Positions 1-64,000 of a DNA stretch of 64,000 nt are shown here, piece by piece. The stretch's first letter is position 1, and every line of letters starts with the position of its first letter. A model generated the notes under the pieces. The model was not told the DNA's origin, did no database searches, and saw only the letters and a program-made list of their open reading frames with translations. Both the position numbers and the translations under genes were made by a program. Origin of the DNA: a virus (Duplodnaviria > Caudoviricetes). Location of the stretch: the IMG/VR virus record IMGVR_UViG_3300016476_000292, positions 3,063 through 67,062 of that record. One strand, written 5' to 3'.

Positions 1-237
1 AACACAGCCATCGACTGCTACAGCCGGCAGCCAATCAGCAAAGACACCCTGCTGACCAAGATGGCCGAGCGGTACGGATTACAGTACGAGACCACTGGCT
101 ATCAAGCTGGAATGCCTACCACTGGCATCAAGGAAAAGTACTACTCCACCAACACGGCGGCGTACGCACTAGGATATCGGCCCACCTTGACCTCGCTGGA
201 GACCATCTTCATCGAAGCAGACAAGATCCTGAAATAG
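1..237 (+). CDS. 3' end of a probable NAD-dependent epimerase/dehydratase (partial)
   Basis: Frame 1 is open from the window start to TAG 235-237 (NTAIDCYSRQPISKDTLL...YYSTNTAAYALGYRPTLTSLETIF). It resembles extended-SDR C-termini. Not in the ORF track (no start). Confidence 0.45.
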   Translation, partial: NTAIDCYSRQPISKDTLLTKMAERYGLQYETTGYQAGMPTTGIKEKYYSTNTAAYALGYRPTLTSLETIFIEADKILK

Positions 238-238
238 C

Positions 239-445
239 ATGTGGTGCCCATCTTGTGACAAGCCTACGCAGGTGACAGACACCCGCAAGTACCGGGACAT
301 TACCGGCACGTTTGACTTTGTTCACCGCCAGCGAGTCTGCCGGCATTGTGACCACAAGTTCCTGTCTATCGAGATACCGCAGGAAGTATGGGAGAAGCAC
401 TACAAACTACCAAAGAAATATAGACAAGATGAGCAAGACAGTTAA
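239..445 (+). CDS. NrdR N-terminal-like zinc-ribbon protein
   Basis: MWCPSC...VTDTR...HRQRVCRHCDHKFLSIE matches the NrdR zinc-ribbon pattern; no ATP-cone. Confidence 0.6.
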   Translation: MWCPSCDKPTQVTDTRKYRDITGTFDFVHRQRVCRHCDHKFLSIEIPQEVWEKHYKLPKKYRQDEQDS

Positions 446-716
446 GCAGTACATGAACGAAGTAGCGGAGATTGGTTGCGTGCTCTGCCACCATCTTGGC
501 TACGGTCATAGCCCTGCTCACCTGCACCATCCTCGCGACGCGGCTGGAGGAGCACAGAGGGCTTCTGACTGGCTGGTGATTCCACTCTGCCCGGAGCACC
601 ATCAGGGACAGAGCGGATACCATGGGTTAGGAAGCAAGGGGTTCTATACACGGTACAAGCTCACAGAGTGGGACTTGATGGCCATGACTATTGAGAGGCT
701 GCATAACTCTTCTTGA
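429..716 (+). CDS. Ref-like (recombination enhancement) HNH-family nuclease
   Basis: GCVLC...AHLHH...VIPLCPEHH...GYH motif; ATG at 429 within track ORF 312..716. Confidence 0.65.
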   Translation: MSKTVKQYMNEVAEIGCVLCHHLGYGHSPAHLHHPRDAAGGAQRASDWLVIPLCPEHHQGQSGYHGLGSKGFYTRYKLTEWDLMAMTIERLHNSS

Positions 717-3700
717 CCTCTATCCGAGCCTCTTCCATCTGACGGGCGAGCTCCCCGATCAACACCTTCATCCGGTCGATCTCTTCCTTCTTCTGAGCGC
801 CGGTCATGTTCTCATCGTTACGGATAGCCTGGATGGCTTGCCGCATCTTGGCCATATCCTTGGATGCATTGTCGTAGAACTTGGCCATGGCAATCTTGTC
901 GCCCTTTTCCTTCAGGATCTCCTGCACCTTGTCTGCTTGACCCAGCTGGGCGAAGTGCCGCATGTCAGCGTAAGCCTGGCTGATCTCCTTGTTGTTCTCG
1001 TAGAAGGCCGTGACGTACTTGGACTGCGTGGCCGGCAGAGATTTGATGAAGCCAGCAGATAGAGTTTCAGTCCAGTTATTGTCAGGATAAGCAGACTTGG
1101 AAAACGGCATCACAGCATAGTGTGACAGCCATGAAGCAGTTCCCCCAAGCCAGCCGAAGTATCCCTTGATTGAATAGTCTGCTTGCACTGGAGACAGTTC
1201 CGCAGATTCTGGCAAAAATACATTGGCAACTTTTGATAAAGCAATCGCCAGCGGACTGGTTTTCTCGGCCACACGCTGCTCTTTCGATAACCTTTCCATG
1301 CCGGCAGTCTCAATCGGCGCACCGGTAAAGCTGTCCTTGTTGGCGTACAGATCCACCAGAGGTTTGAACATTTGTGGCATAGGGTTCAAGGCAAACGTAT
1401 CCATAAACATACGGCTCAAGCTGTCCTTGAAGACTTTGCCCTCTGCGCCTTTGTCAAAAATTTGTTCAGCCACACGCTCTGCCATGGTTCCAAAAGCGCC
1501 AAGCTCAAACGGTTTTGGTAAGCGCAAAGCTTCATCCATTCCAGGAATCTTAACCCACCAGAAGTTATCCCGATCCCACTGCTCGCGCTTCTTAAACTCG
1601 TCGTCGTCCTTGTACGCCATGTACAACGCAAGAGATGCCATGGCAGTGGCAACCATAACAATAGAAAATTGCTGTGCTTTTTGTTTGTCTGTCAGCTCTA
1701 TTGGTTTGCCAGTGGCTGTGTTGTAAATAACGCGGCTTGTAGGAATGATGCCGTCCCTGCCCAACTTGTACAAACCCTGCACACGAGCATTCAGGAATGG
1801 AACGACGTTGGTTAAAAATCTAAACGCAGGCCAAGATCCCTGCATGGAAAAATCAAGCAGATCGCGCGCGTAGAAAGATGCCTCAAGGTGGCTGTAACCC
1901 TTTTCTTTTAGCTGAGTGTACAGCGCCATCCTGTTTGCAGCCTCAGATTTGTTGCCCCATTCTTGATATTTGTCCCAGAAATAAACCAGTGCTTTCTTAA
2001 CTTTTTCTGGCGTATCTAAAATAGTATCTGGATTAACGCCTTTGTCTATCAGCCTCTTTACCATTTTTGCTTGGTCGCCCTCATACATGGAACCAAAGTT
2101 AAAAATGGCACCGCCAGCCAACGCAGAAATATGTGCAGGATTGTTCTTGTCTGAGTCAGCCCAACCTTTGACAACATTACCAAAAGGATCAAGCTTCAAA
2201 TTTGATGTTGCCATAGCAGCCCAAGAATCTCGGAAAAGGTTTCGCACCTTAAATCCCGGAGACAGCGTGACGCCAAATTGCAGCATGTTCTTGAAGTTTT
2301 TTGCAATGTCGATGAACTTGGACTTCGGGCCCATGTAGCCGATCGACATGATGGACTCAAGCAGCATAGGATCTTTAATATCAAAGTAGGCTTGCTTGCC
2401 GTCAATCATAGTCTTGACCAAGCCAGTTCCTTCACTTGATGTGTACTCTGGCTTCAAAGATCCATCGCCAATCATTTCACCTGTCTTGGAGCTATAAACT
2501 TTTCCGTTCCTACCATCATCATCAAGCCGCCACTCATAAGCTTTTTTCAAATTTGGAAATGCACCACCTATATCCATGGTCGCACGAATGGTCGCATTAG
2601 CTGCTTCGTTCTTCATGGAAGCAGACAGGATGTGACTCCAATTCCGCAGCGTGTTTTCCATCAGATCGCCAAACGGTTTTTCTCCACCTTTCAGCGCTTT
2701 CGAGAAGTATTGGTTTACCAGCCCAGTATTCGTTGCCGCAGCTTGTACATCGCTGTTCTCGTCCAGCATTTTGTAGAACGGTATGTAATTGATGTCGCGA
2801 GCCAGAGTTTCAAAAGCTTGCTGATCAATAATCCCTTGCTCTAGCGCAACCTTTAATACCGAACGGTTCAGCTTGTTCATATCCTTCTGAACTTGCCTGT
2901 AAACCTCCAACCGAGACTTGTCGCCAATCTTTCCTGAAGACAACTGGTCTCGTCGCGCAACAATCTTTGGATTGATTGAAGGGAATTTGATGCTTTTCTT
3001 AAGATTGCCAATCTCTACACGCTTGGAAGAGATTGCTTTATCAACATCACTTCTGTAGTTATCCAAACTTTTCCGCAAAGACTTGAACGCATCTCGTTTT
3101 TTGGCAGAAGAAAGGCTGTCATCATCAAGAATCTTCTTGGATTCTTTGTCAAATGCTTTCCCGGCCTCTGTCTTTAGAGCGCCCATCCTCTTGATTTCTT
3201 GTTCAGCCGCAGATATTTCATCGCGAGCGCGGTTAGATTTTTCGGTAATCGCCGCATCACGTTGTAGCGCCACCCAGATCTGATAGCGGTCAACCTCTGC
3301 GCCTACCGGCTCCAGCACCTTCAACAGCCCTTTTGTATCCTTGGCGATATCAAGAGCGCCGTCAGTTAGCTTGACCTCACCGTTGAACAGTATGCCCTCC
3401 AGCGCACCGTCGATAGTCTTCGACATGCGGGCTTTCATGTACGCTTCTTGGCTGATGTCTTTGATAGACCGGTACTGGTCAGCTATACCCTGCGCCAACT
3501 TCATCCAAAAGTCGTCACGCATCCCGTCAATCTTGTCGATGATGGTCTTGCGTTCAGGGGCAAAGACTGGCTCCAAGTCTGCATACAGATCGTCAGACAC
3601 GCCCTCGAACTGGCTCTTGGGGAGCTTGCGCTTTTGCAGAGCTTTCTTGGCCTTTTCCTTGACCGCCTCAACTTTGCTAGGCTTGCCAGCTTGCTCGAAC

Positions 3701-6700
3701 AGCGCACCTTGCACTGGAGCTTCATTCGGCCTAACACCAAAGCTGTACTGCTTGGAGATGATCCTGTCTCCAACCGTGTTTACATCCTCGTCAAGGATAG
3801 ACTCCGTAGTCTTGACCAGTTGATCTAACGCGGTCAGGTATGGCTTGGTAACGTTCAGTATCTTGCGGATCAACTCCACAAGCTTATCCATGATGGTCTG
3901 TTCGCCAACCTTAATCTCTGACAGGAACTCCTGCATGTCACGGTCTGCGATCCCCCATGCCACCAGCTCGTCAGGCCCGGTCAAAGGATTGATCTCGCCT
4001 GCGTATACCTTCTCCATGAACGGAGTAAGACGGCCAGCCCGCACCTCTGTGTTGAAGTGTGTAACAACCTTGTTGAACAGGTCGCGCAGTTCTTTCACTA
4101 TTGGATCATCGCCCTTGAGCACGTTGATCTGCCCAACAGTTGCGGCGTGCAGCAGCTCATGAAGTACCGTGATGTACCGAGTGCCAGGCGGGTAGCCCCT
4201 CTGATTGTCAACGACAGCAGCACCATTCAAGGTAATCTTGATGGATGCCATCTTCTGCTCACCACGCTTACCAAAGTCGTACTCGGTCAGCCCGCGAGCA
4301 GCAGACATTTTCAACGGACGGCGGTCACCAGACGTAACCTCAAAGTCCAACTTGATGCCGCGCTTGGCCATGCCATTCAAGCGGTTGGATACTTTCTGGG
4401 CTATAGCCTTGGCAAACTGATTGGGCGCATTATCGACAGCCCACTGTGCCGTTTGCAGCATAGTCCTGCCGGTCAGCTCTTTCTCTATACGAGCGTGTTC
4501 TGGATCTTTGTTGATGACTAATTTGGCCTGCTCGGAAACTTGTTTTGTTTTTGGTGGGTTGCTTTTATCTATAACAACAACCGCTGGAATATTTTGTTTT
4601 CCTAGTGCGTCAAGAGCATCAATCCTATGAGCGCCCTCTAAAATATAGTTGCCATCTCCAGAATAAACAACAATTAAAGGATTTATTTCCCCCGACTGAG
4701 ATATTTGTTCTGCTAGATTTCTAGTCCTTTGATCAAGGGCATCTAAATTTCCAGTTGCCGGCCCTGGCTCACCAAGATCAGATATTGGCACTGATCTAAT
4801 ACCAGGAAGAACCGTGTAATCTTCTAAAGAAGCTTGAATTGAAGAAAGATTTGGAACATCTTTTCTTACCGTAAGTCCATCAACTACTTCGCCGGGCAAA
4901 ACTCTTGGTAAGGATTTTTCAAAATTTTCTTTATTTTGTTCCGCAGCACGACCGCGCCCCTCTTCCTTCAAAAGATCCTGATCAGGAAAATATTCTTCCT
5001 CTACTGGTTCTTCTGGGATAGTTTCGAAAACTCTCGCAGGTGGCTCAACACCTCCAGCCTCTGCTTCGGGGAAAGCTGCTTTAGTATCCTCATAAATTCT
5101 TCCCTGCTCATCGACTGCTTCTTGGACAAGGCTGTTGAATGTTTTTGCATCGACGTACTCCCGGTAGGCGTCTTCTAAGTCGGACAGCTTTACATTGTTT
5201 AGGCGCAACTGTTCTTGTGTGTTGTAGGTAAGATAGTTGCCGGAGCGGAGCATGTCTTTGATATGCTCTTCCGCCGCAAGATCACGGTCTAACGCCGCAG
5301 ACGGATCCATCTGCATTTCCATTTCCACAGAACCCTTGCGGAGTTCTGGCGGCAGCCATGCGTCCAAGTCGCCATCAGCCACAAGATCTGCTATGGCTGC
5401 GCCACGCTTACCCTTAGTGGCACGCAGACTAAAGAACCGCTTCGGCTCGCCTAATTCTGACAATTCTTCTGGAGCAAGACGGCCTTTCACTTTTGACCAA
5501 AGGCTGTCGCCCGGCTGCCCTTTACGCAGCTGCTCTGCTTCCTTTTGGACGGTGGCGATATCTTTTTCTACTTCTTGTATTTCAGGCGGTGCCGGGGGCT
5601 TTTCCTCAGATACATATTCACCTTTCGGCTCGGCCTCTGCGCGAGCGCGAAGAGCGTCAATTTGCTCGGCAGGTGGTAACGTTTCCACGGCCGGAGCAGT
5701 TGGTTGATGGGCAATTGGCGCAGCTACGGCAGCCGTTTCCAGCGGCTTTTCTTCTGCAACAGCAGGCGCTTCAGGTCGGCGCACAGCCTCTTCCGCAGGT
5801 GGTAACGTTTCCACCTGTTGTCTACGTGATAACCCGGCAGCAGTACCAAGACCCATACCACCAACAGCAGCCATACCCATGGTCTCGCCCAGACCTTCTG
5901 TCAGGCTGCGCGATGGATCCACCTGCTGCATGGCAAAGTTCTGGGCTACCTTGCCGCCGCCTTCCTCGATCATCTCGCTGACGGTCTCACCAGCACCGCC
6001 TTTGACTGCACCCATCAAGCGACTGCCCTTGCCTGGAACTTTGGCCATGGCTTCTTCAATCGCACGACCGCCAGGCAGTCTCTGTGCCAGCGCAGATATC
6101 ACCGTTGCCGCAGCACCGGTATAGCGGGCATAACCCAGCGCACGACCAGCAGCCTCTTCCTCCGGCACACCCCTAGACACCATCTCTTTGTACAGCTGCT
6201 CGTACGCCCCAGCGCCGATGTCTGCACCCTGCTGAACCGCACCAGTGCCGATCGCGCCACGCACAGCCCCGACAGTCATGCCGGCAGCAGACAGGCCGCG
6301 AGCTACAGCAAAACCTGGGATGAGATTGGGAACTTGTTCTGCGATGAAGTTGGACAGCAGCGCCGGATCCTTGATGGTCTCCATGAACGCCGTGACGCCA
6401 GCTTTGACCTGACCCTCTTTGCCAGCCTCCGCAATCTTGGCCGCACGCTCTGCCTCGCGACGCTTCAGCTCTTCCGACTTCATGGCCTCGCCGGTTTCAC
6501 GCAGCTCGCGCCCAACCTTGGTCAAACCAGTGTCAGAGAAGTCGCCCGTAGCCAGTCCGTACAGTTGGCCGGGAAGCTGGGCAAGCGCACCCACACCAGA
6601 TACGCCGCCGGCAAGAATATCTTTACCAGCTTCCAGCATCGTGCGTTCTTTGGGCGGCGCAGCAGGAGCCTCTGCCGGCTGGGCAGCCATAGCGGAACGA

Positions 6701-6789
6701 AGAGCATCAGCAAGAGCCTGAGCGGCCTGCTTGTCTCCCGCGTTGTGTGCGTTTAGGAAGGCGCGTTCAAGCTCTTGTACCGTTGCCAT
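688..6789 (-). CDS. Large polyvalent internal-virion (ejection) protein: ParB/Srx-like domain, HExxH metallopeptidase-like motif, LPD38-like C-terminus
   Basis: 2033 aa at the end of the structural operon; INPLIVVYSGDGNYILEGAHRIDAL (ParB/Srx), VLHELLHAAT, and C-terminal LDFSMQG...VPFLNARVQGL...WDRDNFWW...RLPKPFE typical of LPD38. Confidence 0.75.
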   Translation of the reverse strand: MATVQELERAFLNAHNAGDKQAAQALADALRSAMAAQPAEAPAAPPKERTMLEAGKDILAGGVSGVGALAQLPGQLYGLATGDFSDTGLTKVGRELRETGEAMKSEELKRREAERAAKIAEAGKEGQVKAGVTAFMETIKDPALLSNFIAEQVPNLIPGFAVARGLSAAGMTVGAVRGAIGTGAVQQGADIGAGAYEQLYKEMVSRGVPEEEAAGRALGYARYTGAAATVISALAQRLPGGRAIEEAMAKVPGKGSRLMGAVKGGAGETVSEMIEEGGGKVAQNFAMQQVDPSRSLTEGLGETMGMAAVGGMGLGTAAGLSRRQQVETLPPAEEAVRRPEAPAVAEEKPLETAAVAAPIAHQPTAPAVETLPPAEQIDALRARAEAEPKGEYVSEEKPPAPPEIQEVEKDIATVQKEAEQLRKGQPGDSLWSKVKGRLAPEELSELGEPKRFFSLRATKGKRGAAIADLVADGDLDAWLPPELRKGSVEMEMQMDPSAALDRDLAAEEHIKDMLRSGNYLTYNTQEQLRLNNVKLSDLEDAYREYVDAKTFNSLVQEAVDEQGRIYEDTKAAFPEAEAGGVEPPARVFETIPEEPVEEEYFPDQDLLKEEGRGRAAEQNKENFEKSLPRVLPGEVVDGLTVRKDVPNLSSIQASLEDYTVLPGIRSVPISDLGEPGPATGNLDALDQRTRNLAEQISQSGEINPLIVVYSGDGNYILEGAHRIDALDALGKQNIPAVVVIDKSNPPKTKQVSEQAKLVINKDPEHARIEKELTGRTMLQTAQWAVDNAPNQFAKAIAQKVSNRLNGMAKRGIKLDFEVTSGDRRPLKMSAARGLTEYDFGKRGEQKMASIKITLNGAAVVDNQRGYPPGTRYITVLHELLHAATVGQINVLKGDDPIVKELRDLFNKVVTHFNTEVRAGRLTPFMEKVYAGEINPLTGPDELVAWGIADRDMQEFLSEIKVGEQTIMDKLVELIRKILNVTKPYLTALDQLVKTTESILDEDVNTVGDRIISKQYSFGVRPNEAPVQGALFEQAGKPSKVEAVKEKAKKALQKRKLPKSQFEGVSDDLYADLEPVFAPERKTIIDKIDGMRDDFWMKLAQGIADQYRSIKDISQEAYMKARMSKTIDGALEGILFNGEVKLTDGALDIAKDTKGLLKVLEPVGAEVDRYQIWVALQRDAAITEKSNRARDEISAAEQEIKRMGALKTEAGKAFDKESKKILDDDSLSSAKKRDAFKSLRKSLDNYRSDVDKAISSKRVEIGNLKKSIKFPSINPKIVARRDQLSSGKIGDKSRLEVYRQVQKDMNKLNRSVLKVALEQGIIDQQAFETLARDINYIPFYKMLDENSDVQAAATNTGLVNQYFSKALKGGEKPFGDLMENTLRNWSHILSASMKNEAANATIRATMDIGGAFPNLKKAYEWRLDDDGRNGKVYSSKTGEMIGDGSLKPEYTSSEGTGLVKTMIDGKQAYFDIKDPMLLESIMSIGYMGPKSKFIDIAKNFKNMLQFGVTLSPGFKVRNLFRDSWAAMATSNLKLDPFGNVVKGWADSDKNNPAHISALAGGAIFNFGSMYEGDQAKMVKRLIDKGVNPDTILDTPEKVKKALVYFWDKYQEWGNKSEAANRMALYTQLKEKGYSHLEASFYARDLLDFSMQGSWPAFRFLTNVVPFLNARVQGLYKLGRDGIIPTSRVIYNTATGKPIELTDKQKAQQFSIVMVATAMASLALYMAYKDDDEFKKREQWDRDNFWWVKIPGMDEALRLPKPFELGAFGTMAERVAEQIFDKGAEGKVFKDSLSRMFMDTFALNPMPQMFKPLVDLYANKDSFTGAPIETAGMERLSKEQRVAEKTSPLAIALSKVANVFLPESAELSPVQADYSIKGYFGWLGGTASWLSHYAVMPFSKSAYPDNNWTETLSAGFIKSLPATQSKYVTAFYENNKEISQAYADMRHFAQLGQADKVQEILKEKGDKIAMAKFYDNASKDMAKMRQAIQAIRNDENMTGAQKKEEIDRMKVLIGELARQMEEARIEVKKSYAASQ

Positions 6790-8169
6790 TTATCGTCCGC
6801 CGTACTGTTGCAGTGCTTTCTGTGCTTCTGGACTGAGGTTGAATGTGGTGGGTGGCTTTGCGCCAGCCGCTCCGCTCGGCAAGGAAAATGCTCCGCCCCT
6901 CGCCGGATCACTCTGCATTAACTGTATCGCAGCTGCTCTTTTCTCTTCCAGACTCTTGCCCGCAAAAGACATATCCGCAGCAACAATCTTCATCGCCTCT
7001 TCAAAACTCGTGATGTTCTGCGGCTTACCTGCGCCTTTGGCTCGCTCCCAATCTCTCATGTACTGCTCTGCTTTTTCTGGCCCTTGTTTTGCAAGTATTT
7101 GATGATAAGTCGCCAAAACTTGCTGACCCTCAGTTGGCCTATTAGCGTACCTCTCATGAATTCTTGCAACAGCCAACTGATACTCGCCGCTCATCTTCGC
7201 AACTTCCAGAGCTTTCTTGGCGTTCTCGTCGATACCGTACTTCGTGATGAACAGATCGGATGCCTTCTCTGCCGCCTTGTTGTACTGATTATTCTGATGA
7301 ACTTGCAGGTCTTCAATCTGTTTTTGCTTGGCATCAACTCGCGCAAGAGATTTTGCTGACATATCGCGCTTGGCACGATCTTCGGCAAACATAAGCTCTC
7401 GCTCTGCCTTCTTAATATCTTTTTCCGTGTCGCGAATTTCACGCAAAGCTCCGCTGTACTGCATGACAGCTTGGCGACCAACATCAGACAGAGCTTGGAA
7501 TTCCTGACCCTTGCGAGCACCCATCAAGCCAAGCCCAGCCATAAGCAATGCTTCTCCTTTAGCTTCCTCGCGGCGACCCTTAAGTTCTTCACGACGGCCA
7601 GCCTCTTCTGCTCGCATCCGCTTGTACATCTCAGTATCTACGCCTGCTTCTTGCAAAGCCTCCCGCTCTTTGCCCATTTCGGTCTTGACGTCGGTTGGCT
7701 TGGGTATATCGTACGGTCGGAACCGGAAGCCACCAGGCAGTGTCAAACCATCGTCCTGTTGCAGTGTACCCAGAGCAGCGTTGAGAGCATCATTTGCCCG
7801 CACCATATCTTCTGGCTTGCCGCCGTCCGCAAACGCAACTATCCCACCGCCTGCCATGTTCTGTAGGCCGCTTGGCAATCCTGCCACACCCGCACTTGGC
7901 TCCGGCGCACCCGGCGCTCCCATCACACCCTGCGGGATCTGACCCTGTGCTGTAGTCGGCGCTGCCAAGACATCCTCTGCCACCGTGGTCTGTGGAGGCT
8001 GCATCGCCGACTTGGCTATGCGGTCAATCATCATGCCCGCCATCAACGCCCGCTGCGGATCAATCAGACCCATCTTCACCATACGTGCCAGATCAGGTTT
8101 GCTGTACTTTGTGGCCAGCTCGCGGATCTCGTCTATCCGCATCCCGAAGTCATCGCGCTTCATGATCAA
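6790..8169 (-). CDS. Putative internal virion protein, coiled-coil rich
   Basis: 459-aa ORF, MAGGGIVAFADGG motif, located among ejection-protein genes. Confidence 0.6.
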   Translation of the reverse strand: MIMKRDDFGMRIDEIRELATKYSKPDLARMVKMGLIDPQRALMAGMMIDRIAKSAMQPPQTTVAEDVLAAPTTAQGQIPQGVMGAPGAPEPSAGVAGLPSGLQNMAGGGIVAFADGGKPEDMVRANDALNAALGTLQQDDGLTLPGGFRFRPYDIPKPTDVKTEMGKEREALQEAGVDTEMYKRMRAEEAGRREELKGRREEAKGEALLMAGLGLMGARKGQEFQALSDVGRQAVMQYSGALREIRDTEKDIKKAERELMFAEDRAKRDMSAKSLARVDAKQKQIEDLQVHQNNQYNKAAEKASDLFITKYGIDENAKKALEVAKMSGEYQLAVARIHERYANRPTEGQQVLATYHQILAKQGPEKAEQYMRDWERAKGAGKPQNITSFEEAMKIVAADMSFAGKSLEEKRAAAIQLMQSDPARGGAFSLPSGAAGAKPPTTFNLSPEAQKALQQYGGR

Positions 8170-9263
8170 CCTTTCGAGAGATGTTCAACTGCCAGATCTG
8201 CCAGGCCGCCGCCAGCTAACTTGCTTGCGCCGTACAGCGCAGTACCCATACCCGCTAACTGTGCTGCCGTGGACGGAGGTGCTTGGTAGATAGCCTGCGT
8301 GGTCTGCTGTGGCACACCCTTGAGCATTTCTTGCATGAACGCAAGTTGCTGGTACGGATACTGTTTCTGCTGGAGAAAGTCTTCGTACTGGCGGGTAAGC
8401 TGTGCTTGCTGAAGTGCCTGACGCTGCTGACCTGCCGCTTGCAAGGCGTTGATGATCGCCTGCTGCTGCTGCATCTGTTCCTGCCCAAGCGCACCCAGCC
8501 CCTGTGCCGCCTGTAGCTGTGTCTGCAACCCCTGCATGCCAAGCCCTGCGCCGTACTGACGGGACTGTTCTGCCTGTTGCTGGGCCGCCAGCGCGCGTTG
8601 CGCTTCCGTGCCATATAGGTTCTGAGCCTGCTCGTATGCCGCCTGCAAGCCAGCTTTCTGGATGTCGCCCTTCTGCTGCGCCAGATTCCTAGCCGCCTCC
8701 GCTTCAAGGATTGCCTGACGGGATCCGCCGTACGCGCCACGACCAACAGCCTGAGCTTTCAATCCCTGTGCTGCGATGTCTGCCTGACGCTGCGCTTCCC
8801 GCTGCTGGATGTCGATGACGTTCTGGGCGTATGGCGACATGTACAGGCCGGCCAAACCTGGAGTGGTAAAGCTTGCTGTGCCGAACTGCTGCGGTTGGTA
8901 CTGGACATCGCCAGCTTTCAAACCTGCTGAAGTAGCAAACTGTGCGGCCGTGCCAAGCTGCTGCGACGGAGCAAGGTTGGCAACGGCCTGCTGGGCGGTA
9001 AGCTGGAACGGGTCAAAACCAGCAATTCGCTCACCCTTGTACGCCGTGTACGGGCTGGATGCCTCTGCCATAGCCCGTTGGGCAGTCTCCATGACCATCG
9101 GCTTGAACTCTGCCGGGTAGGACAGGTTGGTAACAGTCTGCGAGCTTGGCTGACTGCCGCCGCCGCTGTCATACAGACGGATCTTGCCGCCTTCTGCCTT
9201 GAACGCACGCAGATCGCCCGGCACGAAGCCAGCTTCCATCATTCCAAAAGATATACGGCTCAT
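8166..9263 (-). CDS. Putative internal virion / DNA-transfer protein (Gln/Ala-rich)
   Basis: 365 aa, Q/A-rich amphipathic helices, overlaps the next gene by 4 nt. Confidence 0.6.
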   Translation of the reverse strand: MSRISFGMMEAGFVPGDLRAFKAEGGKIRLYDSGGGSQPSSQTVTNLSYPAEFKPMVMETAQRAMAEASSPYTAYKGERIAGFDPFQLTAQQAVANLAPSQQLGTAAQFATSAGLKAGDVQYQPQQFGTASFTTPGLAGLYMSPYAQNVIDIQQREAQRQADIAAQGLKAQAVGRGAYGGSRQAILEAEAARNLAQQKGDIQKAGLQAAYEQAQNLYGTEAQRALAAQQQAEQSRQYGAGLGMQGLQTQLQAAQGLGALGQEQMQQQQAIINALQAAGQQRQALQQAQLTRQYEDFLQQKQYPYQQLAFMQEMLKGVPQQTTQAIYQAPPSTAAQLAGMGTALYGASKLAGGGLADLAVEHLSKG

Positions 9264-9271
9264 GGTAGCCC

Positions 9272-9703
9272 CTACTCAAAAAATCTTTGGTACATCACGC
9301 TCTGTGCTGTGTACCCGTAACGTTCGGCGTGCTTCTTCCAGCCCGGCCTGCCTACAAACTCTATGCCCCTGCAACCCACTTGGCGCGCGTACTGCTCGGC
9401 GTACTGCTGCATTAGATCCTCAATCTCAGCCATGTAGTTAGGCGTCATAGCTGCATACTGGATTACCAGCATCTTGCACTGCGGATACTGCTTGACCTCT
9501 GTGACAAAGTGTCCGTGCGCTTCTTGCGTCTCTTCGTCAAACACTACCCACAAAGCCATCTCGCCGGAAAACAGAAACCGCAGAATATCGTCCACGGTTG
9601 CCCTGCCCCTGCTTCGCTCCGCCGACTCCATCAGGTATGGCAAGATTGCCGGTATCGTTCCAGCTATCCTGCCGTACGGGATCAGCGAGATGTTTAGCTT
9701 CAT
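9272..9703 (-). CDS. GNAT-fold-like virion assembly protein (positional analogue of T7 gp13)
   Basis: 143 aa, LWVVFD...VTEVKQYPQCKMLVI...GIEFVGRPGW; sits between tail and internal-protein genes. Confidence 0.5.
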   Translation of the reverse strand: MKLNISLIPYGRIAGTIPAILPYLMESAERSRGRATVDDILRFLFSGEMALWVVFDEETQEAHGHFVTEVKQYPQCKMLVIQYAAMTPNYMAEIEDLMQQYAEQYARQVGCRGIEFVGRPGWKKHAERYGYTAQSVMYQRFFE

Positions 9704-12700
9704 ACGGGCAGAAGCTTCTCTGCCTTACTGTCCACGGCCACCCTGTCTTTTCCCACCGACTTGCGACGCGCACGCTGGATTCTGTCCATCATGGCGTACA
9801 GCTTACGCGCGCCAGCATCAGTGGAACCGTTGCCAAGCTCAGACACAATGCGCGCCGGGATCACAAATTCACCATCAGCAAGACGAGCAGGCTGCCTGCC
9901 CCCAATAGAAGCAGGAATTGAATCGCTAACTCCATCTCCTGGCCCTTTCAATAGTCTGCCGCCATCTGAATAATCGCCAAGGTTGTAACCGCCGCCAGCC
10001 ATACCGCCTTCTGCAAACTGGCTAACACCCTGCTGCTGTTGTGCGCGCAGAGCTGCCATCAGCGCCTCTAAAGACTGTGGCTGTGCCGTCTGGGCATACG
10101 GCTGGAAACCGAACACGTTTTGCGGTTGAGGCGCTGCAAACTGCATACCAGTCTGAAGCGCAGGAGCTTTCTCTGCCGCCTGTGTGGCCAATGTCTGAAG
10201 ACCAAGCTGTTCTTGGAATGTCGGGTTCAGCGGCATCGCGCCTTCCAGTGTCACAGCACCGCGAGTCAGCGGAGCCTGCAACCCTGACGGCGTAGGCTGA
10301 ACGCCAGTAGTGATACCACCCAAGCCAGTGGCTGCTTGTTGCTGCGGCGTGTACTCCAGCACCGTGCCCGGAGCAAAGCGCGGAGTGGGCGTGGGAACCA
10401 AAGGTTGGGTTAACTTGCCCAGATATTCTTGCGATCCCTTCAGAATGCCTTCCAATCCCTGCGGCGTCTGCTGTGCGCCCATGTACTGCTTGAGCTCATC
10501 CATGCTGGGCGTACGTCCAAGAACGTCACGGTAGGCTGTGGATACCTGCTCAGGCGTCAATGATGCCGCCAGACGAGCCTGCTCTGCCAGTGCCTCTTCA
10601 GCGGACTTTTGCTGAGCGGTAAATGCCGACTGGGCCACGGCATTCAGGTTCTGCAAATAAGCAGGCTGCGATTGCAGGAACGTTCGCATCTGATTGAAGT
10701 TGGTGATGTTCGCCTTCTTCATCGCAGCTAGCTCGCCGCTGGTAGGCTGACGTCCCATGTAATACTGGAAGTTTTCCTTGAAGTCGTCATCCGTGTACTT
10801 CATTGATGCCTTAACGTCAGGCGCGTTCATGGCGTACTGCGCAATAGCCGCATCAGTCGTCATGGTTCCCAAGAACTTATTCATCTCGTCAGCAGTAGGA
10901 CGACGGCCAGCAACATCCTCAAACACAGCCGTGATGTCCTTTTCTTCCATCAGGCGCTTGGTCGTGTCATAGCCAGGAACTTTCGTAAACGGCTTGAATT
11001 CTGTAATAGGCTCTGCTTCAGAAGAAGGAATCAGCTTTCCGGTTTTTGGATCTTTGATGTACGCAGGCGTATAACCAGCAGATGACCCAGCTTTAAGTTC
11101 ATCTATCTGCTTTTGTATATAAGCCTTTCCGTTTGTATCCCAATACGGAGTGTTTTCAAGTTGCTTTTGCAGCGCTGCTAGTTTTGCTGGATCTGCGCCA
11201 CCAAGACTTGTAGTCATAGTCTGCGGACGAATAGCCTGAAGACCGGTAGCTTTGCGACCGGTTTCTTCCTGCCAAGCTTGCTTCTCTGCAGTTAGATCTT
11301 CCTGATACTTGTTGTACTTTTCTGTTGCCGCATCGTTTGCAGCCTGCGCCTTTTCTTTCGCTTGAACAGCCTGTTGATATTGCTTGTTCAAGGAAGACGC
11401 ATTTTTTTCTGTAGCCAGCTCTTTGTTGTAGTCAGTCAACTGCTTGGCTGCATCAGCATTGAACTTTGTAACCTCTGCTTTAAAAGCATTCAAGTCGCCA
11501 GTCATGTCCTTGATTTTGCTTGCGTAATCGTTGTTTGTATTTTTTACATCGTTTTCATAATCACGCTTGCGACCAGCAAGACCTTCAGTTCTTTCCCTGT
11601 TTACATCAGCAATTGAAGACTGCAAATCTTTTCTGATGCCAGCCAGCTCGCTGTTTCTGTTTTTCTGGAATTCAGCAAGCTCTTGCTGCATCCTTTTCTT
11701 AGAAGCGGCATCTTTCTCTCGCGCAATATCAGATTGGCGATTCTTGATTTCGTTTGCAGTTTCTTTATTAAAGTCGTTGATCCGATTGTTGTATTCCGCA
11801 TTTAGTTCTTTTGTGCGGTTTGCAACATTTGCCTTTGACTCTTTGTCAAACTCGGCAATCTTTTGGCTGTACTCTTTATTCATCTCAGCCAAACGTGCAG
11901 CTTTTTCCTTGTTGATGGCGGCTATCTGGGCTTGGCTTGCCTTTGTGCGCTCTGCCAGTTCTCTGGCCTTGGCTGCTTTCTCATTGTTGATATCAGCAAC
12001 TTTTGATTTCAAGTCAGAGTACCTGCTTTGCAAAGCTCCGAGATCAGCATACTTTTCAAGATTTTTGATTTTGGCATCAAACTGCTTGAGATCAGTCAGC
12101 TTTGGCTTTTGCACCGTCTTCAGCTTGGAAACAAATCCACCTGTAGCCATGCTGACCAAAGATGTCAGACCGCCGTTGGCAAACTTTTGCTCGCCCGTGT
12201 ACGGATCTACGCGCTGGTAGTCCATCGGCTGGATCACATCTTGCGAGATAGGGTTGTTGCGAGGAACAGCGTAACCATACGGCTTGATCTGCGCCATCGG
12301 GTAATTCTGATTGCCGCCAGTCATGTTCTGCTGGGACATGCGGGCAACTGGCAAATCTGCCAAACCGCCATCAGCAAAGTACCTACGCTCGCCGGTCATG
12401 CTGGGATATGCGCCAGCTTGGTACTGGCCGCCAGACTGGGCGATGCGGTTGTAGGTAGGATTGAACGTGGTGTACTGGGTGGTTTCTTGTCGAGGTTTTT
12501 CTTCTTCTCTAGAAAGAGCAAGCGCGGAAATTCCACCAGCAATTAGTGGCATTTTGTATTTTTTGAGAAACTCTTCGCGAGTTTTGTCGGCAGCCTCGCC
12601 TTGACCTGTAAGAAGGTCAAACGCTTTGCCTGGCATACTTTTGAATTTATCAAACGCAGATGTTGCAGTTTCTACAGACTTTGCGCCCGCTGGCAATCCT

Positions 12701-13341
12701 GTTGTTGCATCAATTCCAGTTTGAACAATTGGAGCCGTTGAAGTTCCGCCCATAGTTCCATAAGCCTGTATTGGCGCAGCGGCAGTAGGAACGGCAGCTT
12801 GGCCAGTTCCAGTAACTGCGGCATTCAAAGCTGCTGGCATAGTTCCGGTCGTAGCGGCGGCAGATGGCGCAACAGCCATATTTGCAAAAGACTGGCCAAT
12901 ACCACTGGTTTTGGCGGCGGCAATATTGGCAGCATTTTGAGCTGCAATGGTTTCTGCTGATCCAAGTGCCCCGGCTGTGCCAGCAGCGCCAGCACCCATC
13001 AAACCAGCGCCAATACCAGCACCACCAAAAGCGCCCAAGCCCATCATCAGACCTTTGCTGAGACTACCTGTGGCAACAGCTCCAGCACCACCCACCATCA
13101 GGGCCGCCATCGGAGCGCCCACGCCCGTAGCAGCAAGCGCAGCGCCAGCTACCATCGGCAAAATGGATGACAGAAAGCCCGCTTCCGGCAAGCCAGTCTC
13201 AGGGTTGATGGTAAGACTTCCACCGTGCGCCATGGCCAAGGATTGAAGCCCGCTGACCTCGCGCGGCGTCATGTGGACGAGAACCTTGTCGTCGCCCCTG
13301 CCGGCGCTCTGGAGATGCTGTGCTAGGGTGTGCAGACTCAT
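9700..13341 (-). CDS. Large internal virion protein with central coiled-coil segment
   Basis: 1213 aa; N-terminal VLVHMTP..V.GL...GGSLTINPETGLPEA and C-terminal GPGDGVSDSIPA...RLADGEFVIPA..VSELGNGS motifs seen in related phage proteins. Confidence 0.65.
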   Translation of the reverse strand: MSLHTLAQHLQSAGRGDDKVLVHMTPREVSGLQSLAMAHGGSLTINPETGLPEAGFLSSILPMVAGAALAATGVGAPMAALMVGGAGAVATGSLSKGLMMGLGAFGGAGIGAGLMGAGAAGTAGALGSAETIAAQNAANIAAAKTSGIGQSFANMAVAPSAAATTGTMPAALNAAVTGTGQAAVPTAAAPIQAYGTMGGTSTAPIVQTGIDATTGLPAGAKSVETATSAFDKFKSMPGKAFDLLTGQGEAADKTREEFLKKYKMPLIAGGISALALSREEEKPRQETTQYTTFNPTYNRIAQSGGQYQAGAYPSMTGERRYFADGGLADLPVARMSQQNMTGGNQNYPMAQIKPYGYAVPRNNPISQDVIQPMDYQRVDPYTGEQKFANGGLTSLVSMATGGFVSKLKTVQKPKLTDLKQFDAKIKNLEKYADLGALQSRYSDLKSKVADINNEKAAKARELAERTKASQAQIAAINKEKAARLAEMNKEYSQKIAEFDKESKANVANRTKELNAEYNNRINDFNKETANEIKNRQSDIAREKDAASKKRMQQELAEFQKNRNSELAGIRKDLQSSIADVNRERTEGLAGRKRDYENDVKNTNNDYASKIKDMTGDLNAFKAEVTKFNADAAKQLTDYNKELATEKNASSLNKQYQQAVQAKEKAQAANDAATEKYNKYQEDLTAEKQAWQEETGRKATGLQAIRPQTMTTSLGGADPAKLAALQKQLENTPYWDTNGKAYIQKQIDELKAGSSAGYTPAYIKDPKTGKLIPSSEAEPITEFKPFTKVPGYDTTKRLMEEKDITAVFEDVAGRRPTADEMNKFLGTMTTDAAIAQYAMNAPDVKASMKYTDDDFKENFQYYMGRQPTSGELAAMKKANITNFNQMRTFLQSQPAYLQNLNAVAQSAFTAQQKSAEEALAEQARLAASLTPEQVSTAYRDVLGRTPSMDELKQYMGAQQTPQGLEGILKGSQEYLGKLTQPLVPTPTPRFAPGTVLEYTPQQQAATGLGGITTGVQPTPSGLQAPLTRGAVTLEGAMPLNPTFQEQLGLQTLATQAAEKAPALQTGMQFAAPQPQNVFGFQPYAQTAQPQSLEALMAALRAQQQQGVSQFAEGGMAGGGYNLGDYSDGGRLLKGPGDGVSDSIPASIGGRQPARLADGEFVIPARIVSELGNGSTDAGARKLYAMMDRIQRARRKSVGKDRVAVDSKAEKLLPV

Positions 13342-13372
13342 AACGCACCTTCAAGAAATTTTGTCAATCGTA

Positions 13373-14044
13373 TCATGTGGACAACCGTGAAACAAAGACT
13401 ATAGAGCCGATTGCCGATGGTATGGCGGGCATCACAAACGGGCTTGTCTGAGCACCGATAGCTTCCATAAAAATGCCATCTGCCGCCGGCGATATAACCC
13501 GCGCTTGGTTTGTCGCCCAGTACAAAGCAATCGGCTGGCCAGCAGTTATCTCAAATGTAACGCTGGAGTATGCAACCAGATAACCATTCACCGATCCGTG
13601 CTTGTTTGGAACCGTAAACTTGCTTGCCGATCCAGCAACCTGATCACCGTTTACTTGCAGCCAGACAAACGCATCATGGATCTGCGAATCAGTGTTTGCA
13701 AATTGCAAGCTGTAATCAATCTTGTAAACGCCGGTGAAATCAGCCGTCGCCGTGCTGTCCGGGTTCAGCGTAAATCCTGACCCTGAATCCAGTTGACTCC
13801 ACAAAACCTTTGTTGCTGTGTTAGTCGTCGTGTACTGATTGGTATTGTCCTGCGCAGCAATATGCGGTAGCTGGAGAAAGCGACCACCGTTGTCACCCAA
13901 AAGACCGGCAAATGCGCCATCAAGCTGGTGAAAGTACAGCCTCAGTACATTGCTGAATTGATCCTGATACTGACGGTTGTAATCTACAGGGCCAACCGGC
14001 AGCGAGGGCGAAACCGGATTAAGCAGTTTAGCAAGAGTTGCCAT
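13373..14044 (-). CDS. Putative tail/virion structural protein
   Basis: 223 aa, beta-rich C-terminal domain, downstream of the tail stabilisation gene. Confidence 0.5.
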   Translation of the reverse strand: MATLAKLLNPVSPSLPVGPVDYNRQYQDQFSNVLRLYFHQLDGAFAGLLGDNGGRFLQLPHIAAQDNTNQYTTTNTATKVLWSQLDSGSGFTLNPDSTATADFTGVYKIDYSLQFANTDSQIHDAFVWLQVNGDQVAGSASKFTVPNKHGSVNGYLVAYSSVTFEITAGQPIALYWATNQARVISPAADGIFMEAIGAQTSPFVMPAIPSAIGSIVFVSRLST

Positions 14045-14049
14045 TTAGG

Positions 14050-16185
14050 CTACCTCCGACCATCAGGTCTGATGTCGATTCTGGGTGCTCCCAGTTGCCA
14101 CTGACAACCTAACTGGTTGGAACTAACCTTGAATGCCATCTGCCGACCACGCAGCCTTGTGTACACAATCTGCGTAAATTCCTGTACTTCGTAGTTCCTG
14201 ACGCCGTTATAACTTTGTGCTGACGTAACTGTTGGCGTTTCTGACGATCCGTAAGGCGCACCAGGATTTTGCCGTGGACGCAAAGTAAACGTGACTTGAG
14301 GCTTGTTTGGCATCGGTGTGCTGGATCCGTCAAACGTGATGTCAGGGATCATCCTCCAGACAAATCCGTAGTTATGTCCATCCCCGATGTCAAAGTCAGA
14401 CGACTGGATGTACGCATTAATCGGCAGGACTGTGCCATTGACCTCTACGTCATCATTACCGCTCTCGTGGTACACAATGGTGTTCTGATACGTAGCGCCC
14501 ATTGGGTTTTCCCTTAACGGGCTGTCCAGCCATGCCGTGCGGCCAAGCGTGCCGTAGTACCAAACCTGATCCAGATAGTTGTAGATCACGTAACGGTCGA
14601 TCACATTACTGCCGGCCGAGCAATAGAACCACCAAACCTCGCTGTAGCCTTCGTTCGTGCCTGCAAAGAACTGATCTTGCTGATCCAGATTGATGTCGCC
14701 AAAGACATACTGGCGCAGCGCACATGGTAACGTTTCCACCCTACCGGTGTAGGCGTAAAACTTGTCCACGCCCATCCAGTACGTAATGTTGTTTGCCGTA
14801 GCCACAGCGTTTTGACTGGCAATCGAGATGTTGTCAGACAAGATGTTGAATCCCCAGACAAACGGCGGCCCCAGATACTGCATCGAAAACACAGCGCTGT
14901 CAGTGAATACCAGAATCTCCTGCCTAGTCTGCTGGGCGGTGACGATCGCCGATCCTGACGATAGGCGGAAGCTGCCGGCTTGATTCGTGATAGCCGGAGC
15001 CCAGACCTGATAATCCTCCTGATCTGACCAGCGAATCAGCATCGGATCCTGTGAAGTGCTGCCGTAGTCATTCACGCCGAACGCGATCACAAACCGGCTG
15101 GAGTCAGAAACCATCACAAAGTTACAGACCGACGGGCAGCTTGTGTCTGTCTGATATATCCCAGAGCTGGAGTTGGATAGCAGAGTTGCGGGCGTGTTAA
15201 ACAGCAGATTGCCCGCGCCTGAATACTCAGGAACCCACATGTACAGCGCACCGCCGCGCGGGTTGATAATCAGGTAATCACCGTAGTTGGCTTCTGACCA
15301 TAGGCGCAGCTGCTGCTGGATGCCAGACGCTGCCGACTGTCCCCAGCCAGTAAACGAGTTGGCTTTGTAGACGATTGTGCCATTTGAGTGAGCCGTGGCA
15401 ACAGTTCCATTGGCTCCGCGAACGCCGCCAGAAAATATCGTGGCAGTGTTGCTGGTGTACGTAGCAAGCTCCTGATCTATCAGGATTGTGCCAGTAGCGT
15501 TTGAGAACCCGGTGGTAGAGGCAACCGTGATATTGGTGTTCGATGAATTTAGACCCAACGTCAGGGTAGTCTGGTTTGTACCCAGCACAAAACCACCCCA
15601 GAGACCAGCACCCCAGCCAGCAGCGTAGCCAAACACAGCTTGGCCAACATTGATCTGATACGTAGCCGTAACCGTACCGCCGCCAGTGGCGTCAGCATTG
15701 GCAGCAGATGGCGCAATGATGGTATAGCTGTTCGTGTTGACGTACGTGATCCGAAACTCACCGTTCAAGGTCAAGCCACCCACAGCCGTAGCCCCTGAGA
15801 ACGTCACATAGTCGCCGTCGATCGCACCGTGATCAGCATCCGTCACAGTGACAATCGTAGAACCATTGACAGTGGTGAACGGGTTGGTAAGCGTAGCCGT
15901 AGCCCTGACAGGCGTAATGTCGTTGTATACACCGCCGCTCTCAACGTAATACTTCAGATTGGTGCCAACGCCCAGCAGGTTGTAACCACGCAGTGTCACC
16001 CAGTTCCACAATGTACGAGCTACACCAAGATAGGTATTACTGGAGATTGGCTGCCAGCCACCAAGCTTCTGCGGGTATCCGGAACGAAAACGGATCTTGT
16101 CGCACTCAAACCAACCGCCCTCGTTGGCGAGCGTCGTTCCTTCCCTATTCAAACCTGGACGCAGCTGCAATTTTTGGAGGGGCAC
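14050..16185 (-). CDS. Tail nozzle/stabilisation protein (P22 gp10 / T7 gp12-like)
   Basis: 711 aa beta-propeller-like repeats (IRWSDQED, WGFNILSDN, WMGVDKFY), C-terminal RLRGRQMAF...WQLG.PRIDIRPDGRR. Confidence 0.65.
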   Translation of the reverse strand: MPLQKLQLRPGLNREGTTLANEGGWFECDKIRFRSGYPQKLGGWQPISSNTYLGVARTLWNWVTLRGYNLLGVGTNLKYYVESGGVYNDITPVRATATLTNPFTTVNGSTIVTVTDADHGAIDGDYVTFSGATAVGGLTLNGEFRITYVNTNSYTIIAPSAANADATGGGTVTATYQINVGQAVFGYAAGWGAGLWGGFVLGTNQTTLTLGLNSSNTNITVASTTGFSNATGTILIDQELATYTSNTATIFSGGVRGANGTVATAHSNGTIVYKANSFTGWGQSAASGIQQQLRLWSEANYGDYLIINPRGGALYMWVPEYSGAGNLLFNTPATLLSNSSSGIYQTDTSCPSVCNFVMVSDSSRFVIAFGVNDYGSTSQDPMLIRWSDQEDYQVWAPAITNQAGSFRLSSGSAIVTAQQTRQEILVFTDSAVFSMQYLGPPFVWGFNILSDNISIASQNAVATANNITYWMGVDKFYAYTGRVETLPCALRQYVFGDINLDQQDQFFAGTNEGYSEVWWFYCSAGSNVIDRYVIYNYLDQVWYYGTLGRTAWLDSPLRENPMGATYQNTIVYHESGNDDVEVNGTVLPINAYIQSSDFDIGDGHNYGFVWRMIPDITFDGSSTPMPNKPQVTFTLRPRQNPGAPYGSSETPTVTSAQSYNGVRNYEVQEFTQIVYTRLRGRQMAFKVSSNQLGCQWQLGAPRIDIRPDGRR

Positions 16186-16226
16186 TTTTCACTCCTGTTT
16201 AGGCATCAACCGAGAGGATAAACATA

Positions 16227-16688
16227 TTAACCTCCTGACTTGTACGGGCGCGTGCCCTTCTTGTCGATGATAAGCGCCATCTTTCTAGGCTTGGCGTCCC
16301 TGGTATTCGGAATGCTCACATGCGTCCAGCCCCCACCACGTACCGGGTCTGAGAATTCGCGGATCACCTGATCGTATGGCAACGTGGATGCAATGATACG
16401 CTTTACTACCTGATCTGGAACCATTCCAGACACACGAATATCTGCCGCTGTGCCATGGCAGTGCTGACTGGTCTTGGAGCCACGGATGGCCGAGTTGACC
16501 TCCTGGCTGCGGTAGGCCGAGTTGATACTGATGGGCTTACCCAGCAGTGCGCGCAGGCTCTCAAGGAAGGCTGCCAGCCGACGGAGGTTCAACAGGTGGT
16601 CGTTCTGCGGAGTGTTGTCTAGCCCGTTCCTTGCGGCGTAGTCGCTGACCGTCAGCTCCTCCAGCGTGAAGTTGGGCGAGAGCTTCAT
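16227..16688 (-). CDS. Peptidase M15A endolysin
   Basis: LSPNFTLEEL...INSAYRS..VN..IRGSKTSQHCHGTAADI...WTHVS: M15 zinc ligands present. Confidence 0.85.
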   Translation of the reverse strand: MKLSPNFTLEELTVSDYAARNGLDNTPQNDHLLNLRRLAAFLESLRALLGKPISINSAYRSQEVNSAIRGSKTSQHCHGTAADIRVSGMVPDQVVKRIIASTLPYDQVIREFSDPVRGGGWTHVSIPNTRDAKPRKMALIIDKKGTRPYKSGG

Positions 16689-17179
16689 TTCTTCATAAGC
16701 TCCTTGGTCTTGTCCTTGCTGCTTTGGCTAGAACCAAAGAAGAAGTTCAGCATCGTAGACACCACCGTGCCCATGATGAAACCAAGAATCACATCAACAA
16801 ACCGCACGCTTTTCTCTGGGATATCTACCAGAGTAATGATCAAGATGTAGGCGATAGCAAAAGCCGACCAAAACCAAGCGAACTGGTACACAAACCGGCG
16901 CACCCAAGGATCGCTATTTTCCATCGCCTTTTCCTGCATGTCTCTGGCATCCTGCGTGTTCTTGAGATCAATCTCTGCCATGAACTCTGCGTGCTTCATG
17001 ACAGCCATTTGCAGATCTACCAGCTTGGAATCATCCAGAACGCCGTCCTCGTTAGGAGTCAGCTTGATCCCAAGCTTCTCCTCGACATGCTCTACGCCCT
17101 TGTCCAGCACGGCGTCAGCGACCTTCTGGAGCCCGGCTCCCGCAAGCTGCGTAAGGATAGGAGCTAGTAATGGCACCAT
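16685..17179 (-). CDS. Holin-like membrane protein (3TM holin family-like)
   Basis: DTQDARDMQ motif plus two hydrophobic helices ending FFFGSS; adjacent to the endolysin. Confidence 0.6.
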   Translation of the reverse strand: MVPLLAPILTQLAGAGLQKVADAVLDKGVEHVEEKLGIKLTPNEDGVLDDSKLVDLQMAVMKHAEFMAEIDLKNTQDARDMQEKAMENSDPWVRRFVYQFAWFWSAFAIAYILIITLVDIPEKSVRFVDVILGFIMGTVVSTMLNFFFGSSQSSKDKTKELMKK

Positions 17180-17592
17180 TATTTCCCCTCCGCAATCACT
17201 TGGTCGTCACCCTTCTTCACGGTAACTTTGCCGTCCTCAACCTCAACTCGCATTGGAGCCTCTTTACGATCCAGCTTGTCCAACTTGTCAATTAGCTGTT
17301 GCATGACGACGAATTCAGGCTTCTCTTCCTTCTGGGACGCGCCAGCTATGCTGTTCAGCATTTGAATCAAGGCCGTCAGAGAAGCACCTAGCAGCCCCAT
17401 GACTGCCGCCATCTTGCCCTCTTCCAGCCACAAACTAGCGACGACGCCGATAACTACAATAGACACAATGGCTGCCAGACCCCATTTGCCGATGGTCTTG
17501 CCAGCCACCTCCTTCGCGGGAGAAGTAGCTTCCAGCTTGGCAAGCTCAACTTCAGCATCCAGCTTTATCTTTTGTAGTTCGGCGTCCATCAA
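17179..17592 (-). CDS. Two-TM membrane protein in the lysis module
   Basis: Two hydrophobic segments; 137 aa. Confidence 0.5.
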   Translation of the reverse strand: MMDAELQKIKLDAEVELAKLEATSPAKEVAGKTIGKWGLAAIVSIVVIGVVASLWLEEGKMAAVMGLLGASLTALIQMLNSIAGASQKEEKPEFVVMQQLIDKLDKLDRKEAPMRVEVEDGKVTVKKGDDQVIAEGK

Positions 17593-17597
17593 TCACC

Positions 17598-17966
17598 TCA
17601 GGCGGCTTGTTGTGCTACCCAGCTAGTCGTAGCCTCATCCCATGAGTACATCTGGCCGTCAGTAGGCATATCTACCGGCGCTTTCCACTGGCAGGTATCC
17701 TCGTTCAGCACCCAGCTTGCGAAAGGCTTGGGCGGGATAAACGCATCACGCTGCTCGTCGTAGGTATAGCCAATACCTGCATAGTTCTTACGGATACGGG
17801 CGTTATAGCTAGTCTGCACCCAACGGCCCCCAAGAAGCCGCTCACAGAAAGCCGCGCCAATGTATTCCTTTTCAACACCATTAGCGTCAGCCGTATCTTT
17901 GTTATCAACAACGATGACTTGTTCGACCACGTTGTTCGGGCCGAGACGGGCAAAGTGGCTCATCAT
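17598..17966 (-). CDS. Conserved phage protein accompanying glycine-rich fibre genes
   Basis: SHFARL..NNVVEQVIVV...WVQTSYNARIRKNYAGIGYTYDEQRDAFIPPKPFASW pattern. Confidence 0.6.
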   Translation of the reverse strand: MMSHFARLGPNNVVEQVIVVDNKDTADANGVEKEYIGAAFCERLLGGRWVQTSYNARIRKNYAGIGYTYDEQRDAFIPPKPFASWVLNEDTCQWKAPVDMPTDGQMYSWDEATTSWVAQQAA

Positions 17967-18571
17967 TCTTCTCCTAGTTGCAGTCCAGTTAAGCTCTCAT
18001 CGACACCAATGTGCCCCTTGAGAAAGGTGTTAAATGCAATGCTGACACGAGTATCGTTGCCGACCTTCGTTTCAACCATGTGCTCAAGATGCGACGGGAA
18101 CAGGATCAAGTCTCCTGCACCAACCTCAAACCACCAGCTCTCAGAGTTCCAGTGATTCCATGTAGCAGGCTGAACCTTGATACGCTCGTAGCCGCTCTTG
18201 TAAAAGTAAATCTTGTCTACCGACCTGTCAGCCTGCGGGTAGAACACACCGCTGATAAAGCTGTTCGGGTGGGCATGTTTGTGGTGATACTGCCCCGGAT
18301 CAGTGTAGTTTGCCCATGACTGCGTGACGTACAAAGCAACATCTCCCTTGGGGTCATGCACTGTTTTGAAGTATTCCAGCATCGCGTCTTCAATAAATTC
18401 ACGGATGTCTGTCAACTCCTTACTAGCCAGTATCTTTCTGTCTGCACTGGTCACGTTGCCTTGGTTCGGGTACTTGTCTTGCCCCATGACGAAGAAAAGC
18501 TCGGACGGCGTTAAGTCACGACCGAGGCGGAAGAACCCAATAGGCAGCGGGAAAAGGTTGTGGATGTTCAT
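17963..18571 (-). CDS. 2OG-Fe(II) oxygenase (TIGR02466-like)
   Basis: HKHAHPNSFISGVFY...GDLILFPSHLEHMV...RVSIAFN. Confidence 0.85.
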   Translation of the reverse strand: MNIHNLFPLPIGFFRLGRDLTPSELFFVMGQDKYPNQGNVTSADRKILASKELTDIREFIEDAMLEYFKTVHDPKGDVALYVTQSWANYTDPGQYHHKHAHPNSFISGVFYPQADRSVDKIYFYKSGYERIKVQPATWNHWNSESWWFEVGAGDLILFPSHLEHMVETKVGNDTRVSIAFNTFLKGHIGVDESLTGLQLGEE

Positions 18572-18828
18572 GCCACCGCCTTCTCAAACTCACGCTGGCG
18601 ACCAAGCAGTTCATCCAGTTGATGCTGTGTCCAGATGGTGTTGATGCTGTCCTCGAAGGCTTTGATCTTCTCCATAGTCTCATGCACTTCTTCCATCGTA
18701 GGACAAGGACGCGGGTCATCCCATAGGCTGAAGAAGTTGTTGGTGATCTCCCAACGCGCACCCGGACGTAGCAGGTGCATCGCTGTATCAATGCCCACTA
18801 ACATGTAGACCTTTTTCTCCATTCTCAC
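18568..18828 (-). CDS. Small hypothetical protein (fibre-associated)
   Basis: 86-aa ORF with RBS, 4-nt overlap with the downstream gene. Confidence 0.55.
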   Translation of the reverse strand: MRMEKKVYMLVGIDTAMHLLRPGARWEITNNFFSLWDDPRPCPTMEEVHETMEKIKAFEDSINTIWTQHQLDELLGRQREFEKAVA

Positions 18829-18835
18829 TCTCCTT

Positions 18836-20392
18836 TTATGAGTTTAGTTTTAGGATGACTATGCCTGAACCGCCTGAACCACCATTTGTTGCTGGGCTGC
18901 CATCCCCACCAGCTCCACCACCTCCGGTGTTTGCTGTTCCAGAACCACCATTTCCAGTTCCTTGGCCAAAACTACCAACACATTTTCCTCCGCCAGCATA
19001 ATTCACAGAAATTCCACTAATTGTTGAAGCAGAACCATTTCCTCCATTTGATCCGATAGCATCTTGCCCTGCCCCACCACCTCCACCACCAACTCCAACA
19101 GATGGGCTTGCTGCCCCATTGTTTCCTTGTGATGGAGTCGTAACCGGCGTGTTTCCAGCCCCGCCAGTTGGCCTGCCGCCACTAGTAGTACCACCGCCAC
19201 CGCCACCAGATCCTCCGGCTAGGCCATTTCCACTTCCACCACCGCCGCCACCACCAGCAGACGTTATTGTAGAAAACACAGAAGCAACACCATTAGATCC
19301 TGCACTACCATTGTTTGTTCCACCAGCACCACCAGCACCAACGGTAATTGAGTAAGATTGCCCACCAACAACTGGAAAAGAAGTTCCAGTTCTAAACCCT
19401 CCGGCACCAGCACTTCCTGCATTTGTAGTTGAAGCACCACCACCTCCACCACCACCGCCAGCAACAACAAGATAATCCACGCTGGTAACACCGGGCGGAA
19501 CAGTCCACGAGCCTGATGCGTTGAATGTCAGTATTCCTGTCTGTGGAGCTAGATACTTGATGATGACAATACCGCTGCCGCCTGTTCCTCCAAGCGCCTG
19601 TGTATTTGGCGCGTTATACCCACCGCCAGCTCCGCCGCCTGTATTAATTACACCATTGCTTCCAGCAACTCCGGGTGATGGTGTTCCATATCCACCATTG
19701 CCACCACCGCCAGTGCCGCCCAATCCGTTGCCGCCAGATTGCGCAGAACCTCCGCCACCACCGCCGCCAGCATAAGTTGCCGATGTACCAGATAATGTTG
19801 ATGCGGCTCCATTCCCGCCGTTACCGCCTCTAGTAGCGCCGCCGGTTTTACCATCTTCACCGGCTCCTCCACCGCCCCCAGCATTTGATTGCGCAGACGC
19901 AGTAGCAGCACTCGCGCCGCCATTATTTCCTTGCGACGGGCTAGTTGCAGGGGTGTTCCCAGCCCCACCGGCAGCTGATGGTTGACCCGGAGCTGTTCCC
20001 CCACTAAAAGACCCACCACCAGATCCTCCAGCAAGACCAGAAACAGTTGTTCCGCCTCCACCAGCCCCACCACCGCCACCATTTGATGTAATAGTGGAGA
20101 AAATAGAATTGCCTCCATTACTACCAGTAGCATTTACACCAGCAGCACCTCCAGAACCAACCGTAATTGTGTATGTTGTTCCGGCGACAACAGGCAACCC
20201 AGAGCCAGTGCGGAAACCCCCGCCACCTCCGCCTCCAATTCCTCCACCGCCACCACCAGCCACTACGAGGTAATCCACCTGCGACACACCGTCAGGACAT
20301 GTCCATGAGCCAGAGGAAGTAAATGACAGGATGACTAAGGAATCTCCGGCAAGCGGACGCAATGCCTGCATTATTTTGGTGTAAGCAAACAT
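18836..20392 (-). CDS. Glycine-rich tail fibre/appendage protein with two tandem Gly-rich domains
   Basis: Two copies of F..SGSWT.P.GV..VDYLVVAGGGGGG...GGSGIVI(I/L)K. Confidence 0.75.
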   Translation of the reverse strand: MFAYTKIMQALRPLAGDSLVILSFTSSGSWTCPDGVSQVDYLVVAGGGGGGIGGGGGGGFRTGSGLPVVAGTTYTITVGSGGAAGVNATGSNGGNSIFSTITSNGGGGGAGGGGTTVSGLAGGSGGGSFSGGTAPGQPSAAGGAGNTPATSPSQGNNGGASAATASAQSNAGGGGGAGEDGKTGGATRGGNGGNGAASTLSGTSATYAGGGGGGGSAQSGGNGLGGTGGGGNGGYGTPSPGVAGSNGVINTGGGAGGGYNAPNTQALGGTGGSGIVIIKYLAPQTGILTFNASGSWTVPPGVTSVDYLVVAGGGGGGGGASTTNAGSAGAGGFRTGTSFPVVGGQSYSITVGAGGAGGTNNGSAGSNGVASVFSTITSAGGGGGGGSGNGLAGGSGGGGGGTTSGGRPTGGAGNTPVTTPSQGNNGAASPSVGVGGGGGGAGQDAIGSNGGNGSASTISGISVNYAGGGKCVGSFGQGTGNGGSGTANTGGGGAGGDGSPATNGGSGGSGIVILKLNS

Positions 20393-20401
20393 CAGCTATC
20401 C

Positions 20402-21361
20402 TCAGTTCGGGTTGTAGTTCTGAGCGTAATTTCCAAACCAGCTTGCGCCGTCTGCCGTGAACGTAAGTATGTCCATGCGGCTGGCTGTTGTGGTAATCGT
20501 AGGAGCCGTGTTGCTTACCCACTTTACGCCAGTAAAAGTGCCGGTGTAGTTACCAGATCCAGTCTTCAAGAACAGAATAAACGACTTGCCTGCGGTGTTG
20601 CTAGGCATGGTGAACGTGCAGTTTGCCGTCAGGTTTGCTGTGATTATCGTGCTAGTAGCGATGTTGATGGTGTAGGCATTGCCAGTGTTGGTGTAACCAG
20701 TAGTAATGCCCTCTGTATACGCATTGACTTGCGGATTATTGATAGTCGATGTGTTAATGGTTGCATTACTATGCGTCACACCATTTGACGTACCGCCGTT
20801 GATGGTTACGGTCGTGATCGTGCTATTTGTAATGCTTACGGCATTTGCACTACCGCTTACGATAGTCACATTGCTCTGCGTTACGCCATTTGATGTGCCG
20901 CCGTTAATGGTCACATTGCTAAGTGAAACATTTGCAAGAGAAGAAACAAACGTGACGACATCATTGATGTTTGTTCCATCATTAAAAACCAACGAGCTGC
21001 GCCCTGCTGGCAGCGTAAAGGTTGTGCCGGTTGCTCCACTGTTTGAACCGTTGGCAATAACGACAGGGAAAGTCAGGGTGTTGCTGACTAAGTACTGCTT
21101 TTCTATTGCTGGAACAAACAAGTGCTGTTGAGCAGCGATGGTACCCACCAAGTTTAACCGCAGGTTACGGGCAGTCTGCGTAGCGTTGGTATCTGTTAGC
21201 GCAATAGCCACGTTTGAGCTGGCAAAAGTGACGTTGGCAGAGCCAGTAATAGCTTCTTCCAAAGCTGTGCCAAGGTTGACGTTTGTAGTGGCACCCCACG
21301 TACCCGCCTGGTCGCCAGTACCGATCAGCTCGATCTTTAGCGCGGAATATGTACTTGCCAT
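20402..21361 (-). CDS. Tail fibre-like protein
   Basis: MASTYSALKIELIGTGDQAGTWG.TTN N-terminus; Thr/Asn/Ser-rich beta repeats; C-terminal KWVSNTAPTITTTASRMDILTF. Confidence 0.65.
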   Translation of the reverse strand: MASTYSALKIELIGTGDQAGTWGATTNVNLGTALEEAITGSANVTFASSNVAIALTDTNATQTARNLRLNLVGTIAAQQHLFVPAIEKQYLVSNTLTFPVVIANGSNSGATGTTFTLPAGRSSLVFNDGTNINDVVTFVSSLANVSLSNVTINGGTSNGVTQSNVTIVSGSANAVSITNSTITTVTINGGTSNGVTHSNATINTSTINNPQVNAYTEGITTGYTNTGNAYTINIATSTIITANLTANCTFTMPSNTAGKSFILFLKTGSGNYTGTFTGVKWVSNTAPTITTTASRMDILTFTADGASWFGNYAQNYNPN

Positions 21362-21370
21362 GATTCTTCC

Positions 21371-22279
21371 TTACATAATGGTATTTATGATCTGCCAACT
21401 TACGTTCTGACTATCATCAACAAACTCCCACAAGAACCTGCGAGATACCCTGTCTGTTGCGGTCACTGACTCAGATATCGTGACCCTGATCGTGCCTGTA
21501 ATCCCCAACTCTTCTGCCGCTGCGATCGCCTCTGCTACCGATGACTGGAATATTCCCAGCGAAGAAACAAGCTCTGACGCAGATATTGCCTCATTTATAG
21601 CATTCTGCAACACCACTTGGCCGCTCATCGACACACTAGCATTCGCGCTTTCCTCGATGAACGCCGGTACGCCAAACGCGCTTTCGATGGAATCGTTGCC
21701 AGTCAAAGTCTCAGACACAATCGCCGCGTAAGAAGGAGCGCCCGCAACCGTTTCACTCACAACAGCAGATTCGCTGACGTTAGCCGGGAACTGCGGCGTT
21801 GCCCTTACAGTCTCGCTTACCGTCACAGACTCTGCGATCGACGTGCCAAGTATTACATTCGTTCTGACAGTCTCAGAGCCAACTACAGACTCAATGATCC
21901 TGCCATTGATGATAAAGAGCGAAGAAACCGTTTCACTTACCGCCGCAGACTCAGCCGTTCTAGCTACAAGTATCTGCGCCGCTGCTACTGTCTCCGACCC
22001 AACCACTGACTCAATGATCGAATTTGGAATAATCTTTTCACCCGCTACCGCGTCGCTGGCAACTACAGACTCGGCAATGGATGCTTGGATTGCTGGGTTC
22101 TCGTTGAAAATAACCTGGTCAGATGCACTGACCAAACCACCATCACCTAGCCCCCAGCCAGCCTGCCCCCACTGACCGTTACCCCAGCCAGCATTCGAGA
22201 CGAGCGGATAGTAGACTGAACAGCCCCACCCTGCTTCGCCCCATGTGCCGCTGCTGTAGCCGCCATCGACAATAGCCAC
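21371..22279 (-). CDS. Virion protein with ~11 imperfect 20-aa repeats
   Basis: GTG start; repeat unit such as IIPNSIIESVVGSETVAAAQ; N-terminal GWG repeats. Confidence 0.6.
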   Translation of the reverse strand: MAIVDGGYSSGTWGEAGWGCSVYYPLVSNAGWGNGQWGQAGWGLGDGGLVSASDQVIFNENPAIQASIAESVVASDAVAGEKIIPNSIIESVVGSETVAAAQILVARTAESAAVSETVSSLFIINGRIIESVVGSETVRTNVILGTSIAESVTVSETVRATPQFPANVSESAVVSETVAGAPSYAAIVSETLTGNDSIESAFGVPAFIEESANASVSMSGQVVLQNAINEAISASELVSSLGIFQSSVAEAIAAAEELGITGTIRVTISESVTATDRVSRRFLWEFVDDSQNVSWQIINTIM

Positions 22280-22282
22280 TCA

Positions 22283-22459
22283 TTACTCCACGGCCACGAT
22301 CTGATCTGCCGTAAACCAGCGCTCTGCCGGCGTGCCGTCAGTATTAGTCCACTCGACCAGATAGTAGATGGTGCCGTCATCGTCCATACGCATTTTCGTG
22401 ATCGGGCCTTGCGGGATCACTGCGTTGACCTTGACGGTATCGCCTTTCTTGAAGCTCAT
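22283..22459 (-). CDS. 58-aa hypothetical protein
   Basis: Own translation (MSFKKGDTVKVNAVIPQGPITKMRMDDDGTIYYLVEW...) with GGAG RBS; below the track length cutoff. Confidence 0.55.
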   Translation of the reverse strand: MSFKKGDTVKVNAVIPQGPITKMRMDDDGTIYYLVEWTNTDGTPAERWFTADQIVAVE

Positions 22460-22471
22460 GGTTATCTCCTA

Positions 22472-23047
22472 TCAGGATGCGTCAAGGTTGAACGAGTACG
22501 TGATGTTTAGCACGTCACCGCTCACAACCGTACGATCACCCGGCGACTGGAAGTCCGACACCGAGAACAGCGTGCCGGAAGTGCCAGTAGCTACGTTGGC
22601 CACGAATGCCCCAGCGATAGTCGCGTTGGCGTTCATGGTAAACGATGCTGCCGAGGATGCGTTGTTAATGTTCGAAGGATCTGCCAGCGTAGCAGCGCCA
22701 AAGCTCAGAGCCTTGCGGTTGCCGCTGTAGCTGGAGTTCTCGTCCCAGCCTGCGTGCGATGCCAGGGTGTCTCCGCCAGAGAATGTGGTGGTAGAAGACG
22801 AGCCATTTACCAAACCGATATACCATGCTGCGGTATACGAGCTGCCAGTGAAATACTTGTTGTTCATGTCTTGCAGGCCAACGTTGACAACCAAGTTAGG
22901 GCAGATGTCTACCCACTTCTGGTTGCCCTCGCTGTCGTAGCAAGTTACGGTGAAGACGCCGCCAGCAGACATGCTCTCGTTAAAGCCATTCTTACGAGCA
23001 ACAGAGCCGTTGACGGTATCGTTTGCTTTGGATTTTTCAATAGTCAT
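22472..23047 (-). CDS. Putative virion structural protein
   Basis: 191 aa in the tail region; paralogous style to the adjacent 141-aa gene. Confidence 0.55.
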   Translation of the reverse strand: MTIEKSKANDTVNGSVARKNGFNESMSAGGVFTVTCYDSEGNQKWVDICPNLVVNVGLQDMNNKYFTGSSYTAAWYIGLVNGSSSTTTFSGGDTLASHAGWDENSSYSGNRKALSFGAATLADPSNINNASSAASFTMNANATIAGAFVANVATGTSGTLFSVSDFQSPGDRTVVSGDVLNITYSFNLDAS

Positions 23048-23056
23048 GATGACTCC

Positions 23057-23482
23057 TCAGTTAATACGAATCAGCGCACTTGACGCTGTGTCAGGTGGCA
23101 GGGTTACAGTAAAGGTGTTGTTACCAGACTGCGTTTTGTCAGAGCCAAAATCCAAGGTGGCCACTGACGCATTGCTTCTGGTTGAGTTGTAAATCAACGC
23201 ACCTCGCGCTGTGAACTCCGCCGGATTCCAAACGACATTTGCAAAACTTACATAAACGATGCCGTTGCTCGTCGAGTTGATGGTCACGTTCGCCAGTGTG
23301 TTTCCGCCTGCCGTGTAACCAACCCCCGAAATCTCATTTGTTGTGGTGTAAGCCTCTGTGTTTTCATTCAGATCAGCATACCCATCATACAAAGCCATCT
23401 TCAGCGTGTCAGACGCAATGTTCTGGCGGCCATTCAATATGTCCACCTTGAACTTGGTAGTCAGCCCTTGATAGATCGTCAT
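23057..23482 (-). CDS. Putative virion structural protein
   Basis: 141 aa, LKMALY...YTTTNEISG.GYTAGG..L...FTARGALIYN motif common in phage tail regions. Confidence 0.6.
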   Translation of the reverse strand: MTIYQGLTTKFKVDILNGRQNIASDTLKMALYDGYADLNENTEAYTTTNEISGVGYTAGGNTLANVTINSTSNGIVYVSFANVVWNPAEFTARGALIYNSTRSNASVATLDFGSDKTQSGNNTFTVTLPPDTASSALIRIN

Positions 23483-24162
23483 GTGACTTTCACCCTAGTC
23501 TGACCACTGCGGTACGCATCCTGACGTTCCATTCCATCACCGAGGCGCTTCAACTGACCCATGGCTTCGTTGTACTTTGCCTCAACATTTGCAATCACAT
23601 CCTGCTCGCCCTTCATGAAAAGATAGGCTTCGCGCAGCGCGCCATACAACAGGACAGGATCATAGTTGTCACCCAGCCACGTACGGCCGTCAGCCGCAGT
23701 AGTAATCGATTCTGGGTAGTAGTAATAGTGCAGCTCCGCCACATACGGCGCATCCGGGGTAGGGCCAAGGATAAACGTCAGTTCATCACTGACCACGCTG
23801 TTCGATACCGTCGGGCCGAAGATGGCGTAGTACTGCGGCAGCCCAGTATCAGCTGGCGTTGGATATGCCTCACGGATGTAGTTCACATCTTTGTTCAGCA
23901 GGTAGTGATACACCTCGGTTGCCGTGCCGTAATTCTCGATGACTGCCAGCGAGTACACAGCCAGAAAGTCTCCGGGCGCAGCAAGATACTTGTTGTTGGT
24001 AGACAGAATGCCGGTCTTATTGGCGCGCAAAGCCGGGATCTGAACCGTGTTGTACACACGGGTTTCAGTCTGGCGCAGGAATACAGGGATGTTGTCTACG
24101 AACGTCTGCTCGTAGTTCTCCGTGTACTCCGTGATTGCGGCAATAAGCTCGGTATACGTCAT
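23479..24162 (-). CDS. Head-tail connector / tail tubular-like protein
   Basis: 227 aa, MTYTELIAAI.EYTEN...LGPTPD..Y..ELHY...LLYGAL.EAY.FMKGE. Confidence 0.6.
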   Translation of the reverse strand: MTYTELIAAITEYTENYEQTFVDNIPVFLRQTETRVYNTVQIPALRANKTGILSTNNKYLAAPGDFLAVYSLAVIENYGTATEVYHYLLNKDVNYIREAYPTPADTGLPQYYAIFGPTVSNSVVSDELTFILGPTPDAPYVAELHYYYYPESITTAADGRTWLGDNYDPVLLYGALREAYLFMKGEQDVIANVEAKYNEAMGQLKRLGDGMERQDAYRSGQTRVKVT

Positions 24163-24413
24163 GCCATCGGGCCCCTAGCCATCACGCCCTTGGTCGCAGC
24201 ACCAGTGCCACGGATCTTGATGCCCGTAGTCTTAGTGTCCTCGCGGCCAGGATCGCCGGCAGACACGCGCTGAACGGCCGTTTTTGGGCCCAGCTTATCG
24301 GAAGGAATCTTGTTAGGATCCGGCACCTTCTTCAGCTTCGCAGATACGCCTTTCCCGCTCATAGTGTGCGGCTTGGCATAACTGGACGCCGGCAGAATGT
24401 TTTTCTTAGCCAT
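24159..24413 (-). CDS. Small basic protein
   Basis: ATG 24413 with GAGG RBS; ends RGTGAATKGVMARGPMA. Confidence 0.55.
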   Translation of the reverse strand: MAKKNILPASSYAKPHTMSGKGVSAKLKKVPDPNKIPSDKLGPKTAVQRVSAGDPGREDTKTTGIKIRGTGAATKGVMARGPMA

Positions 24414-24421
24414 GCTTGACC

Positions 24422-24571
24422 TCACTTAGAGCCTTGGTTCTTCACGCGAGCCATGTTTCGACCGTATTTTTTCAGATCGGCACCGGTTACGCCACCTTTT
24501 TTCATGCCTTTGTGCATACGCTTTTCATGCGCCTTCACCTCGGCCTTGGCTACCTTCTTCATCTTGTCCAT
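24422..24571 (-). CDS. 49-aa Lys-rich protein with MKKGG motif
   Basis: Own translation MDKMKKVAKAEVKAHEKRMHKGMKKGGVTGADLKKYGRNMARVKNQGSK; AGGAG RBS. Confidence 0.6.
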   Translation of the reverse strand: MDKMKKVAKAEVKAHEKRMHKGMKKGGVTGADLKKYGRNMARVKNQGSK

Positions 24572-24580
24572 CGCTTACTC

Positions 24581-25003
24581 CTAGTTTATGGTCACACTCG
24601 CGACCGCCGTCTGCGCTACCAAGTTGTTGGGCGTCAGCCCAGTATCATTTGACCTAGATCCGCCGATCGGAGCCCAGCCCCACTGGTAGATCCTGCTACC
24701 ACCACCGGGGAAGCCATCTTGGTCTTCCGCCGTCCCAGAGTTGTATGCCGTCTGCACTCCTGTCATGCCTGACTGCCAGTACGACAAATCTGGCCGTGGA
24801 TCCCTGACTGCCTGAGCATCCGTAACCGGATACATCCCCAAACTTAATTGAGGTTGGTCAGGTTCCCAGCAAGTAGGACACACTTTGATTTTGACATTTT
24901 TTGTCTTAATCGTGAGTGTTTTCAAGACCTTCAACATATACCGAAAGCCGCAACGATCACATTCAGAGATCGAATTTTTGCCTGATGCGTACTTACTGGG
25001 CAT
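24581..25003 (-). CDS. Conserved phage protein with CxxC...CxxC
   Basis: ECDRCGFRY...VCPTCWEPDQPQL...DPRPD. Confidence 0.6.
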   Translation of the reverse strand: MPSKYASGKNSISECDRCGFRYMLKVLKTLTIKTKNVKIKVCPTCWEPDQPQLSLGMYPVTDAQAVRDPRPDLSYWQSGMTGVQTAYNSGTAEDQDGFPGGGSRIYQWGWAPIGGSRSNDTGLTPNNLVAQTAVASVTIN

Positions 25004-25496
25004 AGTTGTTGTTCTTCAATCTATTTTGTTTTGCTGGTATTACCTGCAAGTTTTCTGGCACATGCAGCCCAGAAACGGCTTTTCCTTGCAGCGGCACAAT
25101 ATGGTCTACGTGATAGTCAAAGCCAACCCGTTTCAACGCATCCCTGTACAAATACACACAACTAATCTCAAACCAATGTCCTTTATTCAGCCAATTCGGC
25201 GTAGCCTGCAATTTGACCGCCCGGTACTTGGCTTTATTTGCAAGCACCCTTGCAGCATGTTTCTGCCTAGTTTTCCTAGATGATTCTGCCGCTCTTTCAG
25301 GATGCCTTTTTCTCCACTCTTGCGTTCTTTTTACAGTTTTTTCTGGATACCGCTCGGCATATCGCTTGTTCTGCTCCGCCCATTTCTCAGGATTCGCTGC
25401 GCGCCACTCTTTTACCCTTTGATAAGCCTTCTCCCGGTTACGCTGGGCGTAAGCTTTTTGATATGCTTTCCTAGCCTCTGGGTCTTTAAGTGGCAT
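24993..25496 (-). CDS. Free-standing HNH homing endonuclease
   Basis: YHVDHIVPLQGKAVSGLHVPENLQVIPAKQN; AT-richer than its neighbours. Confidence 0.85.
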   Translation of the reverse strand: MPLKDPEARKAYQKAYAQRNREKAYQRVKEWRAANPEKWAEQNKRYAERYPEKTVKRTQEWRKRHPERAAESSRKTRQKHAARVLANKAKYRAVKLQATPNWLNKGHWFEISCVYLYRDALKRVGFDYHVDHIVPLQGKAVSGLHVPENLQVIPAKQNRLKNNNYAQ

Positions 25497-25499
25497 ACA

Positions 25500-26240
25500 T
25501 CACCTGTACGTAATCATGCGAGGAACCAAGCGGTCAGGAGCTTTTTCCCGATCTTCGCCTGACGCCATCTCCCATGCTTCGTCGTACTGCGCCTTCAAAA
25601 ACTGTAACCGCTCAAGGCCGCCAGGAACCTTCATCGCCAGCCTGTATGCCAGCCCGCAGATGATCGCCTCCTGAAAGCGGAACGGGATGTCCTCAACATT
25701 GACACCGTTGCCAGCGTCAAACATCCTGCGCAGCCGCCAGTACACAAAGTAGTAATAGGGAGTCTCTACCGTGCCCTGATCCGGGCTTGGCCACACGTTG
25801 ATCTGCGGATACTGAGGGGTTGCACCTACCGCGTCGCTCGTTTGCCCGCTGCGGCGGTTGATCCAGACTTGGATCGGCCGGCCTTGCGTGAGCTTGTTCG
25901 GGATCGTGGCGTAGGTGGAAACAGAGATTCGGTTGATGTTGATGTCCGACTGGGTGCCGATCTGCCCAGGATTGGTTCGAATAACATGTTCCAAAAGATC
26001 CACGGTGTCATTAGGTAGATCATAGGTAATCTGCCCCTGTATCAGCGGAATCGTGCCCTGCTCAATAGTCCACAGATTGATGCCACGGTTGGCCCACTCC
26101 GTCAGCAGCAAGTTCAGGCTGCGCCGAGCCGTGCGGAAGTCATAGCCAGTTCGCATCTCAAGGCCGCAACGCTCATACGCCTCTTCAAACAGCTCGTTGA
26201 CTGTCGGATTGAATGACGTCGTGGATGTGGTGTAGGCCAT
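25500..26240 (-). CDS. Head-tail adaptor / neck protein
   Basis: 246 aa, ELFEEAYERCG...TARRSLNLLLTEWANRGINLWT...WPSPD...LAYRLAMK. Confidence 0.65.
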   Translation of the reverse strand: MAYTTSTTSFNPTVNELFEEAYERCGLEMRTGYDFRTARRSLNLLLTEWANRGINLWTIEQGTIPLIQGQITYDLPNDTVDLLEHVIRTNPGQIGTQSDININRISVSTYATIPNKLTQGRPIQVWINRRSGQTSDAVGATPQYPQINVWPSPDQGTVETPYYYFVYWRLRRMFDAGNGVNVEDIPFRFQEAIICGLAYRLAMKVPGGLERLQFLKAQYDEAWEMASGEDREKAPDRLVPRMITYR

Positions 26241-26507
26241 TTACTTCTTCCTTGCTGCCCAGATGTTGTCCACCATATTTGGATAAGGCCGGCCTGCCGC
26301 CTTAGCTCTAGCCTTCGCGGCAGCTTTCTTGGTCGCGGTCAGCACTGATGGCTTACCCAGCTTAGTCGGACGCGGCCTTTCCCATACCGGCTTCACCTTC
26401 CCACCTTTGGCGTACTCAGTGAAGTCAGTATTGTCCCGGCGCTTCTTAACTACGCCCTTGGGCATCTTTGACTTGGCGATATCGCCCATGCCGCGCGACG
26501 GCCTCAT
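26241..26507 (-). CDS. Small basic protein (YAKGG motif)
   Basis: 88 aa, highly Lys/Arg-rich; AKARAKAAGRPYPNMVDN. Confidence 0.6.
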   Translation of the reverse strand: MRPSRGMGDIAKSKMPKGVVKKRRDNTDFTEYAKGGKVKPVWERPRPTKLGKPSVLTATKKAAAKARAKAAGRPYPNMVDNIWAARKK

Positions 26508-26508
26508 C

Positions 26509-27102
26509 TCAGCATTTCCCGCCGTACTTCATGCCCTTGGACGAGCCGGCCATGACAACCTTCTTGGCCTTGGTCTTGCCCTTGGTAGCCACACCATCAG
26601 CCGACTTGTGGCCAGATGCCAGCCCGCCAGAAGCCATTTTCTTGACCTTGCCGCCCTTCTTCATCGCGCCCATCTCAGCAGCCTCGTGCTTCACCATGGA
26701 CTTGGGAGCACCCTTCTTCTTCATGAACTCGACTTCTTTCTTGACCATCATCTTTGACTCTTTCATAGCTCCACCTTTCGCTTTCTTGGATAGCCCAGCT
26801 TCTGACAGCCCGATGGCGATCGCCTGCTTGGGATTAGTCACCTTCTGGCCAGATGAAGACTTCAGCTTGCCAGCCTTGAACTCGCGCATCACCTTGCCGA
26901 CCTTTGCTTGACCGCCTTTGGCAAATCGCTGCTGCTGACCCATCTGATCGTTCGGGCCCGCCTGCGCCTGCGGCTGCATGTTGAACGTCTGGTTTACCCC
27001 ACCGTTCTGGCCGCCAGCCTGCGGTTGGTTTCCGTAGAAAGGATAGGTTGGCTGCTGTACACCAGTCACGCCACCATCAGCAAACTTTTTGCGCTTTCTC
27101 AT
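26509..27102 (-). CDS. Basic multi-module protein with six xxGG motifs
   Basis: ATG 27102; KVMREFKAGKLKSSSGQKVTNPKQAIAIGLSEA module plus ADGVATKGKT module. Confidence 0.6.
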   Translation of the reverse strand: MRKRKKFADGGVTGVQQPTYPFYGNQPQAGGQNGGVNQTFNMQPQAQAGPNDQMGQQQRFAKGGQAKVGKVMREFKAGKLKSSSGQKVTNPKQAIAIGLSEAGLSKKAKGGAMKESKMMVKKEVEFMKKKGAPKSMVKHEAAEMGAMKKGGKVKKMASGGLASGHKSADGVATKGKTKAKKVVMAGSSKGMKYGGKC

Positions 27103-27365
27103 ACCATCTTTCCTCTGGTTTTGCCGCGTATTGCACAACCATCTGCGCGGGAAGAAGCAGTGCCACCCTTCGCATACTTAATGGCATCTTCTCCCAAAGC
27201 CTTTTTCTTCTCAGGCTTGCCGGGCAGCGTCTGCGGCTCAACTGATTTACCAGGCTTCGGCAACGGCAAAGGATCACCATAGATACCTTTTTCCATGCGG
27301 CGCTGGTTTTTCTCGTTTATAGCATCTCGACGAGCCTGCTTGACGTCCTCATCAGTAACAGCCAT
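27099..27365 (-). CDS. Small basic protein with C-terminal ASSRADG.A.RGKTRG module
   Basis: ATG 27365; C-terminus nearly identical to that of 27367-27954. Confidence 0.6.
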   Translation of the reverse strand: MAVTDEDVKQARRDAINEKNQRRMEKGIYGDPLPLPKPGKSVEPQTLPGKPEKKKALGEDAIKYAKGGTASSRADGCAIRGKTRGKMV

Positions 27366-27366
27366 A

Positions 27367-27954
27367 TCAGCACACCTTTCCACGGGTTTTGCCGCGCTGG
27401 GCGATGCCGTCAGCACGGGACGATGCGCTGGAAACTTTTCCACCTGACTTCATGCGCTTGGCAAACGGATTGTCGTACGAACGACCAGCCGACTCCATGG
27501 TGCCTTTGATTGCTCTGCCAACCCTAACCAACGGAGGCTCTTTGGCGTCTGACATAGATGTCTTGCGGCGCGACTCTATACCCGCCTCATCTACACCGAA
27601 GGACTGGCTGGCACGCTTGACTGGGGCCTTCTTGACTGTCTTTTTCGCCACAGCAGGCTTGGTTTCGCTACGTGGGCCGACGCCTTTGGACTCGGATTCT
27701 TCGAGATAACGCTTGGCATCAAAACCAGCCGCAATTCCTTTGGGGGCTTCTGACTCAACCTCAGTCTCCTTGGACTCGGTGATGTACTCTTTCGGGCCAG
27801 CAAACGGAGAAGTTGCTCGCGCACGACCGCCCAAGCCAGCATAATCGTCAGGAGCTTTAGCTTTTTCTTCAGCAATCAATCTTGGGCTTTTGGTCGATCG
27901 CTCTTCAATCTCAACCTCTTTACCCTCGGCGTAACGCTTGACTTTGCGCTTCAT
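27367..27954 (-). CDS. Basic protein with C-terminal ASSRADG.A.RGKTRG module
   Basis: 195-aa ORF. Confidence 0.6.
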   Translation of the reverse strand: MKRKVKRYAEGKEVEIEERSTKSPRLIAEEKAKAPDDYAGLGGRARATSPFAGPKEYITESKETEVESEAPKGIAAGFDAKRYLEESESKGVGPRSETKPAVAKKTVKKAPVKRASQSFGVDEAGIESRRKTSMSDAKEPPLVRVGRAIKGTMESAGRSYDNPFAKRMKSGGKVSSASSRADGIAQRGKTRGKVC

Positions 27955-28214
27955 AAAACTCTCCTGTTAGACTCAATCAGCTGATCCAGTTTGGACTCAA
28001 GCCGGTTGAACCGCTGGTCAATATGATCGGTAATGCGATCGACCTCTGCTTTGGTAACGTTATCCCGCGCGATTTCCTCACGAGTCTTGTTTATAAGAAT
28101 CGTGATACGAGCCAATTCTGAGAACTTTTCATGGGCGATGTACGCAAACAAGCCCACAAACAGCGATAGCGCGCCATTCCAGACAAGATTGATATCCACG
28201 GTTAGCATTTCCAC
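27951..28214 (-). CDS. Small membrane-anchored coiled-coil protein
   Basis: N-terminal hydrophobic helix followed by a heptad-rich segment. Confidence 0.55.
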   Translation of the reverse strand: MEMLTVDINLVWNGALSLFVGLFAYIAHEKFSELARITILINKTREEIARDNVTKAEVDRITDHIDQRFNRLESKLDQLIESNRRVL

Positions 28215-28456
28215 CTTTTCAGGGAAGCAGCCTTCCTTGTTGGCCGCCCCTTTTCATCTTTCATCGGGCCTGGCATTCCTGACATGCGCGCGCAGAATGA
28301 CCGCTTGCGTGGCCCACCCTCCGGCTGCGGTGCCTTCAAATTGCTGCCGGTTGCCTTGTTGTACTTAGCTCGTCCCTTGGCCGTCAACCCCGCACCCTTG
28401 GATACCGGGAGTTTCTCTCCACGACCGATCGCAAGGGATGGGGTCTTCTTAGCCAT
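28202..28456 (-). CDS. Small basic conserved phage protein
   Basis: GLTAKGRAKYN..TGSNLKAPQ...RKRSFCARMSG...SLKRWKC. Confidence 0.6.
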   Translation of the reverse strand: MAKKTPSLAIGRGEKLPVSKGAGLTAKGRAKYNKATGSNLKAPQPEGGPRKRSFCARMSGMPGPMKDEKGRPTRKAASLKRWKC

Positions 28457-28718
28457 AGAACACCGTCACAGATGTGTTGACCAGCGTTACCGTCACATTC
28501 GTCGAGAACAGGATGCCATCAGCTGGGATCAGCGCATTAAACGCCTCACCGTTCGCAACCGTCTGAACAGCAAACACGTTCGTGCCGCCGTCAGCGATGG
28601 TAACGTTACCAGCACTCGATGTCGGGGCGATGATCATGCCCTTCACGCGAGTGCGGCCCTCAAATATCACACCGGACGAGCCAAGACTCTTGGCTTTTAC
28701 GTCTGTTTGTTGAGCCAT
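28449..28718 (-). CDS. Small putative capsid-associated protein
   Basis: 89 aa beta-rich, ends VTVFYG. Confidence 0.55.
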   Translation of the reverse strand: MAQQTDVKAKSLGSSGVIFEGRTRVKGMIIAPTSSAGNVTIADGGTNVFAVQTVANGEAFNALIPADGILFSTNVTVTLVNTSVTVFYG

Positions 28719-28730
28719 CTCGGCCCCCTA

Positions 28731-29204
28731 TCAGTTGTTCTGCTGACCAGACAGAGGGTCAATGACGTAGTAGGTGATGTAACCAGCAACGTCGCCGACA
28801 GCCGAGCTTGCGCTCTCAGTGGTAACGGTGAAGTTCTTGGTCGCGCTGCCAGCAGTTCCGATGCCAGCACCAGCACCCGTCGCACCAGGCGTCACAGTCT
28901 TGGCCGAAGTCGCAGCCAGAGCCGACACGTAGAACGAAGCGTTTGAAGTAGCGCCGTCGATCGTGGTGTAGCCGACATTCATCGTGCCCGAAGTCAGGCC
29001 GTTCGTGATGACCACGGACGTAACGACAGCATTAGCCGGAAGAATAACTGGGGTAGTGGAACCGGAAGCAACGACAACGTTGCCGGCAACAGCGGCGTTA
29101 GCAACATAGAACTGAGCAGCCATGATGCCAGTGCCACAGTAGGCTTGACGGGTATTGTCACCGCCGCCCGAACGCCAGATGGATTGGGTAGTAGATACAG
29201 CCAT
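28731..29204 (-). CDS. Putative capsid decoration/structural protein
   Basis: 157 aa Ala/Thr/Val-rich, first gene after the capsid module. Confidence 0.55.
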   Translation of the reverse strand: MAVSTTQSIWRSGGGDNTRQAYCGTGIMAAQFYVANAAVAGNVVVASGSTTPVILPANAVVTSVVITNGLTSGTMNVGYTTIDGATSNASFYVSALAATSAKTVTPGATGAGAGIGTAGSATKNFTVTTESASSAVGDVAGYITYYVIDPLSGQQNN

Positions 29205-29298
29205 TGAATTGTCCTCTTCATGCGAGTTAGGTGCAAGCGATCTGCATGAACGTCAGCCGGGACTGTTCGCAAGCACCGGATTTCCCGGATTTCATAGC

Positions 29299-29327
29299 CT
29301 TATACTATGAGAGGACAGGGATTGCAA
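29299..29327 (-). promoter_or_regulatory. sigma70-type promoter
   Basis: TTGCAA-17 bp-TATAAG on the minus strand. Confidence 0.6.
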
Positions 29328-29335
29328 GAGAAATT

Positions 29336-30046
29336 CTATGGCTGCGCGTAGCAAAATTTCCAGCCAGCATACCGGCCGCGAGAAATGGGATTCCCAGACT
29401 TTAGCGCACGATTGGCCGTGGGAGGTTTGATGCCAAGAGCTTCGCGCAGCGCGGCTATGCTAGGGTACACAGTCTCGCCATCAGGCCCGATCGCAATGAC
29501 AGTTCGGCTTACCTTGGCCCCGTGATCAGGACGCTTCTTGCCGTACCAGTAATTGCCCTCGCCAGATAGCGTGGCGGAGATTTTGGCCCTGACTTCCGCT
29601 GACTTTGGCTTGCCGATAAGGTGCGCTGTCTTTTTCTTGTTGGTCTCTTCAGTAAACTTCCTTCCTTTGGCCGCCATGCCAATTTTTATCTTGGCATCTT
29701 CAGTGTGTTCATACCCCCACGTTGGACTTAGCTCTCCGCCAAAACCTGTCATAGGAGCCGTGGCGTCTACGCCCAAGTTGTAGCAATACTCTTTGCCGAC
29801 ATGTTCCTTGAGCCAGACATTCTCGGCCGCCAGCAGATCAGCATCATCTGGCAATTCTTCCACGACCACAAAGACAAAAGCCTGTTCCCCGTACTTCACC
29901 CATGCCGCCTGCAAATGCCGGTTTTTATGCTTGCCGGTGCGCAGCTCTGAGAAATGGCGTGTCTTACGCCGCTTTAAGTCTACCGCGCTGCCGACATAGA
30001 ACTTGTTGTTGACCACATTGATGATCTTATAGATTCCGCGAGCCAT
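29336..30046 (-). CDS. Free-standing GIY-YIG homing endonuclease with NUMOD3-type DNA-binding repeats
   Basis: MARGIYKIINVVNNKFYVGSA...; HTEDAKIKIG and KSAEVRAKISATL repeats; ATG 30046 preceded by GGAGG. Confidence 0.9.
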   Translation of the reverse strand: MARGIYKIINVVNNKFYVGSAVDLKRRKTRHFSELRTGKHKNRHLQAAWVKYGEQAFVFVVVEELPDDADLLAAENVWLKEHVGKEYCYNLGVDATAPMTGFGGELSPTWGYEHTEDAKIKIGMAAKGRKFTEETNKKKTAHLIGKPKSAEVRAKISATLSGEGNYWYGKKRPDHGAKVSRTVIAIGPDGETVYPSIAALREALGIKPPTANRALKSGNPISRGRYAGWKFCYAQP

Positions 30047-30072
30047 ATACCCTCCTTGGTTGTGACACCTGA

Positions 30073-30101
30073 AGTGTACCTGAACTAAACCAATAACGCA
30101 A
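30073..30101 (-). promoter_or_regulatory. sigma70-type promoter for the GIY-YIG gene
   Basis: TTGCGT-17 bp-TACACT immediately downstream of the capsid terminator. Confidence 0.6.
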
Positions 30102-30105
30102 GAGG

Positions 30106-30133
30106 AAATAAAAGAGGGAGCCGAAGCTCCCTC
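30106..30133 (-). terminator. Intrinsic terminator after the major capsid gene
   Basis: GAGGGAGC-TTCG-GCTCCCTC followed by TTTTATTT. Confidence 0.85.
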
Positions 30134-30161
30134 AAATACCGCATGTTTACTAGCTTTTGGC

Positions 30162-31070
30162 TTAAGCGCCTTGGCTTGCAAACATTCCGAGCGGATCCGA
30201 CCATCCAAAGGAATATCGCTCGCGCGCTTTGTAACGGACATTACCGGTGTCAAAGTCACCATCCATGCTATTTTGCAAAGGAATACGAACAAAGTGCTTC
30301 ATGCCGTTGGGAACGTCAGTGGTCAGGAACCATGCGTTCGTGTCGGTCAGGAAGTGGTTGATCGTATAGCCTTCCGGGATGGAACCGTTGTTAACGATCG
30401 CGTTCACGTCGTTGTCATTGGTGCCCGGACGCAGCTGGGTTTCCAGCAGACGGGTGGCTACGAACTGAAGTGCCGGGGGCACAATCAGCTTGCGGGGACG
30501 AGCGGCGATCAGCAGACCACGTTCGTCAGTCCAACCTGCGATCTGGATGACTGCGTTTTCAAGCGCGGTCTCAGACAGGTCAACCTGGGTCGTCGGGGTG
30601 TTGCTGTTGGTGCCGCCGCTTACCAGCGGGTGAGCGGTCGAGAACAGAGCCACGCCATCACCACCTGGGTAGTTAGACGAGAAGCCGTTGTTCAGGACTG
30701 CTGCTGCTTTGACCTGCTTGGTGTACGCCATCGCACGAGCGAGCGCCTTGGTGTAACGAGCCGACAGCGAGTCATAGAGGTTGTCCTCGATGGCCTCTTC
30801 GGTCAGGCTGAAACCCAGAGCGATAGTCTCGTGGTTGTAGCGTGCAGTCCAAGCTTCTTGGCCGTTGTCGTAGCGAATTGCCGAACCTTCGTTCTTGACC
30901 GGTGCTGCCGAGAAGCCGGACAGCTTGGTCTCTTCTTCGAACGAACGCTCAGAGGTCTCGGTCTCGTAGATCTCTTTGTGCTCTTCGCCGTAACGGTCGT
31001 ACTCCATGCCAAACAGGGCGTTAAGGCCAGGCAGGAGCTCTTTCAGTAGTTGTGCGCGTGAAATAGCCAT
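30162..31070 (-). CDS. Major capsid protein
   Basis: 302 aa, MAISRAQLLKELLPGLNALFG...FSAAPVKNEG...DFDTGNVRYKARERYSFGWSDP; follows scaffold genes and precedes a strong terminator. Confidence 0.9.
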   Translation of the reverse strand: MAISRAQLLKELLPGLNALFGMEYDRYGEEHKEIYETETSERSFEEETKLSGFSAAPVKNEGSAIRYDNGQEAWTARYNHETIALGFSLTEEAIEDNLYDSLSARYTKALARAMAYTKQVKAAAVLNNGFSSNYPGGDGVALFSTAHPLVSGGTNSNTPTTQVDLSETALENAVIQIAGWTDERGLLIAARPRKLIVPPALQFVATRLLETQLRPGTNDNDVNAIVNNGSIPEGYTINHFLTDTNAWFLTTDVPNGMKHFVRIPLQNSMDGDFDTGNVRYKARERYSFGWSDPLGMFASQGA

Positions 31071-31080
31071 GTCTTACTCC

Positions 31081-31737
31081 TTAAACGCCAGTCGGGTTCA
31101 GATACGCATGACCACCAGTCACCGTCGAGGTAACAGTGTTCGAGGTATTCGTGAACGTCGAAACAATGTAGGGCGCGTTGAATTTGCAGATGAACTCGCA
31201 ATAGCCATTAGCGCTATTCGAGGTGTCAGGAACAATGTCCACAATGCGGATCGGCAGCGATGCAGTGGTGGCGAACGAAGCGCCATTCAGTGCAACTGCT
31301 GAGTCGCCAGTGGTGTTCGAGCCGGCATTCTGAACCAGCGCAGCGTTCAGGCCGACTTGCTCCGAGCTATAGAAAGCAACGGTAGTGCCGGACGAAACAG
31401 CAGCCATCTTGAACAGAACGTCGGGATCATCCACAACGTAAGCTTGGATATCAGGCGCAGCTGTGCCACCAGCGTAATACTGGTAGTTCAGCTTTTGCTG
31501 AGTGGACGGGTTCGTGTAAGTGCAACCCAGGAAGATGCCAACCGGTGTCGCGGTCGAAGTACCAGTATCCTTGACGATAGTGCCGTCAGAATTCATCTTG
31601 ACCACATCGCCGTAGTAAATGCTGGTAGCGTAGCCACTAGCAATACGGAACAGGCGAGTTGAACCGGCGTACACCTGACCGCCGATCAGATTGACCGGCT
31701 GAAGCCCGTAGGGCTTCGATACAGTAGGATAAGCCAT
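31081..31737 (-). CDS. Capsid cement/decoration-like protein
   Basis: 218 aa, PYGLQPV...IYYGDVV...GIFLGC.Y...AYVVDDPDVLF, directly upstream of the MCP. Confidence 0.65.
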   Translation of the reverse strand: MAYPTVSKPYGLQPVNLIGGQVYAGSTRLFRIASGYATSIYYGDVVKMNSDGTIVKDTGTSTATPVGIFLGCTYTNPSTQQKLNYQYYAGGTAAPDIQAYVVDDPDVLFKMAAVSSGTTVAFYSSEQVGLNAALVQNAGSNTTGDSAVALNGASFATTASLPIRIVDIVPDTSNSANGYCEFICKFNAPYIVSTFTNTSNTVTSTVTGGHAYLNPTGV

Positions 31738-31753
31738 CGTTTACTCCAAAAAG

Positions 31754-32203
31754 TTAACTACCACTGCCCCTTGAAGTCGATGAACTCGACTCCTTAAACA
31801 GCGGCATACGTGGGTCATTTTGACGCATAAGATTGTTGTCCACAGCCTTGATTTGTTGCTCGGATTGTTGCAGGTAATGCTGATTACGCTGCTCCGCGAA
31901 CTCTTCAGGCGTCTTGCACAACAATACGTCGCCGACTTGTACGCAATCTTTCCAGCGTCCTTCGCCGTTGACTAGCAGTTGATATTGCGGCTGCTCTTCG
32001 ATCTTGACTGGCTCCCAACCTTCTCGGATTTTGATCGAGATGTTGCGTGCATCAGTCTGACCGCCAAGCGTCACGCGGATCCAACGGTACTTGTAGCCGG
32101 GCTGCTTATCTGGTTCTGGCAGAAGCTCTGGAGGCATCCACTGCTTGGGACGCTCCGCCTGGGCACGAGTCTCAATATTGCGAGGGGTACGGTTTTCAGC
32201 CAT
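31754..32203 (-). CDS. Conserved head-module protein
   Basis: ATG 32203; PGYKYRWIR...REGWEPV...GDVLLCKTP. Confidence 0.6.
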   Translation of the reverse strand: MAENRTPRNIETRAQAERPKQWMPPELLPEPDKQPGYKYRWIRVTLGGQTDARNISIKIREGWEPVKIEEQPQYQLLVNGEGRWKDCVQVGDVLLCKTPEEFAEQRNQHYLQQSEQQIKAVDNNLMRQNDPRMPLFKESSSSTSRGSGS

Positions 32204-33146
32204 TTCGTTTCTCCAATTTTTGCATTTCCTGTACGTATTTCTCCAGCGGCACGCCAAGTTTTTTGGCCATGGCGACTGCTGACTGCTTCACCGTGATCTT
32301 TTTAGATCCAGTGCTGCGAGTTGCCGGAGCCACGACAGGTGGAGCTTTCTCACGCTGGGGTTTTGTGTCCTGCGCATCAGCATCATCCCGTTGCTCAAAA
32401 TACTCTGGGAACCGACGACGCATCGTGTCATCGACCTTCTTCCAGTATTCATCAGTCGAGGGGTACGAAGTCCCGTACTGACTGACCAGCTTTTGGTGCA
32501 AGCCCAGAGCCAAACTGGTCATCTCCTCGTCCTTACCGAACCATTCGTTGCGCTCTTGCCACGCAACTGCCCTCTGGTCAGGACGAGACACTGGAATTTG
32601 TTGCGGTTGTACATCAACTTCTTCTTGTTGTCTAGCCGGAACAAAATCTTCCGCCTTTTGCAACTTGAACTGCGCCTTGTTTAGCCGCTCCTGCGCCGCC
32701 AGAAGCAGGTCAGAATCCCCTAGATCATAGGCATCCTTGTACTCCTTCTTGGCTGCCTCCAGCTCCAGCTCGGCCGCAGTCTTGGCTGTCTCAGCATAAA
32801 CTTGCTCACCTTGGGTCAGCCGGCCCTTCAGCGCTTTGTTCTCTTCAATCAGCCGCTGGGCGTAGGCCAAAGCCTCTTGCTGCTCACGCAAGGCCCGCTC
32901 TTTCTCCCGGCGCTCGTCGTGCCACACCTTCTTCATCTGTTTTAGGCGAGTCTTGACGTTCTCCGAGTAGTCCTCAAGCTCGTCAGTTTCCAGCTCTTCC
33001 ACAATCTCCTTTGGCATCGGTTTCTTGTCCCGATCCTCCGGCGGCGTGTCATCTTCTATCTCGAACTCAAAATCCTCGGCTTCACCCTTCGGCTCGTCTA
33101 CCTCATCCGGGAACTTGAATTCATCAGCATCCATCTTGTTTGCCAT
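32196..33146 (-). CDS. Capsid scaffolding protein
   Basis: Acidic coiled-coil 316 aa; AVAWQERNEWFG...; C-terminal AMAKKLGVPLEKY; located between portal and MCP. Confidence 0.7.
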   Translation of the reverse strand: MANKMDADEFKFPDEVDEPKGEAEDFEFEIEDDTPPEDRDKKPMPKEIVEELETDELEDYSENVKTRLKQMKKVWHDERREKERALREQQEALAYAQRLIEENKALKGRLTQGEQVYAETAKTAAELELEAAKKEYKDAYDLGDSDLLLAAQERLNKAQFKLQKAEDFVPARQQEEVDVQPQQIPVSRPDQRAVAWQERNEWFGKDEEMTSLALGLHQKLVSQYGTSYPSTDEYWKKVDDTMRRRFPEYFEQRDDADAQDTKPQREKAPPVVAPATRSTGSKKITVKQSAVAMAKKLGVPLEKYVQEMQKLEKRNG

Positions 33147-33160
33147 TTGTTTCTCCTTTG

Positions 33161-33709
33161 TTAACAGTCGAACCTATTTCCTTTGGAACGGTTCTCCCGT
33201 ATCGGCAGCACCTGTAAATTTTCCGGCACATGCAATCCAGATACTTTTTTGCCATTTAGGGGGATTTTGTGATCCACCTCAAAGCCTTTGAATATCTGAC
33301 AAAACATGTACATGCCGTCAATTTCTGCCTGATGACCCGCCGTTAATTGCTGTTGCCCCCTGATGCGACCTTGCCTACGACGCACCCTTTCAATTTCACG
33401 AGAACTATTTGCGGCATAATTTTTTCTCCGCAATTCCAACCAATGCTCATGGTTTGTTTTTTGCCATTCCATAGCTTTTTTGGAATAGTACTCACGCTTT
33501 TTTTTCATTGAAGCTACAGATCTGGCGTTGCAAATTTCTCTGTTTGCTTCTCTGTACTTGGTAGCCACAGCTTTGCGGTTAGGGCTATTCCTCTGCATTT
33601 CTGCTTTGCACATCTTGCAATAAACTTGATACCCAGTAGCCGCTCTCCGGTCTTTATGAAAGTCGGATACTAGTTTTTCAGTTTTGCAATTTGAACAAAA
33701 CTTATGCAC
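33161..33709 (-). CDS. Free-standing HNH homing endonuclease with N-terminal CxxC..CxxC
   Basis: FEVDHKIPLNGKKVSGLHVPENLQVLPIREN; AT-rich; paralogous to 24993-25496. Confidence 0.85.
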   Translation of the reverse strand: MHKFCSNCKTEKLVSDFHKDRRAATGYQVYCKMCKAEMQRNSPNRKAVATKYREANREICNARSVASMKKKREYYSKKAMEWQKTNHEHWLELRRKNYAANSSREIERVRRRQGRIRGQQQLTAGHQAEIDGMYMFCQIFKGFEVDHKIPLNGKKVSGLHVPENLQVLPIRENRSKGNRFDC

Positions 33710-34103
33710 GGCTTATGCCCCTTGGGTCTTGCACCACTGCCTCCACGCAATCGTCGTTTATCAAGCGGAATTCACGGCCATGGATCTTTAGTCGGGTGCC
33801 GGTGTTAGGGCGGGCGAGAATGAAATCCCCTTCCTTGCACCATGGGCCGTTGGGAAACCGCTTTTCATCTTTGTAGCAGTCTGGGCCCATCTTAATTACG
33901 AAGAAAACCGTTGCCAGTACTTGCTCATGGTGGATGGTTGTATCCGCCTTGATCAGCCCGCTGTCAAACTTGTCCTCGATCTCCGGCAAACCTACCAGGA
34001 TGTGATACCCGGTCGGCTCCGGCAATTGCCTTGCCTTTTCCTCCGCTGTTTCTGGCAGCGTTGAAACTTCGCCATCTTGGCTGGCGATCAAAAACTCACT
34101 CAT
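33702..34103 (-). CDS. groES: GroES-like co-chaperonin
   Basis: PEPTGYHILV...SGLI...VIKMGPD...KEGDFIL...EFRLINDDCVEAVV; ATG 34103. Confidence 0.75.
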   Translation of the reverse strand: MSEFLIASQDGEVSTLPETAEEKARQLPEPTGYHILVGLPEIEDKFDSGLIKADTTIHHEQVLATVFFVIKMGPDCYKDEKRFPNGPWCKEGDFILARPNTGTRLKIHGREFRLINDDCVEAVVQDPRGISRA

Positions 34104-34287
34104 CAGAAAACTCCAGTTTTTTTGCGAGGTCAAGAATGAAGCCCTCTGCCAGGGATAAGCCTCGTATCTCCCCGCAAAGTTTTTGGTACTCTGAATAGTC
34201 CTTGGCCGCGTTGTTGGACACGGCCTCCACTATCTGTTCACGCTTGTCGCGTAGCTGTTTGAGCAGTACTTCAAGCGTCTTGTCCAT
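34096..34287 (-). CDS. Small conserved protein between portal and GroES
   Basis: 63 aa, DYSEYQKLCGEIRGL. Confidence 0.6.
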   Translation of the reverse strand: MDKTLEVLLKQLRDKREQIVEAVSNNAAKDYSEYQKLCGEIRGLSLAEGFILDLAKKLEFSDE

Positions 34288-34289
34288 AC

Positions 34290-36761
34290 TTAATCCTTCT
34301 TAGGTTTTGACTTCGGTTGTGGACGAAGCATCTCCATGCGATCTTTGGCAATCCTGCTGCCAACCTCGATGCCTTTGATTTCCATCTCCGCATCCAAGCG
34401 GGACTTTTCGGACGCTGCCTTGACGCCTGCTTGTAGGCCGGCAATACGTTCCTGTGCTTCGATCCGGGCTTTCTCGATCTCGATTTGATCTGCTTTTGCC
34501 GCAGCATCCATCGCAATCTTCTGCTTCTTGATCTGCACTTCTTCCGCTTTGAGCTGGAGCTCTTGCTGCTGCATCTGCACCAGCGGGTCTTGAGCCGCCT
34601 GTTGTGCTTGCTGCTGCGCTGCCTCCGCCTGATCTTTCTGCAACAGCTTCGTGGCAGCCATTGCCATCATGCGAGACACCTCGACCTCCATTTCTTCGGG
34701 CAACTGCTTGTCCATATCCGGCAGCGGTACTCCAAGCTGCTTCTCGATCTCGATGCGGTATTGGAAAGCGATGTGCTCGTTGATGTGCGCCATGGCAGCA
34801 GCCATGATCATCTGTGCCTTCGGGTTTTGGCCAACAAGCGCAGCGATCTTCGGATCCTGCATAGCTGCTCTATGGACAGTAATGTGCGCCTCGTGATCCT
34901 GGTAAATGAAAGCCTTCACGGGTTTGCCGTTCAGGATATTCATGTTCTCGGACACTGGGTCTTTCGGCTTCTGATCTTCCGCACTGGGAACCAGCTTGCC
35001 GATATTCTTGATGCCCAATACTTCGAGCATCTGTCGGTTCAGCTCAACCTGATCGTAGATCTGCGGGTTTGCCTGCGCCATCTGCATCACAGCTTGATAC
35101 TGCACCACCTTCTGCGCCATCGTGGCCGAGTTTGGATCGGACACTGGGATGACATCTACATCGTCGTAGTCTGACTTCTTCGCGCGCGGCGTGCCCTCAA
35201 CCGGCATGTAGTCGTACTCATCCGGCGTGTAGTCACGGATGATGTCTTTCAGCAGCTTCAACTCTTGCTTCATCGCGTAGTGGATACGCGCCTGCACTGC
35301 TGACATAACCTTCAGCGTGCGCTCAAGAATTGCCAGCGTTGTGCCAACAGGAGAATTGGCCGACATGTCTGCGATCTTGAGGTCAGCAGCCGCAGCAAAA
35401 CGACGGCCTTCCTCAACGATCTGATTCATCAATCCAAGGAGGACTTGGCTTGGCTCTTTGTACGGGAGAGGGAGGATATTGTCCCGGATTGTTCCAGCCG
35501 CGACGTCCACATCTCGGAACTCGCCGGGAGCAATTGGAGTGTCGTCACCCTTGACTCGCATCCCCTTAGTCTTAAGACCGCCCGGCAGGTTTGATAAAGT
35601 GCCAGCATCAACAAGCTGACGAATAATAGAAGTACCAGACTTAGCAAAAGCACCAATAAGGTGGATAAGACCGAAGGCATAGAAACCAAAGCCTGGAATG
35701 TATGGGTAGTGAACAAAGTGATTCCTCTTTTGGTACGACTCATCTTCTGGCCGCCAGTTTCTTCGAATGGCCAGAATTTCTTTTGATGTCTTCTCGATGG
35801 TAACGATGTACGGCAAGCCAATACCAGTCGGTTCATCGTCATCATCCTTATCTTCATATCCAGGCAGATCCAGATATACCTGCATCTCCAACAGTTTGTA
35901 TCGATCGTCCGTGGTTGCACGAAAACCCATCTTCTCTGCAATCTCTCGCTCAATATCGTCCAGCGAGTTCTCAGGATCCGGCAGATCAATGTCGCGATAG
36001 AAACCGGCAACCATCAGCTTTCTCAACTCATTCTTGGTCTTGCGCATAACATGCGTCACACGCGGCGTAGACTCAAGATTGCTCGCGCCATAAGGAACAA
36101 CTACATCCTCTGCCGGCACAAACACTGACACCTGACGGCCAAGCGCAGGATCGTAGTACACCTTTTTGAACGCATTGCCCGCCAAGCCCAAACCCCACAA
36201 CATGCGCTCATGTTCCGGACGGTATTCAGTCATGACTTCCGTCAGCTGATAGTTCATGTCCTCACGAACCCGCTCGGCAGAGTCGCGTTTCTGCGGAGTT
36301 TCCTTGCCGATGATCTTTGTCTTGACTGGGCCGCCAGCCGGAAACGTTTCCATGATCGTTTCAGCCTGAAACTTCACCAGCGCCTCCGACAGCAGCGGGT
36401 GATACACGCCGCACGCGCCTTCCCATGGCTCCGATCGCTCCTCTATCTTCATGCCAAGCAGCTCAAGGCCGTCAACATAAGTCTTCATCCAGTCCTTGCG
36501 GGAGTCAATGTCGTCCTGAAAGTCGCCCAACAGATCGCCGGCCAAGCTTTGTAGCTCGCCTTCGTCCATCTCCTCGGCCAGATTGGCGTTGAAGTCATCT
36601 TGCTTCTCGCCCATCTCCATGCCGATCTGTAAATCCCCAATCCCGATCGAAACCGCTTCCGGATCCTCGATCTCAATCTCAATCGGCTCCGCATCCATCA
36701 GGTCTTCGTCCATCCCAACAGGAAGTTGGTACAAAGCCTTATCAATATTTGTGGCCATCAT
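34290..36761 (-). CDS. Portal protein
   Basis: 823 aa following TerL; WEGACGVYHPLL.EA.VKFQA...YIPGFGFYAFGLIHLIG; long C-terminal Gln-rich barrel. Confidence 0.85.
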   Translation of the reverse strand: MMATNIDKALYQLPVGMDEDLMDAEPIEIEIEDPEAVSIGIGDLQIGMEMGEKQDDFNANLAEEMDEGELQSLAGDLLGDFQDDIDSRKDWMKTYVDGLELLGMKIEERSEPWEGACGVYHPLLSEALVKFQAETIMETFPAGGPVKTKIIGKETPQKRDSAERVREDMNYQLTEVMTEYRPEHERMLWGLGLAGNAFKKVYYDPALGRQVSVFVPAEDVVVPYGASNLESTPRVTHVMRKTKNELRKLMVAGFYRDIDLPDPENSLDDIEREIAEKMGFRATTDDRYKLLEMQVYLDLPGYEDKDDDDEPTGIGLPYIVTIEKTSKEILAIRRNWRPEDESYQKRNHFVHYPYIPGFGFYAFGLIHLIGAFAKSGTSIIRQLVDAGTLSNLPGGLKTKGMRVKGDDTPIAPGEFRDVDVAAGTIRDNILPLPYKEPSQVLLGLMNQIVEEGRRFAAAADLKIADMSANSPVGTTLAILERTLKVMSAVQARIHYAMKQELKLLKDIIRDYTPDEYDYMPVEGTPRAKKSDYDDVDVIPVSDPNSATMAQKVVQYQAVMQMAQANPQIYDQVELNRQMLEVLGIKNIGKLVPSAEDQKPKDPVSENMNILNGKPVKAFIYQDHEAHITVHRAAMQDPKIAALVGQNPKAQMIMAAAMAHINEHIAFQYRIEIEKQLGVPLPDMDKQLPEEMEVEVSRMMAMAATKLLQKDQAEAAQQQAQQAAQDPLVQMQQQELQLKAEEVQIKKQKIAMDAAAKADQIEIEKARIEAQERIAGLQAGVKAASEKSRLDAEMEIKGIEVGSRIAKDRMEMLRPQPKSKPKKD

Positions 36762-36767
36762 TCATCC

Positions 36768-39140
36768 TTAGTAGTAAACGCGCCTGCGCGGCAAGCCCAT
36801 GGGCTCATCTTCCTCGTCCGACCCAAGCCGCAAGAATCCACCCTGCCGGAATCGCATCAAAGCCTGAACGCCGGAGTCAACCAAGTCATCATGTTCCGCG
36901 TTCGGGAACCTGGCAAACTCCTCAATCACCTCTTGCGCCCACCGGGTGTCGGGTGCCCACACTTTACCGGAAGAAAATAGGTCTGTAACGCTGTTCAAAC
37001 GCACGAATTTGTCGTTCCCTCGCGTCGGAGTGAAGTCCTGAACCATAACACCCATCCTTCTCAGCTCAAATATCAGCGGTGCACCCGCCGCCTTGGCTTC
37101 AATGATGCAAGCATCCGGCTCCCACTCGTCATACAGCTCTTTGGCCTTGGCTTTCAGGTCAGGAAACTCGACTTTCCCCTTCCAAGCGTCCAGCAAAATG
37201 ATGTTTACGTCGTTTTCGTCCTCGTCCTTGTGGAAAACCCCCCACGTAGTACAGGCCGAATAGTCACTTCGCTGGTTTTTTGTGTACGCCGTGTCCCAAG
37301 ATTGGATGATGAACTCGCATGGCGGGGCTCGATCCCCCTCATAAACCTGCCACCAGTCCCTTTTTACCAGTGCACCCTCTTCTCCAGTGGGCTTTTGCTG
37401 GTACTGAGCGTTCCATTTGTACGGCGGAAGCTCTTCTTTCAGGGCTAACAGCTCGTCTATCGGCCAAAACTCAGGCCAAAGGCTGTTTCCGCTCGGTAAA
37501 ATTGCCGGGAATTCGATGACTTCCCACTCCGTCGCGTCTGATTTCAGTACTCTGCCGGTCAAATCCTTGTCTGACCAGCGGGTATTGTGGCTTACAACCC
37601 CATTTGCTATGAAGTTTTCGGTTCTATCTACCTCAACGTCAAATACTTCCTCTTTGCCATCATAAGTTATTGCCGCTATCGGATCCGCCGTGAAGTCGGA
37701 GATACGATGCAGCTCGCTCAAGAATGCTTGGCGTCTTCCCATATCCAACGGCAAGGTTGCAGTCATTGCAGAGCAGCCCTCTGACTTTGCCGGTTTCATG
37801 GGAATGGTCGATGCAGAGCTTGCCATTCCAGTAGGCGCGTGTATTGTTGCTAGTTGGCGGCTGACCACATACGTCGCAAAGGTTATTGCGCTCCTTAACC
37901 ATTGCTTCGTACTGTTCAACAGTGATCCCATACCGGTGTTTGAGTCGGTGTTTTCTGGCTTCCTCTGATGATTTTTTAGGAATGTATTCTTGCCTGTAAT
38001 GGTTGGCACACAATCCACGGCTTGTAACATGCCTGTTGCACCCTTCAACACTACATTCAACGCCCTTCCACTTCCCGTGGCTGCCAAGTGGGCGATACGG
38101 TGCATCAGGGTTCTTGCGGTGGTAGCTGTCTTTTGCCTGACATGGCCCGCACTTTCCGGGCTTTGTTTTTGACCTAGATTGCCTGTTGCACCCTTCAACG
38201 ATACAAGTAAATCCCCCACTCGTAGCTGATTTAGCCTTGTCCATTCCAGCACTCCTTCGTTCATCACAAGAAACGGATGTCTCTCGTTTGCACGAAGAAT
38301 CTTACCAGATTGTGTTCGTATCTTATATATGGAATCAACACCACTTGACCGCCAGTTATTGATCTTGCTGACCGACAGCCTTCCTTTGTCAAAGGTTGCG
38401 ACAACATCGCCCGGCCGGATGTCGCGCAAAGGTTTTTCAGTGCCATCGTGCATCAGGACTGGCGTATCGCCGGTCATGCACATCACGATGACAATCGCTC
38501 CTCCAGGCTGTAAACGTTGCCGAGGCCCGGAGGTATACCACTCGTACACGCTATCAAATACAGACGGATCCCCTTGTGCCAATCTGGCTTCTTGTTCTGA
38601 GTGGGGGTCGTCAATAATGAGCAAATCCGCGCCTTTACCAGTAATAATTCCGCCGACGCCGATAGCAAAGTAATCGCCATTGTGGCTAGTGTTCCATCGT
38701 CCAGCCGCTTTTGAATCTGTTCTTAGGCCCACCCCTGGAAAAATCTTTGCGTATTGCTCGCTGTCTACAAGGTTCCTAACCTTACGACCAAACCCCACCG
38801 CCAGTTCGGCCGTGTTGGATGCCTGAATAATCTTCTTATTAGGGTGGTTCCCCAGATACCACGCCGGCAGCATGAAGGAAGCAAACTCAGATTTCGTATG
38901 TCGCGGCGGCATATTAATGATCAGCCGCTTCAACTTCCCTTCCGCTATCTCCTCAAACTTTTTGGCCATGATAGCGTGGTGCCGGCCATGAATAAAGCCC
39001 GGCCACATCTCATTTACAAAAGCCATGAACTTCTTCTGAGCTTTTTCCCGGACAACGGCGTCCTTGTATTGGCTCACCTGCTCCAGCAGTTTCTCCTGCT
39101 CAGCCGGCGGAAGCTTGGATATCAGTTCACTCAAGTCCAT
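36768..39140 (-). CDS. terL: Terminase large subunit interrupted by an intein (precursor 790 aa; spliced ~491 aa)
   Basis: INMPPRHTKSE Walker A region, LIIDDPH Walker B, IVIVM/TRW split by the intein, nuclease IQSWDTA and HDDLVDS. Confidence 0.95.
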   Translation of the reverse strand: MDLSELISKLPPAEQEKLLEQVSQYKDAVVREKAQKKFMAFVNEMWPGFIHGRHHAIMAKKFEEIAEGKLKRLIINMPPRHTKSEFASFMLPAWYLGNHPNKKIIQASNTAELAVGFGRKVRNLVDSEQYAKIFPGVGLRTDSKAAGRWNTSHNGDYFAIGVGGIITGKGADLLIIDDPHSEQEARLAQGDPSVFDSVYEWYTSGPRQRLQPGGAIVIVMCMTGDTPVLMHDGTEKPLRDIRPGDVVATFDKGRLSVSKINNWRSSGVDSIYKIRTQSGKILRANERHPFLVMNEGVLEWTRLNQLRVGDLLVSLKGATGNLGQKQSPESAGHVRQKTATTARTLMHRIAHLAATGSGRALNVVLKGATGMLQAVDCVPTITGKNTFLKNHQRKPENTDSNTGMGSLLNSTKQWLRSAITFATYVVSRQLATIHAPTGMASSASTIPMKPAKSEGCSAMTATLPLDMGRRQAFLSELHRISDFTADPIAAITYDGKEEVFDVEVDRTENFIANGVVSHNTRWSDKDLTGRVLKSDATEWEVIEFPAILPSGNSLWPEFWPIDELLALKEELPPYKWNAQYQQKPTGEEGALVKRDWWQVYEGDRAPPCEFIIQSWDTAYTKNQRSDYSACTTWGVFHKDEDENDVNIILLDAWKGKVEFPDLKAKAKELYDEWEPDACIIEAKAAGAPLIFELRRMGVMVQDFTPTRGNDKFVRLNSVTDLFSSGKVWAPDTRWAQEVIEEFARFPNAEHDDLVDSGVQALMRFRQGGFLRLGSDEEDEPMGLPRRRVYY
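37584..38480 (-). mobile_element. Intein (299 aa) in TerL at the IVIVM/TRW site
   Basis: Starts C(MTGDTPV), block B ANERHPF, block F VFDVEV..TENFIANG, ends VVSHN followed by +1 Thr. Confidence 0.95.
37660..38244 (-). CDS. Endonuclease VII-family homing endonuclease overprinted in the -1 frame inside the intein
   Basis: HRYGITVEQYEAM...CDVCG...CIDHSHETGKVRGLLCNDCNLAVG; two CxVEGCNR repeats; AAGGAG 7 nt upstream of the ATG. Confidence 0.9.
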   Translation of the reverse strand: MDKAKSATSGGFTCIVEGCNRQSRSKTKPGKCGPCQAKDSYHRKNPDAPYRPLGSHGKWKGVECSVEGCNRHVTSRGLCANHYRQEYIPKKSSEEARKHRLKHRYGITVEQYEAMVKERNNLCDVCGQPPTSNNTRAYWNGKLCIDHSHETGKVRGLLCNDCNLAVGYGKTPSILERAASYLRLHGGSDSGNNL

Positions 39141-39348
39141 CCGGCACCTCTAGAAGCATCTTCTTACACCGCTCCAGCAACCACAAAACTTCACTCCCAT
39201 CAGCGTACGTACTAGCAAAATACTCACTCCCGTCCTTGCCGTAGCCAAGAATTACCAGCCCCTCCAGCTTCCCCTTGTTGTTCTCCAGCACCATGTCCGG
39301 ATCCAAGTTCAGCCGGGTGATGCCGTGGAATTGAATTACGTTACTCAT
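39127..39348 (-). CDS. Hypothetical protein
   Basis: 73-aa ORF coupled to terL. Confidence 0.55.
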   Translation of the reverse strand: MSNVIQFHGITRLNLDPDMVLENNKGKLEGLVILGYGKDGSEYFASTYADGSEVLWLLERCKKMLLEVPDGLE

Positions 39349-39569
39349 CAGTAGGAAGCCTTATCGTCCCACGGCCGGTTGGCCTCTTGTCTCTGTCTTA
39401 CTATCGACATCGCCTCACGCTCGACAGGCTTATCCAGCCGACGCTGTATCTTTGCCAACGTTGGATATATAGACACCGGCCGGAAATACCGCCGCCCAGA
39501 CTTCTGCTCCTTGTACACCTGGTACAAAAGCCCAAAAGCCTCCAGCAATAACTCCTCGTCCCGACTCAT
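39348..39569 (-). CDS. Hypothetical protein
   Basis: 73-aa ORF with overlapping start/stop. Confidence 0.5.
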   Translation of the reverse strand: MSRDEELLLEAFGLLYQVYKEQKSGRRYFRPVSIYPTLAKIQRRLDKPVEREAMSIVRQRQEANRPWDDKASY

Positions 39570-39895
39570 TCCAATGTCCTGAAATTCACATACACAGGCC
39601 GCACCGACCGCCCGCTACCCCTAACCTTCTTCAATACCCCCAACCTCACCAACCTATCAATAATCTCCGCCGTATTCCCCATCCCACCCTTCTTACGTAT
39701 CTCACATATATCCCGTATCGACGGCCCAAACCCGTACTGCTTCCACCACTCATCTATCACCAAAAACACTTCCTTCTGCGCCGGCGTCATATCCAACCCC
39801 ATACACTCTTCATACGTCCTGTCCCGCCTCTTCGCCACCATCTCCCGATTTATCTCAATCGCTCGTGGTAACGTTTCCACGAGTGACTTGCTCAT
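39566..39895 (-). CDS. LexA DNA-binding-domain-like winged-helix protein (no peptidase domain)
   Basis: MTPAQKEVFLVIDEWWKQYGFGPSIRDIC...IIDRLVRLGVLKK...RSV. Confidence 0.7.
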   Translation of the reverse strand: MSKSLVETLPRAIEINREMVAKRRDRTYEECMGLDMTPAQKEVFLVIDEWWKQYGFGPSIRDICEIRKKGGMGNTAEIIDRLVRLGVLKKVRGSGRSVRPVYVNFRTLE

Positions 39896-40647
39896 TTGGT
39901 AACCTCGTCATTTTTCCCAAAAATATCCCCCCGGTGGGTCTGCGTTTCCGAGGACAAGGGGGGGTCTTCGCTGGGATCGGGGTCTGCGTTTCCAGGATCG
40001 GAAAAAGATGGGGAGGGTTCGTGTGGAATAGTATGCTCATGCGAGTCGGAGTCCCATTCTGAATTTGGGGGCGTGCCCTCGGGGTGGGGTTCCTGGCCAG
40101 CCAATTCTTCTAGCAGCGAATCCGCGTCCACTGTTTCCGCATCATCACTGGCCAGCATGAGCGTTTTCAATTGGCCGAGTATCTGCTCGCGTATCGCGCC
40201 AGAGTCCCGAACATGGGTTATTTCCTTGCGCTCGGTGAAAGCTGCTACTTCCGTCACTTGTCCCAGGATTTTGGCAGCCTGTATCTTCGTTGCCATTTTG
40301 ACATCTGGGTCAATGAGTGCGGAGGTGAGCGTAGAAATGGTGAGACTGCGCAAAGCTTCAGCGGTATGCAACGCCGCGACCTGTTTAGCGTGTTCTAGTG
40401 CAACTATTTCCGCCTGGATTCTGTAATCCGCTTTCAGCCTGGACGCTGCATCCCCGACGGTTTTCGGTGTTCCACCTGCTTTATATGCAGCCCTGTATGC
40501 GTCCGCGCCGGACATCTCATCCAGCACCAGAGCTTCCACGAACTTGCGCTGCTTATGTGTAATCGCAGACTTGGGAACTTTCAGGACGGAAGTTATTCCT
40601 TTTTCCTTTATTGCTTCCTTTAGCTGTTTCCTGCTGGGAGGTTTCAT
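39892..40647 (-). CDS. terS: Terminase small subunit
   Basis: ITHKQRKFVEALV...AYRAAY...VGDAASRLK HTH, upstream of terL; ATG 40647. Confidence 0.7.
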   Translation of the reverse strand: MKPPSRKQLKEAIKEKGITSVLKVPKSAITHKQRKFVEALVLDEMSGADAYRAAYKAGGTPKTVGDAASRLKADYRIQAEIVALEHAKQVAALHTAEALRSLTISTLTSALIDPDVKMATKIQAAKILGQVTEVAAFTERKEITHVRDSGAIREQILGQLKTLMLASDDAETVDADSLLEELAGQEPHPEGTPPNSEWDSDSHEHTIPHEPSPSFSDPGNADPDPSEDPPLSSETQTHRGDIFGKNDEVTK

Positions 40648-40785
40648 TTTGTACCGATGCTCGCTCGCGCTCGCTTGCCAGCGACCAGGCAACGCACCCG
40701 ACCGCCCGCGGCTATTGCCCGCAATTTACCCGGAACAGAACCGGTACGTCAACAAAACCTATCAAAACCTAAATTCCGATAGCCA

Positions 40786-40840
40786 CTGTAACTGTTACAC
40801 CTGTCACACCTGTTACAAAAAACTGTAACACCTGTTACAC
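40786..40840. repeat. Five near-tandem 9-bp repeats CTGTHACAC in the divergent terS/early intergenic region
   Basis: ctgttacac 40792, ctgtcacac 40801, ctgttacaa 40810, ctgtaacac 40823, ctgttacac 40832. Confidence 0.8.
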
Positions 40841-40961
40841 CGCGTTCACGCATTTACTGGCTTTCCGGCATGGCACAACTTGTGCAATAGGCGCTTGCAC
40901 AGGAAGGCAATACATGAGACACTTCCGAGTGCAATACATGACAAACCACATGGAGGCATAC

Positions 40962-41204
40962 ATGAAGCAATACGAGTTCGAAGCAATCAACCGCAAGCGC
41001 GGCAACGTCGAACGTATCCGCGCCACTGCTAAGACCGCAGCAATTGCCCGCGCCCACATAGTGAACTACTACGGGGAGCAATTCGATGTTTTGGAAACTT
41101 ACTGCGATATCAATCCTCCGCATCACATCCTCGGCGAGATTAATTGCAGCAGCCCGGAGCATGAAGCATTCGCGCTCGATCTGATCGCAAAAGGCCTTGT
41201 TTAA
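40962..41204 (+). CDS. Early hypothetical protein
   Basis: GGAGG RBS, ATG 40962. Confidence 0.6.
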   Translation: MKQYEFEAINRKRGNVERIRATAKTAAIARAHIVNYYGEQFDVLETYCDINPPHHILGEINCSSPEHEAFALDLIAKGLV

Positions 41205-41248
41205 TCAACCCGCCCGGCCATGCGCCGGGCATTACCGGAGTTTACAAA

Positions 41249-41452
41249 ATGAAAATCACAATTCGCGTGAAGTCTATATACGGACTCGAAACCTATTATC
41301 CCGCTTGCCCCGCCGCGGAGCTTTTCGCAAAAATCGCCGGCACGAAAACAATTACCGCCCATGCCCTGGCCGATATTCGCGCCCTGGGTTATGAAATCGC
41401 CGTTAAGACCGACGCGCCCAAAGTACTGCGCGCGCTCGCCATTGTGGAGTAA
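41249..41452 (+). CDS. Early hypothetical protein
   Basis: 67 aa, GGAG RBS. Confidence 0.6.
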   Translation: MKITIRVKSIYGLETYYPACPAAELFAKIAGTKTITAHALADIRALGYEIAVKTDAPKVLRALAIVE

Positions 41453-41457
41453 TTGCC

Positions 41458-41622
41458 ATGCGCCTATTGAATACCGCCCTTTGCGCCCTTTGCCTGTTAC
41501 TGGCCGGAGCTTGCCTTGCCGCTTGGACTGTCGGCCACCTTGACCATGCAGCCGGACTGCTTACCACTGGCGCAAGCCTGTTTTGCGCCGCCCTTGCCCG
41601 CACCCAACCGGAGATCGACTAA
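41458..41622 (+). CDS. Small two-helix membrane protein
   Basis: Own translation MRLLNTALCALCLLLAGACLAAW..., 54 aa, stop overlaps the next ATG. Confidence 0.45.
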   Translation: MRLLNTALCALCLLLAGACLAAWTVGHLDHAAGLLTTGASLFCAALARTQPEID

Positions 41623-41804
41623 TGAAAACTTACCGCGATTACAGCCAGATACCATCAACCGCCGCCTACATTGGCGGAACTTACCCGGACGGAACGATCG
41701 ACATGTCAACAATGGACGCGATTGAAGATGCGCTCGCGCCCGTTTGCCTGATCGAAACCGATGGAAGCCGTCATTATTTTGAAACCGCAATTGAACTTAA
41801 CTAA
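41622..41804 (+). CDS. Early hypothetical protein
   Basis: GGAG RBS, ATG 41622. Confidence 0.55.
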   Translation: MKTYRDYSQIPSTAAYIGGTYPDGTIDMSTMDAIEDALAPVCLIETDGSRHYFETAIELN

Positions 41805-41814
41805 GGATACCGCC

Positions 41815-42012
41815 ATGCGTAACGACCCTTATTTCACCCGCGCCCGCTTTCCCTCACTTTGCGCCGAAACTGGCCGCAAAATCAACAAAGGCGACGAAAT
41901 AGCCTATTACCCGCGCGCGCGCAAGGTTTACCACGCCGAGAGCAAGCAAGCCGCCGAGCTTCGCGGGCAACAATTCAACGCCGCTTTTGGCATGGCCGAC
42001 GCTAACTGGTAA
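41815..42012 (+). CDS. Early hypothetical protein
   Basis: AAGGA RBS, ATG 41815. Confidence 0.55.
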   Translation: MRNDPYFTRARFPSLCAETGRKINKGDEIAYYPRARKVYHAESKQAAELRGQQFNAAFGMADANW

Positions 42013-42024
42013 AGGAAACCGACC

Positions 42025-42222
42025 ATGAACTTGCAACGCATAAACCCGCCCGCGCCATTGTTTAAATTTTTCTGCTTTGTTTGCAACGAGCAAACCAGCA
42101 GCAGCAGCGGTTATGCCGACTTGGACGGTGAACCGTTCAAAGCTTATTTTTGCCGCGCTTGCGCCGCTGGCCTGAAATCGACCGCAATAAATCGCGGCCA
42201 GCAACCCCTCAACCTAGACTGA
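42025..42222 (+). CDS. Small CxxC...CxxC protein
   Basis: FCFVC...YFCRAC. Confidence 0.5.
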   Translation: MNLQRINPPAPLFKFFCFVCNEQTSSSSGYADLDGEPFKAYFCRACAAGLKSTAINRGQQPLNLD

Positions 42223-42234
42223 AGGAAAAAGACC

Positions 42235-42609
42235 ATGAAAAAAGAACTAATCGCGCACATCGCGCAAAAACTCCACTCATTCGGCTACACGGTTTACCTG
42301 AGCGACGATGGCCGCCACGGTTTTTACACCGACGGAAAACGCGCAGTTTCATTCGGTGGACAATGGAATTTTTGCGTAGATTTTTCTGGCAATTACAAAG
42401 CGAGCCAGGCCGGCGGTACAGGATGGCAAATTGCCGCCGAGCAAGCCGACATCAACGCCGAACAAGCCCACGCCTATGTAACCGCAGACGCGCCGCAGTG
42501 GGCAAATAAAAACCCCATTTACACCACGCCAGAGCAGCACCTGGAAACCTACGGCCAATCATCAGGTTATAAAAAATTTGAGCCGACCGCCGCCACGACC
42601 ACCGCATAA
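42235..42609 (+). CDS. Early hypothetical protein
   Basis: 124 aa, AAGGA RBS. Confidence 0.6.
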   Translation: MKKELIAHIAQKLHSFGYTVYLSDDGRHGFYTDGKRAVSFGGQWNFCVDFSGNYKASQAGGTGWQIAAEQADINAEQAHAYVTADAPQWANKNPIYTTPEQHLETYGQSSGYKKFEPTAATTTA

Positions 42610-42617
42610 GGCCGACC

Positions 42618-43267
42618 ATGCAGACAATCCTATTTGGAGTGCCCGATAGCCGCTGGACTGTAGCCCTGGCCGAGTCAATAGCTGGCCGACTCGGCAAGCC
42701 GAGCAAGTTACCAGGCCGCGCCTATGGACTATCGGCCGCGCTTTGTAATATCGGCCAGAAATTGGCCGCTATTCCTGGTAGCGTATGCGCCGACTGCTAC
42801 GCGATGCGCGATAACTACACTTATCCCGACGTTAAAAAAGGCCACGCCCGCCGCGCCGCTGGCCTAAGTTCAGTTAGCTGGCGCGATGCGATGGTCAGAC
42901 TTATCAGACGATCAGACGACCCGCATTTCCGCTGGCATGATTCGGGCGACTTGCAAAGTTTTCAACACTTGCTTGATATTGTCTGGATTGCAGAGCAATT
43001 GCCAGAGTTCCGCTTTTGGTTACCGACCAGGGAAAAAAGCTTGTGATTCAATATCAGACGGTTTTCGGCCAGTTCCCGCAAAACCTGATTGTCAGACTTT
43101 CGGCCGCGATGATTGACGCACCGCCGCCCGCTTACACCGGAAACACTTCCACAGTTGTCACGACCACCGCTTACACCTGCCCCGCCCCCGACCAGCAGGG
43201 CAAGTGCCAGGATTGCCGCGCTTGTTGGAACCCCGACGTCAAGAACGTCGCATATCTAAAACATTAA
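42618..43267 (+). pseudogene. GP88-like protein split by a -1 frameshift in an A6 run (43033-43038)
   Basis: LCNIG..L...PGSVCADCYA...FRWHDSGDLQS...WLPTRE in one frame; KKLVIQ...NLIVRLSA...CPA..Q.GKC.DCRACW in the -1 frame. Confidence 0.65.
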
Positions 43268-43281
43268 CAGGAGATCAGACG

Positions 43282-43581
43282 ATGAAACCTAATTCAGATG
43301 CAATTCAGATGCTATACCCGCCAACGCCAGAAAACATCTGGCTTACCGATTGTTTCGACGAAACCTGCACTATCGGCTCAGGCGATTATGCCTTGGCCGC
43401 TGGCATACCGATTGAAATAGGCCGACTGTTCGCCGCCGCGCCGGATTTACTGGCAGCCCTTCGCGGAATGCTGGAGTATTTTTGCGAGGCCGGAATAGAC
43501 GATTACAGCGACACCGAGACAGTACAAGCCGCCCGCGCCGCCATCGACCGCGCGACAGGCGATCAGACGGTAACCGCATAG
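43282..43581 (+). CDS. Hypothetical protein (RLFAAAPDLLAAL motif)
   Basis: AGGAG RBS, ATG 43282. Confidence 0.55.
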   Translation: MKPNSDAIQMLYPPTPENIWLTDCFDETCTIGSGDYALAAGIPIEIGRLFAAAPDLLAALRGMLEYFCEAGIDDYSDTETVQAARAAIDRATGDQTVTA

Positions 43582-43593
43582 GAGATCAGACCG

Positions 43594-43722
43594 ATGAAAT
43601 ACCAACGAATCATGCACAAACTTTTTGACATTCCTTGCCGCGAGTGCCGCGAAGTTCGCGTTTTATTCTGGCGCGGGCGTTGCAGCTTTTGCGATGCCGA
43701 CGAAGGCAAAATAATTAAATGA
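43594..43722 (+). CDS. 42-aa CxxC...CxxC protein
   Basis: Own translation MKYQRIMHKLFDIPCRECREVRVLFWRGRCSFCDADEGKIIK; AGGAG RBS. Confidence 0.45.
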   Translation: MKYQRIMHKLFDIPCRECREVRVLFWRGRCSFCDADEGKIIK

Positions 43723-43739
43723 GTCAGGCTTAACAATAA

Positions 43740-43767
43740 TGCAAGGTGGAAACGTTACCACCTTGCA
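43740..43767. promoter_or_regulatory. 28-bp palindrome (one mismatch) centred on GGAAACGTTACC
   Basis: TGCAAGGTGGAAACGTTACCACCTTGCA, intergenic. Confidence 0.7.
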
Positions 43768-43807
43768 ATTGTGATAATCAGAATTTATATCGTGCTATTC
43801 TGCGCCA

Positions 43808-44008
43808 ATGAATAATCAACGCATGTTCACCCTGTACCTGATCGAGGATGAATTCGGCCAGGTCAGGGTTGTTTCCGATTACTCCGGTCAGGGTGATCGC
43901 TGCCTGTCGATGGGCGTCGAACTAATGCAAATGCTGACGGCCATTCAGCCCTTCACAGACGGCGGCCTATCGCTGGTAATGCCTGCCCGTACTGATGTTG
44001 AGCATTGA
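43808..44008 (+). CDS. Hypothetical protein
   Basis: 66-aa ORF converging on the primase gene. Confidence 0.5.
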   Translation: MNNQRMFTLYLIEDEFGQVRVVSDYSGQGDRCLSMGVELMQMLTAIQPFTDGGLSLVMPARTDVEH

Positions 44009-44824
44009 TTGGGTCAGGCTTTGACTAAAAGCAAACAGCCCGACACGCCGCATGTGGTCGTTTGCATCTTCACCTTCACGATCAGACATCCAGACCGGCC
44101 AGCCTATATCTTCCGCAGCCTGCTGTCCCGTCCCGCTTTTGTCATTGTCAGCGATGACCAGCCCTGGCTCCAGACCAGCGGCCACCTTGACCATATTGCC
44201 AGCGGAAAAGCACACATGAATGTGATATCGCTGCTTCATCTGCTTCATGGCCGCACGAACGGAAAGCGCGGTCGCGTATCCCTCGCAGACGATATTGATT
44301 CCTTTATTGTCAAAGCTGAAGGTTGCACCGGCTGTCCTCTGCCCATACAGAAAACGCTTGTCGCCCTCCGGCCATATCTGTTGCAATCCGACGAGCGACT
44401 TGCCCACGCGCATCGGGATGAGCAGGACAGGCTTGCTCTCGATCATCAGCACGTTGCCGGTTTCGTCGGGAAAACCTTTCCGAACAAGGTACGGGTGAGT
44501 CGCATACCCGGATTCATTGAGCATGGCCACTGCTTTGCCGACAGCCTGGGTCGCCAACCGCTTGCGGGCTTGCTCGGCCTTTGCTTGGCTGATGATGATG
44601 GCCTTCATGTCGGGCACCTGCCCGTTGCTTGAGTCAGGCTTCCACAATGCCGTGACCGTAGACAGCGCGTGATTCTGTACGAATCCATGCGTCCCCATGT
44701 ACTTGACGCTGCCGTTCTTCTTGCGCGGGTGATCTTCTGTCCGGTAACGTTTCCACACACCGACAGGCGGCAACTCATTGATGATGATGCCGTGGCTGCG
44801 GGCAAACTGAATGAAGTCAGACAT
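43967..44824 (-). CDS. Toprim-domain DNA primase
   Basis: HPYLVRKG...LLIPMR...LQQI...KRFLYG...IVCEGYATALS...FSAGNM...IADND..GTG...DAND. Confidence 0.85.
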   Translation of the reverse strand: MSDFIQFARSHGIIINELPPVGVWKRYRTEDHPRKKNGSVKYMGTHGFVQNHALSTVTALWKPDSSNGQVPDMKAIIISQAKAEQARKRLATQAVGKAVAMLNESGYATHPYLVRKGFPDETGNVLMIESKPVLLIPMRVGKSLVGLQQIWPEGDKRFLYGQRTAGATFSFDNKGINIVCEGYATALSVRAAMKQMKQRYHIHVCFSAGNMVKVAAGLEPGLVIADNDKSGTGQQAAEDIGWPVWMSDREGEDANDHMRRVGLFAFSQSLTQSMLNISTGRHYQR

Positions 44825-45020
44825 TGTTTTCCCTCAACTTGGCTTCAATAGCTTTTGCATACGTCAATGTGTCGAAATAACAATTGGTAACGTGCTGCTC
44901 TGCCAGCCGTTCGTAAAACTCATCCGGCAAACCGACCCATTTTTTCTTCGGTTTTACATTTTCTCGCTCACATCCAGATTTCCTACAAAACCCACCGCAA
45001 CTTGAACATTGCCTATCCAT
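44817..45020 (-). CDS. Small protein with WVGL.DE...AIEAKLRE.N module
   Basis: ATG 45020. Confidence 0.55.
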   Translation of the reverse strand: MDRQCSSCGGFCRKSGCERENVKPKKKWVGLPDEFYERLAEQHVTNCYFDTLTYAKAIEAKLRENNV

Positions 45021-45723
45021 TGTTCTTCTTCCGCAAAGCTTGTTCGATGGCGCGAGCAATAGCTTCATCGCCCAAACATATTTCATCTCGTTCCTCATCC
45101 GTCAGACCTATGAACTCGCGCTGTGGCGGAGCTGCGTAGAGTGGGACAAGTTTGTCTGGATATTGGACATCTTGATTCTTGTGCAGCAGCATCATAAATT
45201 GCGCTTTCTCTGTCGGCCTAGTGTTTGGCACACCCCACGCCACCGGCTCCTGCTGTTTTGGCTTGCACTTTTCGCACTCAACATAATCCCCGCCGGACAT
45301 AGTGCCGTCATCGTTTTCATGACCCTCGTCGTAATAACCAAGCCCCTTGCACCAGTCGCATACCGGCTCCGGTTTAGTAGTCAACTGCTGGTTTACAGCT
45401 GGCTGCTGTGGAGCTGTGTAGAGTGCTCGAAGCTCACGAATGTGCCTACGAAGCAACGCATTATTACGTTCTGCAACCTGCAATTTCTGCCATATATCTC
45501 TGTAGTCGTCATCCCAGCTTTCAGGCGTTTCTTGTGCATACGGCAAATCAGCAAGGCTTTCACGCTCAGGAAAATCAGGTAATTTCACCGGCTCCGGCTC
45601 ACCTTGCGCTAGTCTGGCGCGAAGTGCTTCGATTGTTCTGTTTCGTAGATGGTCGGTAAGGTGCTTCTTAGATTCCTCCAACGCGTCCAGCGCCATCTGT
45701 AATAGCTCGCGGTCAGTCTGCAT
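45013..45723 (-). CDS. Mosaic protein with EPV modules and GLTDEE C-terminus
   Basis: 236 aa. Confidence 0.6.
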   Translation of the reverse strand: MQTDRELLQMALDALEESKKHLTDHLRNRTIEALRARLAQGEPEPVKLPDFPERESLADLPYAQETPESWDDDYRDIWQKLQVAERNNALLRRHIRELRALYTAPQQPAVNQQLTTKPEPVCDWCKGLGYYDEGHENDDGTMSGGDYVECEKCKPKQQEPVAWGVPNTRPTEKAQFMMLLHKNQDVQYPDKLVPLYAAPPQREFIGLTDEERDEICLGDEAIARAIEQALRKKNNG

Positions 45724-45812
45724 TGTCTTTTCCTTTCGCTATCCACAAGGCCAACTCAAAAAGAAACGCCCACATATAAACAATTATCCCGCCCGAGAAG
45801 AAATACAGTAGG

Positions 45813-46001
45813 TCAGTCATTGTTCCCTCCCTGCGGCACAAACCGGGTGCCCAGACACCGAAACCAATCCACGCTTTGAGGATTCTCTAAAACGGAAAAA
45901 ATATCCTCATCGTTCAATCGAACCTCAGTCAGCGCCATGCCCATCGTGGCCTGCCCAACTTTAAGTTCAATCAACCCTCCGTCTTTTTTAATGGCTTTCA
46001 T
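45813..46001 (-). CDS. Hypothetical protein
   Basis: 62-aa ORF, coupled overlaps. Confidence 0.45.
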   Translation of the reverse strand: MKAIKKDGGLIELKVGQATMGMALTEVRLNDEDIFSVLENPQSVDWFRCLGTRFVPQGGNND

Positions 46002-46260
46002 TGTTCTCCCCTGTGGCTTTAGCGAGTGCCTGCATTGCTCTGTAAATTTCTGGGTTCTGATTTATTGCTGGGAGTATTTCGTTTTCAGGGTCTCTAGCCG
46101 AGTACCAAACAGTTATATCTTTCAACGCCTCAACCAACTCCGCATTTACCTCATGCAAGCGGCGTAACTCTGCTGCGGCTTTCTTGTCCCATGGAGTAGA
46201 CAGACTCATACGCTCAAGCTGGTCAGCCAGTCTCAAAGCATCTGGTTGTTTGTCAGTCAT
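45988..46260 (-). CDS. Hypothetical protein
   Basis: 90 aa, ALRLAD.LE...AAAELRRL motif. Confidence 0.55.
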   Translation of the reverse strand: MTDKQPDALRLADQLERMSLSTPWDKKAAAELRRLHEVNAELVEALKDITVWYSARDPENEILPAINQNPEIYRAMQALAKATGENNESH

Positions 46261-46469
46261 TGTTCTCTCCTTGCGTTCTCTGCTGCGTTCATGCCTGACA
46301 GAAAGATAGCCGCCAATGCTTGCTGAAACGTACAGCCGCCGTTCGTCATTGTGGCAAAGATGTCGATAGCCTCGGCCTCGATAAACTCCCGCATCTCTCT
46401 GCTTCCAAGGTGCGCTTTTGTCATGCCCCGCGGTGTGCGCTTGGCTAGTGTTGGGCGTATTGGTGTCAT
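46257..46469 (-). CDS. Hypothetical protein
   Basis: 70 aa, ATGA overlaps. Confidence 0.5.
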   Translation of the reverse strand: MTPIRPTLAKRTPRGMTKAHLGSREMREFIEAEAIDIFATMTNGGCTFQQALAAIFLSGMNAAENARREQ

Positions 46470-46672
46470 GGCTTCACCCTTGCGAGGATAGCGGCGCTCA
46501 CATCATTCTCAGGCATCTTCAAAATCCATGCAGCCAGTTCCGCGCAGGCTTCGCGCTCGGCAAGCACGGCCTCCCTGATCTGATCTTGGATTGAATCTCG
46601 GATGGCCTCGTCCCATGTTTGCTGGACAGAATCCCGCCATTCTTCTGCTGTCAGTATCTTGTTTGCCATCAT
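46466..46672 (-). CDS. Hypothetical protein (AEREACA motif)
   Basis: 68 aa. Confidence 0.5.
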   Translation of the reverse strand: MMANKILTAEEWRDSVQQTWDEAIRDSIQDQIREAVLAEREACAELAAWILKMPENDVSAAILARVKP

Positions 46673-48153
46673 CTTCTCCCTATCTTCTTCAAAAACGCAT
46701 GTAGTTTTTTGTCCATGAACTTTTTTGTCTCTGCCGTGGGGGCTTCCGGCTGCGTGTCGATCAGACCTCTCGGCCAGACTCCAAACTTATCCTTGTAGGT
46801 ATGCGCTGCCCTGCCCTTGCTCCAGCCTTGGTAACGCTGCATCCAGACCATCTGATTCCAGAATGCCTGCTTGCTCTCGCGGCTGACGGTGCCACTGAGC
46901 TCAACCATCTCGCCTTCCACCGCGATGACTTTGTTCTTGCGCTCACGAACGTGGCCGCAGTTGTAGCAAGTATCAGAGTGCGATGGCCAGAGAGCCGAGC
47001 AAGACGGGCATTTGGCTGCCTCCTTTTCCTTCTGCGTGGGTTCTTTCTTGGCCTTCTCTTTGCCTTCGTCCAGCTTGTCTACGCCCTGCTCGTACAACTC
47101 TTCCCAGTCCTCACGAAATCGGATGTAGTTACCTGAATGGCAAATCCAAAGCGCGAAGGGTTTGGCTTCTGGATTGGATTGATTGCTACGCATGACCCTG
47201 CCCATCTGCTGAACATGGCTTGAAAATGATTTGCTAAATGGTCTAGCCGATACTCCTATACTAACCAGTTCATTATCAAACCCCTTGGTCAGAAGGTCAG
47301 TTGCGATAAGTCCTATGATTTTGCTATCAGGTTTTGCAAAGTCTTCAATTACTTGCCGCTTCCATTCATCATCGTCTCTGTAGCTCAGGCTGACAAAGTT
47401 ATATCCTTGCTCTTGGAACTTCTGGGAAAGGTGCGCTCCGTGATCTACGCCAGCAGCAAACACAATAGTCTTGCGTGGCTCACCAAATATTTCATGGGTT
47501 TTTTTAATCCATTCTGTGACAACATCCCCGGTAATTTTCATGCCACGGCCCGATGCTTCTGCCTGCGACCACTCTCCGGCAACTTTCTTTGCGCCAGTCA
47601 TGTCTATTTCTTTGGCAATGAACACACGCAAGGGAACCAATGATCCTTGATCAACAAGTTGCTTGGTAGTTATCGGAGAAACTACGTTGGAATAAACATT
47701 TGCCAGCCCTTTTGTAAAAGGCGACGCCGACAAGCCAACCACCCTAACTTCCGGGTTGTTCTTGATGAACTCGATAGTCTGCTTCCTTTGAGCATGGCAT
47801 TCATCAATAACAAGTAGGTCGAGACCTGGAAAGCTGCCACGCTTTTCCAATGTTTGGGCAGAACAAACCTGTATTGGTTCATACGGGCGATATCGCCAGT
47901 GACCAGCCTGTAAAACGCCGTGGTCTATCTTGTACTTCTCAAGTCTTCGGGATGTTTGATCGCACAGAATGATGCGATCTAGGATCATTGCCGCTTTGCT
48001 GCCTTTTTTCTTTGCGGCATCAAGCATGGCTATTGCAGCCTCTGTTTTCCCGGCTCCTGTCCCCATGTAAAGCAACTGGGATCTGTGGCCCTTGGCAAAT
48101 CCTTCTCTCAGGAGGGCGAGAGCTTCCTCCTGATACTGCCGTAATTGCAGCAT
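46669..48153 (-). CDS. SF2 DNA helicase with C-terminal zinc finger
   Basis: MGTGAGKT (motif I), IDECH (II), GLSASP (III), QQMGRVMR (VI), CPSC...CYNC. Confidence 0.9.
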   Translation of the reverse strand: MLQLRQYQEEALALLREGFAKGHRSQLLYMGTGAGKTEAAIAMLDAAKKKGSKAAMILDRIILCDQTSRRLEKYKIDHGVLQAGHWRYRPYEPIQVCSAQTLEKRGSFPGLDLLVIDECHAQRKQTIEFIKNNPEVRVVGLSASPFTKGLANVYSNVVSPITTKQLVDQGSLVPLRVFIAKEIDMTGAKKVAGEWSQAEASGRGMKITGDVVTEWIKKTHEIFGEPRKTIVFAAGVDHGAHLSQKFQEQGYNFVSLSYRDDDEWKRQVIEDFAKPDSKIIGLIATDLLTKGFDNELVSIGVSARPFSKSFSSHVQQMGRVMRSNQSNPEAKPFALWICHSGNYIRFREDWEELYEQGVDKLDEGKEKAKKEPTQKEKEAAKCPSCSALWPSHSDTCYNCGHVRERKNKVIAVEGEMVELSGTVSRESKQAFWNQMVWMQRYQGWSKGRAAHTYKDKFGVWPRGLIDTQPEAPTAETKKFMDKKLHAFLKKIGRR

Positions 48154-48199
48154 TGTCTCTCCTTCACTGCTGGCACACCCGCCAGCTTGGGGTTAGTGG

Positions 48200-49012
48200 T
48201 TAATTGCCTTCGAGCTTTTTCAACTTCTTCTGCAACATCTGCACTTGCTTCATCAGCTGCGCGTTCTCTGCTTGGAACTGATCACGCGAACTTGTGACGG
48301 CCTTCAATTCTATCTCCAACAAACGAATCTGAGCACGCAAATCCTTAATGATTGACTGGGCTTTTTCCTTCTCAATGTCATCCGTGCTTGCCGCCATTGC
48401 AACTGTTAGCTGATCTTGCAAGTCTTCATTCTCTTCTCGCAACTTCTGTACTGCTGCCGTCATTTCCTCGCGTTCGACTTCTGCCTCGGTAAAAATGGCA
48501 ACAGGATCTTCTTCCTGCTTCGGCTTCTCCTGCCGGGTGGTAATTTTTCCACCTTGCTTGAACGTAGTTTCTGTTTTCTCTGCGCCCATCTCTTTGCGTA
48601 TGGCTGCCACGAATGGATGGCTGACACAGCACTGGCGGGCGATCTCACGATCAGACCAGTCTTGCCATTCAATATCTGACAACATAGCCATGACTGCTTT
48701 GCGCTTGTCTGCTGGCGTGCGACGCAGGCCGTGGTCAGCGTTGGCTCCGAAGCTGTACAGAATTGCATCCCGCAACGTGCCTTCGCGTACATCACACTTG
48801 ATACCAGGGCTGCCGGCTTTCTTGGCAGCGAAGTATCTGTGGAAACCATCGGCCAGAAAATACTCTGCGCCGTCGTGGAATACGATGATGGCCGGGAACT
48901 TCGCACCATCCCGCATGTTGTCTGCATACTCAGCGACCACATCCTGATCGATCTTCGCGCGGCTCTGTGTACCGCCGTCAATTTTTATTTTGTCAAGACT
49001 CAGATTCATCAT
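48200..49012 (-). CDS. ParB/Srx-domain protein with HTH and C-terminal coiled coil
   Basis: TQSRAKID...FPAIIVF...LADGFHRYFAA; WSDREIARQCCVSHPFVAAIRK. Confidence 0.8.
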   Translation of the reverse strand: MMNLSLDKIKIDGGTQSRAKIDQDVVAEYADNMRDGAKFPAIIVFHDGAEYFLADGFHRYFAAKKAGSPGIKCDVREGTLRDAILYSFGANADHGLRRTPADKRKAVMAMLSDIEWQDWSDREIARQCCVSHPFVAAIRKEMGAEKTETTFKQGGKITTRQEKPKQEEDPVAIFTEAEVEREEMTAAVQKLREENEDLQDQLTVAMAASTDDIEKEKAQSIIKDLRAQIRLLEIELKAVTSSRDQFQAENAQLMKQVQMLQKKLKKLEGN

Positions 49013-49115
49013 TTACTCCAAGGATAAATGCGACCGTGGCCGCGAAGATAAAAAGCAGGATCCCCATGCCCATCAGGATGCCGCCGATCAAAGTTAATTG
49101 TTCAAATGTTTCCAT
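48993..49115 (-). CDS. 40-aa single-TM peptide
   Basis: Own translation METFEQLTLIGGILMGMGILLFIFAATVAFILGV... Confidence 0.4.
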   Translation of the reverse strand: METFEQLTLIGGILMGMGILLFIFAATVAFILGVNDESES

Positions 49116-49689
49116 TTTTCTCTCGCAGCTTGGCTAAGATAATGTCACGCAATTTGTACAGAGTATCGTCACACCGATCCCCGTCTTCCGACCACCAATG
49201 CAGCGCATCAGGATCGTCTTCGTTGTCGTAATCTTCATGCACATCAAAACCCGCCTGAAATGCTGCGATCATCATTTCCTCATCCGTCAGCCCTATGAAC
49301 TCACGTTGCGGTGGGGCGGTGTAATAAAGCGCCTTTTGCGTCCAGCCTCGGCTTATTTCATCTTCAGTTAATTCACGGAAACACGGGTCTTCGTGATTTC
49401 CTTGTATGTGCATCCACGCCACCGGCTCTGACTCAGAAACCATTCTTTTGCCGTCCGAAACTCGTCGCACCTTGCCTTCGTTCCAATCTTTTATAAACTC
49501 AGCCTCGTAATCTGTCTCTGGCTGAGATCGAACCAAGCCGGTAGTCATGTTGTCTATTTGTGTAAGCACCCCCAATAGATCATTAAGTGGTTTCCAATGT
49601 GGTGATTCATTTTTGTAATGCTTTTCCCAGATCCAAGTTGCAAGCCTAGATGCGTATTCATAGGAATCAGGTTCTCCGTCATGAGTCAT
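49102..49689 (-). CDS. Mosaic protein with EPVAW and GLTDEE modules
   Basis: 195 aa. Confidence 0.6.
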   Translation of the reverse strand: MTHDGEPDSYEYASRLATWIWEKHYKNESPHWKPLNDLLGVLTQIDNMTTGLVRSQPETDYEAEFIKDWNEGKVRRVSDGKRMVSESEPVAWMHIQGNHEDPCFRELTEDEISRGWTQKALYYTAPPQREFIGLTDEEMMIAAFQAGFDVHEDYDNEDDPDALHWWSEDGDRCDDTLYKLRDIILAKLREKNGNI

Positions 49690-49970
49690 ATCAACTCCAC
49701 TTTGATTAACTGCTTGGTGTCGGAATCAAACGTCAAACGGACGTTGGCCGGATCGTCGTAATCAACGCGTATAAAACTGTCGTAATGAAGGCGTATCACA
49801 TCTACTATCGGCGGCTTGGGTTCTGGCTTGATGCGCCATTCCAACTCGTAGGAAGTGATTGGGTTTATATATCCTCCAGATGCCCATTCTCCAGCTTCAA
49901 TGCTCCAATACTCCACCTCTTTCCCATCAGCGATGGCTCGCAACACTTTGGCATGCTTGTGCTCTCCCAT
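49686..49970 (-). CDS. Hypothetical protein
   Basis: ATG 49970 with GGAG RBS; HKHAKVLRAIADGKEVEY...EWRIKP. Confidence 0.55.
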   Translation of the reverse strand: MGEHKHAKVLRAIADGKEVEYWSIEAGEWASGGYINPITSYELEWRIKPEPKPPIVDVIRLHYDSFIRVDYDDPANVRLTFDSDTKQLIKVELI

Positions 49971-49978
49971 GGCTCCCC

Positions 49979-51094
49979 CTATATCAAAAGGTATCGATAG
50001 ACAGGATTGCTGAGGCTGTAGTTCTCTGTCTCGCACCTGCTCCACTGTGCCGCGTTGACGATGTTGGCTGACGGGCAAGACATGTTTTCCTTGGCCTCGA
50101 CCATTTTCAGGTAATTGTTGATGATGGGCAGACAGCTGACTTTGCGGCCGGGCTGGTGATGATAGCCGCCCTCGACATGATCGCCGCCGTTGATGGCGTA
50201 CCCATCCAAGTTGCACACATCCTCGGCCAACTCTGCATCATCTGACAGCACGATCCGCGAGCTGCACCTGCGTGCCATCCAGCGCAGTTCCTTGAACCAC
50301 ATCTCACGCGGGGGTCGGATGGTCTCTGTCTGCAGCTTGTCCCCACCGCGCACGAACATCACGCCTGCTTCTTCCATGCCGTCGACCGTGCCGATTTGGT
50401 ATAGGTCTTTCATAACGTAGTCGTACGCCCGGCACTTTGCATCTGCAAGGTATAACGCGGTCAAATCCGTTGGCTGTAGCCATACCTTGCGGAAGGCATC
50501 AAAGCTCATCTGCGGGACACCGCTGCCGTACTGGAATGCCTCCGGGAATATCTCGTCGAATGGTTCTTCGTAGTTCCACCAGTTGCCTGACAGATCGACA
50601 TAGAAGTCATGACCGTCCATCTCGGCCACTGTCTGGGCGGCGATGATGTTCTCGATTACGGAGAAGAACCCGCTGCTGCGTGGCTGGTAGTACACAGGGC
50701 TACCGGCACCCAGCGATCCCTTGTGCATCTCTGTGTCCAGGCCTTGGAATAATTGCCACTTGTCTTCGCTGATGCCCCACTCTCTGGCCGCCCGCTCGAA
50801 GCCCACGCAGCCGGTGATCTCTTGCTTGTAGAAGAAGGTGGCCGGTAGTTCTCGCGGGAGCATAGGCTGGATGTCAGCCCACGCACACTTGCCCCAGAAG
50901 AACAACCTGGCAGCGACCGCAGGCAGGCGTTCGTTCAGCGGGTAGCTTTGTGCCAGCGAGCGCAGCAAGTCCATGCTGTTGTGCATGTAGTAAATGTTGT
51001 CCATCTCGTGGACGATGGCGTTGACCAGCGCGATGAACTTGACGTGGAAGTCTGGAGTTTCATCCACAAGTCTGTATCTATTGAACTGAATCAA
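49979..51094 (-). CDS. Putative GT-B glycosyltransferase (NodZ/FUT8, GT23-like)
   Basis: SSGFFS; GVMFVRGGDK (cf. motif I HxRxxDK); IVLSDD (motif II); MSCPSANIV (motif III-like). Confidence 0.5.
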   Translation of the reverse strand: MIQFNRYRLVDETPDFHVKFIALVNAIVHEMDNIYYMHNSMDLLRSLAQSYPLNERLPAVAARLFFWGKCAWADIQPMLPRELPATFFYKQEITGCVGFERAAREWGISEDKWQLFQGLDTEMHKGSLGAGSPVYYQPRSSGFFSVIENIIAAQTVAEMDGHDFYVDLSGNWWNYEEPFDEIFPEAFQYGSGVPQMSFDAFRKVWLQPTDLTALYLADAKCRAYDYVMKDLYQIGTVDGMEEAGVMFVRGGDKLQTETIRPPREMWFKELRWMARRCSSRIVLSDDAELAEDVCNLDGYAINGGDHVEGGYHHQPGRKVSCLPIINNYLKMVEAKENMSCPSANIVNAAQWSRCETENYSLSNPVYRYLLI

Positions 51095-51110
51095 AATTTT
51101 CTCCTCAAGT

Positions 51111-51170
51111 AATCCATACCAAGCCGCGCCAGACCCGACCTAAACGTGCCCTTGCAAACCTCTCCCTACC
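51111..51170 (-). ncRNA. GGY-NN pentamer tract A (12 units), downstream of the Cas7-like gene
   Basis: GGTAG GGAGA GGTTT GCAAG GGCAC GTTTA GGTCG GGTCT GGCGC GGCTT GGTAT GGATT. Confidence 0.8.
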
Positions 51171-51780
51171 CCTGAGAAACATCAAACTTCACAACATTGA
51201 ATCGTCCGAACGTGGGGCGGAAGTCGCCGATACCCACCAGCCTGCCTGCCATGGACAGCGTGTCTTGCAGCCAATGGCGGTCGATATACTCCGGCGTCAG
51301 AATCATCAGATCAAAGTCCAGCCGGTAGCCTGCCTTCATTGCCGGACGCACACGGTTGACGCCTGCTCGCTGGATGACCACGCGACGCTTGTCCTCGTAG
51401 TCCCATTTTTCTTTGCCGAAGGTGGAAAGATTGGTAAGGCTGACCACGCCCGCCTTGGTTAGATCCATAGCTGACTTGCGGGGGCTGCGGGGATCCTGCT
51501 TGAACTTGGCTGCCATGATGATGGACTGACGTAGGTACTCGCCTGGGCAGCACAGCTCGCCGTCCTCGTTGCGCCAGACGTAGGACTCGATGTCATCTGT
51601 CTTCTTGGCTGCGGAATTCTTGGCCGCTTTGGCCTTGGTTTCTACGGCCTCGCAGTTCCAGCGATGGAACAGGAAGTCTGCGCTGCCCTCAATGGTGATG
51701 TGCGCCGTGTACGGGATGCTGTACTCGATTGCTTCTGCGCCGCCGTTGGTTACTTCTGATACTTGTTTTGCCTTTGCCAT
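51166..51780 (-). CDS. Solitary Cas7-like RAMP (RRM-fold) protein, 204 aa
   Basis: beta1 AHITIEGSADFLFHR; LCCPGEYLRQSIIMAA (Cas7 xPGxxLK/R helix); C-terminal Gly-rich loop AGRLVGIGDFRPTFGRF; AGGAG 7 nt before ATG 51780. Confidence 0.75.
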   Translation of the reverse strand: MAKAKQVSEVTNGGAEAIEYSIPYTAHITIEGSADFLFHRWNCEAVETKAKAAKNSAAKKTDDIESYVWRNEDGELCCPGEYLRQSIIMAAKFKQDPRSPRKSAMDLTKAGVVSLTNLSTFGKEKWDYEDKRRVVIQRAGVNRVRPAMKAGYRLDFDLMILTPEYIDRHWLQDTLSMAGRLVGIGDFRPTFGRFNVVKFDVSQG

Positions 51781-51801
51781 TTTCACTCTCCTAAGTTAAA
51801 A

Positions 51802-51861
51802 AACCCTCACCACACCGAACCGCAGCTTGCCCCGCCGTGACTTACCACGCCGTGCCCGACC
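51802..51861 (-). ncRNA. GGY-NN pentamer tract B (12 units), preceded by a GATGC-GTAA-GCATC hairpin (51866-51879)
   Basis: GGTCG GGCAC GGCGT GGTAA GTCAC GGCGG GGCAA GCTGC GGTTC GGTGT GGTGA GGGTT, then a T run. Confidence 0.8.
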
Positions 51862-51919
51862 GCTAGATGCTTACGCATCGCACAGAAGCCTCTATAAAGC
51901 CCCTGTACGCTGCACAGCA

Positions 51920-51979
51920 GCTCCTCATCAGACCCAAACTCACCATGCCCAACCTAACCCAGCCGAACCGGGTCTTGCC
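51920..51979 (-). ncRNA. GGY-NN pentamer tract C (12 units), preceded by a long GCAA-loop hairpin (51987-52018)
   Basis: GGCAA GACCC GGTTC GGCTG GGTTA GGTTG GGCAT GGTGA GTTTG GGTCT GATGA GGAGC. Confidence 0.8.
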
Positions 51980-52027
51980 TTATTACCGGAAGGAGGACTT
52001 TTGCAAATCCCCTATCCGCTGATAGAC

Positions 52028-52107
52028 AGCCCATACCCATCCTTAGCGTGCCTTGCCGAGCCGGAACATTCCATGCCCTGCCTAGCCAATCCATTGCCTG
52101 CCCTGCC
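52028..52107 (-). ncRNA. GGY-NN pentamer tract D (16 units)
   Basis: GGCAG GGCAG GCAAT GGATT GGCTA GGCAG GGCAT GGAAT GTTCC GGCTC GGCAA GGCAC GCTAA GGATG GGTAT GGGCT. Confidence 0.8.
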
Positions 52108-52113
52108 GCATTT

Positions 52114-52320
52114 TTATTTTCCAAGTATGGCAGTGGCTATCGCCTCTGCCGGGTTGTCCTGCCAGTCCCTGTGCTGGTGGCAAATCATAGCCGCACGCTC
52201 GCGCTCGGCCTCGCTGATAAACACAGCCAGCCGCTCTATCTCCGGCATGAAGTCCCGGAAGATCCCCCAGTCCTCCCCGCCAGCCCGACGTGCCAATTGA
52301 AATAAGTCTGCTTGGTTCAT
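52114..52320 (-). CDS. Hypothetical protein (EAERERAA motif)
   Basis: 68 aa, AGGAGG RBS, first gene after the tandem promoters. Confidence 0.55.
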   Translation of the reverse strand: MNQADLFQLARRAGGEDWGIFRDFMPEIERLAVFISEAERERAAMICHQHRDWQDNPAEAIATAILGK

Positions 52321-52344
52321 CTCCCCTCCTATATCTAGGATTCC

Positions 52345-52390
52345 ACTGTACCCCTACATCTAGGATATGTCAACACATGGTTCCTGTCAA
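52345..52390 (-). promoter_or_regulatory. Two overlapping sigma70-type promoters
   Basis: TTGACA(52390-85)-17-TATCCT and TTGACA(52373-68)-17-TACAGT. Confidence 0.7.
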
Positions 52391-52422
52391 TACCCATGTA
52401 TTACATATATGGTAAAAATAAA

Positions 52423-52953
52423 CTACGATCTCCAGTCCGACTGATCCCAGTTGCCTTTGCCGTGGTTGCATTCATGGCACAGGATCTGAAGGTTAGACAG
52501 CTCCAGCGCCAGTTCTGGGAATAGCTTGCGCGGTTTGATGTGATCCACATTCATGACCGCCCCAGTGGCCGGCGTAGCACCGCAGCACATGCACTTCGGC
52601 CCGTACTTCTTCAAAGCTTCCATGCGTACCTTGCGCCATTCGTAGGTGCTGAGAAAAGAATCTCCTGCCACAAATGCCAGCGTTTTGGGATTGCTCTGCT
52701 TTTTCTTTGGCTTAGGTTTTGGTGGGGGTTGATAAGGCTTTGAGTCCACATGCAGTCGCGCCTCCGCTGCTATGTGTTCTATATTTTTTTCCACCCACGC
52801 TTTTGGTTTGTAGCTTCCTGGTTTTGGATAGCCATCCATGGCCAAGACCTTGCAACCCAAGTCATACGGACTTACGCCATTCTTTGCGCCGTATCCCAGC
52901 TTGCGCTTGATGTACCGAGACAGCATTGCCATCCCAATTTTTGCCGCTCCCAT
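52423..52953 (-). CDS. HNH endonuclease
   Basis: KCMCCG...MNVDHIKPRKLFPELALELSNLQILCHECNHGK. Confidence 0.85.
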   Translation of the reverse strand: MGAAKIGMAMLSRYIKRKLGYGAKNGVSPYDLGCKVLAMDGYPKPGSYKPKAWVEKNIEHIAAEARLHVDSKPYQPPPKPKPKKKQSNPKTLAFVAGDSFLSTYEWRKVRMEALKKYGPKCMCCGATPATGAVMNVDHIKPRKLFPELALELSNLQILCHECNHGKGNWDQSDWRS

Positions 52954-53289
52954 CCCAATCTCCCATAGGTTCCCCAGGGGTGATAAGCCGTGCTGTTACC
53001 TCACCGGAGGTCACGACTGGAGTATCACGCCTGCCCAGACCAGCAATGATTCCTGCTGTTCCTAGCTGCCGGTCGCTTGCTCATGGCACTTTCGTGTCCA
53101 GTCGCTTGCTATGGCTCCCAGAAGGCAGCGATTGCTTCAACCACGGATCTGTCTCACCACTGTCTCCGTAATCTTATGCAGTCCCTCGCTGACAGGCTGC
53201 GCGGCGTTGCCGGGGTGTACGGTAGCCGGTGTTCTCTCTTCGGCAGCCCATGCAGGCTCTCTGACTATCGCGGAAGGTGCGGTCAGAGC

Positions 53290-53480
53290 ACCAAAAGAAA
53301 AACCCCAGACAACTTAGGTGGGGCATGGCCCGTTGGCATGGGCAACTCAGTCATATCCTGTCAGGGACTTATCTCTACTGTCGTGCAGAGAACATACGAC
53401 TGAACTACACATGCCCCACCTAAACTGACTGGGGTTACTTGTTTGCCCTGACAAGGCATGACAGAGTGCCACCTCTGACG
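53290..53480 (-). ncRNA. Candidate structured leader/small RNA with a 27-bp stem and a U-tract
   Basis: Inverted repeat 53301-53327 / 53410-53436 (24/27 identical), followed on the minus strand by TTTTCTTTT; promoter directly upstream. Confidence 0.5.
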
Positions 53481-53485
53481 GCGCA

Positions 53486-53514
53486 ATGATAGGACAGGAA
53501 CAGAATCTATGCAA
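53486..53514 (-). promoter_or_regulatory. sigma70-type promoter
   Basis: TTGCAT-17 bp-TATCAT. Confidence 0.6.
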
Positions 53515-53698
53515 GAGGCTGTTGGTGGCCGGTGCTGAACTCCGGCTTTACTTGTGCAATCCTAGTAGGCAGGTCGCATCGCCCGCATTTGCACTCGCTG
53601 CAAGGCGCATCAGCCTGCGCATTCACCAACACGGCTGGACACTCGCCTCTCTCTCGTGGCCGTGGTGCAGTCGGCCGTCAGCAAATGCCCATGCGTCT

Positions 53699-53783
53699 TG
53701 GTGGAGGCGGCTGGATTTGCACCAACTCACCCGAAGGAACGGATTTACAGTCCGCCGCGACTCGCTGTCTTCGCCGCGCCTCC
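53699..53783 (-). tRNA. tRNA-Tyr (GTA), long variable arm, encoded CCA, several non-canonical positions
   Basis: Acceptor GGAGGCG/CGCCTCC-A-CCA; anticodon arm GCGGA-CTGTAAA-TCCGT; T arm GTTGG-TGCAAAT-CCAGC. Confidence 0.85.
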
Positions 53784-53980
53784 AACACAGGTAAGTATAC
53801 AGGAACAATCAGTGGCAAAAAAGACCCCGGCACGGAGACCGGGGAAAGTCGCTGGCTCGCCTCAAAAGCCAGTGGTGAGATTCTGTGGGGGTACACCCAG
53901 TCCGAGGAGATTCACGGAAGGAGAGTGATAGCCAGGCTTTCCCCCGCACAAACAGTATCACCCCTACCACCCAGGCGCAA

Positions 53981-53998
53981 GGTGGAAACGTTTCCACC
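53981..53998. promoter_or_regulatory. Perfect 18-bp palindrome GGTGGAAACGTTTCCACC
   Basis: Intergenic between divergent operons, about 50 bp upstream of a consensus promoter. Confidence 0.7.
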
Positions 53999-54044
53999 TC
54001 CGTTGCTGTCCATGCAACACATGGTTCCTGTTATGAATTACCTG

Positions 54045-54073
54045 TTGACAGGTGCTAGATCTAGGACTAGTAT
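54045..54073 (+). promoter_or_regulatory. sigma70-type promoter of the rightward operon
   Basis: TTGACA-17 bp-TAGTAT. Confidence 0.7.
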
Positions 54074-54098
54074 TGTTCCTACATCTAGGGAGGGTGAC

Positions 54099-54281
54099 AT
54101 GACTCAGGCAATTACAGACGACGTAATCGTGGCTGTTCGCATAGCCAGCTTTTATCCGTTGAGCGACAGCGCAAGACAAGAAATGGCGAAGTTTATTTCT
54201 CAAGCCATGGTTGATCTTGGCCATCAGCGTAACTTCATAGTTCATAGCACCAGCGTAGAAACCAAGCCGAGGAAAACATGA
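54099..54281 (+). CDS. Hypothetical protein
   Basis: GGAGG RBS, ATG 54099, 60 aa. Confidence 0.55.
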   Translation: MTQAITDDVIVAVRIASFYPLSDSARQEMAKFISQAMVDLGHQRNFIVHSTSVETKPRKT

Positions 54282-54454
54282 TGTATGACCCGCGAAAGCT
54301 ACAGTGCTACACCATGGCCGCCCGTATGCGCGGGTACGCAGATGCACTGGAAGATGATCCAAGGTACGAAGGACTGGTAGACATGCTGATGAAGGCCGCA
54401 GGTCTGCTGGAGGGTGTATGGGAAGAGTATCTGATGTCGGTGGAGGAGCCATGA
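54278..54454 (+). CDS. Hypothetical protein
   Basis: Own translation, 58 aa, ATGA overlaps on both sides. Confidence 0.5.
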   Translation: MMYDPRKLQCYTMAARMRGYADALEDDPRYEGLVDMLMKAAGLLEGVWEEYLMSVEEP

Positions 54455-54687
54455 AGCCAACACAAGAGCAAGTCACAGAATGGTCAAATGAGGCGGGTTT
54501 GTATGCCAGTAGACAGACTGACGATAAGTTTGATTGGAAGATTATTTACGCGCAGCAGTTCGCCACCCTCGCCTATGCACAGGGTCGCAAGGATGAGAAT
54601 GAGGCGTGTATTAGAGACTGTGACAGTGTGGACTTAGTTGGGGCTGATGATTGTATAGCTGCTATTCGCGCAAGGAGGGAACAATGA
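54451..54687 (+). CDS. Hypothetical protein (ENEACI motif)
   Basis: GGAGG RBS, 78 aa. Confidence 0.55.
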   Translation: MKPTQEQVTEWSNEAGLYASRQTDDKFDWKIIYAQQFATLAYAQGRKDENEACIRDCDSVDLVGADDCIAAIRARREQ

Positions 54688-55040
54688 CAAAACTACGAGA
54701 AGCGGTTGCTAATTTAATCGCAGTTAAGGGTAGGCATCATACGGAGATTGCGTACCAGCGTTTAATCGAAGCGTATGACGCAGCACTAACGCAGCCAGAA
54801 CAGGAACGCGATAGAGGCGGCGCTTGTGTAGTGGTCAATGGCACCAGCGGGGTTTTTACAATTCCTTTACCAGGCACACCGGGTGGCGGCGGCATTTCAC
54901 CAGCCCCATCACAACGCGAATGGCAGGGTCTGACGGCAGCAGAAAGGATCAACATTGTTAATGGCGCAATTGGTTTGATGGACGCTATTTCTGATGCTGA
55001 AGCCAAGCTCAAGGAGAAGAACTGTGCGCCTAACAAATAA
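54684..55040 (+). CDS. Mosaic protein with REWQGLT...EAKLKEKN module
   Basis: AGGAGG RBS, 118 aa. Confidence 0.55.
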   Translation: MTKLREAVANLIAVKGRHHTEIAYQRLIEAYDAALTQPEQERDRGGACVVVNGTSGVFTIPLPGTPGGGGISPAPSQREWQGLTAAERINIVNGAIGLMDAISDAEAKLKEKNCAPNK

Positions 55041-55899
55041 ATTCAACCTGCCTGACACTTTTATCAACGTCATACAGCGGCCTACATACAGCCGTGGCGA
55101 CAGTGAGATTAGCGTCACAGAAATCCTGTCTCCGCCCCAGTTGGTGCAGCTACGCCGCCGGCACGCTGAGGATATCGAGGAAGATGCCGCCGACCGCGTG
55201 TGGTCTCTGTTCGGCAGCGCCTGTCACAACATCCTCCAGCACGGCAAGGATGAGAACCACGTCGTCGAGGAGCGATTGTTCACGACTTTCCAAGGATGGT
55301 CTATCTCCGGCGCTATCGACCTTCAGGAATACCAGCCCGATGGCACGGTGGTGATCAGCGACTACAAGGTCACATCGGCATGGGCAGTACAGCAGGAGAA
55401 GACCGAGTGGATAGACCAGCTCAACATGTACGCATGGCTGGCAGAAACCACGAAGTCCGTGACTGTTTCTGGCCTGAAGATCGTGGCTATCGTGCGGGAC
55501 TGGAGCCGCAGAGAAGCGGCTGTCAAAGAAGGCTATCCGCAGGCACCTATCGTGGTGCTGGATATCCCGATGTGGGATCACGACACCCGTGAGTTCTACG
55601 TCAGCGCCAGGCTGAACCTACACAACGAAGCGAACTTTGCAGCGGTCAGCGGCAAGATGCCGGAGTGCACGCCGGATGAAATGTGGGAGAAGCCCACGAC
55701 CTACGCTGTCATGAAGGAAGGCGGCAAGCGGGCGAAGAAAGTATTCACCATCAAGCAGGAGGCCGAAGCGTTCCTGGCCGAACAGAAAGGAGCGCACTTC
55801 ATTGAGACCAGAGAGGGCGGCAGGACTAGATGCGAGAGCTTCTGTTCCGTGGCTCCGTTCTGTGAGCAGTGGAAAAACTACCGCAAGGAGGAAGTATGA
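55024..55899 (+). CDS. PD-(D/E)XK exonuclease (Cas4/RecB-like) of the recombination module
   Basis: FGSACH...ISGAIDL...ISDYKVT...QLNMY; C-terminal RCESFCSVAPFCEQW. Confidence 0.8.
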   Translation: MRLTNKFNLPDTFINVIQRPTYSRGDSEISVTEILSPPQLVQLRRRHAEDIEEDAADRVWSLFGSACHNILQHGKDENHVVEERLFTTFQGWSISGAIDLQEYQPDGTVVISDYKVTSAWAVQQEKTEWIDQLNMYAWLAETTKSVTVSGLKIVAIVRDWSRREAAVKEGYPQAPIVVLDIPMWDHDTREFYVSARLNLHNEANFAAVSGKMPECTPDEMWEKPTTYAVMKEGGKRAKKVFTIKQEAEAFLAEQKGAHFIETREGGRTRCESFCSVAPFCEQWKNYRKEEV

Positions 55900-56042
55900 A
55901 ATACCTAATCGCTATCTGGGCAATCTCCGCAGCATCGCTGGCCTACGCAAGCTGCACCTATCACACGTACACGCAGAACGGCCGCATGATTACATGTACT
56001 ACGTGCTGCTACGGCAATCAGTGTTCGACCAACTGCTACTGA
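55896..56042 (+). CDS. 48-aa signal-peptide-bearing Cys-rich peptide
   Basis: Own translation MKYLIAIWAISAASLAYA-SCTYHTYTQNGRMITCTTCCYGNQCSTNCY; AGGAGG RBS. Confidence 0.6.
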   Translation: MKYLIAIWAISAASLAYASCTYHTYTQNGRMITCTTCCYGNQCSTNCY

Positions 56043-56049
56043 GGCAGCC

Positions 56050-56232
56050 ATGAAGATCAACGTCGAGATTGTTGACGCCACCCCGGAGCAGCTTGTTGTC
56101 TTGGCTAGAGCGCTTGGTGCAAAGATGCGCAAGAGCTACAGCAACAAGTCCGATGATGCGCCGTACGGCAAGAAGAGGGACGGCACTCCACGCAAGAAAC
56201 CTGGGCGGCCTGCCTACAAGTTTGAACTATAA
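56050..56232 (+). CDS. Small basic protein with AT-hook-like KKPGRP
   Basis: YGKKRDGTPRKKPGRP. Confidence 0.5.
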   Translation: MKINVEIVDATPEQLVVLARALGAKMRKSYSNKSDDAPYGKKRDGTPRKKPGRPAYKFEL

Positions 56233-56241
56233 GGAGAAACA

Positions 56242-56940
56242 ATGAAAGAAATCGCTTCAGCACTGGTGAAAGCGCAGAAGGAGTTCGGCCCTGCGCTGAA
56301 GACCTCTACCAACCCACACTTCCGTAGCAAGTACGCTGACCTGTCAGCCTGCGTCGAAGCAGTCATCGATGCCCTGAACAATAACGGAATCTACCTGATG
56401 CAGCTAACCGACGAGCATGATGGTGGTGTAAAAGTTTCCACCATCTTCATTCATGAGTCTGGCGAGCAGATATCAGGTGGATCCCTTTACATGCCGGCAG
56501 CCAAGCATGACCCGCAGGGATTCGCTAGTGCTCTGTCTTACGCCCGCAGGTACAGCCTGATGGCAGCCTGCTCTATTGCCCCGGAGGATGATGATGGAAA
56601 CGCAGCAACAGCGTCTGCGCCGCCGAAAGCGGCTCCTAAAGCTACGCCGGCAGCGCCGCCGAAACCTACCGCTGCGGCTCCTAAAAAGGTGGAGGGAAAA
56701 GCTGGAGAGTGGAATCTTAAGGTCTCATCAGAACCTGACACGAACTTCGAGGATTGGCTCGCGGTGGTGGTTGAGCTTACGGTTACAGCATTGGATGCTG
56801 CGGCGAGCAAAGATGATGTCATGAACATCTGGCGCACGAATGCCAACATCTACAAGATCATTGAGCAGCAGGCTTCTGATGCCTACGCAGAGCTGACAGG
56901 AACTTTCAAGACTTACAAGGAGAGCTTTGATGGCAACTAA
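56242..56940 (+). CDS. erf: ERF-family single-strand annealing protein
   Basis: ALVKAQ...NPHFRSKYADL...DPQGFASALSYARRYSLMAACSIAPEDDDG. Confidence 0.9.
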   Translation: MKEIASALVKAQKEFGPALKTSTNPHFRSKYADLSACVEAVIDALNNNGIYLMQLTDEHDGGVKVSTIFIHESGEQISGGSLYMPAAKHDPQGFASALSYARRYSLMAACSIAPEDDDGNAATASAPPKAAPKATPAAPPKPTAAAPKKVEGKAGEWNLKVSSEPDTNFEDWLAVVVELTVTALDAAASKDDVMNIWRTNANIYKIIEQQASDAYAELTGTFKTYKESFDGN

Positions 56941-57229
56941 GTTTCCAAATTCTGGGCGCTTGAATTATAGCCAGCGCAAGGTACACCCGAAGTCACCAGA
57001 TCTATACGGTGAGCTGGTGCTGGAGCGTCAGTATCTTAAAGATTTGCTGGAGGCTACGGATGCTGACGATATCCCCATCAAGCTCGACGGCTGGCAGAAC
57101 GATGGCCAGTACGGTACGTACTTCAGCCTGAAGGTGAACACTTGGAAGAAGCCAGATGGAAACGTTACCACCCCGCCGGCCAGACCGTCGCAAGTAGTGG
57201 ACGACGGCGATGACCCGATTCCGTTCTAG
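56930..57229 (+). CDS. SSB-like OB-fold protein with acidic DDPIPF tail
   Basis: PDLYGEL...KLDGW...YFSLKV; C-terminal DDGDDPIPF. Confidence 0.6.
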
Positions 57230-57237
57230 GAGACACA

Positions 57238-57492
57238 ATGAAATTCCGCAAGAAGCCCGTAGTCATTGAGGCTACACAGTGGTTTGAGTTGGGCGATCAT
57301 CCTGAGGTATTGTGGGCTCCTCCCGATTACACAAATATTCCAGAATTCAAAGTCGGCTATCACGGCGGCATAAAAACACTTGAAGGCTGGCACATCGTTA
57401 CGCCCGGAGACTGGATCATTACAGGCGTCAAAGGCGAGCATTACCCATGCAAGCCTGACATTTTTGAAGCCACCTATGAGCCGGCGGAATAG
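57238..57492 (+). CDS. PGDYG-like conserved phage protein
   Basis: [13 protein letters not shown]...[24 protein letters not shown]. Confidence 0.7.
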
Positions 57493-57494
57493 GC

Positions 57495-57815
57495 ATGGCA
57501 ACCAAGTCACCCACCCAGCGCAGCCTTGAGTATCTCCGGGAGCAGGGATACCACCCGGAGGTAGTCGAGCGGTTTAACAGTTTCACAAAGCAGCGCAAGG
57601 ATCTGTGGACGTGGTGCGACATCTTGGCCATCAAGAAGGACGAGGTGCTCGCAGTGCAGGTGACAGACAGCACCAGTGTTTCCAAGCGGATACGGAAGAT
57701 CCAAGAGTCTGACACCGTTGGGAAGGTGCGCGACGCCGGAATCAGGATCGAAGTCCACGGCTGGGGCAAGAACAGCAAGGGAAGGTACGTGTTGAGAGTG
57801 GAGGACATAAGCTGA
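57495..57815 (+). CDS. PD-(D/E)XK nuclease, Holliday-junction-resolvase-like
   Basis: KDLWTWCDILAI...VLAVQVT...IEVHGW. Confidence 0.6.
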   Translation: MATKSPTQRSLEYLREQGYHPEVVERFNSFTKQRKDLWTWCDILAIKKDEVLAVQVTDSTSVSKRIRKIQESDTVGKVRDAGIRIEVHGWGKNSKGRYVLRVEDIS

Positions 57816-58051
57816 TGCCAGACATCAAACTGTACGATTACCAGCGGGAGCCACGGAGTAAGCGAGTGAGGTGGACAACCAACTTCTTTGTGCCGGTCAA
57901 GAAGGCCGCCACCATTCACTCTAGGTCTCCATGGCTGGACGGCTCGATGCTCTCTTGCTACTACGATGAGAACGAAGACTTGATCGGCGTCAGGTTTGTA
58001 CACGCAGACGGCAAGTATGTGGATTTGATAGAGGTTCCAGATGGAGAGTAG
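57815..58051 (+). CDS. Hypothetical protein
   Basis: 78-aa ORF. Confidence 0.5.
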   Translation: MPDIKLYDYQREPRSKRVRWTTNFFVPVKKAATIHSRSPWLDGSMLSCYYDENEDLIGVRFVHADGKYVDLIEVPDGE

Positions 58052-58469
58052 CCACCCCAGTTTCGAGGCCGTCAAGGTAGGGATCAAGCAGGACAACTCC
58101 GGCTACATCCTGACCTTGCGGATTCACCCTGATGACCTGGACGAGCGGATCATGCGGGACTTCGTGGGCGCACGGTACATGACTGTCATGGTCAGGCTGA
58201 ACGAGGAAGAGAAGCCCATGAACCGCGAGCAGGAGCTGGCCAAGGACATGGTGCGGGTATCAGGGATGCTGTGCCGGGATTCCAAGTTCTGGGACTTCCT
58301 GCACGAATCAAACGAGATTATTGAGAAATCAGAAAAGGAGGCCACGACATGGCTGAAGGGGTATTTGCACGTAGAAAGCCGAGCCGACATAGCAAAGAGT
58401 CAAAAGGCGGTGGAAAAGATGCTGGGTCTAAAGCAGGAGTTCGCGTCATGGAAGGATCGAAACGGCTAG
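58041..58469 (+). CDS. Hypothetical protein
   Basis: 142-aa ORF. Confidence 0.6.
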   Translation: MESSHPSFEAVKVGIKQDNSGYILTLRIHPDDLDERIMRDFVGARYMTVMVRLNEEEKPMNREQELAKDMVRVSGMLCRDSKFWDFLHESNEIIEKSEKEATTWLKGYLHVESRADIAKSQKAVEKMLGLKQEFASWKDRNG

Positions 58470-58738
58470 TCCCGTACTCGGTTTACCTGTCTGAGGACGT
58501 ACACACCGCGCTGAAGGAGAAGGCTCGCAGCCGGCAGGCCAGCAAGATCGTGCGCGATGCCATCACCATGATCTTGGAAGGCGGCGACCAGTTCTCCAGC
58601 GGCTACAAGCAGGGGCTGCGGGATGCCATGGACATGATCCACAAGGATGATCTAGCTAGCACTGTGTCTGTGCATGACCGCAAGATAGCGGATCACTTGA
58701 TCGACCAGCTGGAGGGGATGCTGAATGAACAGGGATGA
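58448..58738 (+). CDS. Ribbon-helix-helix-like small regulator
   Basis: RLVPYSVYLSEDVHTALKEKA...ASKIVRDAI; ATG 58448. Confidence 0.55.
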   Translation: MEGSKRLVPYSVYLSEDVHTALKEKARSRQASKIVRDAITMILEGGDQFSSGYKQGLRDAMDMIHKDDLASTVSVHDRKIADHLIDQLEGMLNEQG

Positions 58739-58946
58739 CATTATCCGCATGGCGGAGGAAGCCTCTGGCGGTAGACAACCTGACGGTTGGGGCGTGATGC
58801 TAGACCATGAACAGCTTGAACGCTTTGCCGTTCTAGTGGCAGCGGCTGAACGTGAAGCTTGCATCGACATAGCTGAACAACACGCAACGATTGAGGGAAT
58901 AGCGCAGAAAATTATTGCAGATATCCGCGCAAGGGGGCAGGGATGA
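58725..58946 (+). CDS. Hypothetical protein (MNRDDIIRMA...AEREAC family)
   Basis: 73 aa. Confidence 0.6.
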   Translation: MNRDDIIRMAEEASGGRQPDGWGVMLDHEQLERFAVLVAAAEREACIDIAEQHATIEGIAQKIIADIRARGQG

Positions 58947-59707
58947 TTGATGGGCGACCAACCATCATGATCGGCACCCCTGCCTACGGCGGAGCTATGT
59001 TCATGGAGTACGTAGATAGTCTAGCTAGGAACCTGTCCTTCCTTGAGCAGAAGGGTATCCGCACCCGCTGGCAGTTCATGAACAAAGAAGCCCTGATCAC
59101 TCGCGCCCGTAACGAGATCGTGCGGTACTTCTTGGACGAGACTCAGGACGATTACCTGATGTTCATTGATGCCGACATCTGGTTCCCTACCGATGGTATT
59201 TACCGTCTGCTTGAGCACGGCAAGGAAGTGACCTGCGGCGTGTACCCCAAGAAGTTCCTGTTCTGGGACAGGATCCGAGAGGCTGCCCTTCGCGGCGAGA
59301 AGGACATTGAGAACTTCGGCTGTAGCTACGTTCTGAACGCCGTGGCCGATGATGGCGATAAAGTCCCACTAAACGATGAAGGTCTGGTGGAAGTCCTGCA
59401 TGGCGGCACAGGATTCATGATGATCCACAGGAACGTGTTTAAAGCCCTGCGATTCAAGGTTCCCACCTATCGCACCAGCTTGATCACCAACCCTGCTAAC
59501 GGGCAGTTCCTGGCACCGCTCACGCGCGAGTTCTTTGGCACCAGTATTACCGAGCTTGGCCTGCTGTTGTCAGAGGATTATCACTTCTGCGAGTTGTGGA
59601 AGAAGGAGGGCGGTAAAATCTTTGCTGATCCGACAATAGAGCTGCGCCATGTTGGACAACACGTATATGCCGGCGACCTGATGCGGGCTGGCAGGAATAA
59701 CACGTAG
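58943..59707 (+). CDS. GT-A fold glycosyltransferase-like protein
   Basis: IGTPAYGG...ESLITRARN-like EALITRARN...MFIDADI...GGTGFMMIHR...LSEDYHFC. Confidence 0.75.
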   Translation: MIDGRPTIMIGTPAYGGAMFMEYVDSLARNLSFLEQKGIRTRWQFMNKEALITRARNEIVRYFLDETQDDYLMFIDADIWFPTDGIYRLLEHGKEVTCGVYPKKFLFWDRIREAALRGEKDIENFGCSYVLNAVADDGDKVPLNDEGLVEVLHGGTGFMMIHRNVFKALRFKVPTYRTSLITNPANGQFLAPLTREFFGTSITELGLLLSEDYHFCELWKKEGGKIFADPTIELRHVGQHVYAGDLMRAGRNNT

Positions 59708-59716
59708 GAGGCAAAG

Positions 59717-59959
59717 ATGCTGAGAGATGGAAAGTTCATCAAGGAAGATCCGCCAAAGATTGGTTCTGCGTACGTAGCACCGTTCTACCGGACAGTGAGC
59801 GACGAGGCTCCAACAGTTGAGTACACCACCCGCTGGCAGCATATCCACGAGAAGTACCTGTCGTCGATCGACGTGGGTGCGTGGATCATCCTGTTCTACA
59901 CGGCCATAGCGGTGGCGCTGACTATTCTGCGAGCGGCGTTCGACTGGCTGTTTAGATGA
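59717..59959 (+). CDS. Small membrane protein
   Basis: C-terminal hydrophobic helix, AGGAGG RBS. Confidence 0.5.
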   Translation: MLRDGKFIKEDPPKIGSAYVAPFYRTVSDEAPTVEYTTRWQHIHEKYLSSIDVGAWIILFYTAIAVALTILRAAFDWLFR

Positions 59960-60156
59960 GTCGGAAGCTCTTTGAGCTGGCCAATGCAGCCGCCGAGGAA
60001 GAGGGACTGGTGTACGCCCCTGACTCAGCGGCCATGGCTTGGATGCGCAAGTTCTCGAAGATGGTAGCAACACAAGAGCGGGAGCGGTGCGCGAGAGTAT
60101 GTGAGGAGATGGGTAGCCCAGACATAGCGGCGACCATACGAAGGGGAGAAGAATGA
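59956..60156 (+). CDS. Hypothetical protein (ERERCA motif)
   Basis: 66 aa. Confidence 0.5.
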   Translation: MSRKLFELANAAAEEEGLVYAPDSAAMAWMRKFSKMVATQERERCARVCEEMGSPDIAATIRRGEE

Positions 60157-60809
60157 CACCACAAGAACGAGAAGTAATGCAGATGGCGCTGGATGCGTTA
60201 ATTGATGCGGCAGATTCGCAAAGCTGGGAGATGCAGCAAAACATGGATCAGCATGGCGAATGGTACAGGCGTTCTGTGTATTTAAAAAAGGCGGTAGCAA
60301 AGTCTCAGGAAGCAATAGAAGCACTCCGCGCAGCACTAGCGGCTGATGAGCCGTCTGCCAATAGGTTAACGCAGCCAGAGCAGGAGCCGGTGGCGGCAGC
60401 ACTAAGACATGCAGCGCAAGTTGTGCAGCTTTATGACGATGCTTGTTCCGATAATAATTACATGCTTGATTCCAACGATTGCGAGGGAATACTAAACGCA
60501 TTAGCTGATTATTACGATGCAGGTTACACCGCCCCACCACAGCAGTTAAAACAGAAGCCGGTGGCGCAGGTTCAAGTGGCAGAGGATTACTACCCGCACG
60601 TAGTTTTCCTTGATGGCGTAGACACCACATCTCTTGACCAGAAATTTCTTTATACAGCCCCATCACAGCGCGAATGGCAAGGGCTGACGGATGAGGAAAG
60701 AAAAGAAGTCATCCGGCAACAGAAAGATTTTTGGGGGCCTGTTGGCTGGGAGTTGGAATGTGTGAAATCCATTGAAACCAAACTCCGGGAGAAAAACAGT
60801 GCCATTTAA
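60153..60809 (+). CDS. Mosaic protein with EPV and REWQGLTDEE modules
   Basis: 218 aa. Confidence 0.6.
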   Translation: MTPQEREVMQMALDALIDAADSQSWEMQQNMDQHGEWYRRSVYLKKAVAKSQEAIEALRAALAADEPSANRLTQPEQEPVAAALRHAAQVVQLYDDACSDNNYMLDSNDCEGILNALADYYDAGYTAPPQQLKQKPVAQVQVAEDYYPHVVFLDGVDTTSLDQKFLYTAPSQREWQGLTDEERKEVIRQQKDFWGPVGWELECVKSIETKLREKNSAI

Positions 60810-60990
60810 AAAACATCCGGCAGACCCAGACAGGGTGGTCTATGTAAAGGCTGAGTATTATTTCCCAGAAAAGAAAGAATGGGTTGGGATAACGTATGAA
60901 GAACAAGAAGAATTAGTTGAAGCATCGCATTCAATTCGAGATGCCATCAACCGCACCGATTGGAAGCTCCGGGAGAAAAACAGCAAATGA
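60799..60990 (+). CDS. Small protein with EWVGIT.EE...KLREKN module
   Basis: GTG 60799. Confidence 0.5.
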   Translation: MPFKKHPADPDRVVYVKAEYYFPEKKEWVGITYEEQEELVEASHSIRDAINRTDWKLREKNSK

Positions 60991-61931
60991 GAGTCGCAGT
61001 CCATAACCACTATGAGTTCATCACAACCAATGGCTACCTGTTCAAGAACGAGAACAGCGACATCGGTCACAACCTGCTGAAGTCTTGGAACGAGCTGTAC
61101 AAGCTATGCACATCTACCGGCATAGAGATGTACACCCTCGACCAAGTAGACCCGCATGTCGTAGACCTTGTGATCTACATGGATCGCCCGCGCATAGAGC
61201 CAGACGTACCTGGTGCCAGCAAAGTCCTGATCCTGTACGAACCGCCACTGATCCTGCCGGACAACTGGGACGAGGCTTACCACGATCAGTTCAGCCGGGT
61301 GCTGACATGGGACGATAAGCTGACCATCAGGAAGGGCTACGAGAAGCACAACTTCACCGTGGACTGGAAAGACCGCTGGCCGTGCGAGAAATCACGGGGA
61401 GACTTCTTCACCCACAAGCTGGCAGTCATGATCCAGACCGCCAAGAATATCACCGGCAGCCTGTACGAGAAGCGCATAGAGCTAATCCAGTGGTTCAAGG
61501 ACAACGCCATCTTTGACCTCGACCTGTACGGACGCGGGTGGGATATCAGAACCATCCCGTTCTACAAAGGAATTACCAATCACAAACTGCAAACCTATAG
61601 CAATTATAAATTTGCCATTACGTTTGAGAACACGGACACTGCTACTGGATACATCAGCGAGAAGATACTTGACGCCTTCATGGCCGGCATCGTGCCTGTG
61701 TACTGGGGAGCGCCCAATATCCACGAGCACATCCCGCCCGAATGCTTCGTAGACATGCGGCAATTTAAGTCGTACAAGGAGCTGTACAACTTTTTGCGGG
61801 ACATGGACTACGCCACGTACTGCGGATACCTGGAGGCGATAGACAGTTTCATCCGGTCAGACAAGGCCAACCAGTTTGACTGTGACGAGGAAGTAAAGCA
61901 GCTATACAAACTGATAGAGGAGCATCGATGA
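60987..61931 (+). CDS. GT10 (alpha-1,3-fucosyltransferase-like) glycosyltransferase
   Basis: YKFAITFENT...GYISEKILDAF.AG.VPVYWGAPNI hallmark of GT10. Confidence 0.85.
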   Translation: MRVAVHNHYEFITTNGYLFKNENSDIGHNLLKSWNELYKLCTSTGIEMYTLDQVDPHVVDLVIYMDRPRIEPDVPGASKVLILYEPPLILPDNWDEAYHDQFSRVLTWDDKLTIRKGYEKHNFTVDWKDRWPCEKSRGDFFTHKLAVMIQTAKNITGSLYEKRIELIQWFKDNAIFDLDLYGRGWDIRTIPFYKGITNHKLQTYSNYKFAITFENTDTATGYISEKILDAFMAGIVPVYWGAPNIHEHIPPECFVDMRQFKSYKELYNFLRDMDYATYCGYLEAIDSFIRSDKANQFDCDEEVKQLYKLIEEHR

Positions 61932-62644
61932 GTTTATCCGTGGCAGTAGTCACCAGCACACAAGGCAGATCAACTATAACGAGGGCTATCAAAAGTGTTC
62001 AGGATCAAACTAGGAAGGCTACGCATTACGTATTCATCCACGGTGCAGACTATTCCGACAAGACCGTCCCTCATCTGGCGAATGATACGGTCGCCGTTCA
62101 CTTACCTCGCGCTAACGGTGGCGGTGGTTATGGCATGGCTCCTGTATTTGCTCTGGCTCCCTACGCCATCGACGAAGACATCATCTGCTACCTCGACGAC
62201 GATAACTGGTACGAGCCTGACCACATCGAATCACTGGTTGGCCTGATAGAAAAGCACGACCTCGGCTGGGCGTACAGCCTGCGCAAGATTGTGGACAACG
62301 ATGGCAACTGGATATGCGACGACAACTGCGAGTCCCTTGGCTGCCATCCAAACTCTCACGGTCATTATCTTGTGGACAACTCCTGCTACGTGGTCAGGAC
62401 TGAGGTTGCCCGCAGGTATGGCTTCGCGTGGTACGTGCCAATTATCTCAGACCGCAACTTCCAAGCAGAGCTAATGCGTAACAGGATCAGGGCTGGCACA
62501 TCTGGCCGCCACACATCTGTCTACCGGCTGTCCCACGACGGCACTGGAGGGATGACGAAGGAAAAATTCATCGGCAATAACGAGTGGATGAAGCAGAACC
62601 GCCCAGGCTTCGAGTGGGCTAAACAACAGATCTTTAACTTCTAG
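61928..62644 (+). CDS. GT2 family glycosyltransferase
   Basis: RAIKSVQDQT...ICYLDDDNWYEPDHIESL. Confidence 0.8.
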   Translation: MSLSVAVVTSTQGRSTITRAIKSVQDQTRKATHYVFIHGADYSDKTVPHLANDTVAVHLPRANGGGGYGMAPVFALAPYAIDEDIICYLDDDNWYEPDHIESLVGLIEKHDLGWAYSLRKIVDNDGNWICDDNCESLGCHPNSHGHYLVDNSCYVVRTEVARRYGFAWYVPIISDRNFQAELMRNRIRAGTSGRHTSVYRLSHDGTGGMTKEKFIGNNEWMKQNRPGFEWAKQQIFNF

Positions 62645-62653
62645 GAGATTCGC

Positions 62654-63421
62654 ATGGCAAAACTCTTTGTATCAGTACCTATGTACGGTGGCCAGTGCTA
62701 CGGCTACTTTGCACAGTCCATGATGCAGCTACAGAACATCTTGCGGGACAACAAAGTGGACATGGCTGCCAGCTTCCTGTTCAACGAGTCGCTGATCCAG
62801 CGCGCCCGCAACGCCTTAGCACACGGGTTCTTGAAGACAGACTTTACCCACCTGATGTTTATCGACGCAGACATCCACTTCAATCCGCATGACGTTCTTC
62901 CGATGCTGCTGGCAGACAAGCCCATCATCTGCGGGATATACCCCAAGAAAGAAATCAACTGGAGCCAGATCCATGCTGCCGCTCTGGCTGGCGTGCCTCC
63001 GCATGAGCTTCGCAAGTACAGCGGATCGTTCGTGGTAAACCTGAAAGACTATGCCGGCGAGCAGCGCGTAGACATTAGCCAGCCCGTGGAAATCTGGAAC
63101 GGCGGCACTGGATTCATGCTGATCAAGCGGGAAGTATTTGAGCAGCTGAAGGATCATGTCCCCACCTACGTTAACGATACCAATGACCTAGGCGGCACCA
63201 TCGGAGCAGACCGTATCCATGAGTTCTTCGCCACCAGCATTGAGCCGATCGGTGAGCGCCTGCTGTCTGAGGACTACCATTTCTGCAAGATCTGGCGCGA
63301 GAAGTGCAACGGTACTGTCTGGGCGGCACCGTGGGCGCAGCTTGCACATATTGGCACTCACAAGTTCGACGGCATCTTGACCGAGAAGCCGACACCCCAA
63401 CCCAAAGCCGAGGAAGTATGA
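62654..63421 (+). CDS. GT-A fold glycosyltransferase-like protein, paralogue of 58943-59707
   Basis: VPMYGG...ESLIQRARN...MFIDADI...GGTGFMLIKR...LSEDYHFC. Confidence 0.75.
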   Translation: MAKLFVSVPMYGGQCYGYFAQSMMQLQNILRDNKVDMAASFLFNESLIQRARNALAHGFLKTDFTHLMFIDADIHFNPHDVLPMLLADKPIICGIYPKKEINWSQIHAAALAGVPPHELRKYSGSFVVNLKDYAGEQRVDISQPVEIWNGGTGFMLIKREVFEQLKDHVPTYVNDTNDLGGTIGADRIHEFFATSIEPIGERLLSEDYHFCKIWREKCNGTVWAAPWAQLAHIGTHKFDGILTEKPTPQPKAEEV

Positions 63422-64000
63422 CCATATCCTTCACGCCCGGTGAAACCTTCATCCCAGCCTCCGGTCAGGTGATCGGAGACCGGGAGAAGGAGCTGATGCA
63501 CCAAGCCGTGGACAAGGGCTGGCTGACAGCCAGTTCCTTCAACCGCGAGTTCGAGGACACGCTCACCCGCTGGATCGGCAGCAAGGCCGTCAGGACTGTC
63601 AACAGCGGCAGTTCTGCCAACCTTGTGGCGTTCATGGCGCTGACCTCCCCAAAGCTGGGAGACAGGGCTATCAAGAAGGGCGACGAGGTAATCAGCGTGG
63701 CCTGCGGGTTCCCGACGACCATCAACCCCATCGTCCAGTTCGGTGCTGTGCCAGTGTTCTTGGATATCAACACAACCCTGAACATTGCCACCAAGGATTT
63801 GGAATCAGCCATCACAGAGAAGACCAAAGCTATCTTCATCGCCCACACTATGGGCAATCCCTTCAACCTGGAGGAGATAGCGGCACTGGCCAAGAAGCAC
63901 AACCTGTGGCTGATCGAGGACTGCTGTGACGCGCTGGGCGCACGCTGGCGCAACCAGAACGTTGGCACTTTTGGCGACCCCGGCGCACCACATCACGATG
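63418..64000 (+). CDS. rfbH: RfbH/DdhC-like CDP-4-keto-6-deoxyglucose 3-dehydrase (DegT/DnrJ fold), partial, with a frameshifting lesion near the window end
   Basis: IPASGQVI...WLT...VNSGSSANLVAF.ALTSPKLGDRAIKKGDEVI.VA.GFPTTINPI...EDCCDALG; PAHHITM lies in the +1 frame. Not in the ORF track. Confidence 0.8.
   Translation, partial: MTISFTPGETFIPASGQVIGDREKELMHQAVDKGWLTASSFNREFEDTLTRWIGSKAVRTVNSGSSANLVAFMALTSPKLGDRAIKKGDEVISVACGFPTTINPIVQFGAVPVFLDINTTLNIATKDLESAITEKTKAIFIAHTMGNPFNLEEIAALAKKHNLWLIEDCCDALGARWRNQNVGTFGDPGAPHHD

What the first reader, a model, noticed from the sequence alone, without database searches (positions are those of the whole stretch)
51802..52107. Each array carries a distinct NN string, decodable as a gapped target
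Seen, NN strings 5'->3'. D: AG AG AT TT TA AG AT AT CC TC AA AC AA TG AT CT. C: AA CC TC TG TA TG AT GA TG CT GA GC. B: CG AC GT AA AC GG AA GC TC GT GA TT. A: AG GA TT AG AC TA CG CT GC TT AT TT. The strings are unrelated to each other, which argues against simple tandem-repeat expansion and for information content like spacers. Inference: if pairing skips one base per unit (NNx), a 12-unit array specifies 24 bases over 36 bp and could ignore codon wobble positions, so synonymous escape would fail.
Basis: partly seen in the sequence, partly recalled or inferred. Interest (0 to 1): 0.75.

Follow-up and report, generated by a model that had tools for sequence, protein, structure and literature searches.

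The report
Phage VIPR guide-RNA arrays

Summary
Four arrays of period-5 GGY-NN units lie on the minus strand. D (16 units), C (12) and B (12) fall inside the stated range. A (12) lies outside it, at 51111-51170.

The arrays flank a 204-aa gene (51166-51780, minus). Its family profile matches the solved SUSP1 Vipr protein (PDB 36pp, E 6e-18). Its model has a Cas7/Csm3 fold and keeps the GGY-binding residues. This is therefore a VIPR locus as described in bioRxiv 10.64898/2026.04.26.720920, .720927 and 10.64898/2026.10.15.759431. In that system Vipr polymerises on the vrRNA, hides each GGY and presents each NN. The NN bases pair with DNA while skipping every third base, usually the codon wobble position.

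I re-derived the rule in this clade. Guides from related phages gave 73 hits of at least 20/24 at one skipped base, against 3, 2 and 6 at zero, two and three.

For the window's own four guides I found no target. I searched its genome, about 2.6 Mb of related phage DNA, and exact scans of IMG/VR, genome and metagenome collections.

Verdict: a new member of a known kind. The scan has already found VIPR loci in at least 20 other genomes.

The parts
52345..52390 (-). Two overlapping sigma-70-like promoter matches upstream of the small ORF and the arrays; likely start of the operon (inferred)
   Evidence: two matches of 10/12, against 0.8 expected from shuffles. No terminator-like site on the minus strand between here and the vipr gene.
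52114..52320 (-). 68-aa ORF of unknown function, immediately upstream of array D
   Evidence: ORF; no Pfam or PHROG family; relatives only in the two closest loci, L002 and L003.
52028..52107 (-). vrRNA repeat tract D: 16 GGY-NN units (13 with GG)
   Evidence: The length fits the published 9-16 repeats.
51980..52027 (-). 3' extension (tail) of D with two predicted hairpins
   Evidence: centroid fold keeps the second hairpin. A similar stretch is present in L002. Covariation not tested.
51920..51979 (-). vrRNA repeat tract C: 12 units (9 with GG)
51862..51919 (-). Conserved structured 3' tail of C
   Evidence: found after 18 arrays in close relatives; consensus hairpin of 19 pairs, 8 of them with compensatory changes.
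51802..51861 (-). vrRNA repeat tract B: 12 units (10 with GG). No hairpin tail; it runs into a U-run and the vipr ribosome-binding site
   Evidence: The same position and junction are kept in the close relatives; the NN string is largely shared with L003 only.
51166..51780 (-). vipr gene: 204-aa RAMP (Cas7-like) protein that coats the vrRNA
   Evidence: PDB 36pp SUSP1 Vipr, E 6.1e-18. (pairwise E 1.6e-5). (AF2 pLDDT 94). (Foldseek: Cas7 of type VII, Csm3). (phrog_4652, unannotated). (more than 6,000 close relatives; 953 clusters at 50% identity).
51111..51170 (-). vrRNA repeat tract A: 12 units (10 with GG). It starts on the vipr stop codon and ends about 6 nt before the ribosome-binding site of the next ORF; no hairpin tail
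   Evidence: An array at this position occurs in most close relatives.
49979..51094 (-). 371-aa ORF downstream of array A, in the place where a vap accessory gene would be expected; not shown to be one
   Evidence: no family; relatives only in L002 and L003. Atlas scores of 0.86 only, a lead and not evidence.
46669..48153 (-). SF2 (ResIII/DEAD) helicase, a conserved same-strand downstream neighbour of vipr in this clade; either an accessory gene or simply the phage's replication helicase
   Evidence: phrog_16, PF04851, PF00271; found 0.5-2.2 kb downstream of vipr in 33 of 81 loci.

Best explanation
The region is the guide-RNA part of a VIPR (Viral Interference Programmable Repeat) locus of a 67-kb phage.

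Proposed course of events:
1. An operon is read on the minus strand, probably from the promoter-like site at 52345-52390. It carries a small ORF, three vrRNA repeat tracts (D, C, B), the vipr gene, a fourth tract (A) and a further ORF.
2. Vipr, a minimal Cas7-like RAMP, polymerises along each tract, one protomer per 5-nt unit.
3. Two neighbouring protomers flip out and hold each GGY. This leaves each NN dinucleotide exposed.
4. The exposed NN bases pair with a DNA strand in which every third base is skipped. A 12-unit guide thus reads 24 bases over 35 bp, and the 16-unit guide reads 32 over 47 bp.
5. Binding silences transcription of the target, typically a gene of a rival phage or satellite. 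The skipped base usually sits on the codon wobble position, so synonymous mutations do not allow escape.

Shown here:
- the anatomy of the arrays;
- homology of the protein to SUSP1 Vipr, its fold and its conserved contact residues;
- the covarying tail after C;
- absence of self-targets;
- operation of the one-skip rule for guides of related phages.

Inferred from the published SUSP1 and P. fulva work:
- filament assembly, DNA binding and silencing by this particular system;
- that its four strings have real targets.
For: Protein:
- The profile of 73 family members hits PDB 36pp 'SUSP1 Vipr protein' at E 6.1e-18 over residues 5-189. The single sequence hits at E 1.6e-5.
- The AF2 model has pLDDT 94 and pTM 0.87.
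- The best Foldseek matches are Cas7 of type VII and Csm3 of type III complexes, E 6e-8 and below, probability 1.0.
- The SUSP1 residues that hold GGY are H17, R138, D177, W178 and R179 (paper). They align with H39, R145, D186, F187 and R188 here. R145, D186 and R188 are at least 90% conserved in the family.

RNA:
- There are four tracts of 12-16 units on the gene's strand.
- In 76 of 81 loci holding a homologue, such tracts flank it (almost all on its strand).
- Unit composition is GGY followed by two unconstrained bases.
- The tail after C is conserved, with 8 covarying pairs.

Code:
- No self-target exists at skip 0-2 in the 67-kb genome, as published for other VIPRs.
- For guides of related loci against 1.5 Mb, hits of at least 20/24 number 73 at one skipped base, against 3, 2 and 6 at zero, two and three.
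- Examples include a 22/22 match and 20 loci hit in the same helicase motif, with variation concentrated at the skipped base.
- The skipped base is on codon position 3 in 24 of 35 distinct strong hits.

Literature.
Against: No target was found for any of the four strings.
- The best one-skip matches in about 2.6 Mb of related phage DNA stay within shuffled-guide nulls.
- The one hit above its null (C, 20/24 in L115) has its skipped bases off the wobble position and looks like chance.
- Twelve exact scans of large collections found nothing, while a positive control gave at least 120 hits.

Tracts B and A lack the structured 3' tail that the papers describe.

No conserved vap gene could be named. 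The 371-aa ORF occurs only in the two nearest relatives.

Identity to SUSP1 Vipr is low, and only the C-terminal third aligns pairwise.

Expression, processing and binding were not and cannot be tested here.
Confidence: 0.88

Rival explanations
1. The tracts are only cis-acting binding sites on the mRNA, in the manner of TRAP on its triplet repeats. The 204-aa protein coats them to control translation or stability of the operon, and the NN bases are meaningless spacers.
For: B and A end a few bases before ribosome-binding sites and have no hairpin tail. NN composition is close to uniform. No target was found for the four strings (and the exact scans).
Against: Guides of related loci match foreign genes far above the controls, and only at one skipped base. 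The homologous SUSP1 system is reprogrammable through NN alone (paper). C and D have tails like free-standing guide RNAs. Tract lengths of 8 to 143 units in relatives fit neither a closed ring nor a simple operator.
Confidence: 0.07
2. The tracts are a DNA-level or purely structural feature with no guide role: microsatellite-like expansion, a G-quadruplex-forming stretch, or an origin or primase site within the replication module.
For: The locus sits among replication genes: helicase, ParB-like and HNH. GG every 5 nt could in principle form two-layer quadruplexes.
Against: Expansion of a unit would give related NN strings, but they are unrelated. Tandem Repeats Finder does not even report them as repeats. 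The strand is always that of vipr. The third position is constrained to pyrimidine, which a quadruplex does not need. The tracts travel with the Vipr gene across hundreds of otherwise different phages.
Confidence: 0.02

Closest known systems
Type II VIPR systems of Escherichia phage SUSP1 and a Pseudomonas fulva prophage (Vipr + vrRNAs + Vap1; bioRxiv 10.64898/2026.04.26.720920, 10.64898/2026.04.26.720927, 10.64898/2026.10.15.759431; PDB 36pp)
   Same: A lone Cas7-like protein of about 200 aa with the same G-loop and thumb contact residues. GGY-NN tracts of 12-16 units on the gene's strand, both upstream and downstream of it. A structured tail after tracts C and D. Phage-borne. No self-targets. 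In this clade the one-skip rule finds targets in genes of related phages.
   Different: The protein is distant (profile E 6e-18; pairwise only the last 70 residues align), and W178 is replaced by F187. The tail is a long covarying hairpin, and the SUSP1-type pseudoknot was not tested for. Two of the four tracts have no tail and abut ribosome-binding sites. No Vap1-like gene was recognised; the conserved neighbour is an SF2 helicase. The VIPR type (I-VII) could not be assigned because the papers' tables are not held.
Class 1 CRISPR-Cas backbone (Cas7 / Csm3 filaments on crRNA)
   Same: The RAMP fold. One protomer per repeat of the guide. A thumb that breaks the guide-target duplex periodically.
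   Different: Period 5 with three guide bases hidden and two read, against period 6 with five read. No CRISPR repeat-spacer array was seen here, and no Rfam CRISPR repeat family matched. The system is carried by a phage.
TRAP (trp RNA-binding attenuation protein) on (G/U)AG repeats
   Same: A conserved triplet plus a 2-nt spacer, repeated about 11-12 times just upstream of a ribosome-binding site. This was my first working idea.
   Different: The protein fold is unrelated. Tract length in relatives varies continuously from 8 to 143 units, which fits a filament and not an 11-mer ring. The spacer bases carry target information in this clade.

Membership tests
VIPR system | Vipr protein homologous to the characterised Vipr proteins | tested here: met
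   the family profile hits PDB 36pp_D 'SUSP1 Vipr protein' at E 6.1e-18, 68 bits, over nearly the whole length; pairwise E 1.6e-5.
VIPR system | Minimal RAMP fold (RRM core, G-loop, thumb) resembling Cas7 | tested here: met
   AF2 pLDDT 94; at least 150 PDB matches at E <= 0.001, and the best-ranked ones listed are Cas7 (type VII), Csm3/Cmr4 and Cas7-11, with TM about 0.55.
VIPR system | Residues that hold G1, G2 and Y3 of each repeat (SUSP1 H17, R138, D177, W178, R179) | tested here: met
   The alignments place H39, R145, D186, F187 and R188 at these positions. The W-to-F change keeps an aromatic ring. R145, D186 and R188 are at least 90% conserved in 73 relatives.
VIPR system | vrRNA tracts of alternating GGY/NN, 9-16 repeats, in the intergenic DNA flanking vipr | tested here: met
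   tracts of 16, 12, 12 and 12 units on the vipr strand, three upstream and one downstream.
VIPR system | Conserved structured 3' tail after each repeat tract | tested here: inconclusive
   Met for C (8 covarying pairs). Plausible for D. Not met for B and A, which run straight into ribosome-binding sites.
VIPR system | Accessory vap gene next to vipr | tested here: inconclusive
   The 371-aa ORF downstream has no family and occurs only in L002 and L003. An SF2 helicase is the conserved neighbour in 33 of 81 loci, but it may simply be a replication gene.
VIPR system | Natural targets matching NN under the 1-nt skip rule, none in the element itself | tested here: inconclusive
   No self-target. 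The rule works for guides of related loci. For the window's four guides no target rose above the null, and exact scans found none.
VIPR system | vrRNAs expressed, processed and bound by Vipr; the complex binds DNA and silences transcription | not testable with these tools
   Needs small-RNA sequencing, pull-down and reporter assays.
TRAP-like ring protein with triplet-repeat RNA site | Fixed number of repeats matching a closed ring, and a TRAP-fold protein | tested here: not met
   Tract lengths in 217 arrays run from 8 to 143 units with no preferred number. The protein has a RAMP fold.

The most novel reading that the evidence does not exclude
Tracts B and A have no hairpin tail and end 5-20 nt before the ribosome-binding sites of vipr and of the next ORF. 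They may serve a second purpose as cis-acting sensors. When Vipr is abundant, its filament on the leader would cover the ribosome-binding site and throttle translation of vipr and of the downstream gene. That would give the system a built-in dosage control, which the VIPR papers I searched do not mention: one search found no occurrence of 'autoregulat', 'ribosome binding' or 'Shine' in the third paper.
Probability: 0.2. Interest if true: 0.45.

Novelty: new member of a known kind. Interest (0 to 1): 0.3.

Why it matters
VIPR is a newly described RNA-guided system with a gapped recognition code, proposed to be older than CRISPR.

This locus adds a distant, uncultured freshwater-type phage clade. 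The family has more than 6,000 close relatives of the protein, 953 clusters at 50% identity. It is unannotated in PHROGs, and in the one GenBank phage that has it the gene is labelled a helix-turn-helix regulator.

My control gives an independent re-derivation of the one-skip rule outside Enterobacteria and Pseudomonas. It also shows guides converging on a helicase motif shared by at least 120 viral contigs.

For the finding itself the value is confirmatory.

Tried and rejected
1. TRAP-like ring regulator. This was my first reading. I dropped it after seeing tract lengths of 8-143 units in relatives and the RAMP fold.

2. Hammerhead ribozyme between C and B. A short core-like motif at the end of C is not conserved in relatives, and Rfam gave no family at gathering scores.

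3. Single-sequence AF2 gave a useless model (pLDDT 39). The alignment-based run was needed.

4. Literature searches by 'pentanucleotide repeats' and 'GGNNN' found nothing relevant. The link came from the PDB sequence search.

5. Targets for the four strings, all negative:
- own genome;
- 80 loci;
- 20 whole related phage records;
- 120 further loci;
- three patterns with up to 3 mismatches on 15 records and one on 5 records;
- exact scans of IMG/VR (B units 1-12 and 3-11, A 2-11, C 2-11, D 1-10 and 7-16), of species genomes (C 2-12, B 1-11) and of metagenomes (D 5-16, C 2-11).

The collection scans accept only exact matches, so targets with internal mismatches would have been missed.

6. The C hit of 20/24 in L115 was rejected as chance. 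The skipped bases fall on codon position 1 of the only long open frame.

7. Assigning the VIPR type failed because no supplementary tables are held.

Full report
**What is in the sequence**

Read on the minus strand, the 305-bp gap between a 68-aa ORF (52114-52320) and a 204-aa gene (51166-51780) consists mostly of 5-nt units that begin with GG.

The tracts are as follows.
- Tract D covers 52107-52028 (16 units).
- Tract C covers 51979-51920 (12 units).
- Tract B covers 51861-51802 (12 units).
- Tract A (12 units) lies at 51170-51111. It starts on the stop codon of the 204-aa gene and ends just before the ribosome-binding site of the next ORF, so it is outside the coordinates given.

42 of the 52 units carry GG; the other ten keep the register.

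A period-5 GG count over ten units reaches 7-8 only inside these four tracts in the whole 64-kb window, and never on the plus strand. Tandem Repeats Finder does not report them, because only three of the five positions repeat.

The four NN strings are no more alike than shuffled strings.

**Surroundings**

All genes here are on the minus strand and belong to a phage replication module:
- an HNH endonuclease (52423-52953);
- a ParB-like protein (48200-49012);
- an SF2 helicase (46669-48153).

The whole assembly is a single 67,062-bp virus record.

Two overlapping sigma-70-like promoter matches lie at 52345-52390. No terminator-like site lies on the minus strand before the 204-aa gene. Co-transcription of the small ORF, D, C, B, the gene and A is therefore likely, but it is inferred.

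C is followed by a 58-nt element that recurs after 18 tracts in close relatives. It folds into a hairpin of 19 pairs, 8 of them with compensatory changes. D is followed by a different stretch with two predicted hairpins. B and A have no such tail. B runs through a U-run into the ribosome-binding site of the 204-aa gene, and this junction is conserved in the close relatives.

**The protein**

The 204-aa protein has no Pfam family and matches only the unannotated phrog_4652.

It belongs to a large family: more than 6,000 close relatives in the 5.8-billion-protein collection and 953 clusters at 50% identity.

A profile of 73 members hits one solved structure, PDB 36pp 'SUSP1 Vipr protein', at E 6.1e-18 over almost its whole length. 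The single sequence hits it at E 1.6e-5.

An AlphaFold model built on the alignment is confident (pLDDT 94). Its best structural matches are the Cas7 subunits of type VII and the Csm3 subunits of type III CRISPR complexes.

**The link to the literature**

The PDB name led to three 2026 preprints.

The first (10.64898/2026.04.26.720920) describes VIPR systems.
- They consist of a phage-borne minimal RAMP protein (Vipr), usually an accessory gene (vap), and vrRNAs.
- Each vrRNA is made of 9-16 GGY/NN repeats followed by a structured tail.
- The NN bases pair with DNA in which one base is skipped per unit.
- The skipped base mostly falls on codon wobble positions.
- The system silences rival phages and satellites.

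The second (10.64898/2026.04.26.720927) gives the structures. There is one Vipr protomer per repeat. H17 and D177 hold G1, R138 and W178 hold G2, and R179 with neighbouring residues holds Y3. The NN bases are exposed.

The third (10.64898/2026.10.15.759431) shows that the codon-periodic reading prevents escape by synonymous mutation.

In the alignments these contact residues correspond to H39, R145, D186, F187 and R188 of the window's protein. R145, D186 and R188 are at least 90% conserved in the family.

The finding's inference is therefore the published mechanism, point for point.

**Co-occurrence in relatives**

In 76 of 81 loci that encode a homologue (one GenBank phage, DSL-LC04, and 80 IMG/VR contigs), period-5 GG tracts flank the gene, almost all on its strand.

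Over 217 distinct tracts the unit is G 94%, G 88%, pyrimidine 90%, then two nearly uniform positions.

In the tract that sits just before vipr in the close relatives (Vipr at least 82% identical), pairwise identity is 67-73% at the two G positions. It is 35-37% at the NN positions. One row of that comparison is out of register, which lowers the first figure.

**Testing the gapped code myself**

The four strings have no match in the phage's own genome at skip 0, 1 or 2 beyond shuffled strings. The perfect matches at skip 3 are the tracts themselves. This agrees with the published absence of self-targeting.

I then took all tracts of the related loci as guides and all fetched DNA (1.5 Mb) as targets, using exact 6-unit seeds and scoring the best 12-unit window. 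Hits of at least 20/24 number 73 with one skipped base, against 3, 2 and 6 with zero, two and three (first version).

The strong hits come from six tracts and 26 target loci. Examples:
- A tract of L050 matches L035 at 22/22.
- A tract of L049 matches L073 at 23/24.
- Tracts of L070 and L081 hit the same helicase motif (peptide NVLTTGFD) in about 20 loci, with the differences among targets concentrated at the skipped base.

By a longest-open-frame test the skipped base is codon position 3 in 24 of 35 distinct strong hits.

An 18-base pattern from tract B found none.

**Targets of the window's own guides**

None was found.

Local scans allowing any number of mismatches stayed within the shuffled-guide nulls. 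They covered:
- the 80 loci;
- 20 complete or near-complete related phage records, 1.0 Mb;
- 120 further loci, 1.1 Mb.

The single value above its null (C, 20/24 in L115) has its skipped bases on codon position 1 of the only long frame, and I regard it as chance.

Exact one-skip scans were all empty:
- IMG/VR: B units 1-12 and 3-11, A 2-11, C 2-11, D 1-10 and 7-16;
- the species-genome collection: C 2-12, B 1-11;
- the metagenome collection: D 5-16, C 2-11.

The scans cannot tolerate internal mismatches, whereas natural targets in this clade typically show 1-3. A true target may therefore have been missed, or may not be in these collections. The window's genome is also not hit by any guide of the related loci.

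**What remains open**

- The VIPR type could not be assigned, because the papers' tables are not held.
- No vap gene could be named. The 371-aa ORF after tract A occurs only in the two nearest relatives, and its Atlas neighbours score 0.86, below the level that means anything.
- The conserved same-strand neighbour of vipr in this clade is an SF2 helicase, present in 33 of 81 loci. It may be an accessory gene of the helicase-bearing VIPR types or simply the replication helicase.
- Tracts B and A lack tails and abut ribosome-binding sites. This suggests, but does not show, that Vipr binding to the leader also regulates translation of vipr and of the next ORF.

**Verdict**

The element is a new member of a known kind. 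It is known only since April 2026, and this scan has already met it in at least 20 other genomes.

Interest is modest: it is confirmatory, with a useful independent check of the code and an open question about the tail-less tracts.

Noticed in passing
L056:3593-4307; L045:3901-4570: Related loci carry uninterrupted GGY-NN tracts of 143 and 134 units (715 and 670 nt). This is far longer than the 9-16 repeats of single vrRNAs. They are probably the 'staggered arrays' mentioned in the first VIPR paper, but where the individual guides begin and end is not visible in the sequence.
   Followed up: partly
L046:2825-4200: Six tracts of 16-57 units are separated by a recurring structured spacer of about 85-90 nt, a layout like an inverted CRISPR array (conserved spacer, variable repeats). 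I did not test whether the spacer is a ribozyme, as in the published hammerhead-interspersed arrays.
   Followed up: no
L070:2735-2794 and L081:3354-3448; targets e.g. L044:6392-6432: Guides of two different phages converge on the same conserved SF2 helicase motif (peptide NVLTTGFD) of related VIPR-bearing phages. The first nine units of one guide match at least 120 IMG/VR contigs exactly under the one-skip rule.
   Followed up: partly
L001:3976-4593 (GenBank OR003939, phage DSL-LC04): The only cultured-phage homologue of this Vipr (71% identical) is annotated 'helix-turn-helix transcriptional regulator'. Its 320-bp upstream gap holds three GGY-NN tracts. The annotation is almost certainly wrong.
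   Followed up: partly
window 49979-51094 (-): A 371-aa ORF with a TTG start after tract A. It has no family and is found only in the two nearest relatives. Its Atlas feature neighbours (score 0.86, a lead only) include fucosyltransferase-like clusters, and the same phage carries a glycosyltransferase cluster near the window's end.
   Followed up: partly
window 52423-52953 (-): An HNH endonuclease gene lies directly upstream of the VIPR operon. It is shared with only L002 and L068 among the 81 loci, so it is probably a mobile insertion and not part of the system.
   Followed up: partly
L015:5921-6049: A G-rich low-complexity run at a contig end scores as a tract in all five registers and produces spurious one-skip and two-skip 'targets'. 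Period-5 GG callers need a complexity filter.
   Followed up: yes
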